Shown here piece after piece: positions 1-64,000 of a stretch of DNA of 64,000 nucleotides. The notes below the pieces were generated by a model. It was given only the letters and a program-made list of their open reading frames with translations, was not told the origin of the DNA and did no database searches. Positions within the stretch are counted from its first letter, which is position 1; each line of letters opens with the position of its first letter. Where the stretch lies: NCBI RefSeq assembly GCF_006345805.1, contig NC_043000.1:82522001-82586000 (forward strand). Direction: 5' to 3'. The stretch comes from Octopus sinensis. Its lineage: Eukaryota. Both the position numbers and the translations under genes were made by a program.

Positions 1-124
1 AGCACCATCCATTAAACAACAGCGGTAGAGACAAGTATATTAAGTAAATGCTCAAAAGTAAAGAGAATATCATCGTATAAGTGGAAGGTACATTCCTCCG
101 AAGTAAAACGATATTGACATTATT

Positions 125-340
125 CGTTTCAAATTTTGGCACAAAGCTAACGATATCGGGGGAGAAGGTAAGTCGATTACATTGACCCCAGTGCTCAATT
201 GGTACTAATTTTATCGACCCGGAAAAGAGGAAAGGCAAAGACGACGTCGTCCGAATTTGAACTGAAAACATGAAGACAGACGAAATGCCGCTAATCGTTA
301 AACCCGGAGTGCTTAACGCTTCTCCTAGCTCACCGCCTTG
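125..340 (-). mobile_element. tRNA-derived SINE, family B (GGCGGCGAGCTGGCAG head), diverged
   Basis: Reverse complement matches copies at 34219, 40652 and 48743 (body gcctttcatcctttcggggtcgataaattaagtacc). Confidence 0.8.
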
Positions 341-354
341 AGAGGGTTATGATA

Positions 355-525
355 TTCCTTTCTACTATAGGCCGTAAATTTTGGGGGAGGGGGCTAGTCT
401 ATTACATTGGCCCCAGTACGTGACTGGTACTTATTTCATCGACTCCGAAAGGATGAAAGGCAAAGTCGACCTCGGCAAAACTTTAACTCAGAACGGGCAT
501 TTTTCCCAGCGTTGCCACCTTCAGA
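355..525 (-). mobile_element. SINE family B, partial
   Basis: Contains ggtacttatttcatcgactccgaaaggatgaaaggcaaagtcgacctcggc, shared with other family B copies. Confidence 0.7.
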
Positions 526-872
526 GAATTATGATATTATTGACAATAAGCGTAGCCTGTTTTAGTTGTGTGACTTTTACATGCATCGCATTTTGAAGAT
601 TAAGCTTTTGCAGCTCAAACAAGAGATAACACCTAAACGTATGTTTAACAAAAGCAGACAATGTAGTCTTAGAACCGCCAATACTCGACACATATTCCAC
701 TAATCTTACACTGATGTGGAAGATATTATACGTATGATCTGTAAGTGACCTTATATTATCATTATGGTACCTCTTCAATGTGGTATGATGTTGTTACTAA
801 AACAGTGTACAATGGCCTCTGTTGGAAAGATCTCTGGAATAGAGAGAGAAAATATTTCTTATGTTAGGTCTT

Positions 873-925
<53 letters not shown>

Positions 926-1280
926 AGATGGATAGATACATAAATACATACGTACATACCTACACACACGCAGGTGTGCACACACATACACATACACTCA
1001 CACATGCACATGCACGCGCGCGGACACACACGCTCACACAAACACACATACACAAACACGCACGCACACATACATACACGCGTTTCAACCTAAGAAAGAT
1101 TGATGTTACCTTCTCGTCGAAAACTTTGACCAAATCCAAACATAACAGCCCTGATGTAGCTGCTTGAGTCAGAAAAGAAAGATTACATATCTTCTTAGAG
1201 GTCAACTCTCCTGCGGATGGCAATATTTCTTTCAAAATCTTTGAGAAGAAGGATATTTATGGACAACTGTAAACTGCTAC

Positions 1281-1715
1281 AGGTGCAGGTGCGGCTGTGT
1301 TGTAGGAAGGTTGCTTCCCAACCACATGGTTCTGGGGTTCAGTCCCACAGCGTGGCACCTTGGACAAGTGTCGTCTCCTAATGCGTCGGGCTGACCAAAG
1401 TCTTGTGGGTGGATTTGGTAGACAGAAACTGAAAGAATCCTGCCGTATATACATATGTGTGTGTGTTTGTGTGTGAGTGTGTGTGTGTGTATCTGTCTGT
1501 CTGTCTGTGTCTGTTTGTCCTCTAACACCCCTTGATAACCTATGTGGGCGTGTTTACGTCCCTATAATTTAGCGGTTCGAGAAAAAGCGACCGATAGAAT
1601 ATGTACGAGGCTTTAAAAAAGTACTGAAGTCGATTCATTTGACTAGATATTCTTCAAGGAGGTGCCCCAGTATGGCCACAGTGTGAAGCATGTAAGAAAT
1701 GAAAGCTGAAAGATA
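1281..1715 (+). mobile_element. tRNA-derived SINE, family A (CORE-like body, internal microsatellite)
   Basis: Head ggctgtgt..gtag, B-box-like gggttcagtccc, ggcaccttggacaagtgtc, internal (GT)n, tail ccagtatggccacag. About 15 copies in the window. Confidence 0.85.
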
Positions 1716-1787
1716 AACCTTACAGCTTCTCTATTTGAATTACAGAATAAACGTTATACCTGTAATTATTGATGCCTTTGGTTACTT

Positions 1788-2039
1788 TATCTTTTATCTT
1801 TTACTTGTTTCAGTCACTGAACTGCAGCCAAGCTGGAGCACCACCTTGAAGGGTCTAGTAAAACAAATCGACTCCAGGTCAATGCCTGGAATTGAAATCG
1901 GAATCTTGGGGTTAGTGACCCGTGCTCTTAACCACTACGCCAAATGCCCGTGGCGTAGTGGTTAAGAGCGCAGGCAACTAACCCCAATTTTTCGAGTTCG
2001 ATTCCAGGCAGTGACCTGAATAATAATAATAATAATAAT

Positions 2040-2074
<35 letters not shown>

Positions 2075-2205
2075 AATCGACCCCAGTACTTATTTTAAGC
2101 CTGATATTTGTTCTGTCGGTTCTTTTCTGCTGAACCACTAAGATATGTGGTCCTAAACAAACCAATACCAGCTGTAGTGGGGGACAAACACAACACAAGC
2201 AGAAA
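1788..2205 (-). mobile_element. SINE family A 3' half, interrupted by the palindromic tRNA-like insertion
   Basis: Family A tail at 1788-1877 resumes at about 2075 (aatcgaccccagtacttatt). Confidence 0.7.
1875..2074. mobile_element. Head-to-head inverted tRNA-like element with (AAT)n/(AAC)n tail and ~13-bp TSD
   Basis: Arms 1875-1942 and 1951-2018 are near reverse complements. A box TGGCGTAGTGG, B box GAGTTCGATTCC. Flanked by aaatcgac(t/c)ccag. Confidence 0.75.
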
Positions 2206-2211
2206 GACACA

Positions 2212-2362
2212 TATGTGTGGTAAGAAGCTTGCTTCCCAAGTACATAGCTTGGGGTTCAGTCCCGCTCCGTAGCACCTTGGGCAATTGTCTTCTATTAGAG
2301 CCTCGAGCCGACCAAAGACTTCTGAGTGGATTTGGAAGACGGAAACAGAAAGAAGCTCATCG

Positions 2363-2427
<65 letters not shown>

Positions 2428-2590
2428 TGTGTGTGTGTGTGTGTCGCTTAACAACCGATGTTGGTTTGTTTGCGTCCCCATAAACCAGCGGTTCGGCAGA
2501 AAGAAACCGATAGAATAAGTACGAGGCTTAAAAGAAAATAAGCGTTGGGGTCGATCCATTCATCTAGATATCCTTCTAGGCGATGCCTAC
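2212..2590 (+). mobile_element. SINE family A, 5'-truncated
   Basis: tgtgtggtaagaagcttgcttccc...caccttgggcaattgtctt...(GT)n...gcggttcggcag. Confidence 0.8.
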
Positions 2591-2622
2591 ACCCACACAC
2601 GCACACAATAGTTATCGTTACT

Positions 2623-2810
2623 GCAGAATCGTTACTGCATCAGACAAAATGCTTCAGGTTCTTTACGTTCTCAGCTCAAATTCTGCCGAAGTTAACGTTG
2701 TCTTTCAGCCTTACCGGGTCGATGAAATAAGTACCAGTCAAACCCTGCGATCAATGTCACCGATTTGCCCCCTCCTTTCAAAACTACTGACCCTGAGCCA
2801 AAATTATAAA
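2623..2810 (+). mobile_element. SINE family B, diverged
   Basis: gcagaatcgtt...ctcaaattctgccgaag...gggtcgatgaaataagtaccag. Confidence 0.6.
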
Positions 2811-3156
2811 TGATTATTTTTGTTATTATTATATCACTAGCTGACTACGTGACGTCAACAATGCCAGCTAATTGTAGTATTTTATACATAGTGTACAAAA
2901 TAAGGTACATAATAATCGCACATACAAACATTCACAGACTTCCCTTGTACACTCACAAACACACATATACACACAGAGTTGAAACGCTGATTTTTGTCAC
3001 CCCTTCCTTTCTCTCATTGCTATTACTTTCTCTCATTGCTATTACTTTCTCTCACTCCCTCTCAGTCAGAGCTATTACTCTCACTACTTCTCCTTCGCTG
3101 AATTACTATTTTCTCTCCTCCTCCGCATCTGGCGTGATTCTGGATAAATACATATA

Positions 3157-3543
3157 CTCTTTTACTTGTTTCAGTCATTTGACTGCGGCCATGCTGGAGC
3201 ACCGCCTTTAGTCGAGCCGGGACTTATTCTTTTTTGTAAGCCCAGTACTTATTCTATCGGTCTCTTTTGCCGAACCGCTAAGTGACGGGGACGTAAACAC
3301 AGCAGCATCGGTCGTCAAGCAATGCTAGGGGACAAACAGACACACAAACACACACACGCATATATATATACATATATACGACGGGCTTGTTTCAGTTTCC
3401 GTCTACCAAATCCACTCACAAGGCTTTGGTCGGCCCGAGGCTATAGTAGAAGACACTTGCCCAAGGTGCCACGCAGTGGGACTGAACCCGGAACCATGTG
3501 GTTGGTAGACAAGCTACTTACCACACAGCCACTCCTGCGCCTA
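3157..3543 (-). mobile_element. SINE family A, full-length, little diverged
   Basis: Near-identical to the copies at 15079-17711 and 53490-53883. Confidence 0.9.
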
Positions 3544-4129
3544 TACAAATATATACAAATATATAAAAACACTACTCTCATTATTATATTAGGAGACTGG
3601 GTGAGTGTTTCATGCGATGTACGTATGAGTAGAACCAGGAGGTTCGGTATAATTTATCAGCTGTTGTAAAATGTTAGATGTACTTAGACTTTTGTATTGA
3701 GTTCTGTAAGTATAGTAGTCCTTGTATATTTGTGCGAGTCTGTGTAAATGCATATGAATGTACGTGTGCAAATATATATGTATGTTTGTGTGTGTGTACA
3801 TATACAGTATATATATTTATATATGAATGTGTGTAATATATAAACATTTAAGTACACACACACACACACACATATATTTATACATACTCAACATATACAC
3901 ATAAACGTACATATATGTGTGTATGCATACACACACGCACATTTATATAGATGTGTGTGTATGCATATACACACGCACATTTATATAGATGTGTGTGTAT
4001 TGTGTATGTATACATATACGCACTTGCATTACTTGCATTAGTATAAGTATATGACTGCGTGTCACTCTACATGCATGTGTGCATACATAGGTATATGTGT
4101 GTGTTATGTATGAATGAATGTATGTATAT

Positions 4130-4174
<45 letters not shown>

Positions 4175-4294
4175 TGTTTGTGGCGTGTACGTGAGGGACG
4201 TCTGTGAATCAGATAGACTCAGCTGCAGAGAGCAATTAATTAGTCTACAGAGATTGGTAGCACGGGGAATAAACAGTCGATAGTTCTTCTTTCT

Positions 4295-4337
<43 letters not shown>

Positions 4338-4849
4338 ACTTTCTTACTCTCTGTTTACCTACCTTGCTTTCTGTTTATTTCTTTTTCTTTACTGTTCACT
4401 TTTACCCCTAAATATCTATCTTCCTGTTTGTTTGTCAGTGTTGTATAGGTCTGTCTGTCTGTCTGTCTGTCTCTATCTCTGTTTCCAATCTTTCATAAAC
4501 ACATACTCTATGTATACGTACAAACGAATATGTGTCTCCGCGCGAACGCGTGTGCTTTAAATTCAAGGTACTATTAGTTTCATGCTACGAAAACACGATG
4601 GTCGGGCAAGCTTTTATTGCACTGCATGTGTTTACAAGTAATATTTAAGACCCAAATATACAGCATGGCTGGTCTTTGAGAAGAAAAAAGAAAATCGAGA
4701 AACGGCGAGAGGAAGGTAAAAGAAAAAAGTAGAATGAGAAAAGATAAAAATAAAAATACATACGTACAGATAGTAACTTCGAAATTTCGATTATTTACTG
4801 TCACTATAAAGTAAATACAAAGTGTAGTGTACAGTACGTGTAAGTATAT

Positions 4850-5400
4850 AAAGTGTATGTAAGGCGTTGTTTCCCAAGCCATACAATTTTTTTTCTTGGT
4901 GGTGAAGGGCATGTTTTCTAAGGAGTAAATTTGAGGATTCGGCTAGAAACGTGTGTAGGGGGAAAAGGAAAAGTTTTAGGATAAAACGAGAGTAAGGGCA
5001 GAGAAGGAGAGGAAGAAAACAAGCGTTTGTATGATGAAAGTAGGGAGGTAAGTATGGCGAAAACATTCTCTGGTTATTACAGTAAAATGGCCTCATGGCA
5101 ATTACAAGTTGGTTATAATTGGTGTGAGAAACTAATATTTGTTAGATGCTATTGTTTGGTTTCATTCGAGCATGCTTATAAAAACAGGTGCTGAGAGTTA
5201 GATTTGTATAGGAGTAGAGGAACAGACAGATCCATAGACTTCTCGCATTAAGTGGCTGGTGTTGAAAGATTTGTTGAATCTAGTCAAAGTTTCTTCTTGG
5301 ACTGTTATATAATTTGTAAGGTGTTTGTTGTTGGTATTAGACTTTTGTTAAAGTTCATTCAAGCATGTATGTAGATAGATATAGGTGCCAGCGGTTAGAT
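4850..5400 (-). mobile_element. Possible highly degenerate Penelope-like endonuclease-region remnant
   Basis: PPYFHHTNACFL resembles the KPYRSGTNRCDL motif of the PLE at 17714. Otherwise weak. Confidence 0.3.
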
Positions 5401-5693
5401 TAGTATTTGTACATAAATCGAGGATAGGTCAGAGACAGATCCAATTTTCCTTCATCCCCTCCTCTAATTTTTCTGTCATTTATTTTTCCATACACCCAAT
5501 ATATGAAAAGTATATATAAAGGTTAGAAAACTTAAGTAACGAGCACAATGTTATGACGGCTGGTAAGTCACTGTTGAAATTTTCCTTGTAAGAATATAAT
5601 AAATGTGGTGCTCGAAGGTATTGAAATTATCCATCAATTTTATGTGTGACACTGTTATATACGACTATATATAGAAAGAAACACACACACACG

Positions 5694-6667
5694 TTACGTT
5701 GGCAACTAAGTTCCCGCCGTTCTTTTTTAATTTAAATTTTTTTTAAGGTTTAATAAAAAAAAATAACAACTAATTAATCAATAATGTATTCACCCAATAA
5801 TGCATCCTCCCAACGTTCAACGGGATTTTCAATACCTTGTTGGTAAAAATCACCCGATTTCGACTCGGAAAATTGATCCAACCAAGCTTTCAATTCTGCA
5901 TCAGTATTGAACGAAGCTCCGCGCATAGCATTTGAAAGAGATCGAAAGAGGTGGAAATCTGTTTGATTCCAAATCAGGAGAGTACGGCGGGTGTGGCAGA
6001 ACTTCCCAGCCATGCGTTTGAATGGCTTCCTTGGTCATATTGGTCATATTGAGGGATGGCGGTGACGAGCAAGCAAACCAGCGGAGATTGTGGCTCATTT
6101 ATTTTTGTTGTTGTCACTTAAAGCATGCGGAACCCATGCTCCGTACTTCTGAACCTTTCCCATTGAATAAAGATGCTTCTCTATAGTAGTGTGGGAGCAT
6201 TCTATTTTCTCTGCTAGTTCCCGTGTCGTTTGACGAGAATTTTCGTGCAAAAGTTGGTTTAATCGCTCTTCATCGAACTCAACTGGACGGCCAGAACTAC
6301 GTGCGTCTTTGAGGTTAAAATTTCCATTTTTTGACTTGGCATACCAATCACGAGCAGTTCTTTCAGCTATGACACCCTCTCCATACACAGCACAATTGTC
6401 ACGAGCAGCTTTTACGGCCTTAGAACCTTGATTAAAAGCAAAAAAGAAGGAGGTGTCGAAAATGCTCGTTTTTCTTAACTTGACATTCCATTTTAATGAT
6501 CTGAAAATAAACAAAAATTAACTAAAATCAACTAGAAAAAAAAAACAAAATAGATTCCAAAATGATTCAAAAATAGAATTCTCGAAAAAAAATAGATTCC
6601 AAAATTTGAATACGCAATAAATTCCAAAATTTAAAAAAAAAACGCGAGAATTTAGTTGCCAACCCAA
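5694..6667 (-). mobile_element. Mariner transposon, internally deleted (~975 bp)
   Basis: TIRs tt(ac/gg)gttggcaactaa(g/a)ttc at both ends. Transposase fragments include an N-terminal HTH (RSSGRPVEFD), WVPHAL and HPPYSPDL. The central catalytic segment is missing at about 6060. Confidence 0.9.
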
Positions 6668-7279
6668 TATATATATATATATTTAAACATTCTTCAATGC
6701 TAGTCAACAAGTCACAGTTCCCTAGGAAAGATGCATATATATGTGTGTGTGTGTATGTATGTATGTATATACATGTGTCCATGTGCGTATGTGTGTGTGT
6801 ACATGTGTATGTTTATGTATTTACATTCATATTTTTATGTATAAAAGGAAAAACGCGGTCATTTCACTACAGTTGTCAAATGGAAAGCACATTAGTTGTT
6901 TGTTAAGGCTACTACTGCATAAACCTTTATCTGGAGATTTTTAATAAGAAGAAAATACATAGCTTATATTTGAAAAAGTTGCATATTTTACTTTATTAGT
7001 GTTATAATCAAGTACAACTGTGAAAACACAAAAATAATGGGAAATTCGAACTGTATGAATTTGATTGACTAACATATGTATATACATATGTATATAACAT
7101 ATGTATGTATATACATATGTATATAACATGTATGTATATACACATGCATGTGTGTATGCATGTTTATATGTGTTTATATGCACACATACACACACATGCA
7201 TACATACACACACATACATACATACATACATACATACATACATACATACATACATACATACATACATACATACAAACAA

Positions 7280-7385
7280 ATAAAACACCCTGTTGTTAAT
7301 GTTGAAATTCCAATGGATCTAGGTTACAAACCGATTCTTTCTCTATTGGCCAGAAATCTTGAAATAAAACTGAACAATGACATAC
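7280..7385 (+). repeat. Short dispersed repeat embedded in (CATA)n
   Basis: A second copy lies in reverse orientation at 37700-37820, also flanked by (TATG)n. Confidence 0.7.
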
Positions 7386-7468
7386 ATGCATACATGCATA
7401 CATACATACACATATATACATACATGCATGCATACATACATACATGCATACATACATACATACATACA

Positions 7469-7502
<34 letters not shown>

Positions 7503-8169
7503 AATACATACATACATTCATATGTAAATATGTGTATGTATGTTGGTCCACGGTTTATATGGTTTCCTTTTACGACGTTTGGCATTATGTCAGAGTTTTT
7601 TTTTTTCACATTACGTATATAGAGGCACAAAATCGTCTTTCCTTTTCGGATTTTCATTTACATCTATTTTACTTCTGTTGTAATACTTTGTTATTTAGGT
7701 TTACCGAGCTTAAACGTAAAAAGTGAGAATAGTTTTACATATATTTGCTTTTAATATTTTCAAATGTCAAGAAAATCCTTCCACTGTAGAAATGATAATT
7801 GATTTACTTAATCATTTCCAAAATGGAAAAGCGTTCAGCAGGAAATTCGAAACGGTGTACGAAGCTACTGATCCAAGAATAAAAAACCATTAATAAATCA
7901 GACCCAGTATAATTATTGAACATTTAAAAAGTTTGCGCGCGCGTGTGTGTGCGCGCGCGTGTGTATGTGTGTGTGAGTGTATGTGTGTGCGTGCGTGTGT
8001 GTCAGACAAACAACATGTCAAGATCTTCATGAATACACATTTTTTCTAATCCGCTCACTCCTGATCATGGGATTTGTCTGCCTGAAAAATTTTAAAGTTT
8101 CCCTTTTCGCAATTTTAGAAGTCCTTCGTCTTCATTATTCGCTGTTTTACACAGGCACAGACATCCACG

Positions 8170-8218
<49 letters not shown>

Positions 8219-8309
8219 GCGCACGCACGCACGCATGCAAACACATGCATACACATGCACACGTACACGCATATAATATATATATATAATATATATGATA
8301 GATACACGC

Positions 8310-8465
8310 ATTTTTTTCTCTCCTTGTTTTTTTTCTGTGTATCTTTCTGTCGAAGAGCGTAAGCTCGAAACGTAAAAGACTTTTCTATTCCTGAGCGGTA
8401 TACTAATACATTTGTTTGTTTGTACTCCACGTGCTTTCGTTTTTTGTTTATTTTCGTAAACTTTC

Positions 8466-8470
<5 letters not shown>
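8310..8470 (+). mobile_element. Short dispersed PLE-type repeat with minimal hammerhead motif (8342-8379)
   Basis: tcttt CTGTCGA a gagc gtaa gctc GAAA cgT A aaaga. Related copies at 25070, 32170 and 36545; (TA)n flanks. Confidence 0.7.
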
Positions 8471-8544
<74 letters not shown>

Positions 8545-9258
8545 GAGGGAGAGAGGAATAGAACAAGACAAAAACTAAAAAAGACTTACCGGGAGACTAT
8601 CCCCTGCATACTGGTTAGAGTGTACACACACGCACAGACACACACGCACACATATACATGCATACATACACGCACACTGCGTTGGAGTGACAGAAAAGTA
8701 GTTTTTGTATGCAGGTTTCTTTATTTGACATGTGCCCTGTGTGGTGGGGGGCATGTGTGTGCATGTGTATGCATGTGTGTGTGTATGTGTGTATTTGTGT
8801 GTGTGCTCACGCGCGTGCGTTCGTGCGTGTGTGTGATTATGTGTATGCGTATGCGCTGTTCGAGGAAGGTGAGCGGTGAATTGAGACCCAAGTGGGTGGA
8901 TTGAAAGAAAAAATATAAATCGTTGCTCTCAGCGAAACCTAGAGTTTTCGGATTCATTCTGTAAATCGAAGTAAAATATAGTTAAATATGTCGAGTGGCC
9001 CACGGAGCGGAAATAGTTTATACAAACATTTAGGCGTGGGTGGAACTAACAGGAAATTATATACAGATATGGAGAAAAACAATGAGAAGAGAATATTAGA
9101 GAAGGATCAAAATTTTATAAAGCGAAAATGAACTCAATGCCAGAAATGAAATAATAGGTATCCCAGTTGTAAACTATAGTCTTAATGTAATAAATTGCAT
9201 CCATCAGCTCTAGTTCCTGAACTCTGTACAGAAAGCAACAATATGCTTGGATGCATAA

Positions 9259-9346
<88 letters not shown>

Positions 9347-9775
9347 CTAGATAGATAGATATAGATAGATAGATATCTTTCTATTATGGCCACACAGGGC
9401 TAAATACAGAAAATAGACGAAATACAATGAAGAGTTTTTCTTTTCAAGGTGGGATGGGTGGGACACACAAAGAAAAAGTTCGATCAATAGGGATTAAAAT
9501 CTTTGGGCTGCATAGTGTACAAAAAAAAGAAAGAAATATATAAAGTTCCCCCCCAAAAAAGGGGATCGATATTGTTCACAGTTTAGGTGTAGCCTTGGAG
9601 AGAAAAACCTATAAAAAAGACCAAGGTCACCTCAGACAGTTCAAAATGTATATAAGAGTAAGTACTTTTTCTCTCATTTTCTCTTTTTGTTATAGATTTA
9701 TGCTTAAAATGGTGTCGTCTTTCATACTTACCATTCTTGCCAGATAGACAGATAGATAGATAGATAGATAGATAG

Positions 9776-9846
<71 letters not shown>

Positions 9847-9995
9847 CAAACAGACAGACAGACAAACAGACAAACTGACAGACAGACAGATAGATAGATT
9901 ACTTGATTGAATGAGTGAGTGAGTGAGTGAGTGAATGAATGGTGAGTGATATGTAAGTATATAAGTAGATCGGGAGACAGGTAGATGGAGAGAGG

Positions 9996-10082
<87 letters not shown>
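9259..10082. repeat. (GATA)n/(GACA)n microsatellite cluster
   Basis: Three long GATA tracts are visible directly. Confidence 0.95.
9376..9741 (-). mobile_element. 3' end of a LINE (Tx1/L1-like), 5'-truncated, inside (GATA)n
   Basis: Minus strand reads ARMVSMKDDTILSINL*, then a 3' UTR ending tgtatttagccctgtgtggccataatagaaa, similar to the SINE-B tail. Confidence 0.5.
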
Positions 10083-10084
<2 letters not shown>

Positions 10085-10436
10085 GTAAATTAAAGAGTTT
10101 AGAAACAGAAAGAAAGGTAGTGGTAGCTATTTGAATCCACTCTCCTAAAGCCGATGGAGATGGAATATACCTGTACTGCGGTGGGGAAGGAATCTTCTAG
10201 AAACAGAAGAGTTTTAAAAAGTAATTACAATGGCTCTGCTTAAGTACTCAGAAGCAGATTGATTAGAACAGAAAAGCAACATGAAAAGATATTTTTTTTA
10301 AACTTCCCCTTCTCTCTCTCTCTCTCTCTATCCGTCTCTTTCTCTCTTTCCCTGTCTATAAGGAAACAATAAACTACAAACTAGAAGCTAATTACACTTG
10401 AGAAAAAACATCTAGAAAACGGCTACAACAACAATA

Positions 10437-10468
<32 letters not shown>

Positions 10469-10482
10469 TCAGACAGACAGAC

Positions 10483-10541
<59 letters not shown>

Positions 10542-11099
10542 CAGAACAGAAAATGGTAGAGAAAGAAATATATATAAAATCAAAGCAAAACTAAAAGCAA
10601 TTATGAAACAAAATGGGGGAAAGAATCTGGTCCAGTAAATATCCTGCGAGTCTGGAAAGACTCTCCGTCAGTCTCGGCGATGAGTATTTAATTGTTCAAC
10701 CACGAGTATTCCTACTCGAGAAATTAATGTGTAAAGGATTTAGTATTCCACGGATGTGTGTAGCATTAACCTAAATCTCAGGCTGAATTAACGCGAGACA
10801 ATTTGAATTGCTGGAACAATAAATAAAAAAGGAAAGAAATAGAAGAGAATCGACCCTAGTATTTTACTGATACGGGTATTTTATTGGTCCCGAAAGGTTA
10901 AAAGTCATAGTTAATGTCGGCAAGATTTGAATGCAGAATACAGACAGTCGAACCGAACCGTGTACGACGAGGCATTCAAACTGACTTTCTTATGATTTTT
11001 CTAATTCCCCACTGCCTTTCTGCGATACTAGACAGACAAGATGTGTAAAAATAAGGAAGTCAAGAATGGCTCAAAAAATTTGGACTAAATGCAACTACG

Positions 11100-12190
11100 G
11101 AATGTTACGTTTTAAATACACACTATCAATGTATCTTCACGATGTCTACTTACACTTTCCAGTTATTAATACTATTCAGAAGTCCGAGTTTTAGCTTTCC
11201 ACTATGCTCTAGGGTTTCCCATTTCACCTTCATTGTGGAAAACAACAGATTGCGACTTCATGATAATTATCATTGCATTTATGATGCGGCATCGTTGTTC
11301 AAGTGCACTGTTGGGAATACTCAAAATCGGTTTATGTCTCCGCGAATATTCAACAATGATTTGCATACTGTCAGAATGAGGTCATTTACTTCTAAGCCTT
11401 ATTATTGGTTCGTACACTCTTCTTTAATTTAGCAAACGTCTAGCTACGATATCTCGCCTGACCTTACTACTTTGGCATCGGTCCAGTCCGATCTATCTTT
11501 TCCACGTCTTTCTTATCACCTCTTCCATTTTCAGGTTAAAAACTCCAGCACCTTTATCAGTTTTTACTTACACTTAATTTCTTTTCAGCGAACACTATTG
11601 ACTGGCTTGCACAAACAATGGTGTCTACAGAATTTCGTTGCTTCACGTGGCTGCAGGCTATTGCTAGGATAAATTCCTCAACCAGTGATGTTAAAAGAAA
11701 CTGCAATTTTACAATAACCATAGAAACCCGTTCTCTTGAAGCAAATTGGGAGACCAACTCTCTTTTGTAGCAACTTGCTTGCATATTTTTTCGTTTCTTT
11801 CCACTCTTGCTAATGACATTTCATCGATTTATACTTCCCTGTCAAACCACAACTGTCAACGGTAGTTAGTCTCAATCTCCACATAATATCACTCTCAACA
11901 CCGTCACTGAAGAGGTACTCAGTAGATACAGCAAAAGTTCTTAATGATTTACTCCCTAAATGTTGATATTTGCTCATTTCTAATTTCGAAACGGAATTCC
12001 TTGTACTGCCCCCGTAATTATGAACTTTTCTCGGTTTTGTCTGGGAATCGACATTTCTGGTGTCGTTCTTCTAACTGGATTAAATTTTTCGCTTTGGCTT
12101 TGTTTCCACAATGATAATAAACTTTCAGAGTCCGAGAAAGACGGTTGTGCAATTTCTTGCTGAACAACATGCACAAGTGATTTGTTCATA
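11100..12190 (-). mobile_element. Possible degenerate Gypsy-type integrase remnant
   Basis: Scattered minus-strand peptides in the expected order: PRQNREKFIITGAVQG (cf. PWERIHIDFAGP), RTFAVSTEYLFSDG (cf. FGxPExIxSDNG), ARVER. Many stops and frameshifts. Confidence 0.35.
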
Positions 12191-12264
12191 ATGATCAAAT
12201 ATATCTACCGTACACTAGGTCCATCAAATCGACGTTGCCTGAACAGGTGCACAGCGCACTATTC

Positions 12265-12395
12265 GTCAGGTGTCGAAGTAATCGCAGAGCAACGTGAGAT
12301 GGAGTGTTATGCCCAAGAACCCCCTCCCCCGGTTCAGGAACTGAAACTACGATCTCGCCATCGTGATTGCAACACCCTAACCACAAAGCCTTCAC
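12265..12395 (-). mobile_element. tRNA-derived SINE family C, partial
   Basis: gagcaacgtgagatggagtgttatgcccaagaac...caacaccctaaccac, shared with 12645, 33840 and 49075. Confidence 0.6.
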
Positions 12396-12586
12396 TGTTT
12401 CTACAATACCATCCATGTAAACCTGAAGCAGTATCAGTGATATAATGCTCTTCCGATATTCATTCTATGCGAGTCACTACTTACATCTCCTATGTATATA
12501 AAAGAGGGACAAAATATTTCTACAGAGACGGCAACTACATACAAGCTCAGCACTATCAACATGAACCAACGAGGAAGCTTCTACAT

Positions 12587-13074
12587 CAGTGGTTCCCAAC
12601 CAGGCCCTTGTGGTAAAAAAAAAAGTGGACGTAAATTTATCTTCTCGAGTCATACATAAGGGCCAGATTCCTGGTTTCATGGCGTATATATTCCCCATCT
12701 GGACGGGACGTCGGTCCGTCGCATGATTAGTCCTTTTTGCCAGCTGAGCGAACTGGAGCAGCCTAGTCCAGGAATCGAAACCACAAACTTACGATCATCA
12801 GTCTAACACCCTAACCGCGAAGTCACGTACCCCCACATAACTTTGTGTATCCATATAAGATTCTGTTAAACTTTATGTTCAATAAATTGCTTACACTTCT
12901 ATCATATACAAAATATGTTAATTTCCTTTTTTACAATTCTTAATATTTTATTAATATTTTATTCAAAACATACGTAAGATTTTTATTTATAAACATCGAA
13001 TACATATGGAAGTCCAGTCGAATAAAATAGGAATCAAAGGGGTCCATAGGCAAAAGAATAGTCGAGAACCGCTG
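12587..13074. mobile_element. hAT (Charlie-like) MITE with nested SINE-C (about 12645-12835)
   Basis: TIRs cagtggttcccaac / gtcgagaaccgctg. 8-bp TSD ttctacat/ctctacat. Confidence 0.8.
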
Positions 13075-13285
13075 CTCTACATGGTCACTCAATTTTCTAG
13101 AAATAGCAGCCAAACAAATCTCAAATTACATCCTACCGTCTTAAGACAGACACTGAATAATATTATGTTTTATATCCAGCACATAGGTAAAACGTTAGTG
13201 TCGTGGCTGAAATGTTTTTGATCATAGGCCTGCATGACGAGTGCTGACCTCGAGCAAAATAATAGCAACAATCTCTGACGTCATT

Positions 13286-13330
<45 letters not shown>

Positions 13331-13483
13331 TTCTCCTCCTCCTCCGCCTCCTTCTTCTTCAGCTTCTTCCTCCCCTCCTCACAATTCTCCTTCTACTTCC
13401 GCTCCCAACCACTTCAGAACATATCTATATATAGAAAGAGAAAGAGATATATAGATATTATTGAAAATAGTCGAACATATATG

Positions 13484-13558
<75 letters not shown>

Positions 13559-13567
13559 TATATATAA

Positions 13568-13905
13568 TTAGTATGCTTTTAAACACTGAAGAGGTGGCCC
13601 TAACAGGTCACCTAACATGCTAGAAGGAGCAGTCAAAATCCAAACCACGGTTAGGGGTAATTTCGAAGGGAATGAAAAATAAAAACATTTACCATATTTT
13701 ATTATCGGACCATGGTTTCGAACTTTAGTTAGCAAAAATAATAATTTGCTAGGCGAAATTCTCATCAGCGAGTACGCCAAAGATTAACATATAATTATGA
13801 GGCCAAACAGCACATGTCTCATCAACCGCAGTTTTTGTCGGCAGCATGCTAGGCCACAGGTAGAAAAATTTCTATAATTTTCCTACCATATATATTTTCC
13901 CTTAG
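13568..13905. mobile_element. PLE-type non-coding repeat between (TA)n tracts
   Basis: Carries atgctagaaggagcagtcaaa, a motif also seen in the 56145 and 59452 elements. (TA)n on both sides. Confidence 0.45.
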
Positions 13906-13906
13906 A

Positions 13907-14016
<110 letters not shown>

Positions 14017-14141
14017 GGAATGAATGAATGAATGAATTAATTAATCAAAAAACGGGGAAAACAAGTCAAGAAAAAACAACAACATGAGGACGTAGCACAT
14101 ACAAAGTATTAATAAGACACTCAGAGAAGGAAGAGAGTGGT

Positions 14142-14178
14142 TGTTTTACGTTTCGAGCATAGCTCTTCTTCGGAAACA
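14142..14178 (-). ncRNA. Minimal type I hammerhead ribozyme motif in PLE terminal repeat
   Basis: tgttt CCGAAGA a gagc tat gctc GAAA cgT A aaaca. Stem I 5 bp, palindromic ACGT stem III, U4C deviation. Confidence 0.6.
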
Positions 14179-15117
14179 GGAAACATAGGAAAGTCCAAAG
14201 GAAAGGGTAGAAGAGGGGAAAAATCGCCAGCAGTCCACGTGTAGTTACATTTTTGAATTGACCGGAAGTAGATGGACAAAGAGAAAATGCTTTCTGAGAT
14301 AAGAGAGTGTGAGGAATTGTTGGTATATGTGTACAAGTGTGTGTATGGTGAGCGTGTGTGTGTGTGTGTGTGTGCGATAGCGTGTTTGCGTATAGTAGCG
14401 TGAGTGTGTGTAACAGTAACTGTATGTGTACGTGGTAGCGTGTGTGCGTGTGGTGGTAGCTGTGTGTATGCGTGACATAAGTGTGTGTGTGTGTGGCATT
14501 AACTGCGTGCATGTGTTTGTGTTCTGTAAGTAGTCTGTGTATGTGTGCGTTAATGCCGTAGTGAGATACCAGCAGCTATAGTTACAAATGTGTGTAGGGA
14601 TGGTGTGTCTGTGTGTGTGTGTGTCTGTGTGTGTGCGTGTTTGCACTTTTGCGTAGATGAGACGGTCAGTAGTAAGTCGAGGAAGTTTGAAGGGTGTCTG
14701 AGAGGCAGTCTGAAGGAAGTGTAAATGGATGGGTATGGATGTGTGCCTGTGCAAGTATGTATAAGCATATATGCGTGTGTGTGTGTGTTTGTGTTTGTGT
14801 GTATACACACAAAAACACACACACAAACATATATTGACAATAATAAAAGGGGCATTACTCCGAAGCAGCAATAGCATTATCTTTAATTCTATAATTATAT
14901 ACTGCCTTTTAAGACCAACAGATGTTTCCATTGCACTGATTAGCCATCGTAGCAATTGCAACCCTATTATAAAACGGGACATTCTCTCCTCATGTGCAAG
15001 CATCTCAATGCTTGCTCTTGTCTAGAATTTATTACATTACCCTTGGATGTGAAAATCCTGTAAAATTCTTCTAAACATAGGCGCAGGAGTGGCTGTGTGG
15101 TAAGTAGCTTGTTTACC

Positions 15118-17312
15118 TCACTGACAGAAGAGTTTGCATTTTTCATGCAGCTTGAAAGTCACGCCTTGCGACGTGAAAATTGAACATTTTGGAAGCACGA
15201 CTACAAGTAGGCGTTTGTTGTATTTTTTTGAGGGCTTAGTGGAGTTTGTTGCCCTGTATTTAATATTTTTTGGTGAGTAATAGACTCCACTCTGCTCCAG
15301 ACATTTTCCTGCCTGTGGTCGAGCGTAAAGACTCACTTTGTGGTGAGAATTGTGTTTTTGAAGAGACGTAGTCCCTCCGCAAAAATTAATTGTCTTTGTG
15401 TTTTCCCACTGGATTTACCACGGAGTACCAAGGTAGAAGGGACTAATTGTGCTGCGATAAGATTTATTTTACCATTGGACGGCCAGGAGTGAGAATTTTT
15501 GAGGGGCGTATTCGCCTGCGTTTTTGAGTGAATGTTTTTCTCACCTAGTTGTGAGAATTGTATTGTGAGAATTGTATTTTATACCAATTTTATAACAATT
15601 TGGTGAAAGCTGTTCCAGTCGCGGTGTTCCTGGGTTCAACTTAGGCCGGGAGTACCGGATGGCCAGAAGATTTTTGCTGTGTTTTTTGCTGTGTTATTGA
15701 CTTTATTTTGAACTTTATTTAACTTCTCTTTTTGTTTTTTTTTTGTTTATTGTGATTTTCTGTTCATTTCTTCCCTTCTGTTGTGCTTCTCCTTTTTGTA
15801 TCTTCCTTATTTTTTCAAAAATCTATCGAACTTTATTTGAACTTTGAACTTTCTGTTACATGGCAAAGAAAAATGAAGCCACTGCTTTGGAGTGGGAGGT
15901 TGTCCCACCCAAGCAGTGGATTAAAGATCTTAAGAAGAGGACGGTGGTACTACGAACCTATTCGACAAGAGCACAATAGAAAAAGAGTTGGCAGACCACC
16001 TGCCAACTATAAAGTTTATTTCTCGGGGGACTAAATTTGCAACGGTGTGGTTGCTGTTTGGTACCCCCAAGGAAGCTAGCAGATTTGCTAGCGAGCCCCT
16101 TGAGGGAGAGGAGATTTTGTTCCTCCCCTCGTATTGTGGCAGAAAAATGAAAAGAGCCTGGGTTTGCGGGTTGCCCCCGGGCACGGAGGCGGGATAGATC
16201 GAGGAGACCATCCGGCGAGGCCTGGAGGATAGCGGGCCCAGGCTACTGAGTGTAAAAATGATTCCCGCGGTCGCCTGGGTGGGGTCAAAAGCAACTTTGA
16301 CCCTGTGGACCCCGGTGGCCGTGGGAGAGATGATATTCCCAGACTTCCTGAGAATGGCCGGGCACAGGTACCCGGTGATACTCGAGGGACGCCCCACCCC
16401 CAAGTGTCACCTGTACCTGGAGCCTGGACATATCAAGAGGAACTGTCCCGGGGGCCGTGGTGGTGCCCCGGAGCATGAAAGGGAAAAGGTGCCCGCCACC
16501 CCCTCATTGGAGGGGGAGACGGTGGAAGTCGTGGAGGAAGTTGCCCCCACGAAAAGAAAAAGACAGGCGAGCAAAGAATGCTCCGGTGGCGGAGGGGGAT
16601 AGCGAGCCCCCATGTCTGCTGACGGAGCCCCTTGGGCTAGCAGTCCCCCCAAAAAAGGAGGAGAAGGAGAAATAGAGGTCGGGCGGCTGATGTTCATGGG
16701 TCGCAGACGGAGTCGCAGGTGGGATGTGTGCCACCTGCGGAGAGGGCTCCGTCAGTGGGAAGTGTGCCACTGACGGAGCAGCATGAAGTACCTTCCCGTA
16801 AAGAGGAGACGGTTGTCCTCCTTTATCGCGAGGGAGGGAAGGTTAATAAATTTCTGGACGGCTTGGGCGAACTAGGACGAATGTACTCGTTTTGCTCAAG
16901 CTGTCCGAATTGGCCTCCGCAGGTGGCTGCGGAGGCGGTTACGGAAAAAACTTTGTCAAAGGTCACAGCGACCTTTGACAAGAAAGAATTCACCTTTCTC
17001 TTTTCAGGTCCTGACCTGTCGTTGCGGAGTTGTCTGCAGGCGGCAGGTCAATTAATTCTGGGGACCTGACAAAGAGAATTATAAGAAAATTTTTTGCTGT
17101 AGGAATTTTTGTTGTAAAATTTTTGTTGTGAAAATTTTTGTAAAGAATTTTTAGTATAAAGAAACTTTGTATTCGAGGGGTTATTGGTCGGCGGTCGCCA
17201 GTGCCCCTCCCATTTTCGTTCATCATTATCATCCTCACCGCATTAATGTGTTTTTTGTCCAGCCCGCAGCTACTCATCTGTGTACTGCCCTAGTGGCAAA
17301 TTTAATGAAATA
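15118..17312 (+). mobile_element. Non-autonomous ORF1-only non-LTR retrotransposon (HAL1-like, Tx1/L1-related)
   Basis: 16-bp TSD aagtagcttgt(t/c)tacc at 15102-15117 and 17313-17328. ~740-bp 5' UTR, one GC-rich ORF1-like frame, A-rich 3' end. No RT or endonuclease motifs seen. Confidence 0.75.
15860..17069 (+). pseudogene. Disrupted ORF1/gag-like protein (~400 aa) with degenerate CCHC zinc knuckle
   Basis: MAKKNEATALEWEV..., frameshift near 15960, in-frame stop at 16195. Contains RYPVILEGRPTPK-CHLYLEPGHIKRNC (CX2[C>Y]X4HX4C). Confidence 0.7.
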
Positions 17313-17450
17313 AAGTAGCTTGTCTACCAACCACATGGTTCCGGGTTCAGTCCCACTGCGTGGCACCTTGGGCAAGTGTCTTCTACTATAGCCTCGGGCC
17401 GACCAAAGCCTTGTGAGTGGATTTAGTAGACGGAAACTGAAAGAAGCCCG

Positions 17451-17490
<40 letters not shown>

Positions 17491-18279
17491 GCGTGTGTGT
17501 GTTTGTGTGTCTGCGTCTGTCCCTCTAGCATTGCTTGACAACCGATGCTGGTGTGTTTATGTCCCCGTTACTTAGCGGTTCGGCAAAAGAGACCGATAGA
17601 ATAAGTACTGGGCTTACAAAAGAATAAGTCCCGGGGTCGAATTGCTCGATTAAAGGCGGTACTCCAGCATGGCCGCAGTCATATGACTGAAAGAAGTAAA
17701 AGAGTAAAGAGTATAGGTCACATCTATTGGTTCCAGATCTGTATGGTTTTGTAGTACAAATTAACTCCCATTTAATCGTATAGTCCTTGTTACTGTCCTT
17801 GAAAGACCAGATTAATTTACTAAGACTGGTTAGGAACCTTTTATTTTTGTCTCTAAATGAACTCAAATGATTTGCCGGTCTCCTCTTGAAAATTAATGAT
17901 GCCCCACCGATGTAAAGGAATTCCCTACCTTCAGATGTAACTATACATCTATATATTACATTTTTAGTTTTACACTTATTTTTCACGTTTAGAACAATTG
18001 CAAAGATATCATTTTATATTTCCGTCAGATTTGCTTTCAATTTGATCATTGATTGCAGAATTAAATTCATTTTCACCAAGTTCGGTATTACTATTTACTC
18101 CTTTAGATAACGTTATCTTTGTTCTATTCTAGCTAAACTTTTATTCGAATTGACGTTATTATCTATGTTAAATTAGGTTCTTTCCCTTTCCACATTCTCT
18201 TCTTTTTGAGTTTCTTTATTCCGTTTGATGTTATTATGCTACGAAATTTTTTATTTTCCATCTTAAAAGGAAAATAATG

Positions 18280-18460
18280 CTGGAGAGGAGACGCTTGCCA
18301 CTTAGTACTTATAAGAAATGATGGAAGAAAGCGGCAAGCATGTTGAGAGTGGATGTACCTGCTTAAGGGAGAACAAAATTCTCTTAAAGGGATCAGTGGA
18401 GGAACGTGGTTGGTGGGGTCGTGCCCGTCCCTCACTTCATCATCATCATCATCATCATTC
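18280..18460 (+). mobile_element. Possible short LINE 3' fragment with (CAT)n tail inserted in the PLE
   Basis: GC-richer segment ending catcatcatcat that interrupts AT-rich PLE sequence. Confidence 0.35.
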
Positions 18461-19454
18461 AATTTTATATATCATCATAAATTTTTAATCTTGTCATCTC
18501 ATTCGTTCCCCCGACCCATTTGAGTGTCCTGTCTTTGTCATTACCTTTATAGTAAATCTAAAAAATCAGTTATTATGCTTCGAATTTACTACACTATTCT
18601 GATTGTAATTGCTTTTTTTGAAATTTCGATATTATTTTACTATTGGGTGTTACTATAATTTGCGCAATATTACGACTAAGACAACCCAATCTAACCTTAT
18701 GCTCACTAAAAATTTTCTAACATCTGTGGTTTCTTGGAAAATACTTTTGGATTGCTATTTTAAACAATTTGGAAAAATTGTAATTGATCTGTTTACCAAC
18801 TGGAACGATTGACCATAAAGTATTCTTCGAGTTAAGATCATAATTTTGATGTTTATACCCGTTTTTCGAAAGAGTAAGTATTCTCTGATTTCGATCCATT
18901 CTATATTTAGCGTTTATTTTACTTTTATTTTTATCTTTGAATATTTTAACAGATTTTATATTGAAAGAATTTGAGATTTTATTAGAAAATACTACATCCT
19001 CATTTCCATTAGCACTACGAGAAATTTTAACCCGGTTATCAACAATTTGTTATTCTAGACGAAATGGTCTTTATAAGTGAGTTAGTTACTAATTTGGATG
19101 ATTACTTCCAATATTTATATATTTTATGTTTTCATTAGGTTTATGAAAGTGTTTGTAAATTCCATGTTTAATCTCCAACGTAACATTTAAGAAGTTAACA
19201 AAATCATGTTCAACATCCCCCGCTATTGATAGGCCTACCTTTTTAAAGAACCTAAACAATTCCATTCTGTATTTTTCCAACATTTTACTAGATGTGTTTA
19301 CAATTGTAAAAAGTGCATCATCCTTATATAAACCTCCTGCTATTTCAGAAATTTCTCTATTTAGAGAAAAAAATATATAATTTCCTACCAAATCAGCAAC
19401 TTGTGCCGAATCCATAGAACCCATTGCATATATATGAATATATATATATATATA

Positions 19455-19745
19455 CCCAAATAATAGGATATCTGACTCACTAAAAAGAGCAGTTAAACTC
19501 CAAGTCACTAATTGTTGTAATTCCGAAAGTGATTGAAAAAAAAAACTTTTACCTTGGAGTTTAACTGCTCTTTCTAGTGAGTCAGATATCCTATTTTTGG
19601 GGTATCTGTTTTTGTTTGAATGTACACTGTATTCTTCTCTGAATAATATATAGTCTGTTGACTAATTTTTTCCTTCTCACTAGACCACTGGTAACTAAGA
19701 ATTTTTTCGATAAATATTCTTGCTACCCTAAGATTTTAATTATAT
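19455..19745. mobile_element. PLE-type terminal repeat fragments in inverted arrangement (same family as 59452-60082)
   Basis: 19455-19503 is the reverse complement of about 19553-19602. Sequence is shared with 59452-60082. Confidence 0.7.
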
Positions 19746-20118
19746 ATATAAATTTTTCAACTTTATATATATATATATATATAAATTTTTCAACTTTAAT
19801 TCCAAATAACACCAGATTCTTTAATTTAAGTAATCAAAATTTAGAGTTGCATTGATACACCAAAACTGAAAGCAATCTGTGCAAAATTAAAGGGGGCTCA
19901 TTTTGCGAATCAGAACGGCTAGATCTGCGTCGCATTCAATTAAATAATACATAATGAATAATACACACACACACACACATACACACACACACATATATAT
20001 ATATACATATATATATATTTATAAATATGTATGTGTGCATATGTATATATACAGTGCAAACAACATGAAATACGTAGACGAACGAGGGAAAAAGTAGCAA
20101 AATATGTAAACAAGAAAA

Positions 20119-20553
20119 AGATATGTGTGTGTGTGCGTGTGCGCGCGTATGTGAATCCCCACACATATGTATATATCATACCCCACTTCTTTCCTCTAAC
20201 TCCCATTCATATTTATTCCTCTACTGCACCACCTGCGTCAGCAGCGCCATCACCGGGACATATTTCACATCCACTAAACCACGCATACCACACTGTCTCA
20301 TTCATCATTACTACCACCACCTTTATCACACGTATACACACATACACGCCTTGTCAATTCTCGTCTTTAAATCCCAACCCCATCGCTACCCAAACCTGTT
20401 TCGTCCTTTTCTTGGTACACCGCATTGTTGTCCTATCCATTCATACAGTTACACCCCTTCCCTAAACCATGCAAAATCCCCCCCCCTCGACACACGCATG
20501 CATCTCTTCCCGTCACATCTCCGATCACTTCCTGGTTTTCCCACATATGCATA

Positions 20554-20592
<39 letters not shown>

Positions 20593-21168
20593 TATAGATG
20601 TAGTATATACATATACGTATGTATATATGCATACATATATTATTTATATATATATATATATATATACATATAGATGTAGTATATACATATACGTATGTAT
20701 ATATGCATACATATATATTATATATATATATGTGTGTGTGTGTGTGTGCGCGCGTATGTGAATCCCCACACATATGTATATATCATACCCCACTTCTTTC
20801 CTCTAACTCCCATTCATATTTATTCCTCTACTGCACCACCTGCGTCAGCAGCGCCATCACCGGGACATATTTCACATCCACTAAACCACGCATACCACAC
20901 TGTCTCATTCATCATTACTACCACCACCTTTATCACACGTATACACACATACACGCCTTGTCAATTCTCGTCTTTAAATCCCAACCCCATCGCTACCCAA
21001 ACCTGTTTCGTCCTTTTCTTGGTACACCGCATTGTTGTCCTATCCATTCATACAGTTACACCCCTTCCCTAAACCATGCAAAATCCCCCCCCCCCTCGAC
21101 ACACGCATGCATCTCTTCCCGTCACATCTCCGATCACTTCCTGGTTTTCCCACATATGCATATATATG

Positions 21169-21200
<32 letters not shown>

Positions 21201-21259
21201 TATACATATAGATGTTAGTATATACATATACGTATGTATATATGCATACATATATTATT

Positions 21260-21290
<31 letters not shown>
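20119..21290. repeat. Near-perfect ~608-bp tandem duplication
   Basis: gcgcgcgtatgtgaatccccacac...ttcctggttttcccacatatgc occurs at about 20140 and about 20748. Confidence 0.9.
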
Positions 21291-21294
<4 letters not shown>

Positions 21295-21488
21295 AAACAT
21301 ACACACATGCATGTGTGTGTGTTTGCGTATATATGCACGCATAAAAGCATATTTATGAATAAATATATACATATATAATATATGAATTGATAGATATGGC
21401 AAGACAACAAAAAAATCAAAGAGACCTCAATATTATGTAAATAGTGGAATTTATCTGTAAATATATGTGACAATTATTCGGTAGCCAT

Positions 21489-21548
21489 GATAAAACTCCG
21501 AGTTTCGGATGTCGGGGCGGAAACCCACGCGGCATCTCTTCAGTTATC
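21489..21548 (-). ncRNA. Type I hammerhead ribozyme motif
   Basis: gataa CTGAAGA gatg...catc c GAAA ctcggag T T ttatc. Near-palindromic stem III; one-base register offset in stem II. Confidence 0.55.
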
Positions 21549-21679
21549 GGGCCATCGACATTTACAGATATATATGTATATATATATATATATATATACA
21601 CATGCATACATGTGTGTGTGTTTGTGTATATATGCATGCATAAAAGCATATTTATAAATAAACATATATGTGTGTGTAA

Positions 21680-21808
21680 GGCATGGCTGTGTGTTAAGTA
21701 ACTTGCTTACCAACCACATGGTTCCATGTTCAGCCCTACTGTGTGGCACCTTGGGCCGGCCAAAGCCTTGTGAGTGGAGTTGGTCGACGGAAGCTGAAAG
21801 AAGCCCGT

Positions 21809-21856
<48 letters not shown>

Positions 21857-22070
21857 CGCGCGTGTGTGTGTGTCTGTTTGTTCCCCCTTCCCATCATTGT
21901 TTGACAACCGATGTTGGTGCGTTTATGTCCCCGTAACTTACCGGTTCGGCAAAAGAGGCCGATAGGATAAGTACCAGGCTCACAAAGAATAGGTCCTGGG
22001 TTCGATTTGTTCGACTAAAAGCAGTGCTCTAGCATGGCCGCGATCAAATGACTAAAAGAATAAAAGAATA
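21680..22070 (+). mobile_element. SINE family A
   Basis: Head, ggcaccttggg, (GT)n and tail gcatggccgcgatcaaatgact. Confidence 0.85.
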
Positions 22071-22714
22071 AACGTAAGATCCAGGGATCGAAGTGTAGGA
22101 AGAAAGTTAGCTTCAAGCAATCCGTAGTAAATATTAAAAAATACAACTTACAGGAATAATAGTGATTTATTAAGATGGTAGTGTGCGAATTATTTTCCTT
22201 TATCGAACAACGATGAGAAAAAACGTTCTTTTTATATTCCACGGTAGTCGACCAGGGTTGCTGAGTGAGCAAAACAGAATACAAGAGTTGCATATTGGAG
22301 TAGGAAAAATCCGGGCTACATATGTTTCATAGCGAGTGGAACCTCAGAAGTGATAAAATCCAAGTGAAGTGTACACCGCCGGCTACTTCTCAGGCTTGTC
22401 GTAAGGTTGACGCCAAGATCAGAATGTGCGGAGGGCACAGTATGAGAGAGGTATGTAAATTTAGGGAGAAGTAAGTATCAGAAGAAAGAAAGAAGGAAAA
22501 ATATAAGGGAGTGAGAGGAAGGAGGAATTGGGCGAGGTAGTAGATAGTATAGTAGTTTTGGCTGAATCACAGAATTAAATAGTGGGATTGGTACTTGAAG
22601 AAAAGATAAATTGGAGGGAACAGGGTAAGGACACATGCACAGAGAGAGGGGGAGGGAGAGAGGGAGAGAGAGGGAGAGAGGGAAAGGGAGAGGGAGAGAG
22701 AGAGCTAACAGGCA

Positions 22715-23010
22715 CTCCTTCGGTTGTGACGATGCGGGTTCCTGTCGATCCAATCAGCAAACAACCTGCTCGTGAGATTAACGTGCAAGTGCCTGAGCAC
22801 TCCACAACCAGGCGTGCATTTTATGGGGTACTCGTTGAGATTCAATGTGACACAGAATGTGACAAGACTGACCCTGTGAAATGCTGGTATTACCAGTAGA
22901 CTTGTACAACTTCAAATAATATCTCTATCTATACTACACAATGCACCACCGGCAATCGAACTCACGACATTACAACCTTGCACGAAATACCTTAACCACT
23001 AAGCCAAACA
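22715..23010 (-). mobile_element. Diverged tRNA-headed SINE (family C-related)
   Basis: ggcaatcgaactcac...ccttaaccactaagcc is a reversed tRNA-like head. Confidence 0.45.
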
Positions 23011-23047
23011 TCTGAACACACTCACACACACACACATTTATACATAT

Positions 23048-23102
<55 letters not shown>

Positions 23103-23151
23103 ATACTGTGTGTGTACATATATAAATATATATAGATCATACACACATATA

Positions 23152-23182
<31 letters not shown>

Positions 23183-23193
23183 ATATATTATAT

Positions 23194-23242
<49 letters not shown>

Positions 23243-23462
23243 CAATAATAATTCTCTAAACGAGGTATAGACAGTAACTGCTCCATAACATAAGGGACGT
23301 TAGCCATCCGAATGTGGCTAGGGACAGGGCAGGGCGGTCTATACCTCGTTTAGAGAATTATTATTGCTGTCGAACAGATTTTCTACATCAGTAAATGTAT
23401 TTACTGTGAAAATCTTTATATAGATAGCCTGCACAGAGAGTCGTTCGTCGAGGGGCGGTGCC

Positions 23463-23515
23463 TGCCATACGTTGACAATAGGCAAACACCTTGAAACCTG
23501 GGTCCGTATGTGGCA
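23463..23515 (+). ncRNA. Type I hammerhead ribozyme with U3-A8 core variant (unit 1)
   Basis: catacg TTGACAA t agg caaaca cct t GAAA cctggGT C cgtatg. 6-bp stem I extendable by tgcc/ggca; GUC cleavage triplet. Confidence 0.75.
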
Positions 23516-23820
23516 TCCGCTTCTTCGGGGAATGATCTCCCTTTGCAGGCTAGAGGACGCCGTGATGGCGTCAGCCCTTCTGGTGAGGTTGATGATCGCC
23601 TGGGGCTAAATGCATCAGTATCACCCCTACCGCCCTGCCCTGTCCCTAGCCACATTCGGATGGCTAACGTCCCTTATGTTATGGAGCAGTTACTGTCTAT
23701 ACCTCGTTTAGAAAATTATTATTGCTGTCGAACAGATTTTCTACATCAGTAAATGTATTTACTGTGAAAATCTTTATATAGATAGCCTGCACAGAGAGTC
23801 GTTCGTCGAGGGGCGGTGCC

Positions 23821-23873
23821 TGCCATACGTTGACAATAGGCAAACACCTTGAAACCTGGGTCCGTATGTGGCA
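23821..23873 (+). ncRNA. Type I hammerhead ribozyme with U3-A8 core variant (unit 2)
   Basis: Identical to 23463-23515. Confidence 0.75.
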
Positions 23874-24036
23874 TCCGCTTCTTCGGGGAATGATCTCCCT
23901 TTGCAGGCTAGAGGACGCCGTGATGACGTCAGCCCTTCTGGTGACGTTGATGATCGCCTGGGGCTAAATGCATCAGTAACACCCCCACCGCCCTGCCCTG
24001 TCCCTAGCCACATTCGGATGGCTAACGTCCCTTATG

Positions 24037-24089
<53 letters not shown>

Positions 24090-24209
24090 TATATAATATA
24101 TATATATATATAATATATATATATATATAATATATATATATATTATATATGTACGTACACACATATATATATGTATATGTATATATGTATATGTATATAT
24201 ATATATATG

Positions 24210-24295
<86 letters not shown>

Positions 24296-24471
24296 GCATA
24301 TACATGCATGTATATACACATTAATATTTACATTGACATGGGCTTCGGGCAGCTTTCTATTTTTCCATTCAAAAGGATCTTTATCCAAAATTCTACACAC
24401 TTATTTGCTTATTTATTTATCGCTTTATCTACTTCTAGCTCCACCGTCAAAAATAATTTGCATACAGACAG

Positions 24472-24508
<37 letters not shown>

Positions 24509-24559
24509 GACAGACAGAGAGACAGACAGAAAGACAGACAGACAGATAGATAGATAGAT

Positions 24560-24635
<76 letters not shown>

Positions 24636-25029
24636 TAGATATAAATATAGATATACTCATACATACACATAGATATGTATAATATTTAATCTAATATCTT
24701 CAGTAGCAGTTACATGTAATTCTTTTTTGACAAGTGGAAAAACAAAGCTTTAAGTGATTGCCTCAACTCTCCACTTAACACATCGAGTACTCTCGTATTT
24801 AATACACTTAACTAACATTTATAAGCTTAAATGCACTTGTACCAAATTGTATGTGGGTTATGCGTATATACCATCATCCACACACCTTAACATGCCCACG
24901 TCAAGGTCACCAGCCCCAATCCACACGTACACACACGCTTTCACATACACACGCACGCGCACCTTCGTTTTGGGATCACTACTACTTTATTATCACCCCT
25001 TCTTCTAGCTCTCCTGTTTGACCACCTCT

Positions 25030-25194
25030 GTCTGGCCATCGCCATGATTGACCGCTAGCCACTAAAGCTATTTTGTTCTCTCTCGTGTTCCTTTCTGTCG
25101 AAGAGTGTAGGCTCGAAACGTAAAAGACTTTCTCACCTTCCCGAGCGTTAAACTAATACACCTGTTTGTTGTTTACACACCTGTCTTCGTCTTT

Positions 25195-25196
<2 letters not shown>
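25030..25196 (+). mobile_element. PLE-type short repeat with minimal hammerhead (25091-25126)
   Basis: cttt CTGTCGA a gagt gtag gctc GAAA cgT A aaag. Confidence 0.7.
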
Positions 25197-25229
<33 letters not shown>

Positions 25230-25567
25230 GCACGCCACACACAGGTAAGCAGATATGTAGATATCTATATCTATAGAAATATCAATAGACAGAAGGACAA
25301 GCAGCGAGAGATGTATTGAGAAAGAGGAGAAAGAGGAAGAGAGAAAGAAAGACAAAGTGAGATATATTATAGAGTATACTATGGAAACGCGTGCGCATGC
25401 GCGCACACACACACAGAATTATACATATACATGCATTGGGCTACTCGCAGTTTCTGTCTACCAAATCCAATCACAAGGCTTTAATTGGCGCGAAGCGATA
25501 TAGTAGAAGACACATGGCCAACGTACCACGCAGCGGGACAGGAACCGAACCATGTGAGTGGGAGGCA

Positions 25568-25598
<31 letters not shown>

Positions 25599-25920
25599 TG
25601 TATGTATGTATGTATGTATATGTATATATGTGTGTATATGTATATGTATATATATACATATATACATATATATAACGGGAAGCTTTATGAAAATAGACAA
25701 AAGACGAAGGCAGGTGGAATACAAACAAACATAGACAGATATGTGTGTATGTGTGTATGTATGCATGTGTGTATGTATGTATATATGCATGTATGACGTT
25801 AAGCAGTTGGCTTTGTAACGATTAACTCATAACATACTAGCATTCGCTTGTGAAACAGGAGTAAAGATTGTTACTTAAGACGTATTAGTAAAAAAAATAT
25901 CTTACACACATACACATACA

Positions 25921-25957
<37 letters not shown>

Positions 25958-26159
25958 TTTATATATATGTGTGTGGGTTGTGTGTGTGTGTGTGTGCGCG
26001 CGCGCACTATATATATATATAATATATTGACGAAAAACTTGGTGCAGGTTTCATTCGTAAATGTAGTTTTGATGTTGGTGGTGATATTTGATATTGTGAC
26101 ACATTCACATATGTGCGCGTGTATGCGCGAATGAATTCGTACATATGCGAAAGTACATA

Positions 26160-26790
26160 GGTGCAGGCATCGCTTTGCAAATATGTAGTTTCGGATTCAG
26201 ACCCCACTACACGGAACCTTGGTTTAGTGTCATCTACTATTGCCTCAGACCCATCAATGTCTTGGGTATGAATTTTGACAGACGGAAACCGTGTGGAAGC
26301 CTGTAGATATATGTGTGTGTGCGCGCATTTGTCTGTGCGTGTAGATGTGCGCGAGCACGTTAATTTCAGTTCGCTTGTATTTGCTCACCGCCGCTTGACA
26401 ACTAGTTTTGGTTTGTTTATTTCCCCGTTGTGTAGCCATTCAGCGAAAGAAACCTATACGGTAAGTATAGATTTGATTGACAAAAGCAGCGGTTCTCAAC
26501 TAATTTTCTGTCTCTGGACCCTTTCATTCCAACTTTACTCGAATAGAACCCCGTGGCCATTCGATGTTTAAAAAATCCTATTATACTTTAAAATGAAATA
26601 TTATCAGGAATTGTATAAAAAAAACAATTGTTGAAATATTCTGTGTAGATCATTTTTAACGACAAAATTTTATATGGACCCCAAGGGTCTTACGGACCAC
26701 TGTTAAGAACCACTGGACTAAATCCGTCAAGACGGTGCTCCAGCATGGCTGCAGCCCAATGGCTTAAGCAATTAAAAAGATAAAGGAAAA
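26160..26790 (+). mobile_element. SINE family A, diverged, interrupted by hAT MITE
   Basis: Body motifs lie before 26486 and the tail ggtgctccagcatggctgcag after 26716. Confidence 0.7.
26487..26715. mobile_element. hAT MITE
   Basis: TIRs cagcggttctcaac / gttaagaaccactg. Imperfect 8-bp TSD gacaaaag/gactaaat. Confidence 0.75.
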
Positions 26791-26904
26791 TATTTTTTAA
26801 AAGAGGTGTAGTGGGAGAGAGCAGAGAACTGGGGAAAGAAATCATATAATGTTGTATACAAGAGACTGAAAGAAATAGATTCCACGGAAATTTATAAGGA
26901 TATA

Positions 26905-28536
26905 CACTACCGTCAGAAATTAATTAGCACCCTTGATTTGCTCTTCACTCAAGGTATTTGCTGTCACCTAGTGGCTATATCTCGAACTATTGCTTTGTTG
27001 CGAGTTCACTGTTGCGCAGTACGATGACGTAACTTTGTTTGCAGAGCGGTTTGAGAGTCTACAGCCTAATGATGTTGACCTAGCAGTGCAACAACAACTT
27101 GGGGTGCGGATGCAGACAAATCTTCCTTTGTTTAATAGATATAGGTAGCGCCTCTCAAGGACCGAAATCACACCGTACTAAGTTTTCTCATCGCGTAAGA
27201 CGTTTTGAACAGCTTGTAGGTTAATTGATTTGTGTATTTGCAAGATTTTTTTTCCTCACAAATTCTCCTACACTCTGCTTGGTGACGTCACTTACGGTTC
27301 ACAAAACTTTCTGTTATACATCAAATAAGATGAGAAATTCTGCTTTCTTTCTTTTTTGTTTAGCAGTTTTGTTATAGCATAACATTATTCAAATGAATAG
27401 TTTTAATGAAAATAACTTGTTTTTATCGTTCATTCCTAGATGGGCCCAAGACCTCGCATGACCTTGGAGAGACGGTACAAGGCTCTCTCGTGGCGTGGGA
27501 AGCTGTCGGAGGCTGCAATAGCCAGAAAACTTGGTGTAGCCAGGCGCACAATTCAGTGCTTATTTAAGAAATACGAGGAAACCGGATCAGCAGCTGACAA
27601 AAAGGGTAGGGGACGGAAGTCACTGTACAACCGAAGGGTAACGAGCCGGCAACTGGCGGAGGAGATGCAAAAGATGACAGGGAAGCAGTTGTCTACAACC
27701 ACCATCAAGACCAGATTACTGGAAGCTGGTCTAAAATCCTGTAGGGCCACCCGTAAGCCGCTCCTTACAGCCCAAAACCGGAAGAGGCGGCTGCTCTGGG
27801 CCCGTGCCCACAAGACATGGACCGTGCAGCAGTGGCGGACAGTGATGTTCACTTACGAGTCGCGATTCAGTCTCGTCAGTGACAAGCCTGTCCATGTGCG
27901 ACGCCGCAGGGGTGAGCGCTTCAACAAAGACTGCATTGCTCCCACCATGAAGCAAGGTGGGGGTGGTCTGATGGTGCGAGGGGCGTTCAGCTACAGTGGT
28001 GTTGGGCGGCTCTATGCCGTCGAAGTACGTTGAGATAGTACGGGATACCTCTTTGGTGGCGAGGAGTACTGCTCCAACAGGACAACGCGCCTTCCCACAC
28101 AGCCAAGCTCACAACCGGTTTCTTCAAGGACCATGGGGTGACGGTCATGGACTGGCCTGGCCAGTCACCTGACCTGAACCCTATTGAGAACCTCTGGAGT
28201 CGATTGGGTAGGGATTTGAATGTGCAACAATACAGGAACCGACACGAGCTGTTTGGGGCACTTCTTGCTGCATGGGGGGGCCATCCCTGCACAGTACCTG
28301 CAGGCGCTCATAGACAGCATGCCGACCCGCGTAGCAGCTCTCATTGCTGCCAAAGGAGGAGCAACAAGATATTGACTAAATTTCACGATTAATAACAATT
28401 ATGTGGTGTGCTGGGATATGTTTTAATAAATTTTTGATTAAAAACGAGTTCGTTTCTGATAATAAGTTAATTAAATTAAGAAAATGTAAGAAAATGTAGA
28501 AATTTGAGAAGTGCTAATTAATTTCCGACGCACGTG
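26905..28536 (+). mobile_element. Tc1-like DNA transposon (DD34E), near full-length, inactive
   Basis: TIRs cactaccgtcagaaattaattagcac / gtgctaattaatttccgacgcacgtg; TA TSDs. Confidence 0.92.
27440..28378 (+). pseudogene. Tc1 transposase, frameshifted
   Basis: HTH (IARKLGVARRTI), RKPLLT, WRTVMFT[Y]ESRF, QQDNAPSH...WPGQSPDLNPIENLW. 34 residues lie between D and E. Confidence 0.9.
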
Positions 28537-29775
28537 TACATATGTATACATAAGTGGTTTGAGATTGTGTGTGTAACATTGTACATGTATATGAACGCGT
28601 GTATATACGGGTATCAATGTATGTATATATGAGTGTTCATGTATGTATGAATATTTCACCTTTATGTTGAAAATTTGCTCCGTGTTCACAACTACGACAC
28701 TTGTGACACAACATGTAGCATTAGAGAGCATTTTTTCTTCTTTTGATTATTATCAATACATTGTTGATTATCTCACAAAGTATCGAATGAAACAGCAAAG
28801 GCTTACAGAATAAAGACAGCCATTGAGAACCGAAACCTGATTGCAGACTTGACTTCTTCAGGAGCTTATCTGTGGCTGCACAGCACTGAACACAGAAAGA
28901 AGTCGATGATTGCAATAGTAATCAGCACTATACCAGACCTGACCTGAACTTGGTGGGTCTACACAGCAGTAACAATAACAATATGCGAGAGAACACCAGT
29001 AAGAAAAACGGCAACAGCGGCAACAAATTTTTACACCGTACATGCACAATATAACAACGACAACAATAACAAAAACACCACAATTACATGTGCCTTTACA
29101 ATCAGTATCGACCAGTAACAACAATAACAGCAACTATTACTGTTACTTCTACTACCACGGGAAACAAGACAATGAAAATGTCTAAAAATTTTTTTTTTAA
29201 CATTGACAACAGATTAATGCAAAATAACGAAAACAGCATAACGATAACAACATCAACATCATCATCATCATCGTTATCATCATCATTGCGCTCATCTCAG
29301 AAAAAATAATAATAATAAAAGTAATTATTATTATCATTATTATTATATTATTATTATTATTATTATATTATTATTATTATTATTATTATTATTCAACATC
29401 TGATAGTTTCATGCGGATTTCTACTGCATCACCTGCTACACCTCCGTGTTGTTGGGGGTCTGTGTGCAGCATTATGTGCTATTTTTGTTGTTGGAGGAGT
29501 GCAATCTCTTCCTCATATTGTACTGCTTTAGTTTGTTTTGTTACAGGGTTTGGTTACAGTCTTTTGTTATAATAGTGTTTGTTTTGTTGCGTTGTTTGTG
29601 TACTGCGAGTTATGTTCTTCTATTGAGTATCCGGCCTGTAGAGTACATGTTGTGGCGGTGTATTTTATTGGATATTTACTGTGTAGAGTGTGTCTTGTGT
29701 TTGTAGATTATTTTGCTTGAGTTGTATTATTGAATTGATTGTCTTGCGTAGGATATGGGCTGTTCCAAAGGAAAA

Positions 29776-29837
<62 letters not shown>

Positions 29838-30039
29838 TATAATATATATTATATATACAATATAATATTTCGTGGGGTTAAAACCTGGAAAGGTATAGTA
29901 GGAAAGGGATAGTAGCAGACACCAATAAACCAAGGGGAAAGAAATACCTACGGGATGGGGGAGGAAGACTAAACTATCTGGGTTTTGCGAAGGTCCTGCG
30001 GTTTTTATGCGGACACCGTATCAACACTACGTTTCTTTT

Positions 30040-30930
30040 GTTAATAATGCTACCTTGATTTTTTTAGTAGCTCGAAAGCCGTGTAAAGGTTGCACTCCTC
30101 CCTTCTCCTGTGTAGGGGAGCGCAGACGTCACAACAGACCAAGAAATCATGCATGGGGCTCTCTTTAATTTTAAATCCCAACCAGCTCAGCCAGTAATGT
30201 GGATTTAAGCTTATTAAATATCTAGAAGTGGACATGATTATAATATCTCCGTTTAAATTGGAAAGCAGTGGATCCTATGTAGTGGAAGGACTTATTATCA
30301 GTGGTTACAGTGCCCCTATAAACTACATTCCTCCTGAGGCACTAGTTGTCCAGAGGAAACATGGAAGGTTCACGACAGTTACAAAGCATTGTAGGGTCTT
30401 GCATAGGCGAAGTCTTATTAGATGCCTCCGGTTTTGCGGTAGTCATTCAGAGAGGTGCCGAGTTGTGGGTTGCTGCTGCCTGTTAGCCTCGCTCGTGTGC
30501 TGGGTCCGGTTGGAGTAGGGAGGTGTGTCTGGATTATTAGGTGGATCTGAATCTGTTCTGGAGTTTGACTTTCTGTTATTTAGGGTAGCTATAGTTTGTG
30601 CTAAATTAGGTGTGGTGGAGTAGGATAACTTCACATTGTGTCTATTAAAGATTTTGTGGTATCTGTGTGTAGGGGAAGTGTTTGTTTAATGCTGTCAAGA
30701 AAATGTCGGGTGTGTCTAAAGGATTGTTCGATGCAAAAGGAGGGTTAAACCATATTATATTCCTTTTGCGTGCCTGGTTGGTTCGTATTCTATGCTGTGG
30801 GTCAGAGAATCTAACACCTTGCTTATCGGTATCAGGTTTTCCCATACATTTTGGGCGTTGCTCTATGATTTTATTACGTTCTAATTTCTTAGAGATCGCG
30901 TTTGTGGTGTGCAGTGGACCCAGTCTATAA
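30040..30930 (-). mobile_element. Penelope-like element fragment (linker + GIY-YIG)
   Basis: RKRNIIWFNPPF, KLSYSTTPNLAQTI and CLRRNVVYRGTVTTDNKSFHYIGST..FKRRYYNH on the minus strand. Confidence 0.85.
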
Positions 30931-31224
30931 ACGTGTGTGTGTTTCTATGCGTACATTTCTGTATGTCCGTCCTTTACTATTACTACTTGTACCTCTCTCC
31001 CAGTGCTGAAATACTTTAAGGTCATAAATTTTAGTCCCACCACCACCACTACATACATTTTTAGCATCCTCATACTTTGACTCCGGAGAATTATCTAGTT
31101 AAATATTTAATAGATATTTTCACTTTAAGTTGTCGAAGACTAATGTTGCTGTGTGATCAAATACATCGTATTCCATCGGACGAATCTGGGTAACAATGAC
31201 TCTGCTAGTACTGGTTGACACGGC

Positions 31225-31595
31225 CCCAGTTTCTTCTTCTTTTTTCTTTTTCTTCTTCTTCTTCTTCTTCTTCTTCTTTCTTCTTCTTCTTCTTCTTCTT
31301 CTTCTTCTTTTCCGTCTTTTCCTTCTTCTTTTCCTTCTTCTTCTTCTCCTCTTCTTCTTCTTCTTCTTTTCGTTCTTTTTCTTATTTTCCTTTTTTTCTT
31401 CTTCTTCTTCTTCTTCTTCTTCTTCTTCTTCTCCTCCTCCTCCTCTTCCCCTTCTTATTCTTCTCCTCCTCCTCCTTCTTCTTCCCTTCCTTCTTTTTTT
31501 CTTTTCTTCTACTTCTTCCTTTCCTTCTCCTTCTGATTCTTCTCTTTCACCCTCTATTCGTTTTCTTCCACCTCCTTCCCTTTCTCCCTTCTATT
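31225..31595. repeat. (TTC)n/(TCC)n polypyrimidine tract
   Basis: Seen directly. Confidence 0.95.
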
Positions 31596-32169
31596 TTTAT
31601 ACGTATCCAGCCTCTAATTTTTACTTTTTTGTTTCCTCCCGATACTTTCATAACAACAAGGTCTGTTGTAATAGCATGACTTTGATGTCAGTCTCAGGAA
31701 GTACCTCTCCATTGCATAAACTGCAAATATTACGTAATTTATGTTTTAGAATTTTCGCGTAAACTGACGTTGCAAATGGAGATGGTATGGAAACATGTGA
31801 AACTTATAATTAAGGATATGTTAAAGAATTTTCTTTGTCTTCTATTCATTGGATTATTTATTCTTCACCAAACCATATGACAGTATAATCGACGTGAAAC
31901 TTGGATTTTCTACATCAAAAGTAATCTGGCCCTGGCTTGGATCACGATAGTGTTGATAGCCCAGTATTCGGGCTGAGTGCATCTCTGGAAGTACCCCCAA
32001 CTTGACACCCAACTGACTTTAGCTATGTATGTGTATGTATATATATATATATATGGTATGTGTGTGTATATATATATATATGCGTATGTATATATGTATA
32101 TGTGTATATATATATATATAGGCGTATGTATGTATATGTGTATATATATATGTGTGTGTATGTGTGTGT

Positions 32170-32335
32170 ATACTCTCCCTGTTTATTTCTGTGTTCCTTT
32201 CTGTCGAAGAGCGGCATAGGCTTGAAATGTAAAAGACTTTCTCACTTCCCAAGCGTTAAACTAATAGATCTGTTTGTTGTTTACACACCCGTCTTCGTCT
32301 TTTGTTTTGTTTTGTTTTTTGTAAATTCTCACTAT
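32170..32335 (+). mobile_element. PLE-type short repeat, degenerate hammerhead (32197-32235)
   Basis: Same family as 8310 and 25030; CTGTCGA core retained. Confidence 0.65.
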
Positions 32336-32340
32336 ATATA

Positions 32341-32513
32341 GACAAACGACAGTTTTCTTTCAATTTCTGTCTACCAAATACATGCACTATGCTTTTTTTG
32401 TTTATCGGCCTGGAGCTATAGTACAAAACACTTGCCCAAGATGCCACGCAGTGGGACTGAACCCACAACTGTGTGGTTTGGAAACAAACCACTTTCTGGA
32501 CAGCCACATCCAC
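32341..32513 (-). mobile_element. SINE family A 5' half
   Basis: cacttgcccaagatgccacgcagtgggactgaaccc. Confidence 0.75.
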
Positions 32514-32857
32514 GGCTAAAACAACATTTTAAAAATAAACATGAAAAAAATCCTCAAATGGTTTGTTTAGAGCGTAGTGAGAAAGAAAGAGAGAAAAGGA
32601 GTAGTAGGAGAGGTTAATCAGAAGACAATCAATTTCTTGATGGACAAATAAAGATAAAATGAGCGAGAAAGAAAGAAAGAATGAGGTAATGAGTAAAAAA
32701 GCACTTCAGAGAGAGAGAGAGAGAGGGGGGTAGGGAGAGGGAGATAGTTAGGTAGGAAGAGAGGGTGATGTTAAAGAACGATAATTTAACATATTGTTAT
32801 AACAGATTTGATGGCTAAAGACACATGATGCTTATGTCGGCTAGACAGACAGCTAGC

Positions 32858-32998
<141 letters not shown>

Positions 32999-32999
32999 T

Positions 33000-33053
<54 letters not shown>

Positions 33054-33117
33054 CTGACAGACAAACAGAAAAATAGATAGATAGACAGACAGAAAGAGAT
33101 GTAGAGGGATAGACGGA

Positions 33118-33545
33118 TAGATGTCATGTCAAGCGCACTCAGATCCCGATGACCAATCATCTCCATCATCTTTGCAACGCAGCTTATTTCAATCTTTGTG
33201 TCCTCAAGCAGCTGCTGCACTTAGGTTCGTCAAGCTGTGCCTCTGCTTTCATCATAAACTCGTTCCCATGGTAATAGTTGACTGCAACTTCATCCTTTCT
33301 TTGCCAACAATGTCACACAAAATTGAATCTGCGCTGCTTGATAGTCTCTGTTAATAATGATGTATTTTCATGCAATACACTGTTCGGCAAATGTTGCTCC
33401 TACGAAACGTTCTACGCTCACATAAACATTTTGCTATATGTTCCGTTTAATGTACTTTCCTTTACTTTTAAAAATATCCAGCATTCACATCAATATGCTA
33501 TAGCAACTCTAAAAGCGACATCCAACATTTTAGGTATATCACTTT
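33118..33545 (-). mobile_element. RTE-clade LINE 3' end, followed by (ATCT)n tail (32850-33117)
   Basis: Minus-strand translation CECWIFLK..LNGTYSKMF..NVS*EQHLPNSVL...IKQRRFNFV*HCWQR...QLLEDT matches the RTE C-terminal pattern. Confidence 0.7.
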
Positions 33546-34177
33546 AAGCCATGAGGATCGATTATAATTTATAATTTACTTCTTTTGATGACGAGGGAAT
33601 ACGCAACAGTAACATACTGCAGTCGATTTAATAGATTGTTTTTAAAAGAATAAAGGATTAATGAATTTTGAGTGTTTTCAGTGGGGGTTAAAGAGAAACA
33701 TTAGCGTTAGCTAATATTATTGCTTGGCTGCGCAAGAAAGAGACTCAAATTACCAAATAATTGCGTTTCCCAACGTTGCATCATGGTTTACTTTCTCAGT
33801 AATATTCTGTACATTTGAGTCTGAATGAGGGCTACATGAAATCTTGTACTCATGATCAGCAGATTCGTGAACCGGGCGTTGCGTTGTTTTTTTTTTTTTT
33901 AGCAAAACATTCATTTCACGTTGCTCTACAATCACTTCGACATCTGGATGGACGGAGTGAGCTAACACACGGCATTTGACTACAATAAACAAATCATCTG
34001 TTCTACGAGAAATTGTGGAACCCTCATTTGTACCCTACGAAAGGAAAAGCCACGACTGAGTCTGTGCTGTAAATCAGTAAGAAATATTTGCTGAATTTCT
34101 ACTAATAAAAGCTTACACCCAGAAAAGATCGGAGTTGGCACCCTTGGTTACTCAGATAAACGATAATCTTATTTAAT

Positions 34178-34770
34178 AGGCGCAGGTGGGGTTGTGTGGT
34201 AAGAAGCTTGTGTGGTAAGGCGGCGAGCTGGCAGAAACGTTAGCACGCCGGGTGAAATGCTTAGAGGTATTTCGTCTGCCACTACGTTCTTAGTTCAAAT
34301 TCCGCCGAGGTCGACTTTGCCTTTCATCCTTTCTGGGTCGATTAAATAAGTACCAGTTACGCACTGGGGTCGATATAATCGACTTAATCCGTTTGTCTGT
34401 CCTTGTTTGTCCTCTCTGTGTTTAGCCCCTTGTGGGTAGTAAAGAAATAGGTATTTCGTCTGCCTTTACGTTCTGAGTTCAAATTCCGCCGAGGTCGACT
34501 CTGCCTTTCATCCTTTCGGGGTCGATAAATTAAGTACCAGTTACGCACTAGGGTCGATGTAATCGACTTAATCCATTTGTCTGTCGTTATTTGTCCCCTC
34601 TATGTTTAGCCCCTTGTGGGCAGTAAAGAAATAAGAAGCTTGCTTCCCAACCACATGGTTCGGGTTCATTCCCACTACATGGCACCTTGAGCAAGTGTCT
34701 TCTACTATAGCTTCGGGTTGACCAAAGCCTTGTGAGTGGATTCGGTAGACGGAAACTGAAAAAAACCTGT
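34178..34770 (+). mobile_element. SINE family A 5' half split by a SINE-B insertion
   Basis: Head to 34210 resumes at 34632 with duplicated taagaagcttg. Confidence 0.85.
34219..34632 (+). mobile_element. SINE family B, full copy plus tandem partial copy
   Basis: ggcggcgagctggcagaaacgttagc...gttcaaattcc...tail tttagccccttgtgggcagtaaagaaat. Second unit starts at about 34450. Confidence 0.9.
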
Positions 34771-34775
34771 TGTGC

Positions 34776-34808
<33 letters not shown>

Positions 34809-34843
34809 GTGTGTGCGTGTGTGTGTGTGTGTGTGAGTGTGTA

Positions 34844-36120
34844 TACTAGCTGCTGTACCCGGTAATTTCCGGGGGTAAAGATGTTCTATTGAAACGCCTC
34901 ATTTCTCTGATATAATAAAGCAATTTTGTTATAACTGCCACTATAAATACGTTGTGGAGTAAAAAAAAAATTAAATGCAGAATTATCGGAGTAATGGGCA
35001 TTTAAAAAAGTATGTATGTACAGAAATGTATGAATGAAGTCTTTAAGGTTTAAGATTCAAATCAAGGAAGTGCAATAATAATGTTTAGCAGTTCAAAACT
35101 GAGTAGTAAAATGCAGATTTAGGTCGGCTGCTCATGAGAATCAAATATTGATCACTTCGCTAAAAACTGCAGGTGGTGTGGATTATTTGCCTTGAGTTAT
35201 TTAAATAAAATAGTAGTAATATGTAGTAGATAGGATCCATTGGAGAGACCCTAATATCGATTTTTTTTTAGCAATCTCAGTATGTCACGAGGTTTCCAGG
35301 CATGAGTTCTACTCACGGGTCAAATAAAGTATAAAAGTGATATTGTCTGTAAAAATTAGAAATTGGACACACAAAAAATCAATATTCAAAGTAATCGAAC
35401 ATAAACGATGAAACCTGTAAAATATTTCTAAATTCGATGGCCCAATTAGTTTCATGAAAAGGTTGTATGAATTGTATGATTTGTAGAATAAGTATAAGTG
35501 ATGCAGGGTGTCCCAACTGAATTGTGGTGTGGAAGTTTGGTTTCATTTTTTAAGGATTTTAAGCATTCAAAGTATGAGCTCATTGTATTGGGACACATTT
35601 ATCAAATACGTTCTGGAATCAAACATTTATGTACTGTCATAACATTTCATCTGTCGAACTGGAAAATGCAGAATTATCGGAATTATGGGCATTGAAAGTG
35701 TACATGCAACAAGAAAGTGCTATATTAAGGTTTAGCAGTTGAAAACTGTGAGTAGTGAAATACAGAATTAGGTCTGCTGATCGTGAGAATCAAATACTGA
35801 TCGCTTCGCTAAAAACTAACAACTGTAACTGCGGGTGCTATGGATTTATTTTCCTTGAATGTTTAAAAAATATTGTGCTGGTGCTATGGGTTATTTCCCT
35901 TGGGTGTTTAAAAAATTAGTTATATACGTAGGGTAGATATAAGATCCCTTCCTGGGGCCGTATTATCGACTTCTTTCAACAATCTAAGTATGTCATGAGC
36001 TTTCTAGCAATGAGTTCTAATCACGTGTCAAGTTTCATCGAAATCAATAAAACGATGTAGGAGGAGTTAGCTAACAACGCCACAAACAAACACACCGATT
36101 TTCCGCATATGTAGTATATA
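34844..36120 (+). mobile_element. Non-autonomous Helitron/Helentron-like (HINE/DINE-type) element with internal duplication
   Basis: 5' tactagctgctgtacccgg..ccggg; 3' aagtttcatcgaaatc...acaaacaaac...ttttccgcatatgtag. Internal repeat at about 34975-35330 and 35665-36030. Confidence 0.55.
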
Positions 36121-36202
36121 ATATACTTCATATAAACAAGAATAAAATCATATAAATGATAATATCAAGTGGCCAACATGCTATAAAGCCATGTAGTTAA
36201 AT

Positions 36203-36520
36203 TATACTAAACTAATAATTATATACAAAAATTATATGATTATATAAGGGGACAGGAAAATACCATACTCCAACATGTACGAATACGCCAAAAAATGTTA
36301 TAAAACCACCTTTAGCTCCTGCACAAATACGGGTTGTAGACGGGCAAATGAAAGATACAAAATAAAACTCCACAGTCAATTGTGTATTGAACCCGTATTT
36401 GTGCAGGAGCTAAAGGTGGTTTTATAACGTTTTTGGCGTATTCTTACATGTTGGAGCATGAGTTTTTCTTGTTCTCTTATACAATTATATAATTTATATA
36501 TGCCATTATTATTTTAGCGT
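36203..36520. repeat. ~130-bp inverted repeat (PLE-type inverted terminus)
   Basis: Arms 36203-36335 and 36390-36520 are near reverse complements. Confidence 0.8.
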
Positions 36521-36544
36521 ATATATATATATATATATATATAA

Positions 36545-36738
36545 GGGGGGGGAATTCACAAGAAAACAAAAGACGAAGATAAGTGGTGTAGACTAGAAAC
36601 AGATGTATTAGTATAACGCTCGGGAAGTGAAAAAGTCTTTAACGTTTCGAGCCTACGCTCTTCCACAGAAAGGAACACAGAAAGAAACAAGGAGAGAAAA
36701 TAAAGAATGTGTAGTGGCTAGCGATCTATCATGGCGAA
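36545..36738 (-). mobile_element. PLE-type short repeat with minimal hammerhead (36637-36672)
   Basis: Minus strand: cttt CTGTGGA a gagc gtag gctc GAAA cgT T aaag. Confidence 0.7.
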
Positions 36739-36739
36739 A

Positions 36740-36985
36740 GGCGTGTGTGTGTTTCTGTGTCCGTGTTTGTCTACCACTACTGATTGACAACCGGTGTTGG
36801 TGTCTTTACGTCCCCGTAACATAGCGGATCGGAAAAAGAGGGTGATAGAATATGTACCAGGCTTTGAAAAATGAGTACCAGCTTTAAAAAAATAAGTACT
36901 GGGGTCGATACGTTCGAGTAAAAATTCTTCGAGGCGGTGCTTCAGCATGGCCGCAGTCTAATGGCTGAAACAATGAAAAGATAAA
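36740..36985 (+). mobile_element. SINE family A 3' half
   Basis: ttgacaaccggtgttggtg...gcatggccgcagtctaatggctgaaac. Confidence 0.75.
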
Positions 36986-37912
36986 AACACTAAAATTTGT
37001 CATTAAAGTTGTAATCATCGCCGCCATTATCATCATTATCGTCGTTGTCATTATCACCAGCAACAGCAGAATCACCATAATCGTTAACTGAATTTTCCAT
37101 TGGTAACAGTAATTGCTAAATTATATTAGAGCATTTATATATGAATATGTGTGCGCATGTGCATTTGTGTATATATGTTTATGCATGTGTATGTGTGTTT
37201 CATGCAACCAGCCTTACACATGCACTTCACGTCAGTATGTCATGGCATCATTGCTATATAGCGTACCGTCAACTTTCATACTGGCAATGATGTATACATA
37301 TACGCAACACTATATATTGGTCCGTATAGGTTTGTATATATGTATGCATGAATATACATGTATATATGTGTATTTATATATGTATATACACACACACTCA
37401 TGCACACACACACGCACTCACACGCACACACACACACACGCATATACATATATGCGCGCGTGTGTTTGTGTTTGTATGTGTCTGTGTTGGTGTGTGTGTT
37501 TGTTTTCTAATTTTGAGTAAATTTTGACCAGCCACCTACTCGGTAGCAAGGTTTTGAAGGGAAGCATCTTGTTTCATTCATCATCCTTTAAATCTTAAGA
37601 ATGTCTGGCAGATTTTTATAGTCCCAGATATCGCGATCACTTGTAGCATATGAATTAAGGATTTTCGTTTTCCTCAAGATTTTGCATGTATGTATGAAGT
37701 ATGTATGTCATTGTTCAGTTTTATTTCAAGATTTCTTGCCAATAGAGAAAGAGATGATTTCAATAACCTAGATCCAATGCTCCTTCATTGGAATTTCAAC
37801 AACATCAACAGGGTATTTTTTGTATGTATGTATATGTGCAGATTTATATGTTTTGTTTTATGTATGTCCTCTCATGCATATACTTACATATCTAGACATG
37901 TTCATATATAGT

Positions 37913-38074
37913 TGTTGTGTGGAGGCCCCGAGACGAGAAAGTAGGCTATCCCAATACGTAGATATAGTGGGAAAAGCCTAGACGTCAGAGTTCAGACTAG
38001 AACAGCGTAGCAGTAGAGAGTAGTAGAGCAGAAGTAGAGTCGAGTAGTAGAGGCATCAAACGTGCGACATAACA
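37913..38074. mobile_element. Putative solo LTR (162 bp)
   Basis: TGTTGTGT...ACATAACA inverted termini; 5-bp flanks atagt/atact. Confidence 0.5.
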
Positions 38075-38367
38075 ATACTTATATGATAAACTTCTGGAAA
38101 GTTTTACATGTACAAGAACGAGTGTGCAAACAAACGAAAGAAAGAGGTACTCAACACATTTAGTAGGAATTCCATATACTATGATATAAAACAGTTTGAT
38201 TCGGCCCCGTGCTAACCCAACTAAGCCTGAAGGAGTTAAGATTCTGTAAAAAAAACCTACAAAACTTTAAGGCGCATTGGGCCGAATCAAATGCTTTAAA
38301 TAATAATATGTGTACATACATATATGTATGAGTATTGTTATGTATGTATGTATGTATTTGTATTTGT

Positions 38368-38604
38368 ATTCTTTTATTCTTTTATTTATTTCAGTCATTT
38401 TACTGCGGCCATGCTGGAGCACCGCCTTTAGTCGAACAAATCGACCCCAAGACCTATTTTTTGTAAGCTTAGTACTTATTCTATGGGTTTCTTTTGCCGA
38501 ACCGTTAAGTTGGGGGAGATAAACACACCAACATCGCCTATCAAGCGATGGTGGGGGAACAAATACAGACACAAAAACATACATACATACATATATATCT
38601 ATAT

Positions 38605-38652
<48 letters not shown>

Positions 38653-38750
38653 TATATACGATGGACTTCTTTCAGTTTCCGTCTACCAAATCCACTCAGA
38701 AGGCTTTGGTTGGCGCGAGGCTATAGAAGACACTTGCCCAAAGTGCCACA
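38368..38750 (-). mobile_element. SINE family A, 5'-truncated
   Basis: gcggccatgctggagcaccgcc...cacttgcccaaagtgccac. Confidence 0.85.
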
Positions 38751-39489
38751 TGATGGTATGCCTGTATCATTCATAAATATATATAACAATATGCATATTT
38801 AAATATATGCAAATAATATATATATGACTACATAAATACATATATATTATTTGTACGGTTACATATGCACACATATGAATGCATGCATACCTATGTGTGT
38901 GTACGTATGTATATGCGTGTATGTCTGTATCTATATGTATGTGTGTATCTATGTATGCATGTATGCATGTATGTATGCGGGCATACGTGCCAGCATGTAT
39001 GTATGCCCAGAAGAACTTTTATTCCATTGTTACGACTCTATCGTCTTCCCAGGCAATTGATAGCTTGAAAATGTCGTGAAATAAAATTTTACATTTTTTT
39101 AGATATTTCATTATTGTTTTCTACGTATTGATTTTAGTACTGATCGATACATCTAAGTAAAGCGTATATTTATTTATTTTGTTTATTGTCAATATATACG
39201 TCCGCTTACTCCTCTTTCTGTCTCATACTCCTCCATTTTTACTCTCTCTTTGTACGTGTGTATATTTGTGTGCGTATATATGTGTGTGTATATTCTCTTT
39301 TTTATATATATTCTACTTATTATACAACATTACTCTTTTATGTACACTGATTTGTTCTGCTTTTTTATGTTTAACCCTACAGTCTCTTATGTGGTGGTTT
39401 AATAAAGTATGTGATTGAGTATTATCAGGTAATTGATATTTGATTTAGATGTATTTCTCCATTTTCTTATCTTGTATATATATATATAT

Positions 39490-39609
<120 letters not shown>

Positions 39610-40474
39610 CATATATGTATATATAGGTGTGTATATGTATATATCTACATGTATATTATATATGTGTGTTAGTGTGCGTGTGTGTGTAAAAGCTAAAGCC
39701 CAGTGAAACTACAGGGTCAGAGTTAGGTTTATTTTTAACTACAGTGTAAGATTATTTAATTACGGAAATCACTTTGCGAGGTTTCAAGCAAAATCATTTT
39801 TCGAGGTGTGAAAAATTCTATCCTTTCATATGAGTGTGGATGCAATGGATAATGATTAGAAATGACTAAATATATATAGTTTTCATACGTAGGACGAATG
39901 CTATCTGATAGGGGAAAGCCATGTGATTGTAAGATAGAGAGACGAGAATTTAGAAGAAATAGAGATCCCTGTAAATAATTATAGGCGCCTTGAAAGCGAT
40001 TTAAAATGTGCAGACGAATGCGAAACTAAAACCATAGCACTTACATGCCACAGTATATATAGAATAACACTGCTAGTACTGCACCCATATGTGTAGAGAA
40101 CTCTCACAGATTCTCTCACCACCACAAACAACATCCAATAAACTCGATTAGAAGACTTAGATTATAAAAGAAAAACAAAACATTGAATGTACTCATGACA
40201 CAAAAGAGCTGTGCCAGCAATAAAAATAAAACTACTAAAGTAAATACAATACTAACGTCTTAATGTTGCGTAAGATAAAATGAAAAAGAAAGAAGTATTT
40301 AATTGTTTTCAGAAAATTACGCCCGTTTCCCAGAAATTTGATAGGGAAAATATTAGATCTTCCAGATTAAACGTATTTCCCTTGGTCTCTCTATGTCTCA
40401 GAATTTCCGTTATAAAAATTGTATTTACTAAGGTGAGTCAGACGCTGGAGTAAAATTTGTCTCCTTTAAAACCA

Positions 40475-40882
40475 CCTTTTCTACTCTAGGCACAAGCTCC
40501 GAAATTTTAGATCGATCCCAGTACGCAACTGGTACTTAATTTATCGACCCCGAAAGGATGAAAGGCAAAGTCGACCTCGGCGGAATTTGAACTCAGAACG
40601 TAAAGACAGACGAAATACCGCTAGGCATTTCGCCCGGCGTGCTAACGTTTCTTATTTTTTTATTGCCCACAAGGGGCTAAATATAGAGGAGACAAACAAA
40701 GACAGACAAAGGGATTAAGTCGATTATATTGACCCCAATGCGTAACTATTACTTATTTAAACGACCCCGAAAGCATAAAAGGTAAAGTCGACCTCGGCGG
40801 AATTTGAACTCAGAACGTAGCGCAGACGAAATACCTCTACGCATTTCGTCCGGCGTGCTAACGTTTCTGCCAGCTCGCCGCC
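40475..40882 (-). mobile_element. SINE family B, two adjoining copies with different tails
   Basis: Full copy at 40652-40882 abuts a second copy that starts at its tRNA A-box region. Confidence 0.85.
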
Positions 40883-41049
40883 TTCTTTCAAAGCACCTTG
40901 CAAGACATCATCACTTAGCTAAATACATGGGACGCTGTTATTGTTGTTGCTGTTGCTGTTTCTGTTGTTATTGCTCTTGTAAATGTTGACAACCGTCACC
41001 ACCACTACTACCACCACCGTCACCACCGGCGCCACCACCACCACCACTA

Positions 41050-41252
41050 CAAGGCCAGCAAGACTGAGATAAGGGGTAAGTCGATTACGTTGACCTCAGT
41101 TATCAGCTGCTACTTGTTTTATCGACCCCGAAAGGATTTGAAAGGCAAAGTCGACCCCGGCGGAATCGGAACTCAGAACGTAAAGACGGACAAAATGCCG
41201 TTAAGCAGGCAATTTGTCCATCGTGCTAACGTCTCCGCCACCTCGCCGCCTT
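41050..41252 (-). mobile_element. SINE family B
   Basis: tatcgaccccgaaagg...ggcaaagtcgaccccggcgg...cctcgccgcc. Confidence 0.8.
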
Positions 41253-41559
41253 AATCAAGTCTAAGATGTTTATGAAGCACGAAACACAAAAATATTACCG
41301 AAAAAAAAGGGAGTAAAACAAACAAACAAATTAATTGTAGCAAACATGTGCTATATAGTATTGTCACATAGTGATTCGCACTCTGGAAGGTTGTTGGAGC
41401 ATGCCTGAGGGAAAGTTAGGAGCTAACAGCTATCAGCAACGTACCGAAGTCTATCTCAAGTATAACATACGGTTTATGCTTGTATAACTATTTCAATGAG
41501 AGATGATGTTTGGGGCCTAATCGTGCGCGTGTAAATGTGTATGGGTGTATGTATATATG

Positions 41560-41614
<55 letters not shown>

Positions 41615-42812
41615 ATGTATATATATTTATGTATATATACTATGTGCGTGTGTGTGCGTCTGTGTGTATATGTGTGTGTATGAGTGTGTGTATAAACAAA
41701 AACATGCATAGCGATACAATGATATGCATATAAATTATGTATTAATTCATGTTTATTTTTAGGAATAAATGTGTGTGTGTGCATATATATATATGTGTGT
41801 GTGTTTGTATACATACATACATAAATACATACATACATACATATATACACGAATAAGAGGGAATGGGAAGGAGGAAGGAAGCTGAACAAAGAGACGGGCG
41901 TGCAAGTGCCCGCCTGCACACACTCACACGCGCGCGCACAAACACGTACACACCATACACACACACATACACACACACACACACAACACACACACACACA
42001 CACTTAATCATAGCATAAATTTTCGGGATTCTATATGTTCGTGTTTATAAACGTCTGTGTGTGTATGTGTGTGTGTGTGCATGCGTGTGTGTGTGTGTAC
42101 GTGTGTGTGTGTGTGTGTGTGAGTGCGTGTGTGTATGTGAGTTAGTGTGAATGTATGTGTGTGGGAGCGTATGTAATGATGTCTGTATTTGTGTGTCTAA
42201 GCGCGTGTCTGTATTTCAGATTGTTCGTGTCAGTCTATGTATAAATGTATGTATGTACGTGTGTACGTACAGACGCATATATGTACATACACACATGTAC
42301 AAATATATATGTACATACACACAGACACACATACAAACGCACACTCACACACACATGCAAACGCATACACACATTCATACACACACACACACACATATAT
42401 ATATAAAGAGAGAGAGGGGGTGAGAGAGGGGGAGGGAGAAAGACGAGAGAAGAGATAGATAGCTATTTGCGTATGGATGTATGCATGCAAGCAATTATAC
42501 GTATGCATGTGTGTGTGTGCGTGCACGCGAGCATGTGTTGAAGTGTGTGAAATATGTATTACGCCTAACTGCGTGCACATACACACACATATATATATAT
42601 ATATGTATATACATATATGTGTGTGTGTGAGCATACACACAGACACACACATACATACATACATACGTACATACATGTATATATATATATATATTATATA
42701 TATATTATATATATATATATTATATATATATATATATAATATATATATATATACATGTATATATCTTTCTATACATACATGTATATATATATATATATAT
42801 TATATATGCATG

Positions 42813-42845
<33 letters not shown>

Positions 42846-42846
<1 letters not shown>

Positions 42847-42976
42847 TGTAATAAATAAAATATATGCATACATACAAACATATATGTACGTACCTACATC
42901 TACATGTATATATACATGCATATATAAATAAATATACGCGAGTACAGGACACCACAACTAGACGTATGTATATGTG

Positions 42977-43017
<41 letters not shown>

Positions 43018-43020
43018 TAT

Positions 43021-43101
<81 letters not shown>

Positions 43102-43260
43102 TATATATAATATATATATATATAGTGTAATAAATAAAATATATGCATACATACAAACATATATGTACGTACCTACATCTACATGTATATATACATGCAT
43201 ATATAAATAAATATACGCGAGTACAGGACACCACAACTAGACGTATGTATATGTGTATAT

Positions 43261-43262
<2 letters not shown>
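42846..43262. repeat. Tandem duplication of ~135-bp unit separated by (TA)n (period ~279)
   Basis: gtaataaataaaatatatgc...gagtacaggacaccacaactagacg occurs twice. Confidence 0.85.
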
Positions 43263-43293
<31 letters not shown>

Positions 43294-44094
43294 TTTATAT
43301 ATGTATATATATATATATATATTATATATATATATATATATATTATATTATATATATATTATATATATGCATATATGATATATATATTATACACATGTTT
43401 GTATATGCAAAATATATTCCTTTGTGTATAAATTATATAGCTTCCCTATGTCTGTGGAATGTGGGTGTAAGGGCATGGGGTTATTTTTCTGTTTTTCAAT
43501 GTGCCTTAGTATCCCTGTTCCTGTATGTGTATACATTATGTGTTTGTATGTCAGTGTATGTTTGAGTATGTGTGACGTCCGTGTGCTAGCGAGTGTGTTT
43601 GCATGCACGTATGTGTGTATGCGCGCGCGCGCGTGTGTGTGTGAGTGTGTGTGTGCGTGTGTGTGTGTGTGTGTGAGTGTGTGTGTGTGTGAGTGTGTGT
43701 GTGCGCGCGTGTGTGTGTGCGTGTGCGTGTGTGTGTGCTTACACGGAAATATATATGTTTATTCCACTGTTTACTCATATGTTTCACTCAGGGTGGAGCA
43801 TTCCCCCGGTTCGGGGTGTCAATTCTAACAGCTCCTTCTGAATGATATATCGGATGCATAAGCATCTTGTGGGTACGAAGCGGGTATGAGAGAGGCAAAT
43901 GGGAGAACAAAAGAGAAGGGAGAAAAGAATTACGAATGAATGCGTGTCAAAAACACAAAGTATACATAAATATGTAAATTGTTGTGTGTGAATACACACA
44001 CACACACACAAACACATGCACACACACACACGCATACGCACATACACACACGCACACACACACACACATATGTATATATTTATATATATTTATA

Positions 44095-44125
<31 letters not shown>

Positions 44126-44199
44126 GTGTGTGTGTGGATATATAATCAAACATATACATATGTATATAGTTGTGCATATGTGCGTGGTCTATATGGCTG

Positions 44200-44276
<77 letters not shown>

Positions 44277-44330
44277 CAGTGTGTGTATGGATATATGCAT
44301 ATACATGTACACATGTGTGTGTGAGTGTGT

Positions 44331-44371
<41 letters not shown>

Positions 44372-45021
44372 CGCATATTTGTGTGTACACATCTGAAAAA
44401 CAAAGTCTGTTTTCACAGATGCCATCAGTGTTGTGAATAGCATTTGCTAAACCCTCAATGGCATATTTTTATTCAACACACCTGTTCCATGCTTACATCA
44501 CATATAACGCACTCACATACATACACACATACATATATACAAACATACATATACACAAACATACATACATATATGCATACATGCATACATGCATACATAC
44601 ATACTTGCATACTTGCATACTTGCATACATGCATACATACATACATACACGCACACACATACACGCGTACATACACACATAGACACACGCACGCGCGGGC
44701 ACACACACGCAAATACACACACACACACACATACACTCATAGATTTGTTTTCTCATACACACACATGCACACACACACATACACACACGCACGCGCAGGC
44801 ACACACACGCAAACACACAAACCCACATACACACACATACACTTACATGTACACATACATATATCACACACGCACACACACGCACACACACACATACACA
44901 CATACACACACGCACACGCGCGCGCACACATGCAAACACGCATACACACACACACACATACACTCATAGGTTTGTTTTCCCAAGCTGGAGGAACAGAGAA
45001 CTTAACATGTTAGTGTTTATA

Positions 45022-45884
45022 CAGGGAGCAGTGAATAAAATGCCGTCTAAATTACGCAAAAATGAAAATAACACTGACATCTCATTTTAACAGATATATT
45101 TACCAAAATTACATAAAAATATCTTGAAATACAAAAAAGTAAATTATTGAATAAAACTGCCATTGGTTTCAACCACGGCCTCCAGTCGATTTCGGAATCT
45201 CCTGCAACACTTCTGGATGCTCTCCTCGTTTAAGTTGGTGAATGCTGCCATAATCCTTGCCTTCAGTTCATCTTTGGTGTTACAAGGAGTTTTGTTGATC
45301 TCTCGCCCAACTACGCTCCACACGTAATAATCAAGGGGGTTGCAGTCTGGGGATATGGACTGGGGATGTGCTGATGTGGTTGCAGAAATTGTCTGACAGC
45401 CATGACTGGGTTCTCCTGATTGTGTAGAATGGGGCAGGTCCTGTTGCCAGACATAGGGTATTTCAACAGCCACCCACTCGACCCACGGCAGTGCTACCAA
45501 CTCCAGGCACTTGATGTAAGCCTCTGTGTTGAGTCTGAGGCCGTGTGGGAAGATGAATGGAAGCATAAGGTCGCGATCACTAATGATCACTCCAAACGCC
45601 ATGATGTCGACTGTATGTTTAATTTTTATCATTTTCGGTAGATGGCCTCAAATTGACAACGGAACACTGAAATGTTCGTATTGGAGCTACCGGCGTGAAT
45701 GCCAAGCAGTACAGCATGTCGTTTGCAAATTTCTGGCAGAGTGAATTGCGTCATGGTGCTGTTTCTCTCAAAGGCGGTGCCAACTGACCCAATTATATTG
45801 TGTAGTCGACAACATCAAAATCAAGCAATGCGCATGCACGAAATTAATAATACAAAATGGCGACAATTTACCCATCATACCCTG
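45022..45884 (-). mobile_element. Tc1/mariner-superfamily element, maT (DD37D)-like, internally deleted
   Basis: cagggagcagtgaataaa / tttacccatcataccctg termini with TA flanks. Peptide VWQQD...SPDCNPLDYYVW...RLEAVVETNG. Confidence 0.8.
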
Positions 45885-46238
45885 TATGTGAGTGTGCTTG
45901 CGTGCGCGTGTATAAAAATGCATGTATGCATGTGTTTGTATGTATATATGTGTGTGTGTATGTGTGTGTGTGTGTGTTTGTATGTGTTTGTATGTATGTA
46001 TGTATATAGTTACATCTTGTGCACGTTTCATTAACAAAGAATGATCATTACTAATTACAAATCATATAATTAATATGTATATGTAAGTGAGCACGTACGT
46101 ATATACATGTATGTGTGTGAGTGTGTGTGCGTGCGTGTGTGTGTGTGTGTGTGCGCGTGCGCGTATCTCTGTGTGTATTCTTGTATACATAAAGTTATAT
46201 TTATAGACAAACAGGCAGATAGACAGATAGACAAACAC

Positions 46239-46327
<89 letters not shown>

Positions 46328-46867
46328 CATCGTCATTCGTCAAAGCAAATTTCGAAGTTGATAAATCCTGTATGTGTGTGGATGTGGGGGTGACGTACGC
46401 GCGTCCGTACGTACGTGAGTGTGAGTGAGTGGTTATGATGACTAACTCCCAAGATGTTGAAGAATAATAGAATGGAATAATTTATATTTACTAAGATGTG
46501 AATTGTGTTTCTGCGAACCAAACACAAGAAGTCCAACCAGCCGCATCATCCGCTGGATGATATTTTGCTGTGTATGGTCTACAGGAAATGTTTTCTTAAT
46601 ATCTCAACAACAACTGCATCTTCAAATATTGCTTTTGCTGAATTTCTTAAGGAGCTCTTCAGGGTAACTACCACTGAATGCAGCTGAGTTGAATAGTTAT
46701 GAAGTTTCATCAAATTATATCTCAAAATTTGACTGTTGTTAAGCTTTGATGAATTCTGGGTTTTTTTAGATCCGTCTGGTGATGCAATGACCTGAATATT
46801 TTATAGCACGAGGGTAATTGGAGAAACATCGCTTCGTGTTCCAATAAGATTTATATTTATTGCTATA

Positions 46868-47086
46868 TCTTTTATATTTTACTTGTTTCAATCATTTGAC
46901 TGCGGCCATGCTGGTGTACCGCCTCGAGGATTTTTTTTTAATTGAATATATCGACCTCAATACTTATTTTTTAAAAACCTGGTACTACTCCATCGATGCC
47001 CTTTGCCGAGCCGCTAAGTTGCAGGGAAGCAAACACACCAACACCGAATGTCAAGCGGTGGTGGGGGACAAACACAGACATAAATT

Positions 47087-47153
<67 letters not shown>

Positions 47154-47288
47154 TTTACGGACTTCTTTCAGTTTCTGTCTGCCAAATACACTCACAAGGC
47201 TTTGGTCGGCCCGAGACTATAGTAGAAAACGCTTGCCCATGATGCCACGCAATAGGACTGTTCCACTTAGCCACGCCGCGCCGCGCCT
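46868..47288 (-). mobile_element. SINE family A with internal (GATA)n
   Basis: Family A tail and body motifs. Confidence 0.8.
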
Positions 47289-47381
47289 ATATTTAAGATA
47301 CTTTTTTTGCTTTTTTCTTCCTGTTTGGTTTTGCTTTTGCTTTCTTAGAGTTGTCACTTATACTACACACACACACACACA

Positions 47382-47467
<86 letters not shown>

Positions 47468-48364
47468 CAATAACATTCCTTTTCTGATTTATCAAGCCAG
47501 CACACAATACACTGCCGCAGTTGCGTTGATAGAAATACATGTTACCAAAATTTAGAGATGTCGAGATATGTACACATCAGGCTTCAGAATATACTGATCA
47601 AGCAGCCAATACAGAATAAATGCTACAGCATCTCTGAACCACAAGAAAGATCCCGCTATAAGGGCATTTATTGTTCATTCCATCATGTACGTGATCGTCT
47701 ATCACTCTATGTGTTGTCGATCGATCTAGACGCAATTTTGTCTCTGACAAATATAAAATAGCTGCCTTAACATCATCGTCCTAGATAAGCTCGACCTACC
47801 AGGAATAAAATAATTCAAAGTTACAATAAATACAAGTGAAATAGTCATGTACAAATCCTTACTTATGCACAACCAATATACAGCTAAAGCTCTGCTTAAG
47901 CACAGCCGTGATCAAGATTACTCCGGTCGTGACCATCCTGTCTTTTTCCTCAGATACAGTATATCTATTTCTACATATTAATGATTTAAGAGAGAAGAGT
48001 TGGGTTGTGGGGGAGATATAGTTCTCATTTTTAGCCAGTCAAACTACCTCTGGATGCCTTTTTGTTGCTTGGAAGCTCTTTTTTCATTTACTCATGGCTC
48101 CATCAATATACGTTGGTGTTAGTGACATAAAAACTTAGTTCACATCCGAAATAAAAAAAAAAACAACTGTCAAATATAGACACTAGCATATTACGATACC
48201 TGACTCGCACAGGCTTTTTTTTTTTTGCTCTTTTGTCTCTTTTGCTATAACTACTGCGACTTCTGTTAATGTAAACATTATCAGTGCGGATCTCACCAGT
48301 CCAGAAAGACATATAAAAGTCACGGACACTGACCATTTTGTGAACTACCAAAGCTGATGTATAG

Positions 48365-48706
48365 CAGGGGTTCTCAAACATTATTTTTATCTAAAGATCC
48401 CTTTGATTACTATTTGTGTCTAGTGGACTCTCCGTAGCCATTCGATGTTTAAAAACTAGTTTTATTGAAACTTCTTTCAAAATTCCTATTTTGTCTTTCA
48501 CACATTAACTTTCGTATTCGAACTATATAAAACGTTTGAGAAGGAAACCCACCTGTTTCTTGCAGTGAATATATTTAAATCAAAATTTTTCATGGAGCCT
48601 TAAAATACTACTGCAGTTCTCCAATTTACTATTTTGCTAGCGTAGACCACCAAATAATCTTATATAGATTCTCAGGAGTCATATGGACCCAGGTTGATAC
48701 CTACTA
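48365..48706. mobile_element. hAT MITE (related to 26487 copy)
   Basis: caggggttctcaa start; shared gccattcgatgtttaaaaa; TSD atgtatag/atgtagag. Confidence 0.7.
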
Positions 48707-48742
48707 ATGTAGAGGTCTGATCTGGAAAATATTACACACATT

Positions 48743-48975
48743 CTTATTTCTTTATTGCCCACAAGGGGCTAAACATTGAGGGGACAAACAAGGACAGACA
48801 AAAGGATTAAGTCGATTACATCGACCCCAGTGCGTAACTGGTAATTAATTAATCGACCTCGAAAGGATTAAAGGCAAAGTCGGCCTCGGCGGAATTTGAA
48901 CTCAGAACGTAGCGGCAGATGAAATACCACTAAGCACTTCGCCTGGCGTGCAAACGTTTCTACCAGCTCACTGCT
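48743..48975 (-). mobile_element. SINE family B, full-length
   Basis: Tail atttctttattgcccacaaggggctaaac; flanking acattctt duplication. Confidence 0.85.
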
Positions 48976-49074
48976 GGTAGAAACGATTAAATACATTCTT
49001 GTCATACACTGTTTCACACGTTAACTGACTTGCACCGCTTTATATTTCATTTGGTATACTTAAAAGTTACCCTC

Positions 49075-49310
49075 TTGAGTTATAACTACTCATAAGGGCT
49101 AGTTTCTCGGTTTCATGGTGTATATCTCTCACCTGGATAGGATGCCGATCCTTCACAGGATTACTCATTTTTGCCAGCTGAGTGGACTGGAGCAACGTGA
49201 AATGAAGGGTTTTGCTCAAGAACGCGACGCGTCGCCCAGTCCAGGAATCGAAACCACAGTCTTACAATCAGCAGTCCAACACCTTAACCACTATGTCACA
49301 CGCCTCCACT
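49075..49310 (-). mobile_element. SINE family C
   Basis: gccagctgagtggactggagcaacgtgaaatgaag...ccaggaatcgaaacc...ccttaaccact. Confidence 0.75.
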
Positions 49311-50337
49311 TTATCTTGATCTTTGGTGGAGTCCAAGGACGTGCTGTCGAGAGATACAGCGTGCCATAGCATTTTTAGACCCGCTTCAGCTCTGACCTCA
49401 GTTGATTTCTTTAAGATAGAAAGTCACGTAAACAGGAAAATAAAAAAAGAAAGAGACGGGAAGAGGACATTTGACCCCGAAAGGATAAAGAGCAAAGTTG
49501 ACCTCGGTAGGTTTTGGACTCTGAACTAAGAAGGCCGAGAGGATTACGTCAAAGGAATCTATTTGGTACTCTAACAATTCTACTAATCAGTTGCTTTGGT
49601 GTGTACACGTGAATGTCTGTGTGCGCGCGCGCGAGCACGCATGAGTGCGTGCGTGTGTGTAAGTGTATATATTATATATATAGGTATATATATGCGTGTG
49701 TGTGTATGCCCGTATGTGTGTGTATATAGATATATATATATACACACACAATTATACGTACATACAGCCATACAGCATATATATATATATATATATATAT
49801 CTTAATACGTACATACAACAAATATATATATATATATACACACACATATATATGTATGTATGTATGTGTATCTCTCTCTCTCTCTCTCTATCTCTCCCGA
49901 TATATATATATATATATAACACTATGAGGAACTGAAACTTATGGAGGTTAGAAATGGCGGGAAGGGGAGAGAAAGAGAGAAAGGTGAAAGAAAGGGAGAG
50001 AGAGGAACATGACAAATAACTAAATAGATAGAGAAACGCGTGACATTGCATGTGTCATCTGGTTAAGACAAGCCATCTGCACCTACCAGGTGAATGTGTA
50101 TGACAGGTAATTAATCTAGAGCACAGGTAAGTTTATGTCCACCACTGTCTCTTTAATTACCTTTATAGATCGGTATTCTTCATGCACTGATGTACCATCT
50201 CCCCTTTTCTCTTCTTTCCTTCTTTCCCTCTCAATTGTATTGCAAAGACTACTATAGAGTTTTGTAACTCTACATACAATTAATACATATATGTGTATAT
50301 ATATGTATTTGTCTGTCTGCCTGTCTGTCTGTCTGTT

Positions 50338-50368
<31 letters not shown>

Positions 50369-50797
50369 CGATATATATAGTTATCCGTAATAATGAAGGT
50401 GAAATTAATTAATTTGGAAAAATTATCAATTACACCAAGTAGTCTTCGGCATGTAAAAGCCTCATTCGAGGAAAATTTAATTAATACTAAGCAATCGGGT
50501 TTAGCAACGAGTATGTGGTAAGGCAACTCGTTGCTAAACCCTTATGCTTAGTATATATATATATATATATATAATATATAGAGAGAGAGAGAGAGAGGGA
50601 GAGAGAGAGAGAGAGGAGAGTATAATTCGGGGGTAAAATCTCGTGACATGCATTTAAGTGCTCTTATGTTCTTATTTGGCAACTACCTGTTATCCTATTG
50701 TAAAGTGCATTGCAGGATATCCTCCATCCTTGTGTTATATTATTCTTTTATATATGTGTGTGAACGTGTGTATGCATATACAGATATACATACATAC

Positions 50798-50836
<39 letters not shown>

Positions 50837-51074
50837 AAGTCAAAAGGATTTTATGAACTTTCGAGAGAACGTAAAATAATTCCTTTTTGGAATAGTATAA
50901 CTCGAAGCACACACACACGTAAATCTATAAACAATAGCATGTGAATATTGGGGTGAAAACCCCTTTTGGATAGAAAAAGTTGAATCCGTTTACCCACTAT
51001 TTACATGATATTGGCTATAGTTTTGTTTTATATTCGAGGTATACTATACTAAAAGAAGAATGTACATGCACACA

Positions 51075-51147
<73 letters not shown>

Positions 51148-51904
51148 ACGCACGCACGCACACACAAATATAGATTATTCATGCACTAAATAGTGTATTT
51201 GATAGCAGAAATTTGCAATAGTATATACACTGTGTAAGCAATGCAGGTTTCAGGTTGTTCCATGTGTAACTGAATGTGTACAATCTCTTCGTAGGTAGAG
51301 AATGGAGTATAGGCGTCACCAGTTTTATTCTTATTTGGAATACTTATTCAGGCGTCCGGTACCCACCAATGTTCTGTTCGAGGGAAATGGTATCTATAGT
51401 CACTGCAACTAAGCTGTTCACTAACCAGGAAAATTCGATTAGCGTAAATATTGCTCTGGCGATAGCTAGGTCACTTAATTATTGATGTAGTAAGTTGTAG
51501 GTTCTCGACAATGTAATCGCATGATGCATTATAATCTGCGTTTGTAGCATAAGTTTTAGCATACATGTAAATACGCATGTGTGTGTGTGTGTGTATGTAC
51601 TCACATACATATCTCAGAAGCACTAATTTCAATTTATATGTTAGATAACCTTGGTCTGTGGTTAATGAAAGCACATTTGATATCAGCATGGGTGCAAGCG
51701 ATTCTGTAGAGATCAGTGACCTGGTCGGCGATCCCTGCTGTACTCTTTCGCCACAACTTTCTCTCACTCTTTCTTCTGTTGGCCTGCTCGCTTAGCCAGC
51801 GGGGTGGCGTCATTTGAAGGCTAAAATAATGCGAAGCGCATTGTAACCAGCGATGTGTAACAACATCTGATGGCCTGGTCGGTCACGGTGATCACGGTGA
51901 TTGA

Positions 51905-51956
<52 letters not shown>

Positions 51957-51983
51957 ACATATACATATATATGTATGTATATA

Positions 51984-53233
51984 CAGGGGTTGGACAAAAT
52001 AGTGGAAACACCTTAAAATTTCAAACAAATTTATTTTAATAAGGGGTAGGACCACCTTTGGCAGTAATTACATCTTGAATTCTATGAGGAATGAACTCTT
52101 ACAAAGTTTGAATTCATTCCAAAGGAATTTTTGTCCATTCTTCATCTAAAACATTCTCCAGTTCTTGTAGTGATGGTGGAGGATATCGACTCCTTGTTTT
52201 TTACAATGCATCATAAATGTTCAATAATATTAAGATCTTGGAACTGTAGTGGCCAGATAAGATGTTCAACTTCACTAGAAAGTTCCTCGTACCATTCAGT
52301 AACAACTTTAGCTGTGTGAATTGATGTATTATCATCCCGAAAGATTGCGTTTCCCTACGGAAACAGTTCCGCAATCATAGGATGAATTTGATCCGATAAA
52401 ATGCTTAAATAGTCTTGACTATTAATTCTGCATTGAAGGGAAACCATTGGAGCGGCACATTTCCAAGGTATAGCCTCCTATATCATCACAGATCCTCCTC
52501 CATATTTATCAGTCGGAAGAAGGCATTCTGGTCAAATGCTTCTGTTGGCTGTCTACACACGTATACCCGGCCTGGGGTCGGAAATAAGGTAAAGGATGAC
52601 TCTTCTGAGAAAATAACTTTCATCCACTGCTGTAGGGATCAATTCTGTAAGTTTTTACTCCACTCTAAAAGCTTTGCAACGTTTGTTTTTGAAAGTAATA
52701 GTTTTCTGATCGCGGCCCTCCCGAGAAATCCGGTTTGTGCTACTCCCGACAAACAGTTTTTGTGGAAACTGGGTTCTTGAGGTGGTCATTAAGCTCTGCA
52801 GTAAATTTGGGAGCTGTACTTTTGTGATCCTTTCTAACAATTCGCGTAAGACTCCGACGGTTCCTTTCTGAAAGTTTTGGTTTTCTTCAGGAGTTTTACG
52901 ATGAGGTTTTTCCCTCTTTCTCATTACTTTCGACACAGTACTTCTTGATGCGCCAAACATTTCGGCTGCTTTCGTTATGCTAGCGCCCGCCATACGAGCA
53001 CCAACAATTTGATCTCTTTGAAAGTCCGATAGATCTGTCATTTTAATGAATTTTAATTACCTTTTTCTGATGATATCTGGAAAAAAACCCAGCAATTTTA
53101 GCAAAACATATTAGGCAACACTAATAATAAATAAAAAAAAACATAAAAATAAACAAGCTTTTGACGGTTCTATAGACTTTTTAAAATTATGATACTATAA
53201 TGCTAGGTTTTCCATTATTTTGTCCAACCCTTG
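51984..53233 (-). mobile_element. Tc1-like transposon with DD36E spacing (Incomer-like), 1.25 kb, frameshifted
   Basis: TIRs caggggttggacaaaata(g/a)tggaaa; TA flanks. Peptides MTDLSDFQRDQIVGARMAG, IFSEESSF and DDNTSIH...DLNIIE (36 residues). Confidence 0.9.
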
Positions 53234-53247
53234 TATATACCTATATA

Positions 53248-53482
53248 TAGGGTGTTCAAAAAGTCTCTTCGCAATGATTTTTTTTTTATCCTGCACATCA
53301 CCATGGTGCTACTTCAAGAGTTTTTCGTTGAATAGAATATTTCGAAGGGAATTTGGCCACGAAGATCACCTGATTTAACACCACCAGAATTTTTTTTTCT
53401 GAGAGCAAGTATAGGCCCAGTGTACAAGAATCGCCTGAAAACCATCAAATACTTACTACAGAGAGACTTTGTGAACAACCTG
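53248..53482 (+). mobile_element. Deleted Tc1/mariner derivative (rosa/maT-like MITE)
   Basis: TIRs agggtgttcaaaaagtctct / agagactttgtgaacaacctg; relic WPRRSPDLTPPEFF. Confidence 0.7.
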
Positions 53483-53489
53483 TATATAT

Positions 53490-53879
53490 ATTCTTTTATT
53501 CTTTTATTTCTTTCAGTCATATGACTGTGGCCATGCTGGAGCACCGCTGTTTAATCGAACAAATCGAACCCGGGACTTATTCTTTGTAAGCGTAGTACAT
53601 ATTCTATTGGTTCACTTTTGCCGAACGTAAACACACCAACATCGGTTGCCAAGCGATGTTGGGGGACAAACACAGACACACAAACAAACAACACACACAC
53701 ACACCACACACACATATACGACAGGCTTCTTTCAGTTTCCATCTACCAAATCCACTCACAAGGCTTTGGTCGGTCCGAGGCTATAGCAGAAGACACTTGC
53801 CCAAGGTGCCATGCAATGGGACTGAACCCGGAACCTTGTGGCTGGTAAGCAAGCTACTTACCAAACACCCACTCCTGTG

Positions 53880-53883
<4 letters not shown>
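53490..53883 (-). mobile_element. SINE family A, full-length
   Basis: Matches 3157-3543. Confidence 0.88.
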
Positions 53884-53916
<33 letters not shown>

Positions 53917-53973
53917 TATTTCTAAATTCGGTGTGTGGTGAGGCAAACCGTTGCTAAACCCTTAATTACTTAG

Positions 53974-54005
<32 letters not shown>

Positions 54006-54147
54006 ACCAAAACATTCAAACTCTGAAATTTGAAATCAGATGTCACTACTATTCATATCATCTCAGGATAAATTTTAAAATTGATGATATCACCAGCAGT
54101 GACATAGGTGGATCGCAGACGCAATAGCATTAAATAGCTATTGAATT

Positions 54148-54178
<31 letters not shown>

Positions 54179-54208
54179 ATAATAATATATATATATATAT
54201 ATAATATA

Positions 54209-54273
54209 CAGTGTACGATGGGTAAATTTTCATTTTAGCGTCTTTTAGTCGACAGTTTATTCACTGCACCCTG
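54209..54273 (+). mobile_element. 65-bp mini-MITE made of the two termini of the 45022-45884 family
   Basis: cagtgtacgatgggtaaatt ... gtttattcactgcaccctg; TA flanks. Confidence 0.7.
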
Positions 54274-54332
54274 TATATGTATGGATGGATGCATGCATGC
54301 ATATATATATATATGTATGTATATATATCTAC

Positions 54333-54372
<40 letters not shown>

Positions 54373-55299
54373 GTGTGTATGTATGTGTGTGTTTAGTATA
54401 TTTTTCTCATTTATTCTTATTCATTTATTTATTTTATTTATCTATTTATTTACTTGTTTATTTGCTTATTTCATTTGTTTATTTTGATTACTTATGCCTA
54501 ATCAATTAATAAATAGTTCCAAATGAATGTTTACAGTCTGATTTTTGTCGATTGATTATCCTCTCCATTTTTTTTTTTATTTGCCTTATAAATCCTGGGT
54601 AAATTTCTGCTTTACCCCACTCATACCTAGTATTCAATTGCGATACTGCCCTGGAATAGTAGGCACTTGGATATAAATACTTAGGTATACACCCAGTATT
54701 ATATTGGATATTTATTATCCCTTAGATGGTTGCTTAACCTCTAACTCATATAGACATATTTTTTCATTTTATCTAGTTTCAACTCATGAGCTGTGGCCAT
54801 GCTGGGGCACTGTCATTAAAATTAATGTTATCTGTCAGAAGTGGGATATATATATATATGCATGCATAAATGTAAGTATATACATGTGTGAGAGCTTATG
54901 TGTTCATAAATATATGTGTGTATGTATGTGTGTGTATGTAGGTTTGTCTGTAAAATGTGTGTGTATATATCTGCGTGTAAATGCTTGTTTTATGTACATA
55001 CATGCATATTTATATACACATATATGTGCTGATGGTGGTAGTGGTGGTTATGGCAATGGTGGTGGTGATGGTGGTAGTGGTGGGTGTGGGGTGGTGGTAT
55101 TGGCGGTTGTGGTGGTGGTGGTGATGGTGGTGGTGGTGGTAGTATTGGTGATGGTGGAGTGGTGGTGGTGGTGGTGGTGATACGGATAGCAGTTGTTTTG
55201 CTGTCTTGTCTGTTTTTCGCACTGATTAAACATCTTGTAAATAATTTCCTCATTCCATCTCTGAATCCCTCTCTCTCTCTCCTCTGCCTCTCCTCTCTC

Positions 55300-55335
<36 letters not shown>

Positions 55336-56049
55336 TTTCTTTCTTTCTCCTTCCTTCGTTTCACAGTTCCCCATTTAACATTCACAGTTGGACAAAGACT
55401 GGGGGCAAATAAATTAACATTTGTTGAATCCGTGTTGGAAACAAGATAGTTTCATTGACACATCGGCTGTTTCTTGTACGACGTCTCTCAGTTTCTAGTT
55501 AATGTTCCTTGTTTATCTTCTCTTTTTACACCAAAATTCATAAATAACTCACACACATACACTCACACACACACATACATATACACATGCAGACTCAAAC
55601 ATGAACGTACAACAAGCACGTACACATACGGAAACATACATGCATACATACAAACATGCATACATACATGTTTACATACATGCATATATATACATATTTA
55701 TATTTAACTATACATATACGATTATGTGTGCGTGTGTGTATGCGTGTGTGTTTTTATCTGTGTATGTTTGTGTGTGTGCGTGTGTATATATATGTGTGTA
55801 TAAGTGTATATATATATGCGCGTGTGCATGTGTGTAATATTAGTATTCCCGTGCTATCAATAACGACGGTATGTTCATCGTATTTAAATGTATTGAAATT
55901 AGTAATGAAGTATTTTTAAAATCTAGAAAAGTTTCTTTTTAATGAAACATACATACATACATGCATACATGCATTCATATACGGGTGCATGTATATACAC
56001 ACACACACACACACGTACATATATATAGATATAAGTAAATATACAATAC

Positions 56050-56139
<90 letters not shown>

Positions 56140-56144
56140 CATAT

Positions 56145-56997
56145 ACAAAATTTAGAGGAATGACCACTAATAGTGGACAGCCTGTATGCTAGATATAGAC
56201 GTCAAACTCGCTCTTTACCACGAAGAATGTGTTCTCAAGAAAAAATTCAGCAAAAACCAAAGTTTAAAAATAAGACAAATGAAAATATATGAAAATAAGA
56301 AACGATTACCTACGTACTAATTAGTTTCACTTGTTAATATTTACGTATATCTGCAAGATCGTCAGCGTAGGCTGTCGTTTACGAAATACAATTTCTAGAA
56401 CTAGATACAGGGCGCTCGGCCGAATCCAGCATGTATAAAGCTCCACAAATTATATTTATGTGTATCTTTCAAATGCCTTCACTTTGGCGCGCTGAGATCG
56501 GAAATTACTCTGCAGTTAATAAACTACAGCAGTTAATTTACCGGCTAGAGAACATTTTTTATTTAAAATTAAATATGGGTAGAAATTGATATTAATCAAT
56601 TAAAACCAGTGGCCTAGCATATTTTTTTTTAAATCCAAAGATTGAAATCGTTTTTTATTTTCGTATATTTTCATTTGTATTATTTTTAAACTTTGGTTTT
56701 TGCTGAATTTTTTGTTGAAAACACATTCTTTGTGGTAAATGGCGAGTTTGACGTCTATATCTAGCATACAGGCTGTCCACTATTAGTGGTCATTCCTCTA
56801 AATTTTGTATGTATAAAATTTTCAATCTTCGGATTTTTTTAAAAATATGCTAGGCCACTGGTTTTAATTGATTAATATCAGTCTCTGCCCTCATTTAATT
56901 TTAAATTTTAAAAAATGTTCTCTAGCCGGTAAATTAACTGCTGTAGTTTATTAACTGCAGAGTAATTTCCGATCTCAGCGCGCCAAAGTCAAGGCGT
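56145..56997 (-). mobile_element. Non-coding PLE/retrozyme-like ~500-bp unit plus inverted, circularly permuted partial copy
   Basis: 56145-56307 is inverted at 56646-56810 and 56474-56646 is inverted at 56818-56997. (TA)n flanks. Confidence 0.8.
56302..56378 (-). ncRNA. Type I hammerhead ribozyme, canonical core
   Basis: cctacg CTGACGA t cttg...caag t GAAA ctaattaGT A cgtagg. 6-bp stem I; palindromic ACTAATTAGT stem III. Confidence 0.8.
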
Positions 56998-57062
56998 CAT
57001 ATTTGACGAGATGTTCCATCTATTTACACACCCATCCGGTGTTAAGCACTTTCAGTTCGTTA

Positions 57063-57139
<77 letters not shown>

Positions 57140-57145
57140 TCACAC

Positions 57146-57195
<50 letters not shown>

Positions 57196-57440
57196 CAGTC
57201 CCACTGCGTGGCACCTTGGGCAAGTGTCTTCTATAGCCTCGGGCCGACCAAAGCCTTGTGAGTGGATTTGGTAGACGGAAACTGAAAGAAACCCATCGTA
57301 TATATGTATATATATGTATATGTGTGTGTGCGTGTATGTTTGTGTTTGTCCCCCTAGCATTGCTTGACAACCGATGCTGGTGTGTTTATGTCCCCGTCAC
57401 TTATAAAAGAATAAAACAATAAACGCATAAGAGAATAAAA
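57196..57440 (+). mobile_element. SINE family A, partial
   Basis: cagtcccactgcgtggcaccttgggcaagtgtctt... Confidence 0.85.
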
Positions 57441-57453
57441 GAAAATATATACA

Positions 57454-57629
57454 CGAGGGGATGCTGGAAAATTCCTGGCTTGAAGGATCTCGTGAAAGGC
57501 CTGGCAATAAGTGCGTGAAGGGCCGCTGCAATAAGTGTGTAAATCTGAGAGGAGAATATTTTGAAAAGAACCATAATTAACTAATCCTCCTGTATTACCC
57601 AAAGCCAGTAAATTCGCAACACCCACTCG
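57454..57629 (+). mobile_element. Mariner-derived MITE (irritans-like termini)
   Basis: cgaggggatgctggaaaattcctggct / agccagtaaattcgcaacacccactcg; relic NKCVNLRGEYFEK. Confidence 0.65.
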
Positions 57630-57967
57630 TATGTCTGTTTGTATCTATATATACATTCATATATATATATATATATAGATAATATATATTATTTTATATG
57701 AATATAATATAATATATATATTATATTATATACGTATTGTGTGTGCGTGTAAGTATGTATGTATGTATGTCTGTTTCTGTCTGTATATGTATATATGTAT
57801 GTGTGTGCATGCATGTGAATAAATATATAGCTACACAGACAGTAGACAAACAGACGTCAGAATGTAGATAGATGTATGTATATATATGATAGATAGATGA
57901 TAATAGATAATAGATAGTAGGTAGATAGATAGATAGAAGAGACAGACAGAGAGATAGAGAGATAGAG

Positions 57968-58046
<79 letters not shown>

Positions 58047-58372
58047 CATAGATAAAGATATGTATCTATTATGTATGTAAAGTGAATAGCTTTTGATTGA
58101 AAGCACGTCTATGTTCTAGATTTAACTTTTTATCAAATTTTTATCATATTTTCAAATTATTTTCTTGCAGTTTATTTGGAACAGAGATGTTTCCAAACAA
58201 ACAGCAAAGAAACCATACGAAAACATGATGAAATCTTGATATAGAATATCAAAAAAATGAGTTTAGCCTAGAATATAGATACAGTCGTGTTTTGAATACA
58301 TATTTTAAAGAAAAGTTATTCCCATTATATGTGTGTTTCTCTATGCGTGTGCGTGTATGCGTGTGTGCGTGT

Positions 58373-58411
<39 letters not shown>

Positions 58412-58770
58412 GTGCAGATGTGTGTATACGCCTAGTTGTCTAAATCCATTGACATATATAAACAATGAATCTAATCTATTTATTGAATGTATGTGCCAGA
58501 CTGTAGATTATATTCTGTCTACTAATTCCTAAGAGAACCCAGTACCAAAATATAAAAAGTTTTGGACAAATGCCAAAAGAAGGAGAGTACATTCGTAGAA
58601 CTGACCTACAATTTGGGGATCAAATCTGTTGACCCACAAAACAATCATAGATGTGATTCATCTTAAGCTTATATTTCTATGAGTCTTTACAGAATGAAAT
58701 TTGGTAACAAAAACAAAAGAAGAAAGGTACATCTATCAGTAGACCTAACCAGCTATATATGTGTATGTAC

Positions 58771-58836
<66 letters not shown>

Positions 58837-59167
58837 CTATAAACGTGTGTATGCATGTGTGTTTCTGTTTGTTTGTGTATATATATATGTGTGTGTGTGT
58901 TTGCAGGTGTGTGTATGTGTGTGTATATATGAGTGTGTGTATGAACTTATATATGCGTATGTGTATGTGTGCATGTGTCTGTGTGTAGCTTAAATGGCGA
59001 GAAAATATCTCAAAGGCTAAAATTATCAAAATAAAAAAAAACAATATTACTAGGTGCATGTACACACGTACACATACGCGCACACACACAGCCACGCTTA
59101 AGCACTCATACACGCACACACACGCGCATATATACATACACACGCACGCGCGCACACATGCACTCAC

Positions 59168-59214
<47 letters not shown>

Positions 59215-59384
59215 AATACACACACGCGTAAGCACATGCAGATTTAAATATATATTGAAATATAACAAAGACTCACTGTGCATTAAATAAGAATGTAAGC
59301 ACATTCTTCCAATGCTCACACCTTATTTAACCCACAGTGAAATATTTTGCCTCTTTTGATTTTGATTTTGATATATACATATAT

Positions 59385-59426
<42 letters not shown>

Positions 59427-59451
59427 TATATATATATAATATATATATATC

Positions 59452-60082
59452 TTAATTAAAATCTTAGGGTAGCAAGAATATTCATCGAAAAATTCTTAGT
59501 TACCAGTGGTCTAGCGAGAAAGAAAATTTAGTCAATAGACTATATATTATTCAGAGAAGAATACAGTGTACGTTCAAACACAAAAGAAATACCCAAAGAA
59601 TAGGATATCTGACTCGCTAGAAAGAGCAGTTAAAACTCCATGTGGTCTACCACTAAGAATTTTTCGATGAATATTCTTGCTACCCTAAGATTTTAATTAA
59701 TGATAAAATGTTTTTTGGCTAATTCTGGAGGAAAATCGGCAATTTATTTATTTAGTGCTGATTAAGTTCCGCATCTGCGCGGTAAATTCGAAAAATTAGA
59801 CACGTGGCTGATTACTTATAGATCCATGTCTATGGATTCAGTCTTGGCAACCTACTGAGGACGCAGCGCCAGATATAGACTGAAATTATCTTATTTCAGT
59901 CTGTATTTAAGTCTGCAGAAACCTTGCAGGGTCTAGGATTAAGGTAAAAGTTTTTTATTTTTCAATCACTTTCGGAATTACAACAATTGGTGGCTTGGAG
60001 TTTTAACTGCTCTTTCTAGCGAGTCAGATATTCTATTCTTCGGGTATCTCTTTTGTGTTTGAACGTACACTGTATTCTTCTC
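59452..60082 (+). mobile_element. Non-coding PLE/retrozyme-like unit with inverted 5' piece
   Basis: 59452-59640 is the reverse complement of the unit end joined to the unit start. Related copy at 19455-19745. Confidence 0.8.
59849..59940 (+). ncRNA. Type I hammerhead ribozyme with long stem II
   Basis: ccta CTGAGGA c gcag [hairpin atatagactgaaat/atttcagtctgtat] ctgc a GAAA ccttgcaggGT C tagg. Confidence 0.78.
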
Positions 60083-60554
60083 TCTCTCTCTCTCTCTATA
60101 TATATATTATATATATATATATATCCGAAATTGCGAGGATAATCTGGTGCTTGACTGAAGAAAAAAAACTTCGAATGACCCGTCCTTGTTTTCTTTGTAT
60201 AGTCTATCTGGATGTTTTGTTGTCCCTTTTTGTATCACCTAGCTGTCCGGATGTTTTGCGTTCTTGTCCCATTTTGTATTTTATATATATGTATATATAT
60301 ACATATGTGTGTGCGCGTGTGCTTGTGTGCGCGCGCGGGCGTGTGCTTGTGTGCGCGCACGGGCGTGTGCTTGTGCGCGCGTGAGTATGTTTATTATATC
60401 AAGTGTTGACAGCCCGAGACCGGATTGTTCACGACAGTCGTAAACATTCCAATCCTGGGTAAAACTCTGAACAGACTGACGCCTCTTGATATAATAATCA
60501 AATCTATATTCATTCTACTCGTTGGATTGAGCTCTATATTAGATAATGATTACA

Positions 60555-60958
60555 TGGACGCGGTCGTGGCTGTGTGGTAAGAAGTTTGCTTCGTAGCCAC
60601 CTGGTTCCAGGTTCACTCCCACTGCGTGGCAACTTGGGCGTCAGGCCGACTAAAGCCTTGTGAGTGGATTTGTTAGACGGAAACTGAATGAAGCCCGACG
60701 TATATACATGTGCATGTGTGTGTGTGCGTATGTGTGTGTCTCTGAGTCTGTGTTTTTCCCCAACCACCATTTGACAACCGGCACTTGTGTGTTTACGTTC
60801 CGGTAGCTTAGCGGTTCAGCAATAGAAACCGATAGAATAAATGCTAGGCTTAAATAAATAATAAATACCGGGATCGATTCCTTTGAATAAAAAAATATCC
60901 AAGGTGGTGCCCCAGCATGGCCGCAGTCCAGTGACCGAAACAGGTAAAGGATAAAAGA
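60555..60958 (+). mobile_element. SINE family A
   Basis: Head, body and tail motifs. Confidence 0.85.
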
Positions 60959-60975
60959 TTAAATGTTTTTAATAT

Positions 60976-62110
60976 ATCAGGTTGTTTCACATGAAATGTG
61001 TTTGAAAGGTAACAATAAAATGCTTCAGAAGTGTTAGAGAACTGATTTATTTAATCAAAGTATGATCCATGTTCATTTATGACGTTTACCCAAAGTTTCT
61101 ACATGTCATATATTCCATCTTAAAAAAAAAAATCATCTTTTGCTGTCCGAATGCTTCATTTACTTCTTCTTTATTTAAGAATGTTTTGTTGCTTATGAAA
61201 AGTTCAAAATGCTTAAATAAGTGATGATCAGTAGGAGAGATATCAGGGGAATAGGGAGGATGTTGCAAAATCTCATAATTCAGGCTTTGTAACTTTTGGA
61301 CTGTAGCTTGAGGAGTGTGAGGACGTGCATTGTTGTGGAGCAAAACTGGGCCATCTCTACTCACTAGTCTGGGTTGCTTATTTTGCAAATTCTCATGCAT
61401 ACAATCAATTTCCTCACAATACGATGTTGCTGTTACCGCTTTTCCTTGTTGCAAAAATGAACAATGAATAACTCCCTTCGCAGACCACCATACAGTGACC
61501 ACTAACTTTTTAGGGTACAATGTAAGGCTTGGTTAGTGTTTAGGTGACTCTCCTGCATCTAATCACTGTCCTGTTCTCCTGCTATTGCCAAAGACTATCC
61601 AGTTTTCATCACAAGTACTGATTTGATGCAAAAATGGTCTTTTCCCAGTCGAGAAAGCAATAACTAGCACACTTCGAGGTGTCTGTGTTTTTTTTTTAAT
61701 CTCGTTCAGTTGATGTGGAACAAACCTCTCTGTTTTCTTGACTTTTTCAATTTTTTGTAGGTGTCCAAAAACAGTTGTTCGAGATGTTTGGAGTCTGATA
61801 AAAGTTTTCGAACCTTTGTTCTGATTTTGTTCAACCAAAGCGTTTAATAACTAATTTTGCCCTACATCTTGGTTTATTTTCAAGGCTATCGTCTCCTGAA
61901 CGAGAGCTTTGGAACCATCTCTGAACAGTTCTGATGTCAGTAAAACATTACCAAAGTCCCGCTTGATATTCCGTCGAGCTTCTGCGACAGAGTGACCCAG
62001 TTTGTACTCGTACGAGAAAATCACTCAACATAGTTTGGTTATCATTTTCGTAAGGGTACGAATTTTGTATACCAATATTGTTGAGAAAGAAAAAGAGTCA
62101 AGATTAAATG
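60976..62110 (-). mobile_element. Mariner transposon relic, frameshifted
   Basis: IFSYEYKLGHSVAEARRNI, FVPHQL, STCDENW, VTVWWS, LLHNNARPH, HPPYSPDISPTDHHLF. One TIR-like end (tcaggttgtttcacatgaaatg). Confidence 0.88.
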
Positions 62111-62365
62111 AAAACTATTTTCCTTACCAAGAAGGCTTCGTGGGCTTCCGTACACACACACACACACATAATTATTATCGATAGGAACAGTATTGATATC
62201 CAAGGGTAATCTTTACATCCAACATAACGTGGATGTTTGAATGTTGTTAGAACGCCGAATACTCCGGTATTCGCCGTGAAAAGTCCTCTCATATAGATGC
62301 ATGGTGCATAAAAGCATACATATTTATATCGTTGGCAGATGAGAATCCTCTGCTTTGGGTACTGG

Positions 62366-62415
62366 AACTGCCAGATCAAGTGATTTCGACGCACTGCGTC
62401 TCGTCATTGACAGCT
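62366..62415 (-). ncRNA. Type I hammerhead motif with C3A change (probably impaired)
   Basis: agctgtca ATGACGA gacgc agt gcgtc GAAA tcacttgAT C tggcagtt. Confidence 0.55.
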
Positions 62416-63749
62416 ATCCCCCGAGTGGGTAAACAAATAAACAAAAAATACTTGATAAAAATTTGACTCAACTATGCACTATTAAATTTTTCGTTAGCAT
62501 ACGACACTTTCCCCTTGTCAGATGTTCTTCTATATATCAAAAATGAGTGGATGGTCATGGGTGGAATGACCTTTACCATAAGTCCGCTAAATCAGAGCTG
62601 ACCTGGCACTAAACGATAATAACGATATTACTATAATACAACCATCATTTTAACTACAACTACATTACACCCACCGCCATCACCTACAACACACACATCA
62701 TAATTATCTTCATCCTCATTCTTAGTATCATCATCATCGTCAACAGCAATATCATTATCATGACCACCACCACTACCATTATCATCGTCATCATCATCAT
62801 TATCACTAACACACACCTATCATTATCATGATCGTCGTCGTCATCAACCTCATCATCTTCGTCGTCGTCGCCGTCATCATCGTGATCATTGCTATCATCA
62901 CTGCCAGCACCATCGTCAATGACATCATCGTCGTCATCGTCGAACCACTACCATTATCAGCAGCAGCAGCAGCTGCATCTTCTTGCCCGCCGGTCTACCA
63001 TTAATCACCTCCCTCCCCCGCCCATGACGCTAGAGCCATTTAGTTAGACAATGAACAAGAGAACGGTTATTTTGGCGAAGGAGATGGTGGTGCCGATATT
63101 GCTGTCCTCAAGGAATGTCGCAAAATTTGCAGGAATCGGTACACAAGATGATTGATGCATAACCGGTGCACCTGCATCTAATGGGAAGACCTAATTAATT
63201 ATCTATATACACATGAATACAAACATAATACTCACCTATATATATATAATATATATGTTCATACATACATATATATATATATAATATATATATATGTATA
63301 TATATATATCTATATATATATATATCTTATATATATATATATATATTAATATATATATATATATATTATATATATATACATACATATATGTATATGGCAA
63401 AAGTATATATATACATATATTATACACATTACATATTATATATATATATATGTATATTTAAAAGTATATAATACATGTATATATATATATTCTGTATGAC
63501 TATAATACAAATATATATACACATACGTATATATATATGCATGTATGTGTGTGTGTGTATACATATGTACATTCAGACATACATAATACATATACAAATG
63601 TGAGTGTGCGCGAACTAGTTTAGATATGTAAATATTTTACATACATCTTGATCTGTAATCACTTGTTTATGATATGAGCTATACGTGTGTGTTTGTGTGT
63701 GTGTGTGTGCGTGTGTGTGTGTGTATATGTATATATATATATGTAAATG

Positions 63750-63812
<63 letters not shown>

Positions 63813-63896
63813 GGATGAAAGGGAACACATGAGTTGATATATATGAAAAAACAAGTCAAGATAGAAAATGCTAAAATAATTTTATAAAGAACATTT

Positions 63897-63934
63897 CAGT
63901 ACCGGTTTCAGTCATTTTGAGACCTTTTCAACTG
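63897..63934 (-). ncRNA. Minimal hammerhead motif with U3-A8 core
   Basis: cag TTGAAAA ggtc tcaaaat gact GAAA ccgGT A ctg; palindromic ACCGGT stem III. Confidence 0.5.
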
Positions 63935-64000
63935 TAATGATTAGATAATTAATTTTTAGATTAAAATTAAATAATTAATTTTTAAAATTTAGAAAAATTA

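Follow-up and report, generated by a model that had tools for sequence, protein, structure and literature searches.

A 2195-bp insert at positions 15118-17312 of a 64-kb window of Octopus sinensis contig NC_043000.1 (the window being the whole stretch of DNA that was analysed, to which all positions refer) raises the question of what kind of element it represents and how it could have been mobilised. The initial annotation had proposed an ORF1-only retrotransposon family, similar to HAL1, that would have arisen independently in a mollusc from a Tx1/L1 lineage. The locus is a decayed, TSD-flanked insertion in the head of a SINE, consisting of a 5' region, a type I ORF1 and a 3' region, with no detectable ORF2. 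With slightly better than even confidence, it is read here as a full-length but defunct copy of a non-LTR retrotransposon that is non-autonomous and encodes ORF1 only, its most likely source being an octopus LINE of the Tx1/L1 group. The SINE-head target and the strong self-complementarity of the insert are additions to the initial annotation.

The boundaries were defined by comparison of the flanks with each other and with a copy of the same SINE at 3382-3544, which gave the following features:

15077-15117, + strand: 5' piece of the split SINE, ending in the left TSD
15102-15117, + strand: left TSD, 16 bp, matching 17313-17328 at 15/16 positions
17313-17328, + strand: right TSD, without mismatch to the corresponding positions in the SINE copy at 3382-3544
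17329-17716 (end approximate), + strand: 3' piece of the split SINE, assigned by sequence comparison

Removal of the insert together with one repeat restores the SINE head, which fixes the boundaries exactly and identifies the repeat as a genuine TSD; the reconstituted empty site (15077-15117 joined to 17329-17450) aligned with the SINE at 3382-3544 (- strand) over 163/163 bp at 98.2% identity. The 15/16 match of the left flank was reached in 0/300 shuffles of the right flank. The 2.2-kb insert proposed initially therefore stands, although its TSD, which had been called clean, is not perfect. Terminal repeats were absent from the insert ends. Because the host SINE is, in its 3' part, just 88.7% identical to the copy at 3382-3544, the age of the insertion is uncertain. 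The insertion point lies just behind what we take to be an A-box-like motif (TGGCTGTGTGG, 15090-15100, in the 5' piece of the SINE) and separates it from a presumed B-box-like motif (GGTTCAGTCCC, 17344-17354, in the 3' piece); ARAGORN and Rfam detected no tRNA. Elsewhere in the window, the SINE head has 14 matches, 8 of which span the site without interruption; together, the heads of this SINE family account for 1897 of the window's 64000 bp (~3%). The location is suggestive of a target preference, of which a single site proves nothing. Neither a second copy nor a 3'-end fragment of the insert was found in the 64-kb window, the best matches outside the insert being 26-46 bp long (E of at least 0.03), and the window likewise contains no autonomous partner element.

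The window also contains other mobile sequences. A decayed Penelope-like element (17700-19661, - strand) lies right behind the host SINE; it gives a weak GIY-YIG match (E 0.006), and its upstream piece appears RT-like by eye, without a Pfam match. Tc1/mariner-like fragments with Pfam HTH or DDE matches are located at 6095-6517, 52655-53056 and 61086-61532 (all - strand), and two more were named by eye (27440-28033, + strand; 45144-45647, - strand, the latter without a Pfam match). Near-perfect tandem duplications occur at 23337-24040 (358 bp, two units, 98%) and 34265-34633 (184 bp, two units, 91%), and at 20025-21218 (- strand) a stretch of several hundred bases is present twice, seen as near-identical spurious ORFs.

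The insert itself comprises the following features, with the two RRM-like domains placed by means of the structural model described below:

15118-15859, + strand: 5' UTR, 742 bp, T-rich ahead of the ATG and folding into hairpins
15860-17069, + strand: disrupted ORF1 of about 400 codons, split over three frames, from the ORF list and tblastn
15941-16128 (approximate), + strand: first RRM-like domain, model residues 27-98 (pLDDT ~90), broken by a ~28-nt deletion near 15965
16144-16383 (approximate), + strand: second RRM-like domain, model residues 104-182, containing TAG 16195-16197
16405-16446, + strand: degenerate CCHC knuckle CHLYLEPGHIKRNC, C-x2-Y-x4-H-x4-C, read from the codons
16641-17069, + strand: C-terminal open frame, 142 codons, probably the ORF1 C-terminus
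17070-17312, + strand: 3' UTR, 243 bp, with T-rich 15-nt repeats, a hairpin at 17175-17209 and an A/T-rich end running into AATAAA

The outer parts of this anatomy agree with the initial annotation, which had given a 5' UTR of ~740 bp (here 742 bp up to ATG 15860) and a short 3' UTR (243 bp). The single decayed frame of ~400 aa holds in its length and its decay, but the codons are distributed over three frames (15860-15964, 15958-about 16650 and 16641-17069, the last of which closes at TGA 17067-69) and interrupted by two in-frame stops (TAG 16195-16197 and TAG 16600-16602) and at least two frameshifts. The first frameshift corresponds to the ~28-nt deletion near 15965, as seen against the relative LOC115225585 (11 nt in place of 13 residues); tblastn of this protein on the insert returned two frames with 26/35 and 130/245 identical residues. 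The gag-type knuckle is present as a motif at 16405-16446 but degenerate, its second Cys being replaced by Tyr (codon TAC); a Pfam scan of pieces of the window yielded for the insert zf-CCHC alone, below the cut-off (E 0.11). Past the last ORF1 stop, the GC content drops from ~0.5 to 0.33. The end, described as A-rich, is A/T-rich and carries AATAAA (17309-17314, overlapping the right TSD by 2 nt), but it shows no A-run and no poly(A) tail.

The final 142 codons appear to be coding and are probably the C-terminus of ORF1, given that an equally open frame occurred in only 16/5000 shuffles and that their codon-position pattern resembles that of the core. No relatives of this frame were found by Pfam, among 402 longer candidate proteins or in the Atlas, and a single-sequence model (pLDDT 47.5, best structural Z 4.3) was uninformative by both measures. 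A second knuckle in this frame was rejected, its likeness being faint (54/500 shuffles; hhalign probability 0.2%). Also rejected was a programmed -1 frameshift at 16643-16660, where no in-frame canonical slippery site was seen by eye and the hairpins lie ~55 nt too far away.

Two of the lesions are of similar type, since both the stop at 16195-16197 (Trp in the relative) and the TAC codon of the knuckle Tyr (16414-16416) fit a G-to-A change after T. The A of the first stop faces C in a predicted stem. Octopus is an animal with heavy A-to-I editing, and an A opposite C in a stem has the geometry favoured by ADAR, but any G-to-A change in a stem produces this arrangement, which is thus not evidence of programmed editing. 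Between 15860 and 16452, the forced nucleotide differences from LOC115225585 comprise 27 A/G and 6 C/T, without direction; the A/G excess may reflect the genetic code or purine richness. ADAR-driven A-to-G drift was rejected (16 versus 11 forced differences, p 0.44).

The closest relative of the broken ORF1 is LOC115225585 (P0004), an uncharacterised O. sinensis protein of 281 aa, in keeping with an octopus as the host. Of the initial interpretation, the part that is supported is a non-LTR retroelement inserted in octopus DNA, in which a LINE-type ORF1 is present and ORF2 is missing. It was the sole match among 1188 candidates (56% identity over 88% of the query). An exhaustive protein search at E<=0.001 returned 17 proteins, namely LOC115225585, at 64% in the core, and 16 proteins at 24-39%. 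These distant relatives carry an intact knuckle, with zf-CCHC detected in 5/16 at E<=0.1 (two of these passing the cut-off), and an RT Pfam match in 0/16. A profile search of 8000 candidates yielded two proteins, both already in this set, and 0/601 candidate stretches from prokaryotic genomes were confirmed. For one distant relative (P0013, 25%), the longest contig has 2245 bp, near the length of the insert, which may be chance. Sequence searches of the PDB gave no match for the single protein, and the profile gave just knuckle and low-complexity matches. Identity to LOC115225585 amounts to 57-73% in the core and 27-37% in the linker; at the level of this alignment, the contrast shows past selection on ORF1, and an autonomous parent would give the same result.

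An AlphaFold model was built on the intact relative LOC115225585 from 18 sequences (mean pLDDT 76.9, pTM 0.54). When its domains were compared with known structures using VIA-align, the first RRM was matched to the La RRM (1zh5; Z 8.4, rmsd 2.7, 81 aligned) and the second to U2AF65 RRM1 (5w0g; Z 8.1, rmsd 2.4, 72 aligned), with middling Z values and a match list made up mostly of RRMs. The best Foldseek rows were tandem-RRM proteins (E ~1e-5) with low whole-chain TM scores. L1 ORF1p structures were absent among the fold matches listed, which excludes nothing. In the Atlas, the neighbours were CCHC/RRM and ZCCHC3-RBD-like clusters at 0.90-0.92 and ZCCHC3-RBD clusters at 0.90 and 0.88. As modelled, ORF1 is a type I LINE ORF1, with two predicted RRMs upstream of a CCHC knuckle that is degenerate here and intact in relatives.

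Matches to RT, endonuclease or zf-RVT were absent in 6/6 read-through frames at a Pfam threshold of E<=10, in line with the earlier statement that RT and endonuclease motifs are missing; the same kind of Pfam test detected the decayed GIY-YIG domain just downstream (E 0.006). No trace of ORF2 was found via the C-terminal frame among longer proteins. The 243 bp that follow the ORF1 stop leave room for at most a short ORF2 remnant, of a size that would escape Pfam. For a copy without ORF2, this protein was either supplied in trans or lost from the copy.

The insert is strongly self-complementary, as measured against shuffled sequences and the rest of the window; the trait may be peculiar to this element or widespread in its clade. 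The coding stretch contains 6 perfect hairpins of 8-13 bp, compared to a mean of 0.21 in 200 dinucleotide shuffles (0/200 reaching 6), and is most densely paired at two places:

16714-16779, + strand: a tandem pair of perfect hairpins (9 and 13 bp) whose loops are almost identical and whose stems, though different, are complementary; z -5.5, 0/200 shuffles
16845-17080, + strand: four long hairpins in a run, the last spanning the ORF1 stop codon; z -10.8, 0/200 shuffles (stretch chosen after looking)

Folded in 14 tiles of 150 nt, the whole insert lies 149 kcal/mol (+ strand) and 134 kcal/mol (- strand) below its shuffles (z -10.6 and -11.6; 0/30 shuffles each). It is the strongest folder of 28 equal-length segments, with the largest excess among the 27 others being 91 on either strand (four shuffles each). 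By coarser measures the contrast is smaller. Tiles at z<=-3 made up 4/20 inside and 30/484 outside the insert, after 134 low-complexity tiles had been left out, and the insert forms the best 16-tile run in the window (-2.7; next -1.8). The controls in the window, five Tc1/mariner-like ORFs and two Penelope-like pieces, folded like their shuffles or nearly so (27440-28033, for instance, at z -0.7); the four hairpins of a Penelope-like control are one AT microsatellite. Strand-neutral stems, another coarse measure, numbered 14 in the insert and 1-11 in the controls. Synonymous-codon usage does not explain the excess, because 0/100 synonymous-codon shuffles reach it either in the core (z -5.0) or in the C-terminal frame (z -9.1). 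The 5' UTR has a mean tile z of -2.3 (7 tiles), and 15225-15700, a stretch chosen after looking, folds at z -4.0 (0/100 shuffles). The 3' UTR hairpin at 17175-17209 gave z -2.8 (4/200 shuffles) and 17160-17312 as a whole just -1.3. By eye, AGGGC/GCCCT and AGTGGAGT/ACTCCACT at 15231-15292 would allow an H-type pseudoknot within the 5' region; an HDV-like ribozyme at the same place was rejected, as the spacing does not fit and Rfam gave no match.

Conservation of the hairpins was assessed via the LOC115225585 protein only, and is only suggestive at this sequence level. Among the predicted pairs in which a change is forced in LOC115225585, 23/32 can still pair (null mean 18.6; 31/2000), and 3/3 doubly forced pairs can be Watson-Crick, which is not significant (~0.18). 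Changed residues do not avoid paired codons (2544/10000 permutations). Both strands fold alike, with one G-U and one A-C mismatch, so that RNA structure and single-stranded DNA structure are not separable. Rfam returned nothing at cut-off in the window and 11 sub-threshold matches around the insert, without a ribozyme, and the hammerhead core word does not occur on the + strand. No hairpin-dense LINE coding region appeared among the literature matches listed, which were mostly RNA-virus papers and one on an L1/Alu 3' UTR stem-loop.

A replicating ORF1-only unit is favoured over a one-off deletion because ORF1 is complete from ATG to stop, both UTRs are present and no seam is visible at the ORF1 stop, which is spanned by a hairpin; a random deletion would rarely spare a complete ORF1 together with both UTRs. 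The AATAAA at the very end also speaks for an ORF1-only unit, as L1-type termini carry this motif at that position and cleaved, polyadenylated mRNAs carry it 10-30 nt before the end. Counting against it are the single copy in 64 kb, the missing poly(A) tail, the weak hairpin conservation and the ~28-nt deletion, which demonstrates that deletions do occur in the insert copy; in addition, no protein is closer than 56-64%, which argues against a large young family with intact ORF1. The same single copy, lack of close protein relatives and deletion-prone sequence would suit an autonomous LINE copy from which an internal deletion removed ORF2, either while it was being reverse-transcribed or once it had inserted, and whose HAL-like anatomy never spread. 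This history is the strongest competitor, if still unlikely, in that ~240 bp of non-coding sequence would have to contain both breakpoints, with every trace of ORF2 gone, and no seam in composition or folding is seen at the ORF1 stop.

It appears rather improbable that the insert is the 5' half of an autonomous LINE whose transcript was polyadenylated early, in the spacer behind ORF1, and then retrotransposed in trans, with the 243-bp 3' region representing the spacer. The T-rich, low-complexity stretch at 17070-17170 could be such a spacer, and the window holds no 5'-truncated fragment with the same 3' end, but the AATAAA abuts the TSD without the 10-30 nt gap or the poly(A) of a cleaved, polyadenylated mRNA. 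An intronless, TSD-flanked copy whose closest relative is a RefSeq gene model, and whose Atlas neighbours include the ZCCHC3-RBD clusters at 0.90 and 0.88, might further be a processed pseudogene of a host RRM-RRM-CCHC gene, such as a ZCCHC3-like gene or a domesticated ORF1 gene like LOC115225585. We regard this origin as very unlikely: an identity of 56-64% is too low for a recent retrocopy of LOC115225585 given the nearly intact TSD, the 16 relatives at 24-39% differ in their tails, as would be expected of many element lineages, LOC115225585 is not matched by any ZCCHC3 Pfam model at E<=10, and poly(A) is absent. Least credible is an element of another class, be it an LTR/DIRS gag remnant, a Penelope-mobilised RNA or a reverse-transcribed viral RNA, to which the gag-like knuckle, the folding excess of the whole insert and its virus-like hairpin density could point. 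Terminal repeats and Rfam families at cut-off are lacking, and the 16-bp TSD and the tandem RRMs before the knuckle fit a LINE ORF1, not a capsid fold.

Under the preferred reading as an ORF1-only element, the source copy would have been transcribed from its own 5' end, and its ORF1 protein, with two RRMs and a knuckle, would have packaged its own RNA in cis. An ORF2 protein borrowed from an autonomous LINE could have nicked the bottom strand at 5'-CTACTT/ACC-3', presumably a loose fit to the L1 endonuclease site. As in TPRT biology, the TT end of the nicked strand may have paired with the A-ended RNA and primed synthesis, and a second cut 16 nt away would have generated the 16-bp duplication. 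The copy would then have decayed through two stops, at least two frameshifts and the Cys-to-Tyr change. The dense hairpins may be a property of the source lineage, and our best guess at their role is compaction or shielding of the RNA, with handles provided for ORF1p or ORF2p.

If the insert belongs to a family, ORF1-only hitch-hiking as in HAL1, HeT-A and Ag-Sponge would also occur in molluscs and in a lineage that is probably Tx1. This would support the notion that ORF1p is needed in cis and ORF2p can be borrowed. Repeat annotation that relies on RT overlooks ORF1-only elements, which are then recorded as 'unknown' repeats or as spurious genes. More surprising is the folding excess, which, if conserved across copies, would imply an RNA structure superimposed on the coding region of a LINE; should the insert be a single deleted copy, it would be no more than an ordinary remnant of a dead LINE. 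A far-reaching version, which we consider a long shot, is a multicopy, Tx1-derived ORF1-only octopus family that targets the tRNA-like head of the most abundant SINE and in which selection maintains the entire transcript, coding sequence included, as a hairpin chain superimposed on the protein code. It would represent a fourth independent origin of ORF1-only LINEs, a LINE parasite that targets another LINE parasite and an ordered structure like that of RNA viruses in an animal retrotransposon.

HAL1 was reportedly studied by Bao and Jurka in 2010. The initial annotation had linked ORF1-only elements to L1 lineages, which is true of HAL1 and too narrow, because non-autonomous LINEs that retain ORF1 are described from three clades, as HeT-A (Jockey), HAL1 (L1) and Ag-Sponge (CR1) (PMC5786205, available part). 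HAL1 is stated to have arisen several times in mammals (PMC5753468, excerpt), and with ORF1-only LINEs already in L1, Jockey and CR1, an independent origin is to be expected. In the literature searched, with Repbase, Dfam and subscription journals outside its scope, there was no Tx1-derived or mollusc ORF1-only element and no link between ZCCHC3 and Tx1; 12/33 supplementary files of PMC10294476 gave no match, and the sequence files left out could hold other copies.

We infer the parental clade, because the insert offers no RT to place and type I ORF1s occur in other clades too; a Tx1/L1 parent is nevertheless quite probable, favoured by the one knuckle, the 16-bp TSD and the AATAAA end. According to the available text of PMC4120745, type I ORF1s (the class of Khazina and Weichenrieder) have a CCHC knuckle immediately preceded by one or more RRMs and are also found in I, Jockey, R1, Tad1, L2 and some CR1 elements, with the tabulated Jockey, L2 and CR1 examples mostly having three knuckles. 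In non-mammalian animals, the type I ORF1 is tied to Tx1 (PMC5203782, in part). O. vulgaris has 80 L1-Tx1 families, 13 of them recently active (PMC13282606, excerpt), and many Tx1 families are noted for octopus in the accessible portion of PMC8967140; an unnamed clade of the I superfamily in octopus (PMC10294476) and RTE elements (PMC9115989) are described as well, as given in extracts of these sources. Tx1 elements (Tx1L, Keno, Kibi, Koshi, Tx1-Mar) often target other repeats, and Tx1-Mar mobilised SINEU-3, which has a 16-bp TSD (PMC4494074, in part). The insert shares with this clade the type I-like ORF1, the insertion into another repeat and a 16-bp TSD as in SINEU-3; it differs in lacking ORF2 and in its target, as a SINE head is not among the Tx1 targets in the available part of PMC4494074. 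LOC115225585 has the same two RRMs and the same knuckle position, but its knuckle lacks the first Cys (in the insert, the second), and it stops at 281 aa without the C-terminal part.

With HAL1 in the strict sense, the mammalian L1 derivative, the insert has in common the ORF1-only anatomy and the TSD. It was rejected as a HAL1 of this kind, since that element has a type II ORF1p (coiled coil-RRM-CTD, Transposase_22), whereas the model has two RRMs from residue 27 and then a knuckle; a poly(A) tail is also missing from the insert. HAL1, HeT-A and Ag-Sponge resemble it in possessing a 5' region, ORF1 and a 3' region without ORF2, which is presumed to act in trans, and a model with own ORF1p in cis and ORF2 in trans has been put forward for ORF1-only elements (PMC3627910, available part). 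Compared to these three, the insert is distinguished by its type I RRM-RRM-CCHC ORF1, its one knuckle, its orphan C-terminal part and its mollusc host, with one copy in the 64-kb window. Membership in the wider ORF1-only class hangs on copy number; with a LINE ORF1 encoded, if broken, no match to ORF2 and a TSD from which the empty site is restored, the insert probably works like HAL1.

Follow-up and report, generated by a model that had tools for sequence, protein, structure and literature searches.

A window of 64,000 nt from the Octopus sinensis genome (contig NC_043000.1, positions 82,522,001 to 82,586,000), by which we mean the whole stretch of DNA that was analysed, contains a short array of non-coding units carrying hammerhead motifs and set in a (TA)n microsatellite. 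The features are given below in window coordinates; ends A and B denote positions 346 and 390 in the numbering of the repeat unit.

23118..23240, no strand: left (TA)n target microsatellite, from repeat finding
23241..23338, minus strand: inverted arm of 98 nt, unit positions 293-390, with its 3' end at 23241 (fixed end B)
23241-23284, minus strand: 44-nt tail carried by the inverted arm, which ends at fixed end B
23337..23694, plus strand: unit 1, 358 bp, 49% GC, non-coding, sharing 2 nt with the inverted arm at the arm junction
23450..23526, plus strand: hammerhead 1 including the extended stem I, from pattern and folding, with a predicted cut after C23504
23466-71/23505-10, plus strand: stem I of hammerhead 1, CATACG / CGTATG
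23472-78, plus strand: core of hammerhead 1, UUGACAA (TTGACAA in DNA)
23480-82/23489-91, plus strand: stem II of hammerhead 1, AGG/CCT over U·U at 10.1-11.1, followed by GAA
23496-503, plus strand: palindromic stem III of hammerhead 1, ACCTGGGT, with C17 next, at 23504
23505..23862, plus strand: predicted cut-to-cut monomer of 358 nt, as it would be released
23683..23726, plus strand: internal copy of the 44-nt tail, between end A (position 346, 23682) and end B (position 390, 23726)
23695..24040, plus strand: unit 2, 346 bp, terminating at fixed end A
23824..23868, plus strand: hammerhead 2, identical to hammerhead 1, with a predicted cut after C23862
24041..24295, no strand: right (TA)n target microsatellite, from repeat finding

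The original prediction of two near-identical 358-bp units was confirmed by TRF, which yielded a tandem repeat of period 358 with 2.0 copies and 98% matches (23337-24040); of the 346 positions that the units share, 5 differ, and the second unit ends at unit position 346. The location within (TA)n also holds, with microsatellite on both sides (23118-23241 and 24038-24295 by TRF), as does the 98-bp inverted copy of the unit junction, which is identical to 23629-23726 at 97 of 98 nt. This inverted copy is not incidental and reads as the second cDNA arm of a Penelope-type (PLE) insertion, ending at the tail site. The insertion consists of a 704-nt arm ending at A (24040) and a 98-nt arm ending at B (23241).

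Elsewhere in the window, a local duplication with 607-bp spacing occurs at 20104-21010 and a 184-bp two-copy tandem, a SINE-like repeat, at 34265-34633. A short open frame at 17528-18013 (minus strand) is, by motif likeness, what we take to be a GIY-YIG endonuclease fragment of another PLE, and the frames at 27440-28030 (plus strand), 6098-6517, 61089-61532 and 45147-45647 (all minus strand) are presumably Tc1/mariner transposase fragments.

The unit belongs to a large family. A broad hammerhead pattern applied to the 2.72-Gb genome detected at least 1,346 copies, and the reversed-pattern control none. The genome-wide search with the unit that had been proposed as a check revealed a dispersed family, with 132 scored DNA matches from 40 of 1,320 candidates, and these matches, together with the pattern counts against the empty control, indicate that the hammerhead match is not due to chance. 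Close subfamilies contribute 121 matches to the exact hammerhead pattern, and a motif taken from public contigs led to a sister subfamily, whose period is 355 bp at an identity of 72-73%, with 198 matches. The superfamily extends over many contigs, with units of 350-362 nt, subfamilies down to 72% identity and no ORF; the search for a conserved long ORF in the unit was also negative. Each unit carries one type I hammerhead in a tandem, non-coding repeat within the 150-450-bp range of retrozymes, and the retrozyme-like architecture originally proposed is thereby supported. The predicted window monomer (23505..23862) folds into a closed rod with a circular MFE of -118.9 kcal/mol (z -4.2, 20 shuffles). 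Nine natural cut-to-cut monomers of 350-362 nt also fold as closed rods or circles, with z values of -2.7 to -6.5 (20 shuffles each), and a tenth locus that was tried yielded no monomer.

Other hammerheads were encountered in the genome. The loci L071-L088 constitute a separate and older family of single copies with a canonical CUGARGA core, stem I UCUCACA/UGUGAGU and a palindrome, ACCUAGGU, that also occurs in the main family; one of them, L075, has two hammerheads 87 nt apart. These hammerheads (CUGAGGA...GAAACCUAGGUC) were considered as family members and rejected, their sequence being unrelated. Isolated canonical hammerhead-like motifs with ACGU palindromes, at about 9430 in L152 and about 1569 in L033, are likewise unrelated to the retrozyme family. 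Two loci about 127 kb apart, L039 and L040, carry one insertion with shared flanks in opposite orientation and, judged from their sequences, represent a segmental duplication or an assembly duplicate.

In both window units the type I hammerhead is as originally described, with stem I, the TTGACAA core, stem II, GAA, stem III and C17 at 23504 and 23862 all in place. Stem I extends into a long helix (23440-23540, z -3.8), and inspection of the sequence shows an internal loop in stem I and a loop II that starts with CAA. Throughout the family three helices surround the core, with the open ends in stem I. Covariation was examined in an alignment of 34 natural copies picked to span the subfamilies, in which pairing is 97% for stem I (with 2 double-sided pairs), 91% for stem II and 97% for stem III. 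When the extension is included, 94.2% of cells are paired and 15 of 30 pairs show a change on both sides, values that are favoured for the outer helices, taken from RNAalifold on the same alignment, and inflated by related rows. Shuffles attained that pair count once in 500, and slid controls paired at 35-51%. The changes in stem I include U-A to C-G and A-U to G-C. The alignment of genomic copies that the original prediction called for thus shows covariation of stem I and its extension and retention of the rest of the core.

Outside positions 3 and 8 the conserved core nucleotides are present in the family (U4 G5 A6, A9, G12 A13 A14, A15.1-U16.1 and H17), at an apparent conservation that is inflated because many loci were found through hammerhead patterns. 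Freeing eight core positions (U4, G5, A6, A9 and G12-A15.1) raised the matches to 1,431, with 4 in the control, and scattered core changes were seen in 8 of the first 100 rows of this relaxed search, approximately the level of post-insertion drift. Rfam detected no hammerhead in the window at E<=10 and none in L172 or L229. The blank is not attributable to U3-A8, since L172, a copy with a canonical core, was also missed at the gathering score.

Positions 3 and 8 behave differently. The window core carries a Watson-Crick U3-A8 pair, and its exact core recurs in 12 copies. Among 154 aligned segments from 89 loci we found U3-A8 in 72, U3·G8 in 67, C3-G8 in 6, C3·A8 in 7 and others in 2; that is, the pair is Watson-Crick in 78 of the 154, U·G in 67 and C·A in 7. 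In the first 100 of the 121 close copies, counted by eye, position 3 is invariably U and position 8 is A in 61 and G in 39. Genome-wide, 47 of 1,346 copies have C3, spread over many contigs, 23 of them with G8 and 24 with A8; purines at position 3 occur in five scattered copies and pyrimidines at position 8 in none. In a midpoint-rooted tree, from which we claim no order of events, several clades that span multiple loci are marked by G8 and several by A8. The four classes are of the same young age, at 1.1-1.7% divergence from the nearest copy at another locus, and the longest array found (L031) is U3·G8. CpG decay was considered as the sole source of A8 or U7 and rejected; it can yield single copies, but A8 and G8 mark multi-locus clades.

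The suggestion that UUGACAA is a double compensatory change is therefore valid for the window copy, but it does not extend to the family, in which positions 3 and 8 do not covary: U3 is mostly kept while position 8 switches between A and G. At best, the sequences indicate a pyrimidine-purine constraint, part of which transition bias may explain. As the pair is kept only to that extent, many subfamilies probably cleave slowly or with assistance. The warning that standard CUGANGA searches are blind to this motif was justified, and such screens would overlook about 96% of the octopus copies. The implied novelty of U3-A8 does not stand, as it was already in print for Schistosoma PLE hammerheads and in the work of Perreault et al. 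(available parts of PMC4209133 and PMC3088659). U10.1·U11.1 had also been reported (available parts of PMC3088659 and PMC7229834), and the available part of PMC7151607 mentions natural U3·G8 only together with a 2-nt insertion, in a halophile.

In 96 of 98 loci the stem III sequence is its own complement, a property that points to a ribozyme acting as a dimer. Thirteen stem III sequences were seen, including ACCGGT, ACCTAGGT, ACCATGGT, ACTATAGT, ACTGCAGT and ACCTGGGT. Of eight that were tested by folding, none forms a hairpin alone and all form self-duplexes of -5.5 to -11.4 kcal/mol. The original idea of a dimeric hammerhead gains support from ACCUGGGU, which self-pairs over all 8 nt at -9.8 kcal/mol and lacks a monomer hairpin, and this design has been described for PLEs and newts (available parts of PMC4209133 and PMC6765202). 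The monomer MFE favours an inactive fold, in which G5-A6-C7 is paired with GUC, more stable than the active secondary structure by 10.7 kcal/mol. Family members have only C or U at position 7, and the inactive G5-A6-Y7/GUC pairing, between alignment columns 43-45 and 74-76, is consequently preserved in all subfamilies, which may keep monomer circles from re-cutting or may reflect transition bias.

Insertion ends provide a separate line of evidence. When arms are read in the hammerhead sense, their 5' ends are variable and their 3' ends are fixed at A (346) and B (390), 44 nt apart. Among 180 arm ends from 106 non-duplicate loci, 73 are at A, 73 at B and 34 elsewhere, the last being truncated or too diverged for BLAST; 21 duplicate fetches, loci fetched for other families and one nested copy in L135 were left out of this count. 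TA repeats follow 127 of the 146 classified arm ends. Diverging arms occur at 69 loci, with A+B at 49, A+A and B+B at none, and an unclassified arm at 20, so that the two arms use opposite ends in 49 of 49 classifiable insertions. Arm junctions mostly abut or share a few overlapping bases. Copies are dispersed and truncated at the 5' end, and target site duplications longer than 4 bp, readable at four non-TA sites only (L054, L113, L165 and L184), are 11-12 bp in length.

Arms of 3-4.7 units are present, the longest being 1,673 nt, while the median longest arm is 470 nt and 12 of the 106 loci exceed 716 nt. Of 167 arms, 154 cross the cut site, a share inflated by the way in which loci were discovered, and 33 contain at least two cut sites. 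Only one of the 167 starts at the cut site, against about five expected if starts were uniform; the template is therefore unlikely to have been a linear monomer released by cutting, and either a circle or an uncut multimer is needed.

The involvement of Penelope elements that had been proposed is supported by this combination of a tail between two fixed 3' ends, an inverted 5'-truncated arm and TA microsatellite targeting. For the PLE of the anole, two internal reverse-transcription start sites delimit the tail, and AT-rich DNA is cut by the protein on both strands (PMC11167929). By analogy, ends A and B are predicted reverse-transcription start sites, and the simplest reading of the A+B rule is that one event would prime one cDNA at A and another at B, on opposite strands. 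The available parts of PMC11167929 and PMC8557442, on EN+ PLEs (Poseidon of Anolis, and Neptune and Naiad), describe two start sites bounding a 30-40-bp tail that is often at one end only, an inverted 5'-truncated copy, AT-rich or (TA)n targets, and a hammerhead upstream of the ends, all of which resemble the octopus insertions. The octopus unit differs in having no ORF, a 44-nt tail and a long extended stem I in place of the minimal PLE hammerhead.

PLE fragments near some retrozyme copies led to three PLE families with long ORFs in the same genome. One of these (L227-L240) is high-copy and very young, its copies being a median 99.7% identical and arranged in units of about 4 kb in tandem, and it encodes the following frame.

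L227 5519-8092, minus strand: PLE ORF of 857 aa, RVT_1 E 2.3e-7

The match of its C-terminal part to GIY-YIG, seen in the diverged copies L044 and L012, does not reach the Pfam cut-off. The protein carries a Cx4CxxC linker, which suggests the Neptune group by the available part of PMC8557442. The 3' repeat contains a minimal hammerhead with the core UUGAAAA in 50 of 53 matches and UUGAAGA in 3, a stem III that is mostly ACCGGT and a predicted GUA or GUC cut site. Copies of this family terminate in (TA)n at either of two sites separated by 38-40 nt, and their diverging pairs are A+B in 10 of 10 cases (8 by script, 2 by eye). Where copies are in tandem, the tail continues into the start of the following ORF. 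The end rule, TA target, U3 core and ACCGGT palindrome are thus common to this PLE and the retrozyme. No alignable sequence was found between the unit and the three PLE families: a sensitive blastn with three natural tandem stretches against 50 and 44 PLE loci detected only nested unit copies, and tblastn with the L227 protein gave no match in the window. The young autonomous PLE is therefore a candidate helper by behaviour only. Two further PLE-like families (L145-L164) have open frames up to 1,042-1,120 aa. They were rejected as helpers (L145/L149-type), as they share no sequence with the unit and a pattern search located no hammerhead near their ORF ends.

The locus has the sequence-level properties that define a non-LTR retrozyme. 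It is not an autonomous PLE, and no ORF with RT and GIY-YIG lies in or joins the unit. This reading is based on repeat anatomy, dispersal, covarying RNA structure, a held core, palindromic stem III sequences and the footprint at ends and targets. We consider it probable that the family is a dispersed, protein-free retrozyme whose RNA is predicted to cut itself in the form of a hammerhead dimer, probably becomes circular and is probably copied into (TA)n by a PLE reverse transcriptase-endonuclease. A tandem copy would be transcribed on the plus strand, and two hammerheads would dimerise by way of their palindromes and cleave on the 3' side of GUC; the resulting 358-nt rod would be ligated to a circle. 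A PLE protein, probably a dimer, would then nick both target strands and prime one cDNA from end A and the other from end B. Each cDNA would run back past the cut site, sometimes over several units, and halt at random, and joining of the two truncated 5' ends would generate diverging arms with a tail at one end.

Public data bear on the RNA to a limited degree. None of the public runs recorded as RNA contains the stretch, parts of which are also present in three related species. Most of the unit is represented in contigs from runs presumed to be RNA, although contigs cannot show circles, ends or level, and their depth relative to a neighbouring SINE is lower than in X15, a larger and probably DNA run. 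Differences within loci and to the nearest copy elsewhere (median 3 and 3 of 232 columns) do not separate a circle from a homogeneous multimer as template.

The alternative that survives best, which we regard as unlikely, is a PLE-mobilised non-autonomous element copied from an uncut multimeric transcript, with the hammerhead retained for binding, for folding or for processing that seldom takes place, and without any requirement for a circle. It would accommodate the amplification of all four pyrimidine-purine combinations at positions 3 and 8 and the shortness of most insertions, which are less than two units long. The youth of the C3·A8 mismatch and U3·G8 wobble subfamilies, equal to that of the U3-A8 ones, also counts against the preferred reading. 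Moreover, the anole PLE used mainly uncut RNA in vitro and hammerhead mutants did not block its insertion (PMC11167929), and 8 of 9 predicted Xenopus retrozymes showed no cleavage according to the available part of 10.64898/2026.07.22.740005. However, the remaining core positions and GUC are held across subfamilies only 72% alike and the stem III palindromes covary, both of which would be expected only under selection for dimeric cleavage. Linear copying with 5' truncation would also shorten arrays at each round, yet arms of several units exist.

Much less probable is the view that the unit is the pseudo-LTR of an unfound autonomous PLE and the copies its 5'-truncated remnants. The tail, inverted arm and TA targeting are indeed PLE traits (available part of PMC8557442), but at the loci examined arms longer than one unit continue into another unit and not into coding sequence, and 20 loci inspected together with about 5 kb of sequence to either side have no PLE-type ORF next to the hammerhead. 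Near L002, L012 and L044, the PLE fragments terminate in 3' ends of their own, and either (TA)n or unrelated sequence lies between them and the unit. A minisatellite or DNA-level duplication with a chance or decayed hammerhead match, which the tandem layout, microsatellite setting and lack of an Rfam match might suggest, is the least credible alternative and is already contradicted by dispersal over many contigs, fixed 3' against variable 5' ends, target duplications and RNA-type covariation.

As a retrozyme, the octopus family closely resembles the non-LTR retrozymes of coral, mussel and axolotl, which the available part of PMC7229834 describes as non-coding tandem repeats of 150-450 bp (350-390 in mussel) with one type I hammerhead per unit, GC below 50%, a self-paired fold and larger TSDs. 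In axolotl, HHR_Amex2 shares the U·U at the stem II base with the octopus hammerheads and is more active in dimeric form. Unlike these elements, the octopus family has a core that is mostly U3 with A8 or G8, short arrays, and insertions with a fixed tail and diverging arms; the words 'tail' and 'inverted' do not occur in the main text of PMC7229834. Circles have been demonstrated for the metazoan retrozymes in that paper, whereas the octopus family is known here from DNA. Vertebrate retrozymes (Li, Clavereau, Pollet 2026, 10.64898/2026.07.22.740005) have similar unit sizes and share the proposal of PLE mobilisation, but in the available text this proposal is based on co-occurrence and pLTR homology, while the octopus unit lacks pLTR homology and carries a PLE end signature; that text includes no molluscs. 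Further parallels, within the available parts of the sources, are the U3-A8 variants of Schistosoma Cercyon PLEs (PMC4209133) and Perreault 2011 (PMC3088659) and the short-stem-III dimeric PLE hammerheads (Lunse 2017, per PMC6765202), with U3-A8, palindromic stem III, a need for dimers and a tolerated U10.1·U11.1. There positions 3 and 8 form a covarying pair, whereas the amplified octopus subfamilies include U3·G8 and C3·A8.

The kind of element, a non-LTR retrozyme, and the U3-A8 core are thus already known. We found no description of a retrozyme from a cephalopod, of a U3·G8 or C3·A8 family that had amplified, or of an opposite-end rule in the literature searched, although Lunse 2017 and Przybilski 2007 may list such variants. 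Within that literature, the octopus family adds a PLE insertion footprint on a retrozyme and a strict opposite-end rule that parasite and autonomous element have in common. It also adds a helper candidate open to testing and subfamilies that amplified with all four pyrimidine-purine combinations at positions 3 and 8.

We also put forward, tentatively and as a possibility we would not ourselves bet on, a more general model. A circular RNA parasite with no likeness to its helper would be read by a Neptune-like PLE dimer, its two subunits priming at end A and end B respectively and on opposite target strands, and this would explain PLE tails and inverted arms generally. Its hammerhead would survive repeated loss of the Watson-Crick pair at positions 3 and 8 through dimerisation or rescue by the helper protein.

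Mobilisation of animal retrozymes has so far been argued from co-occurrence and, in frogs, pLTR homology. With a PLE footprint at the insertion ends and a young candidate helper with an 857-aa RT/endonuclease ORF in the same genome, the partnership can be examined in the in vitro assay that exists for PLEs, and a strict opposite-end rule in both retrozyme and autonomous element constrains models of PLE integration. With its four amplified core variants the family offers a natural test of the level of hammerhead activity that a mobile RNA requires and, if rescue of the 3-8 loss proves true, would represent a natural mutational series of the hammerhead core.
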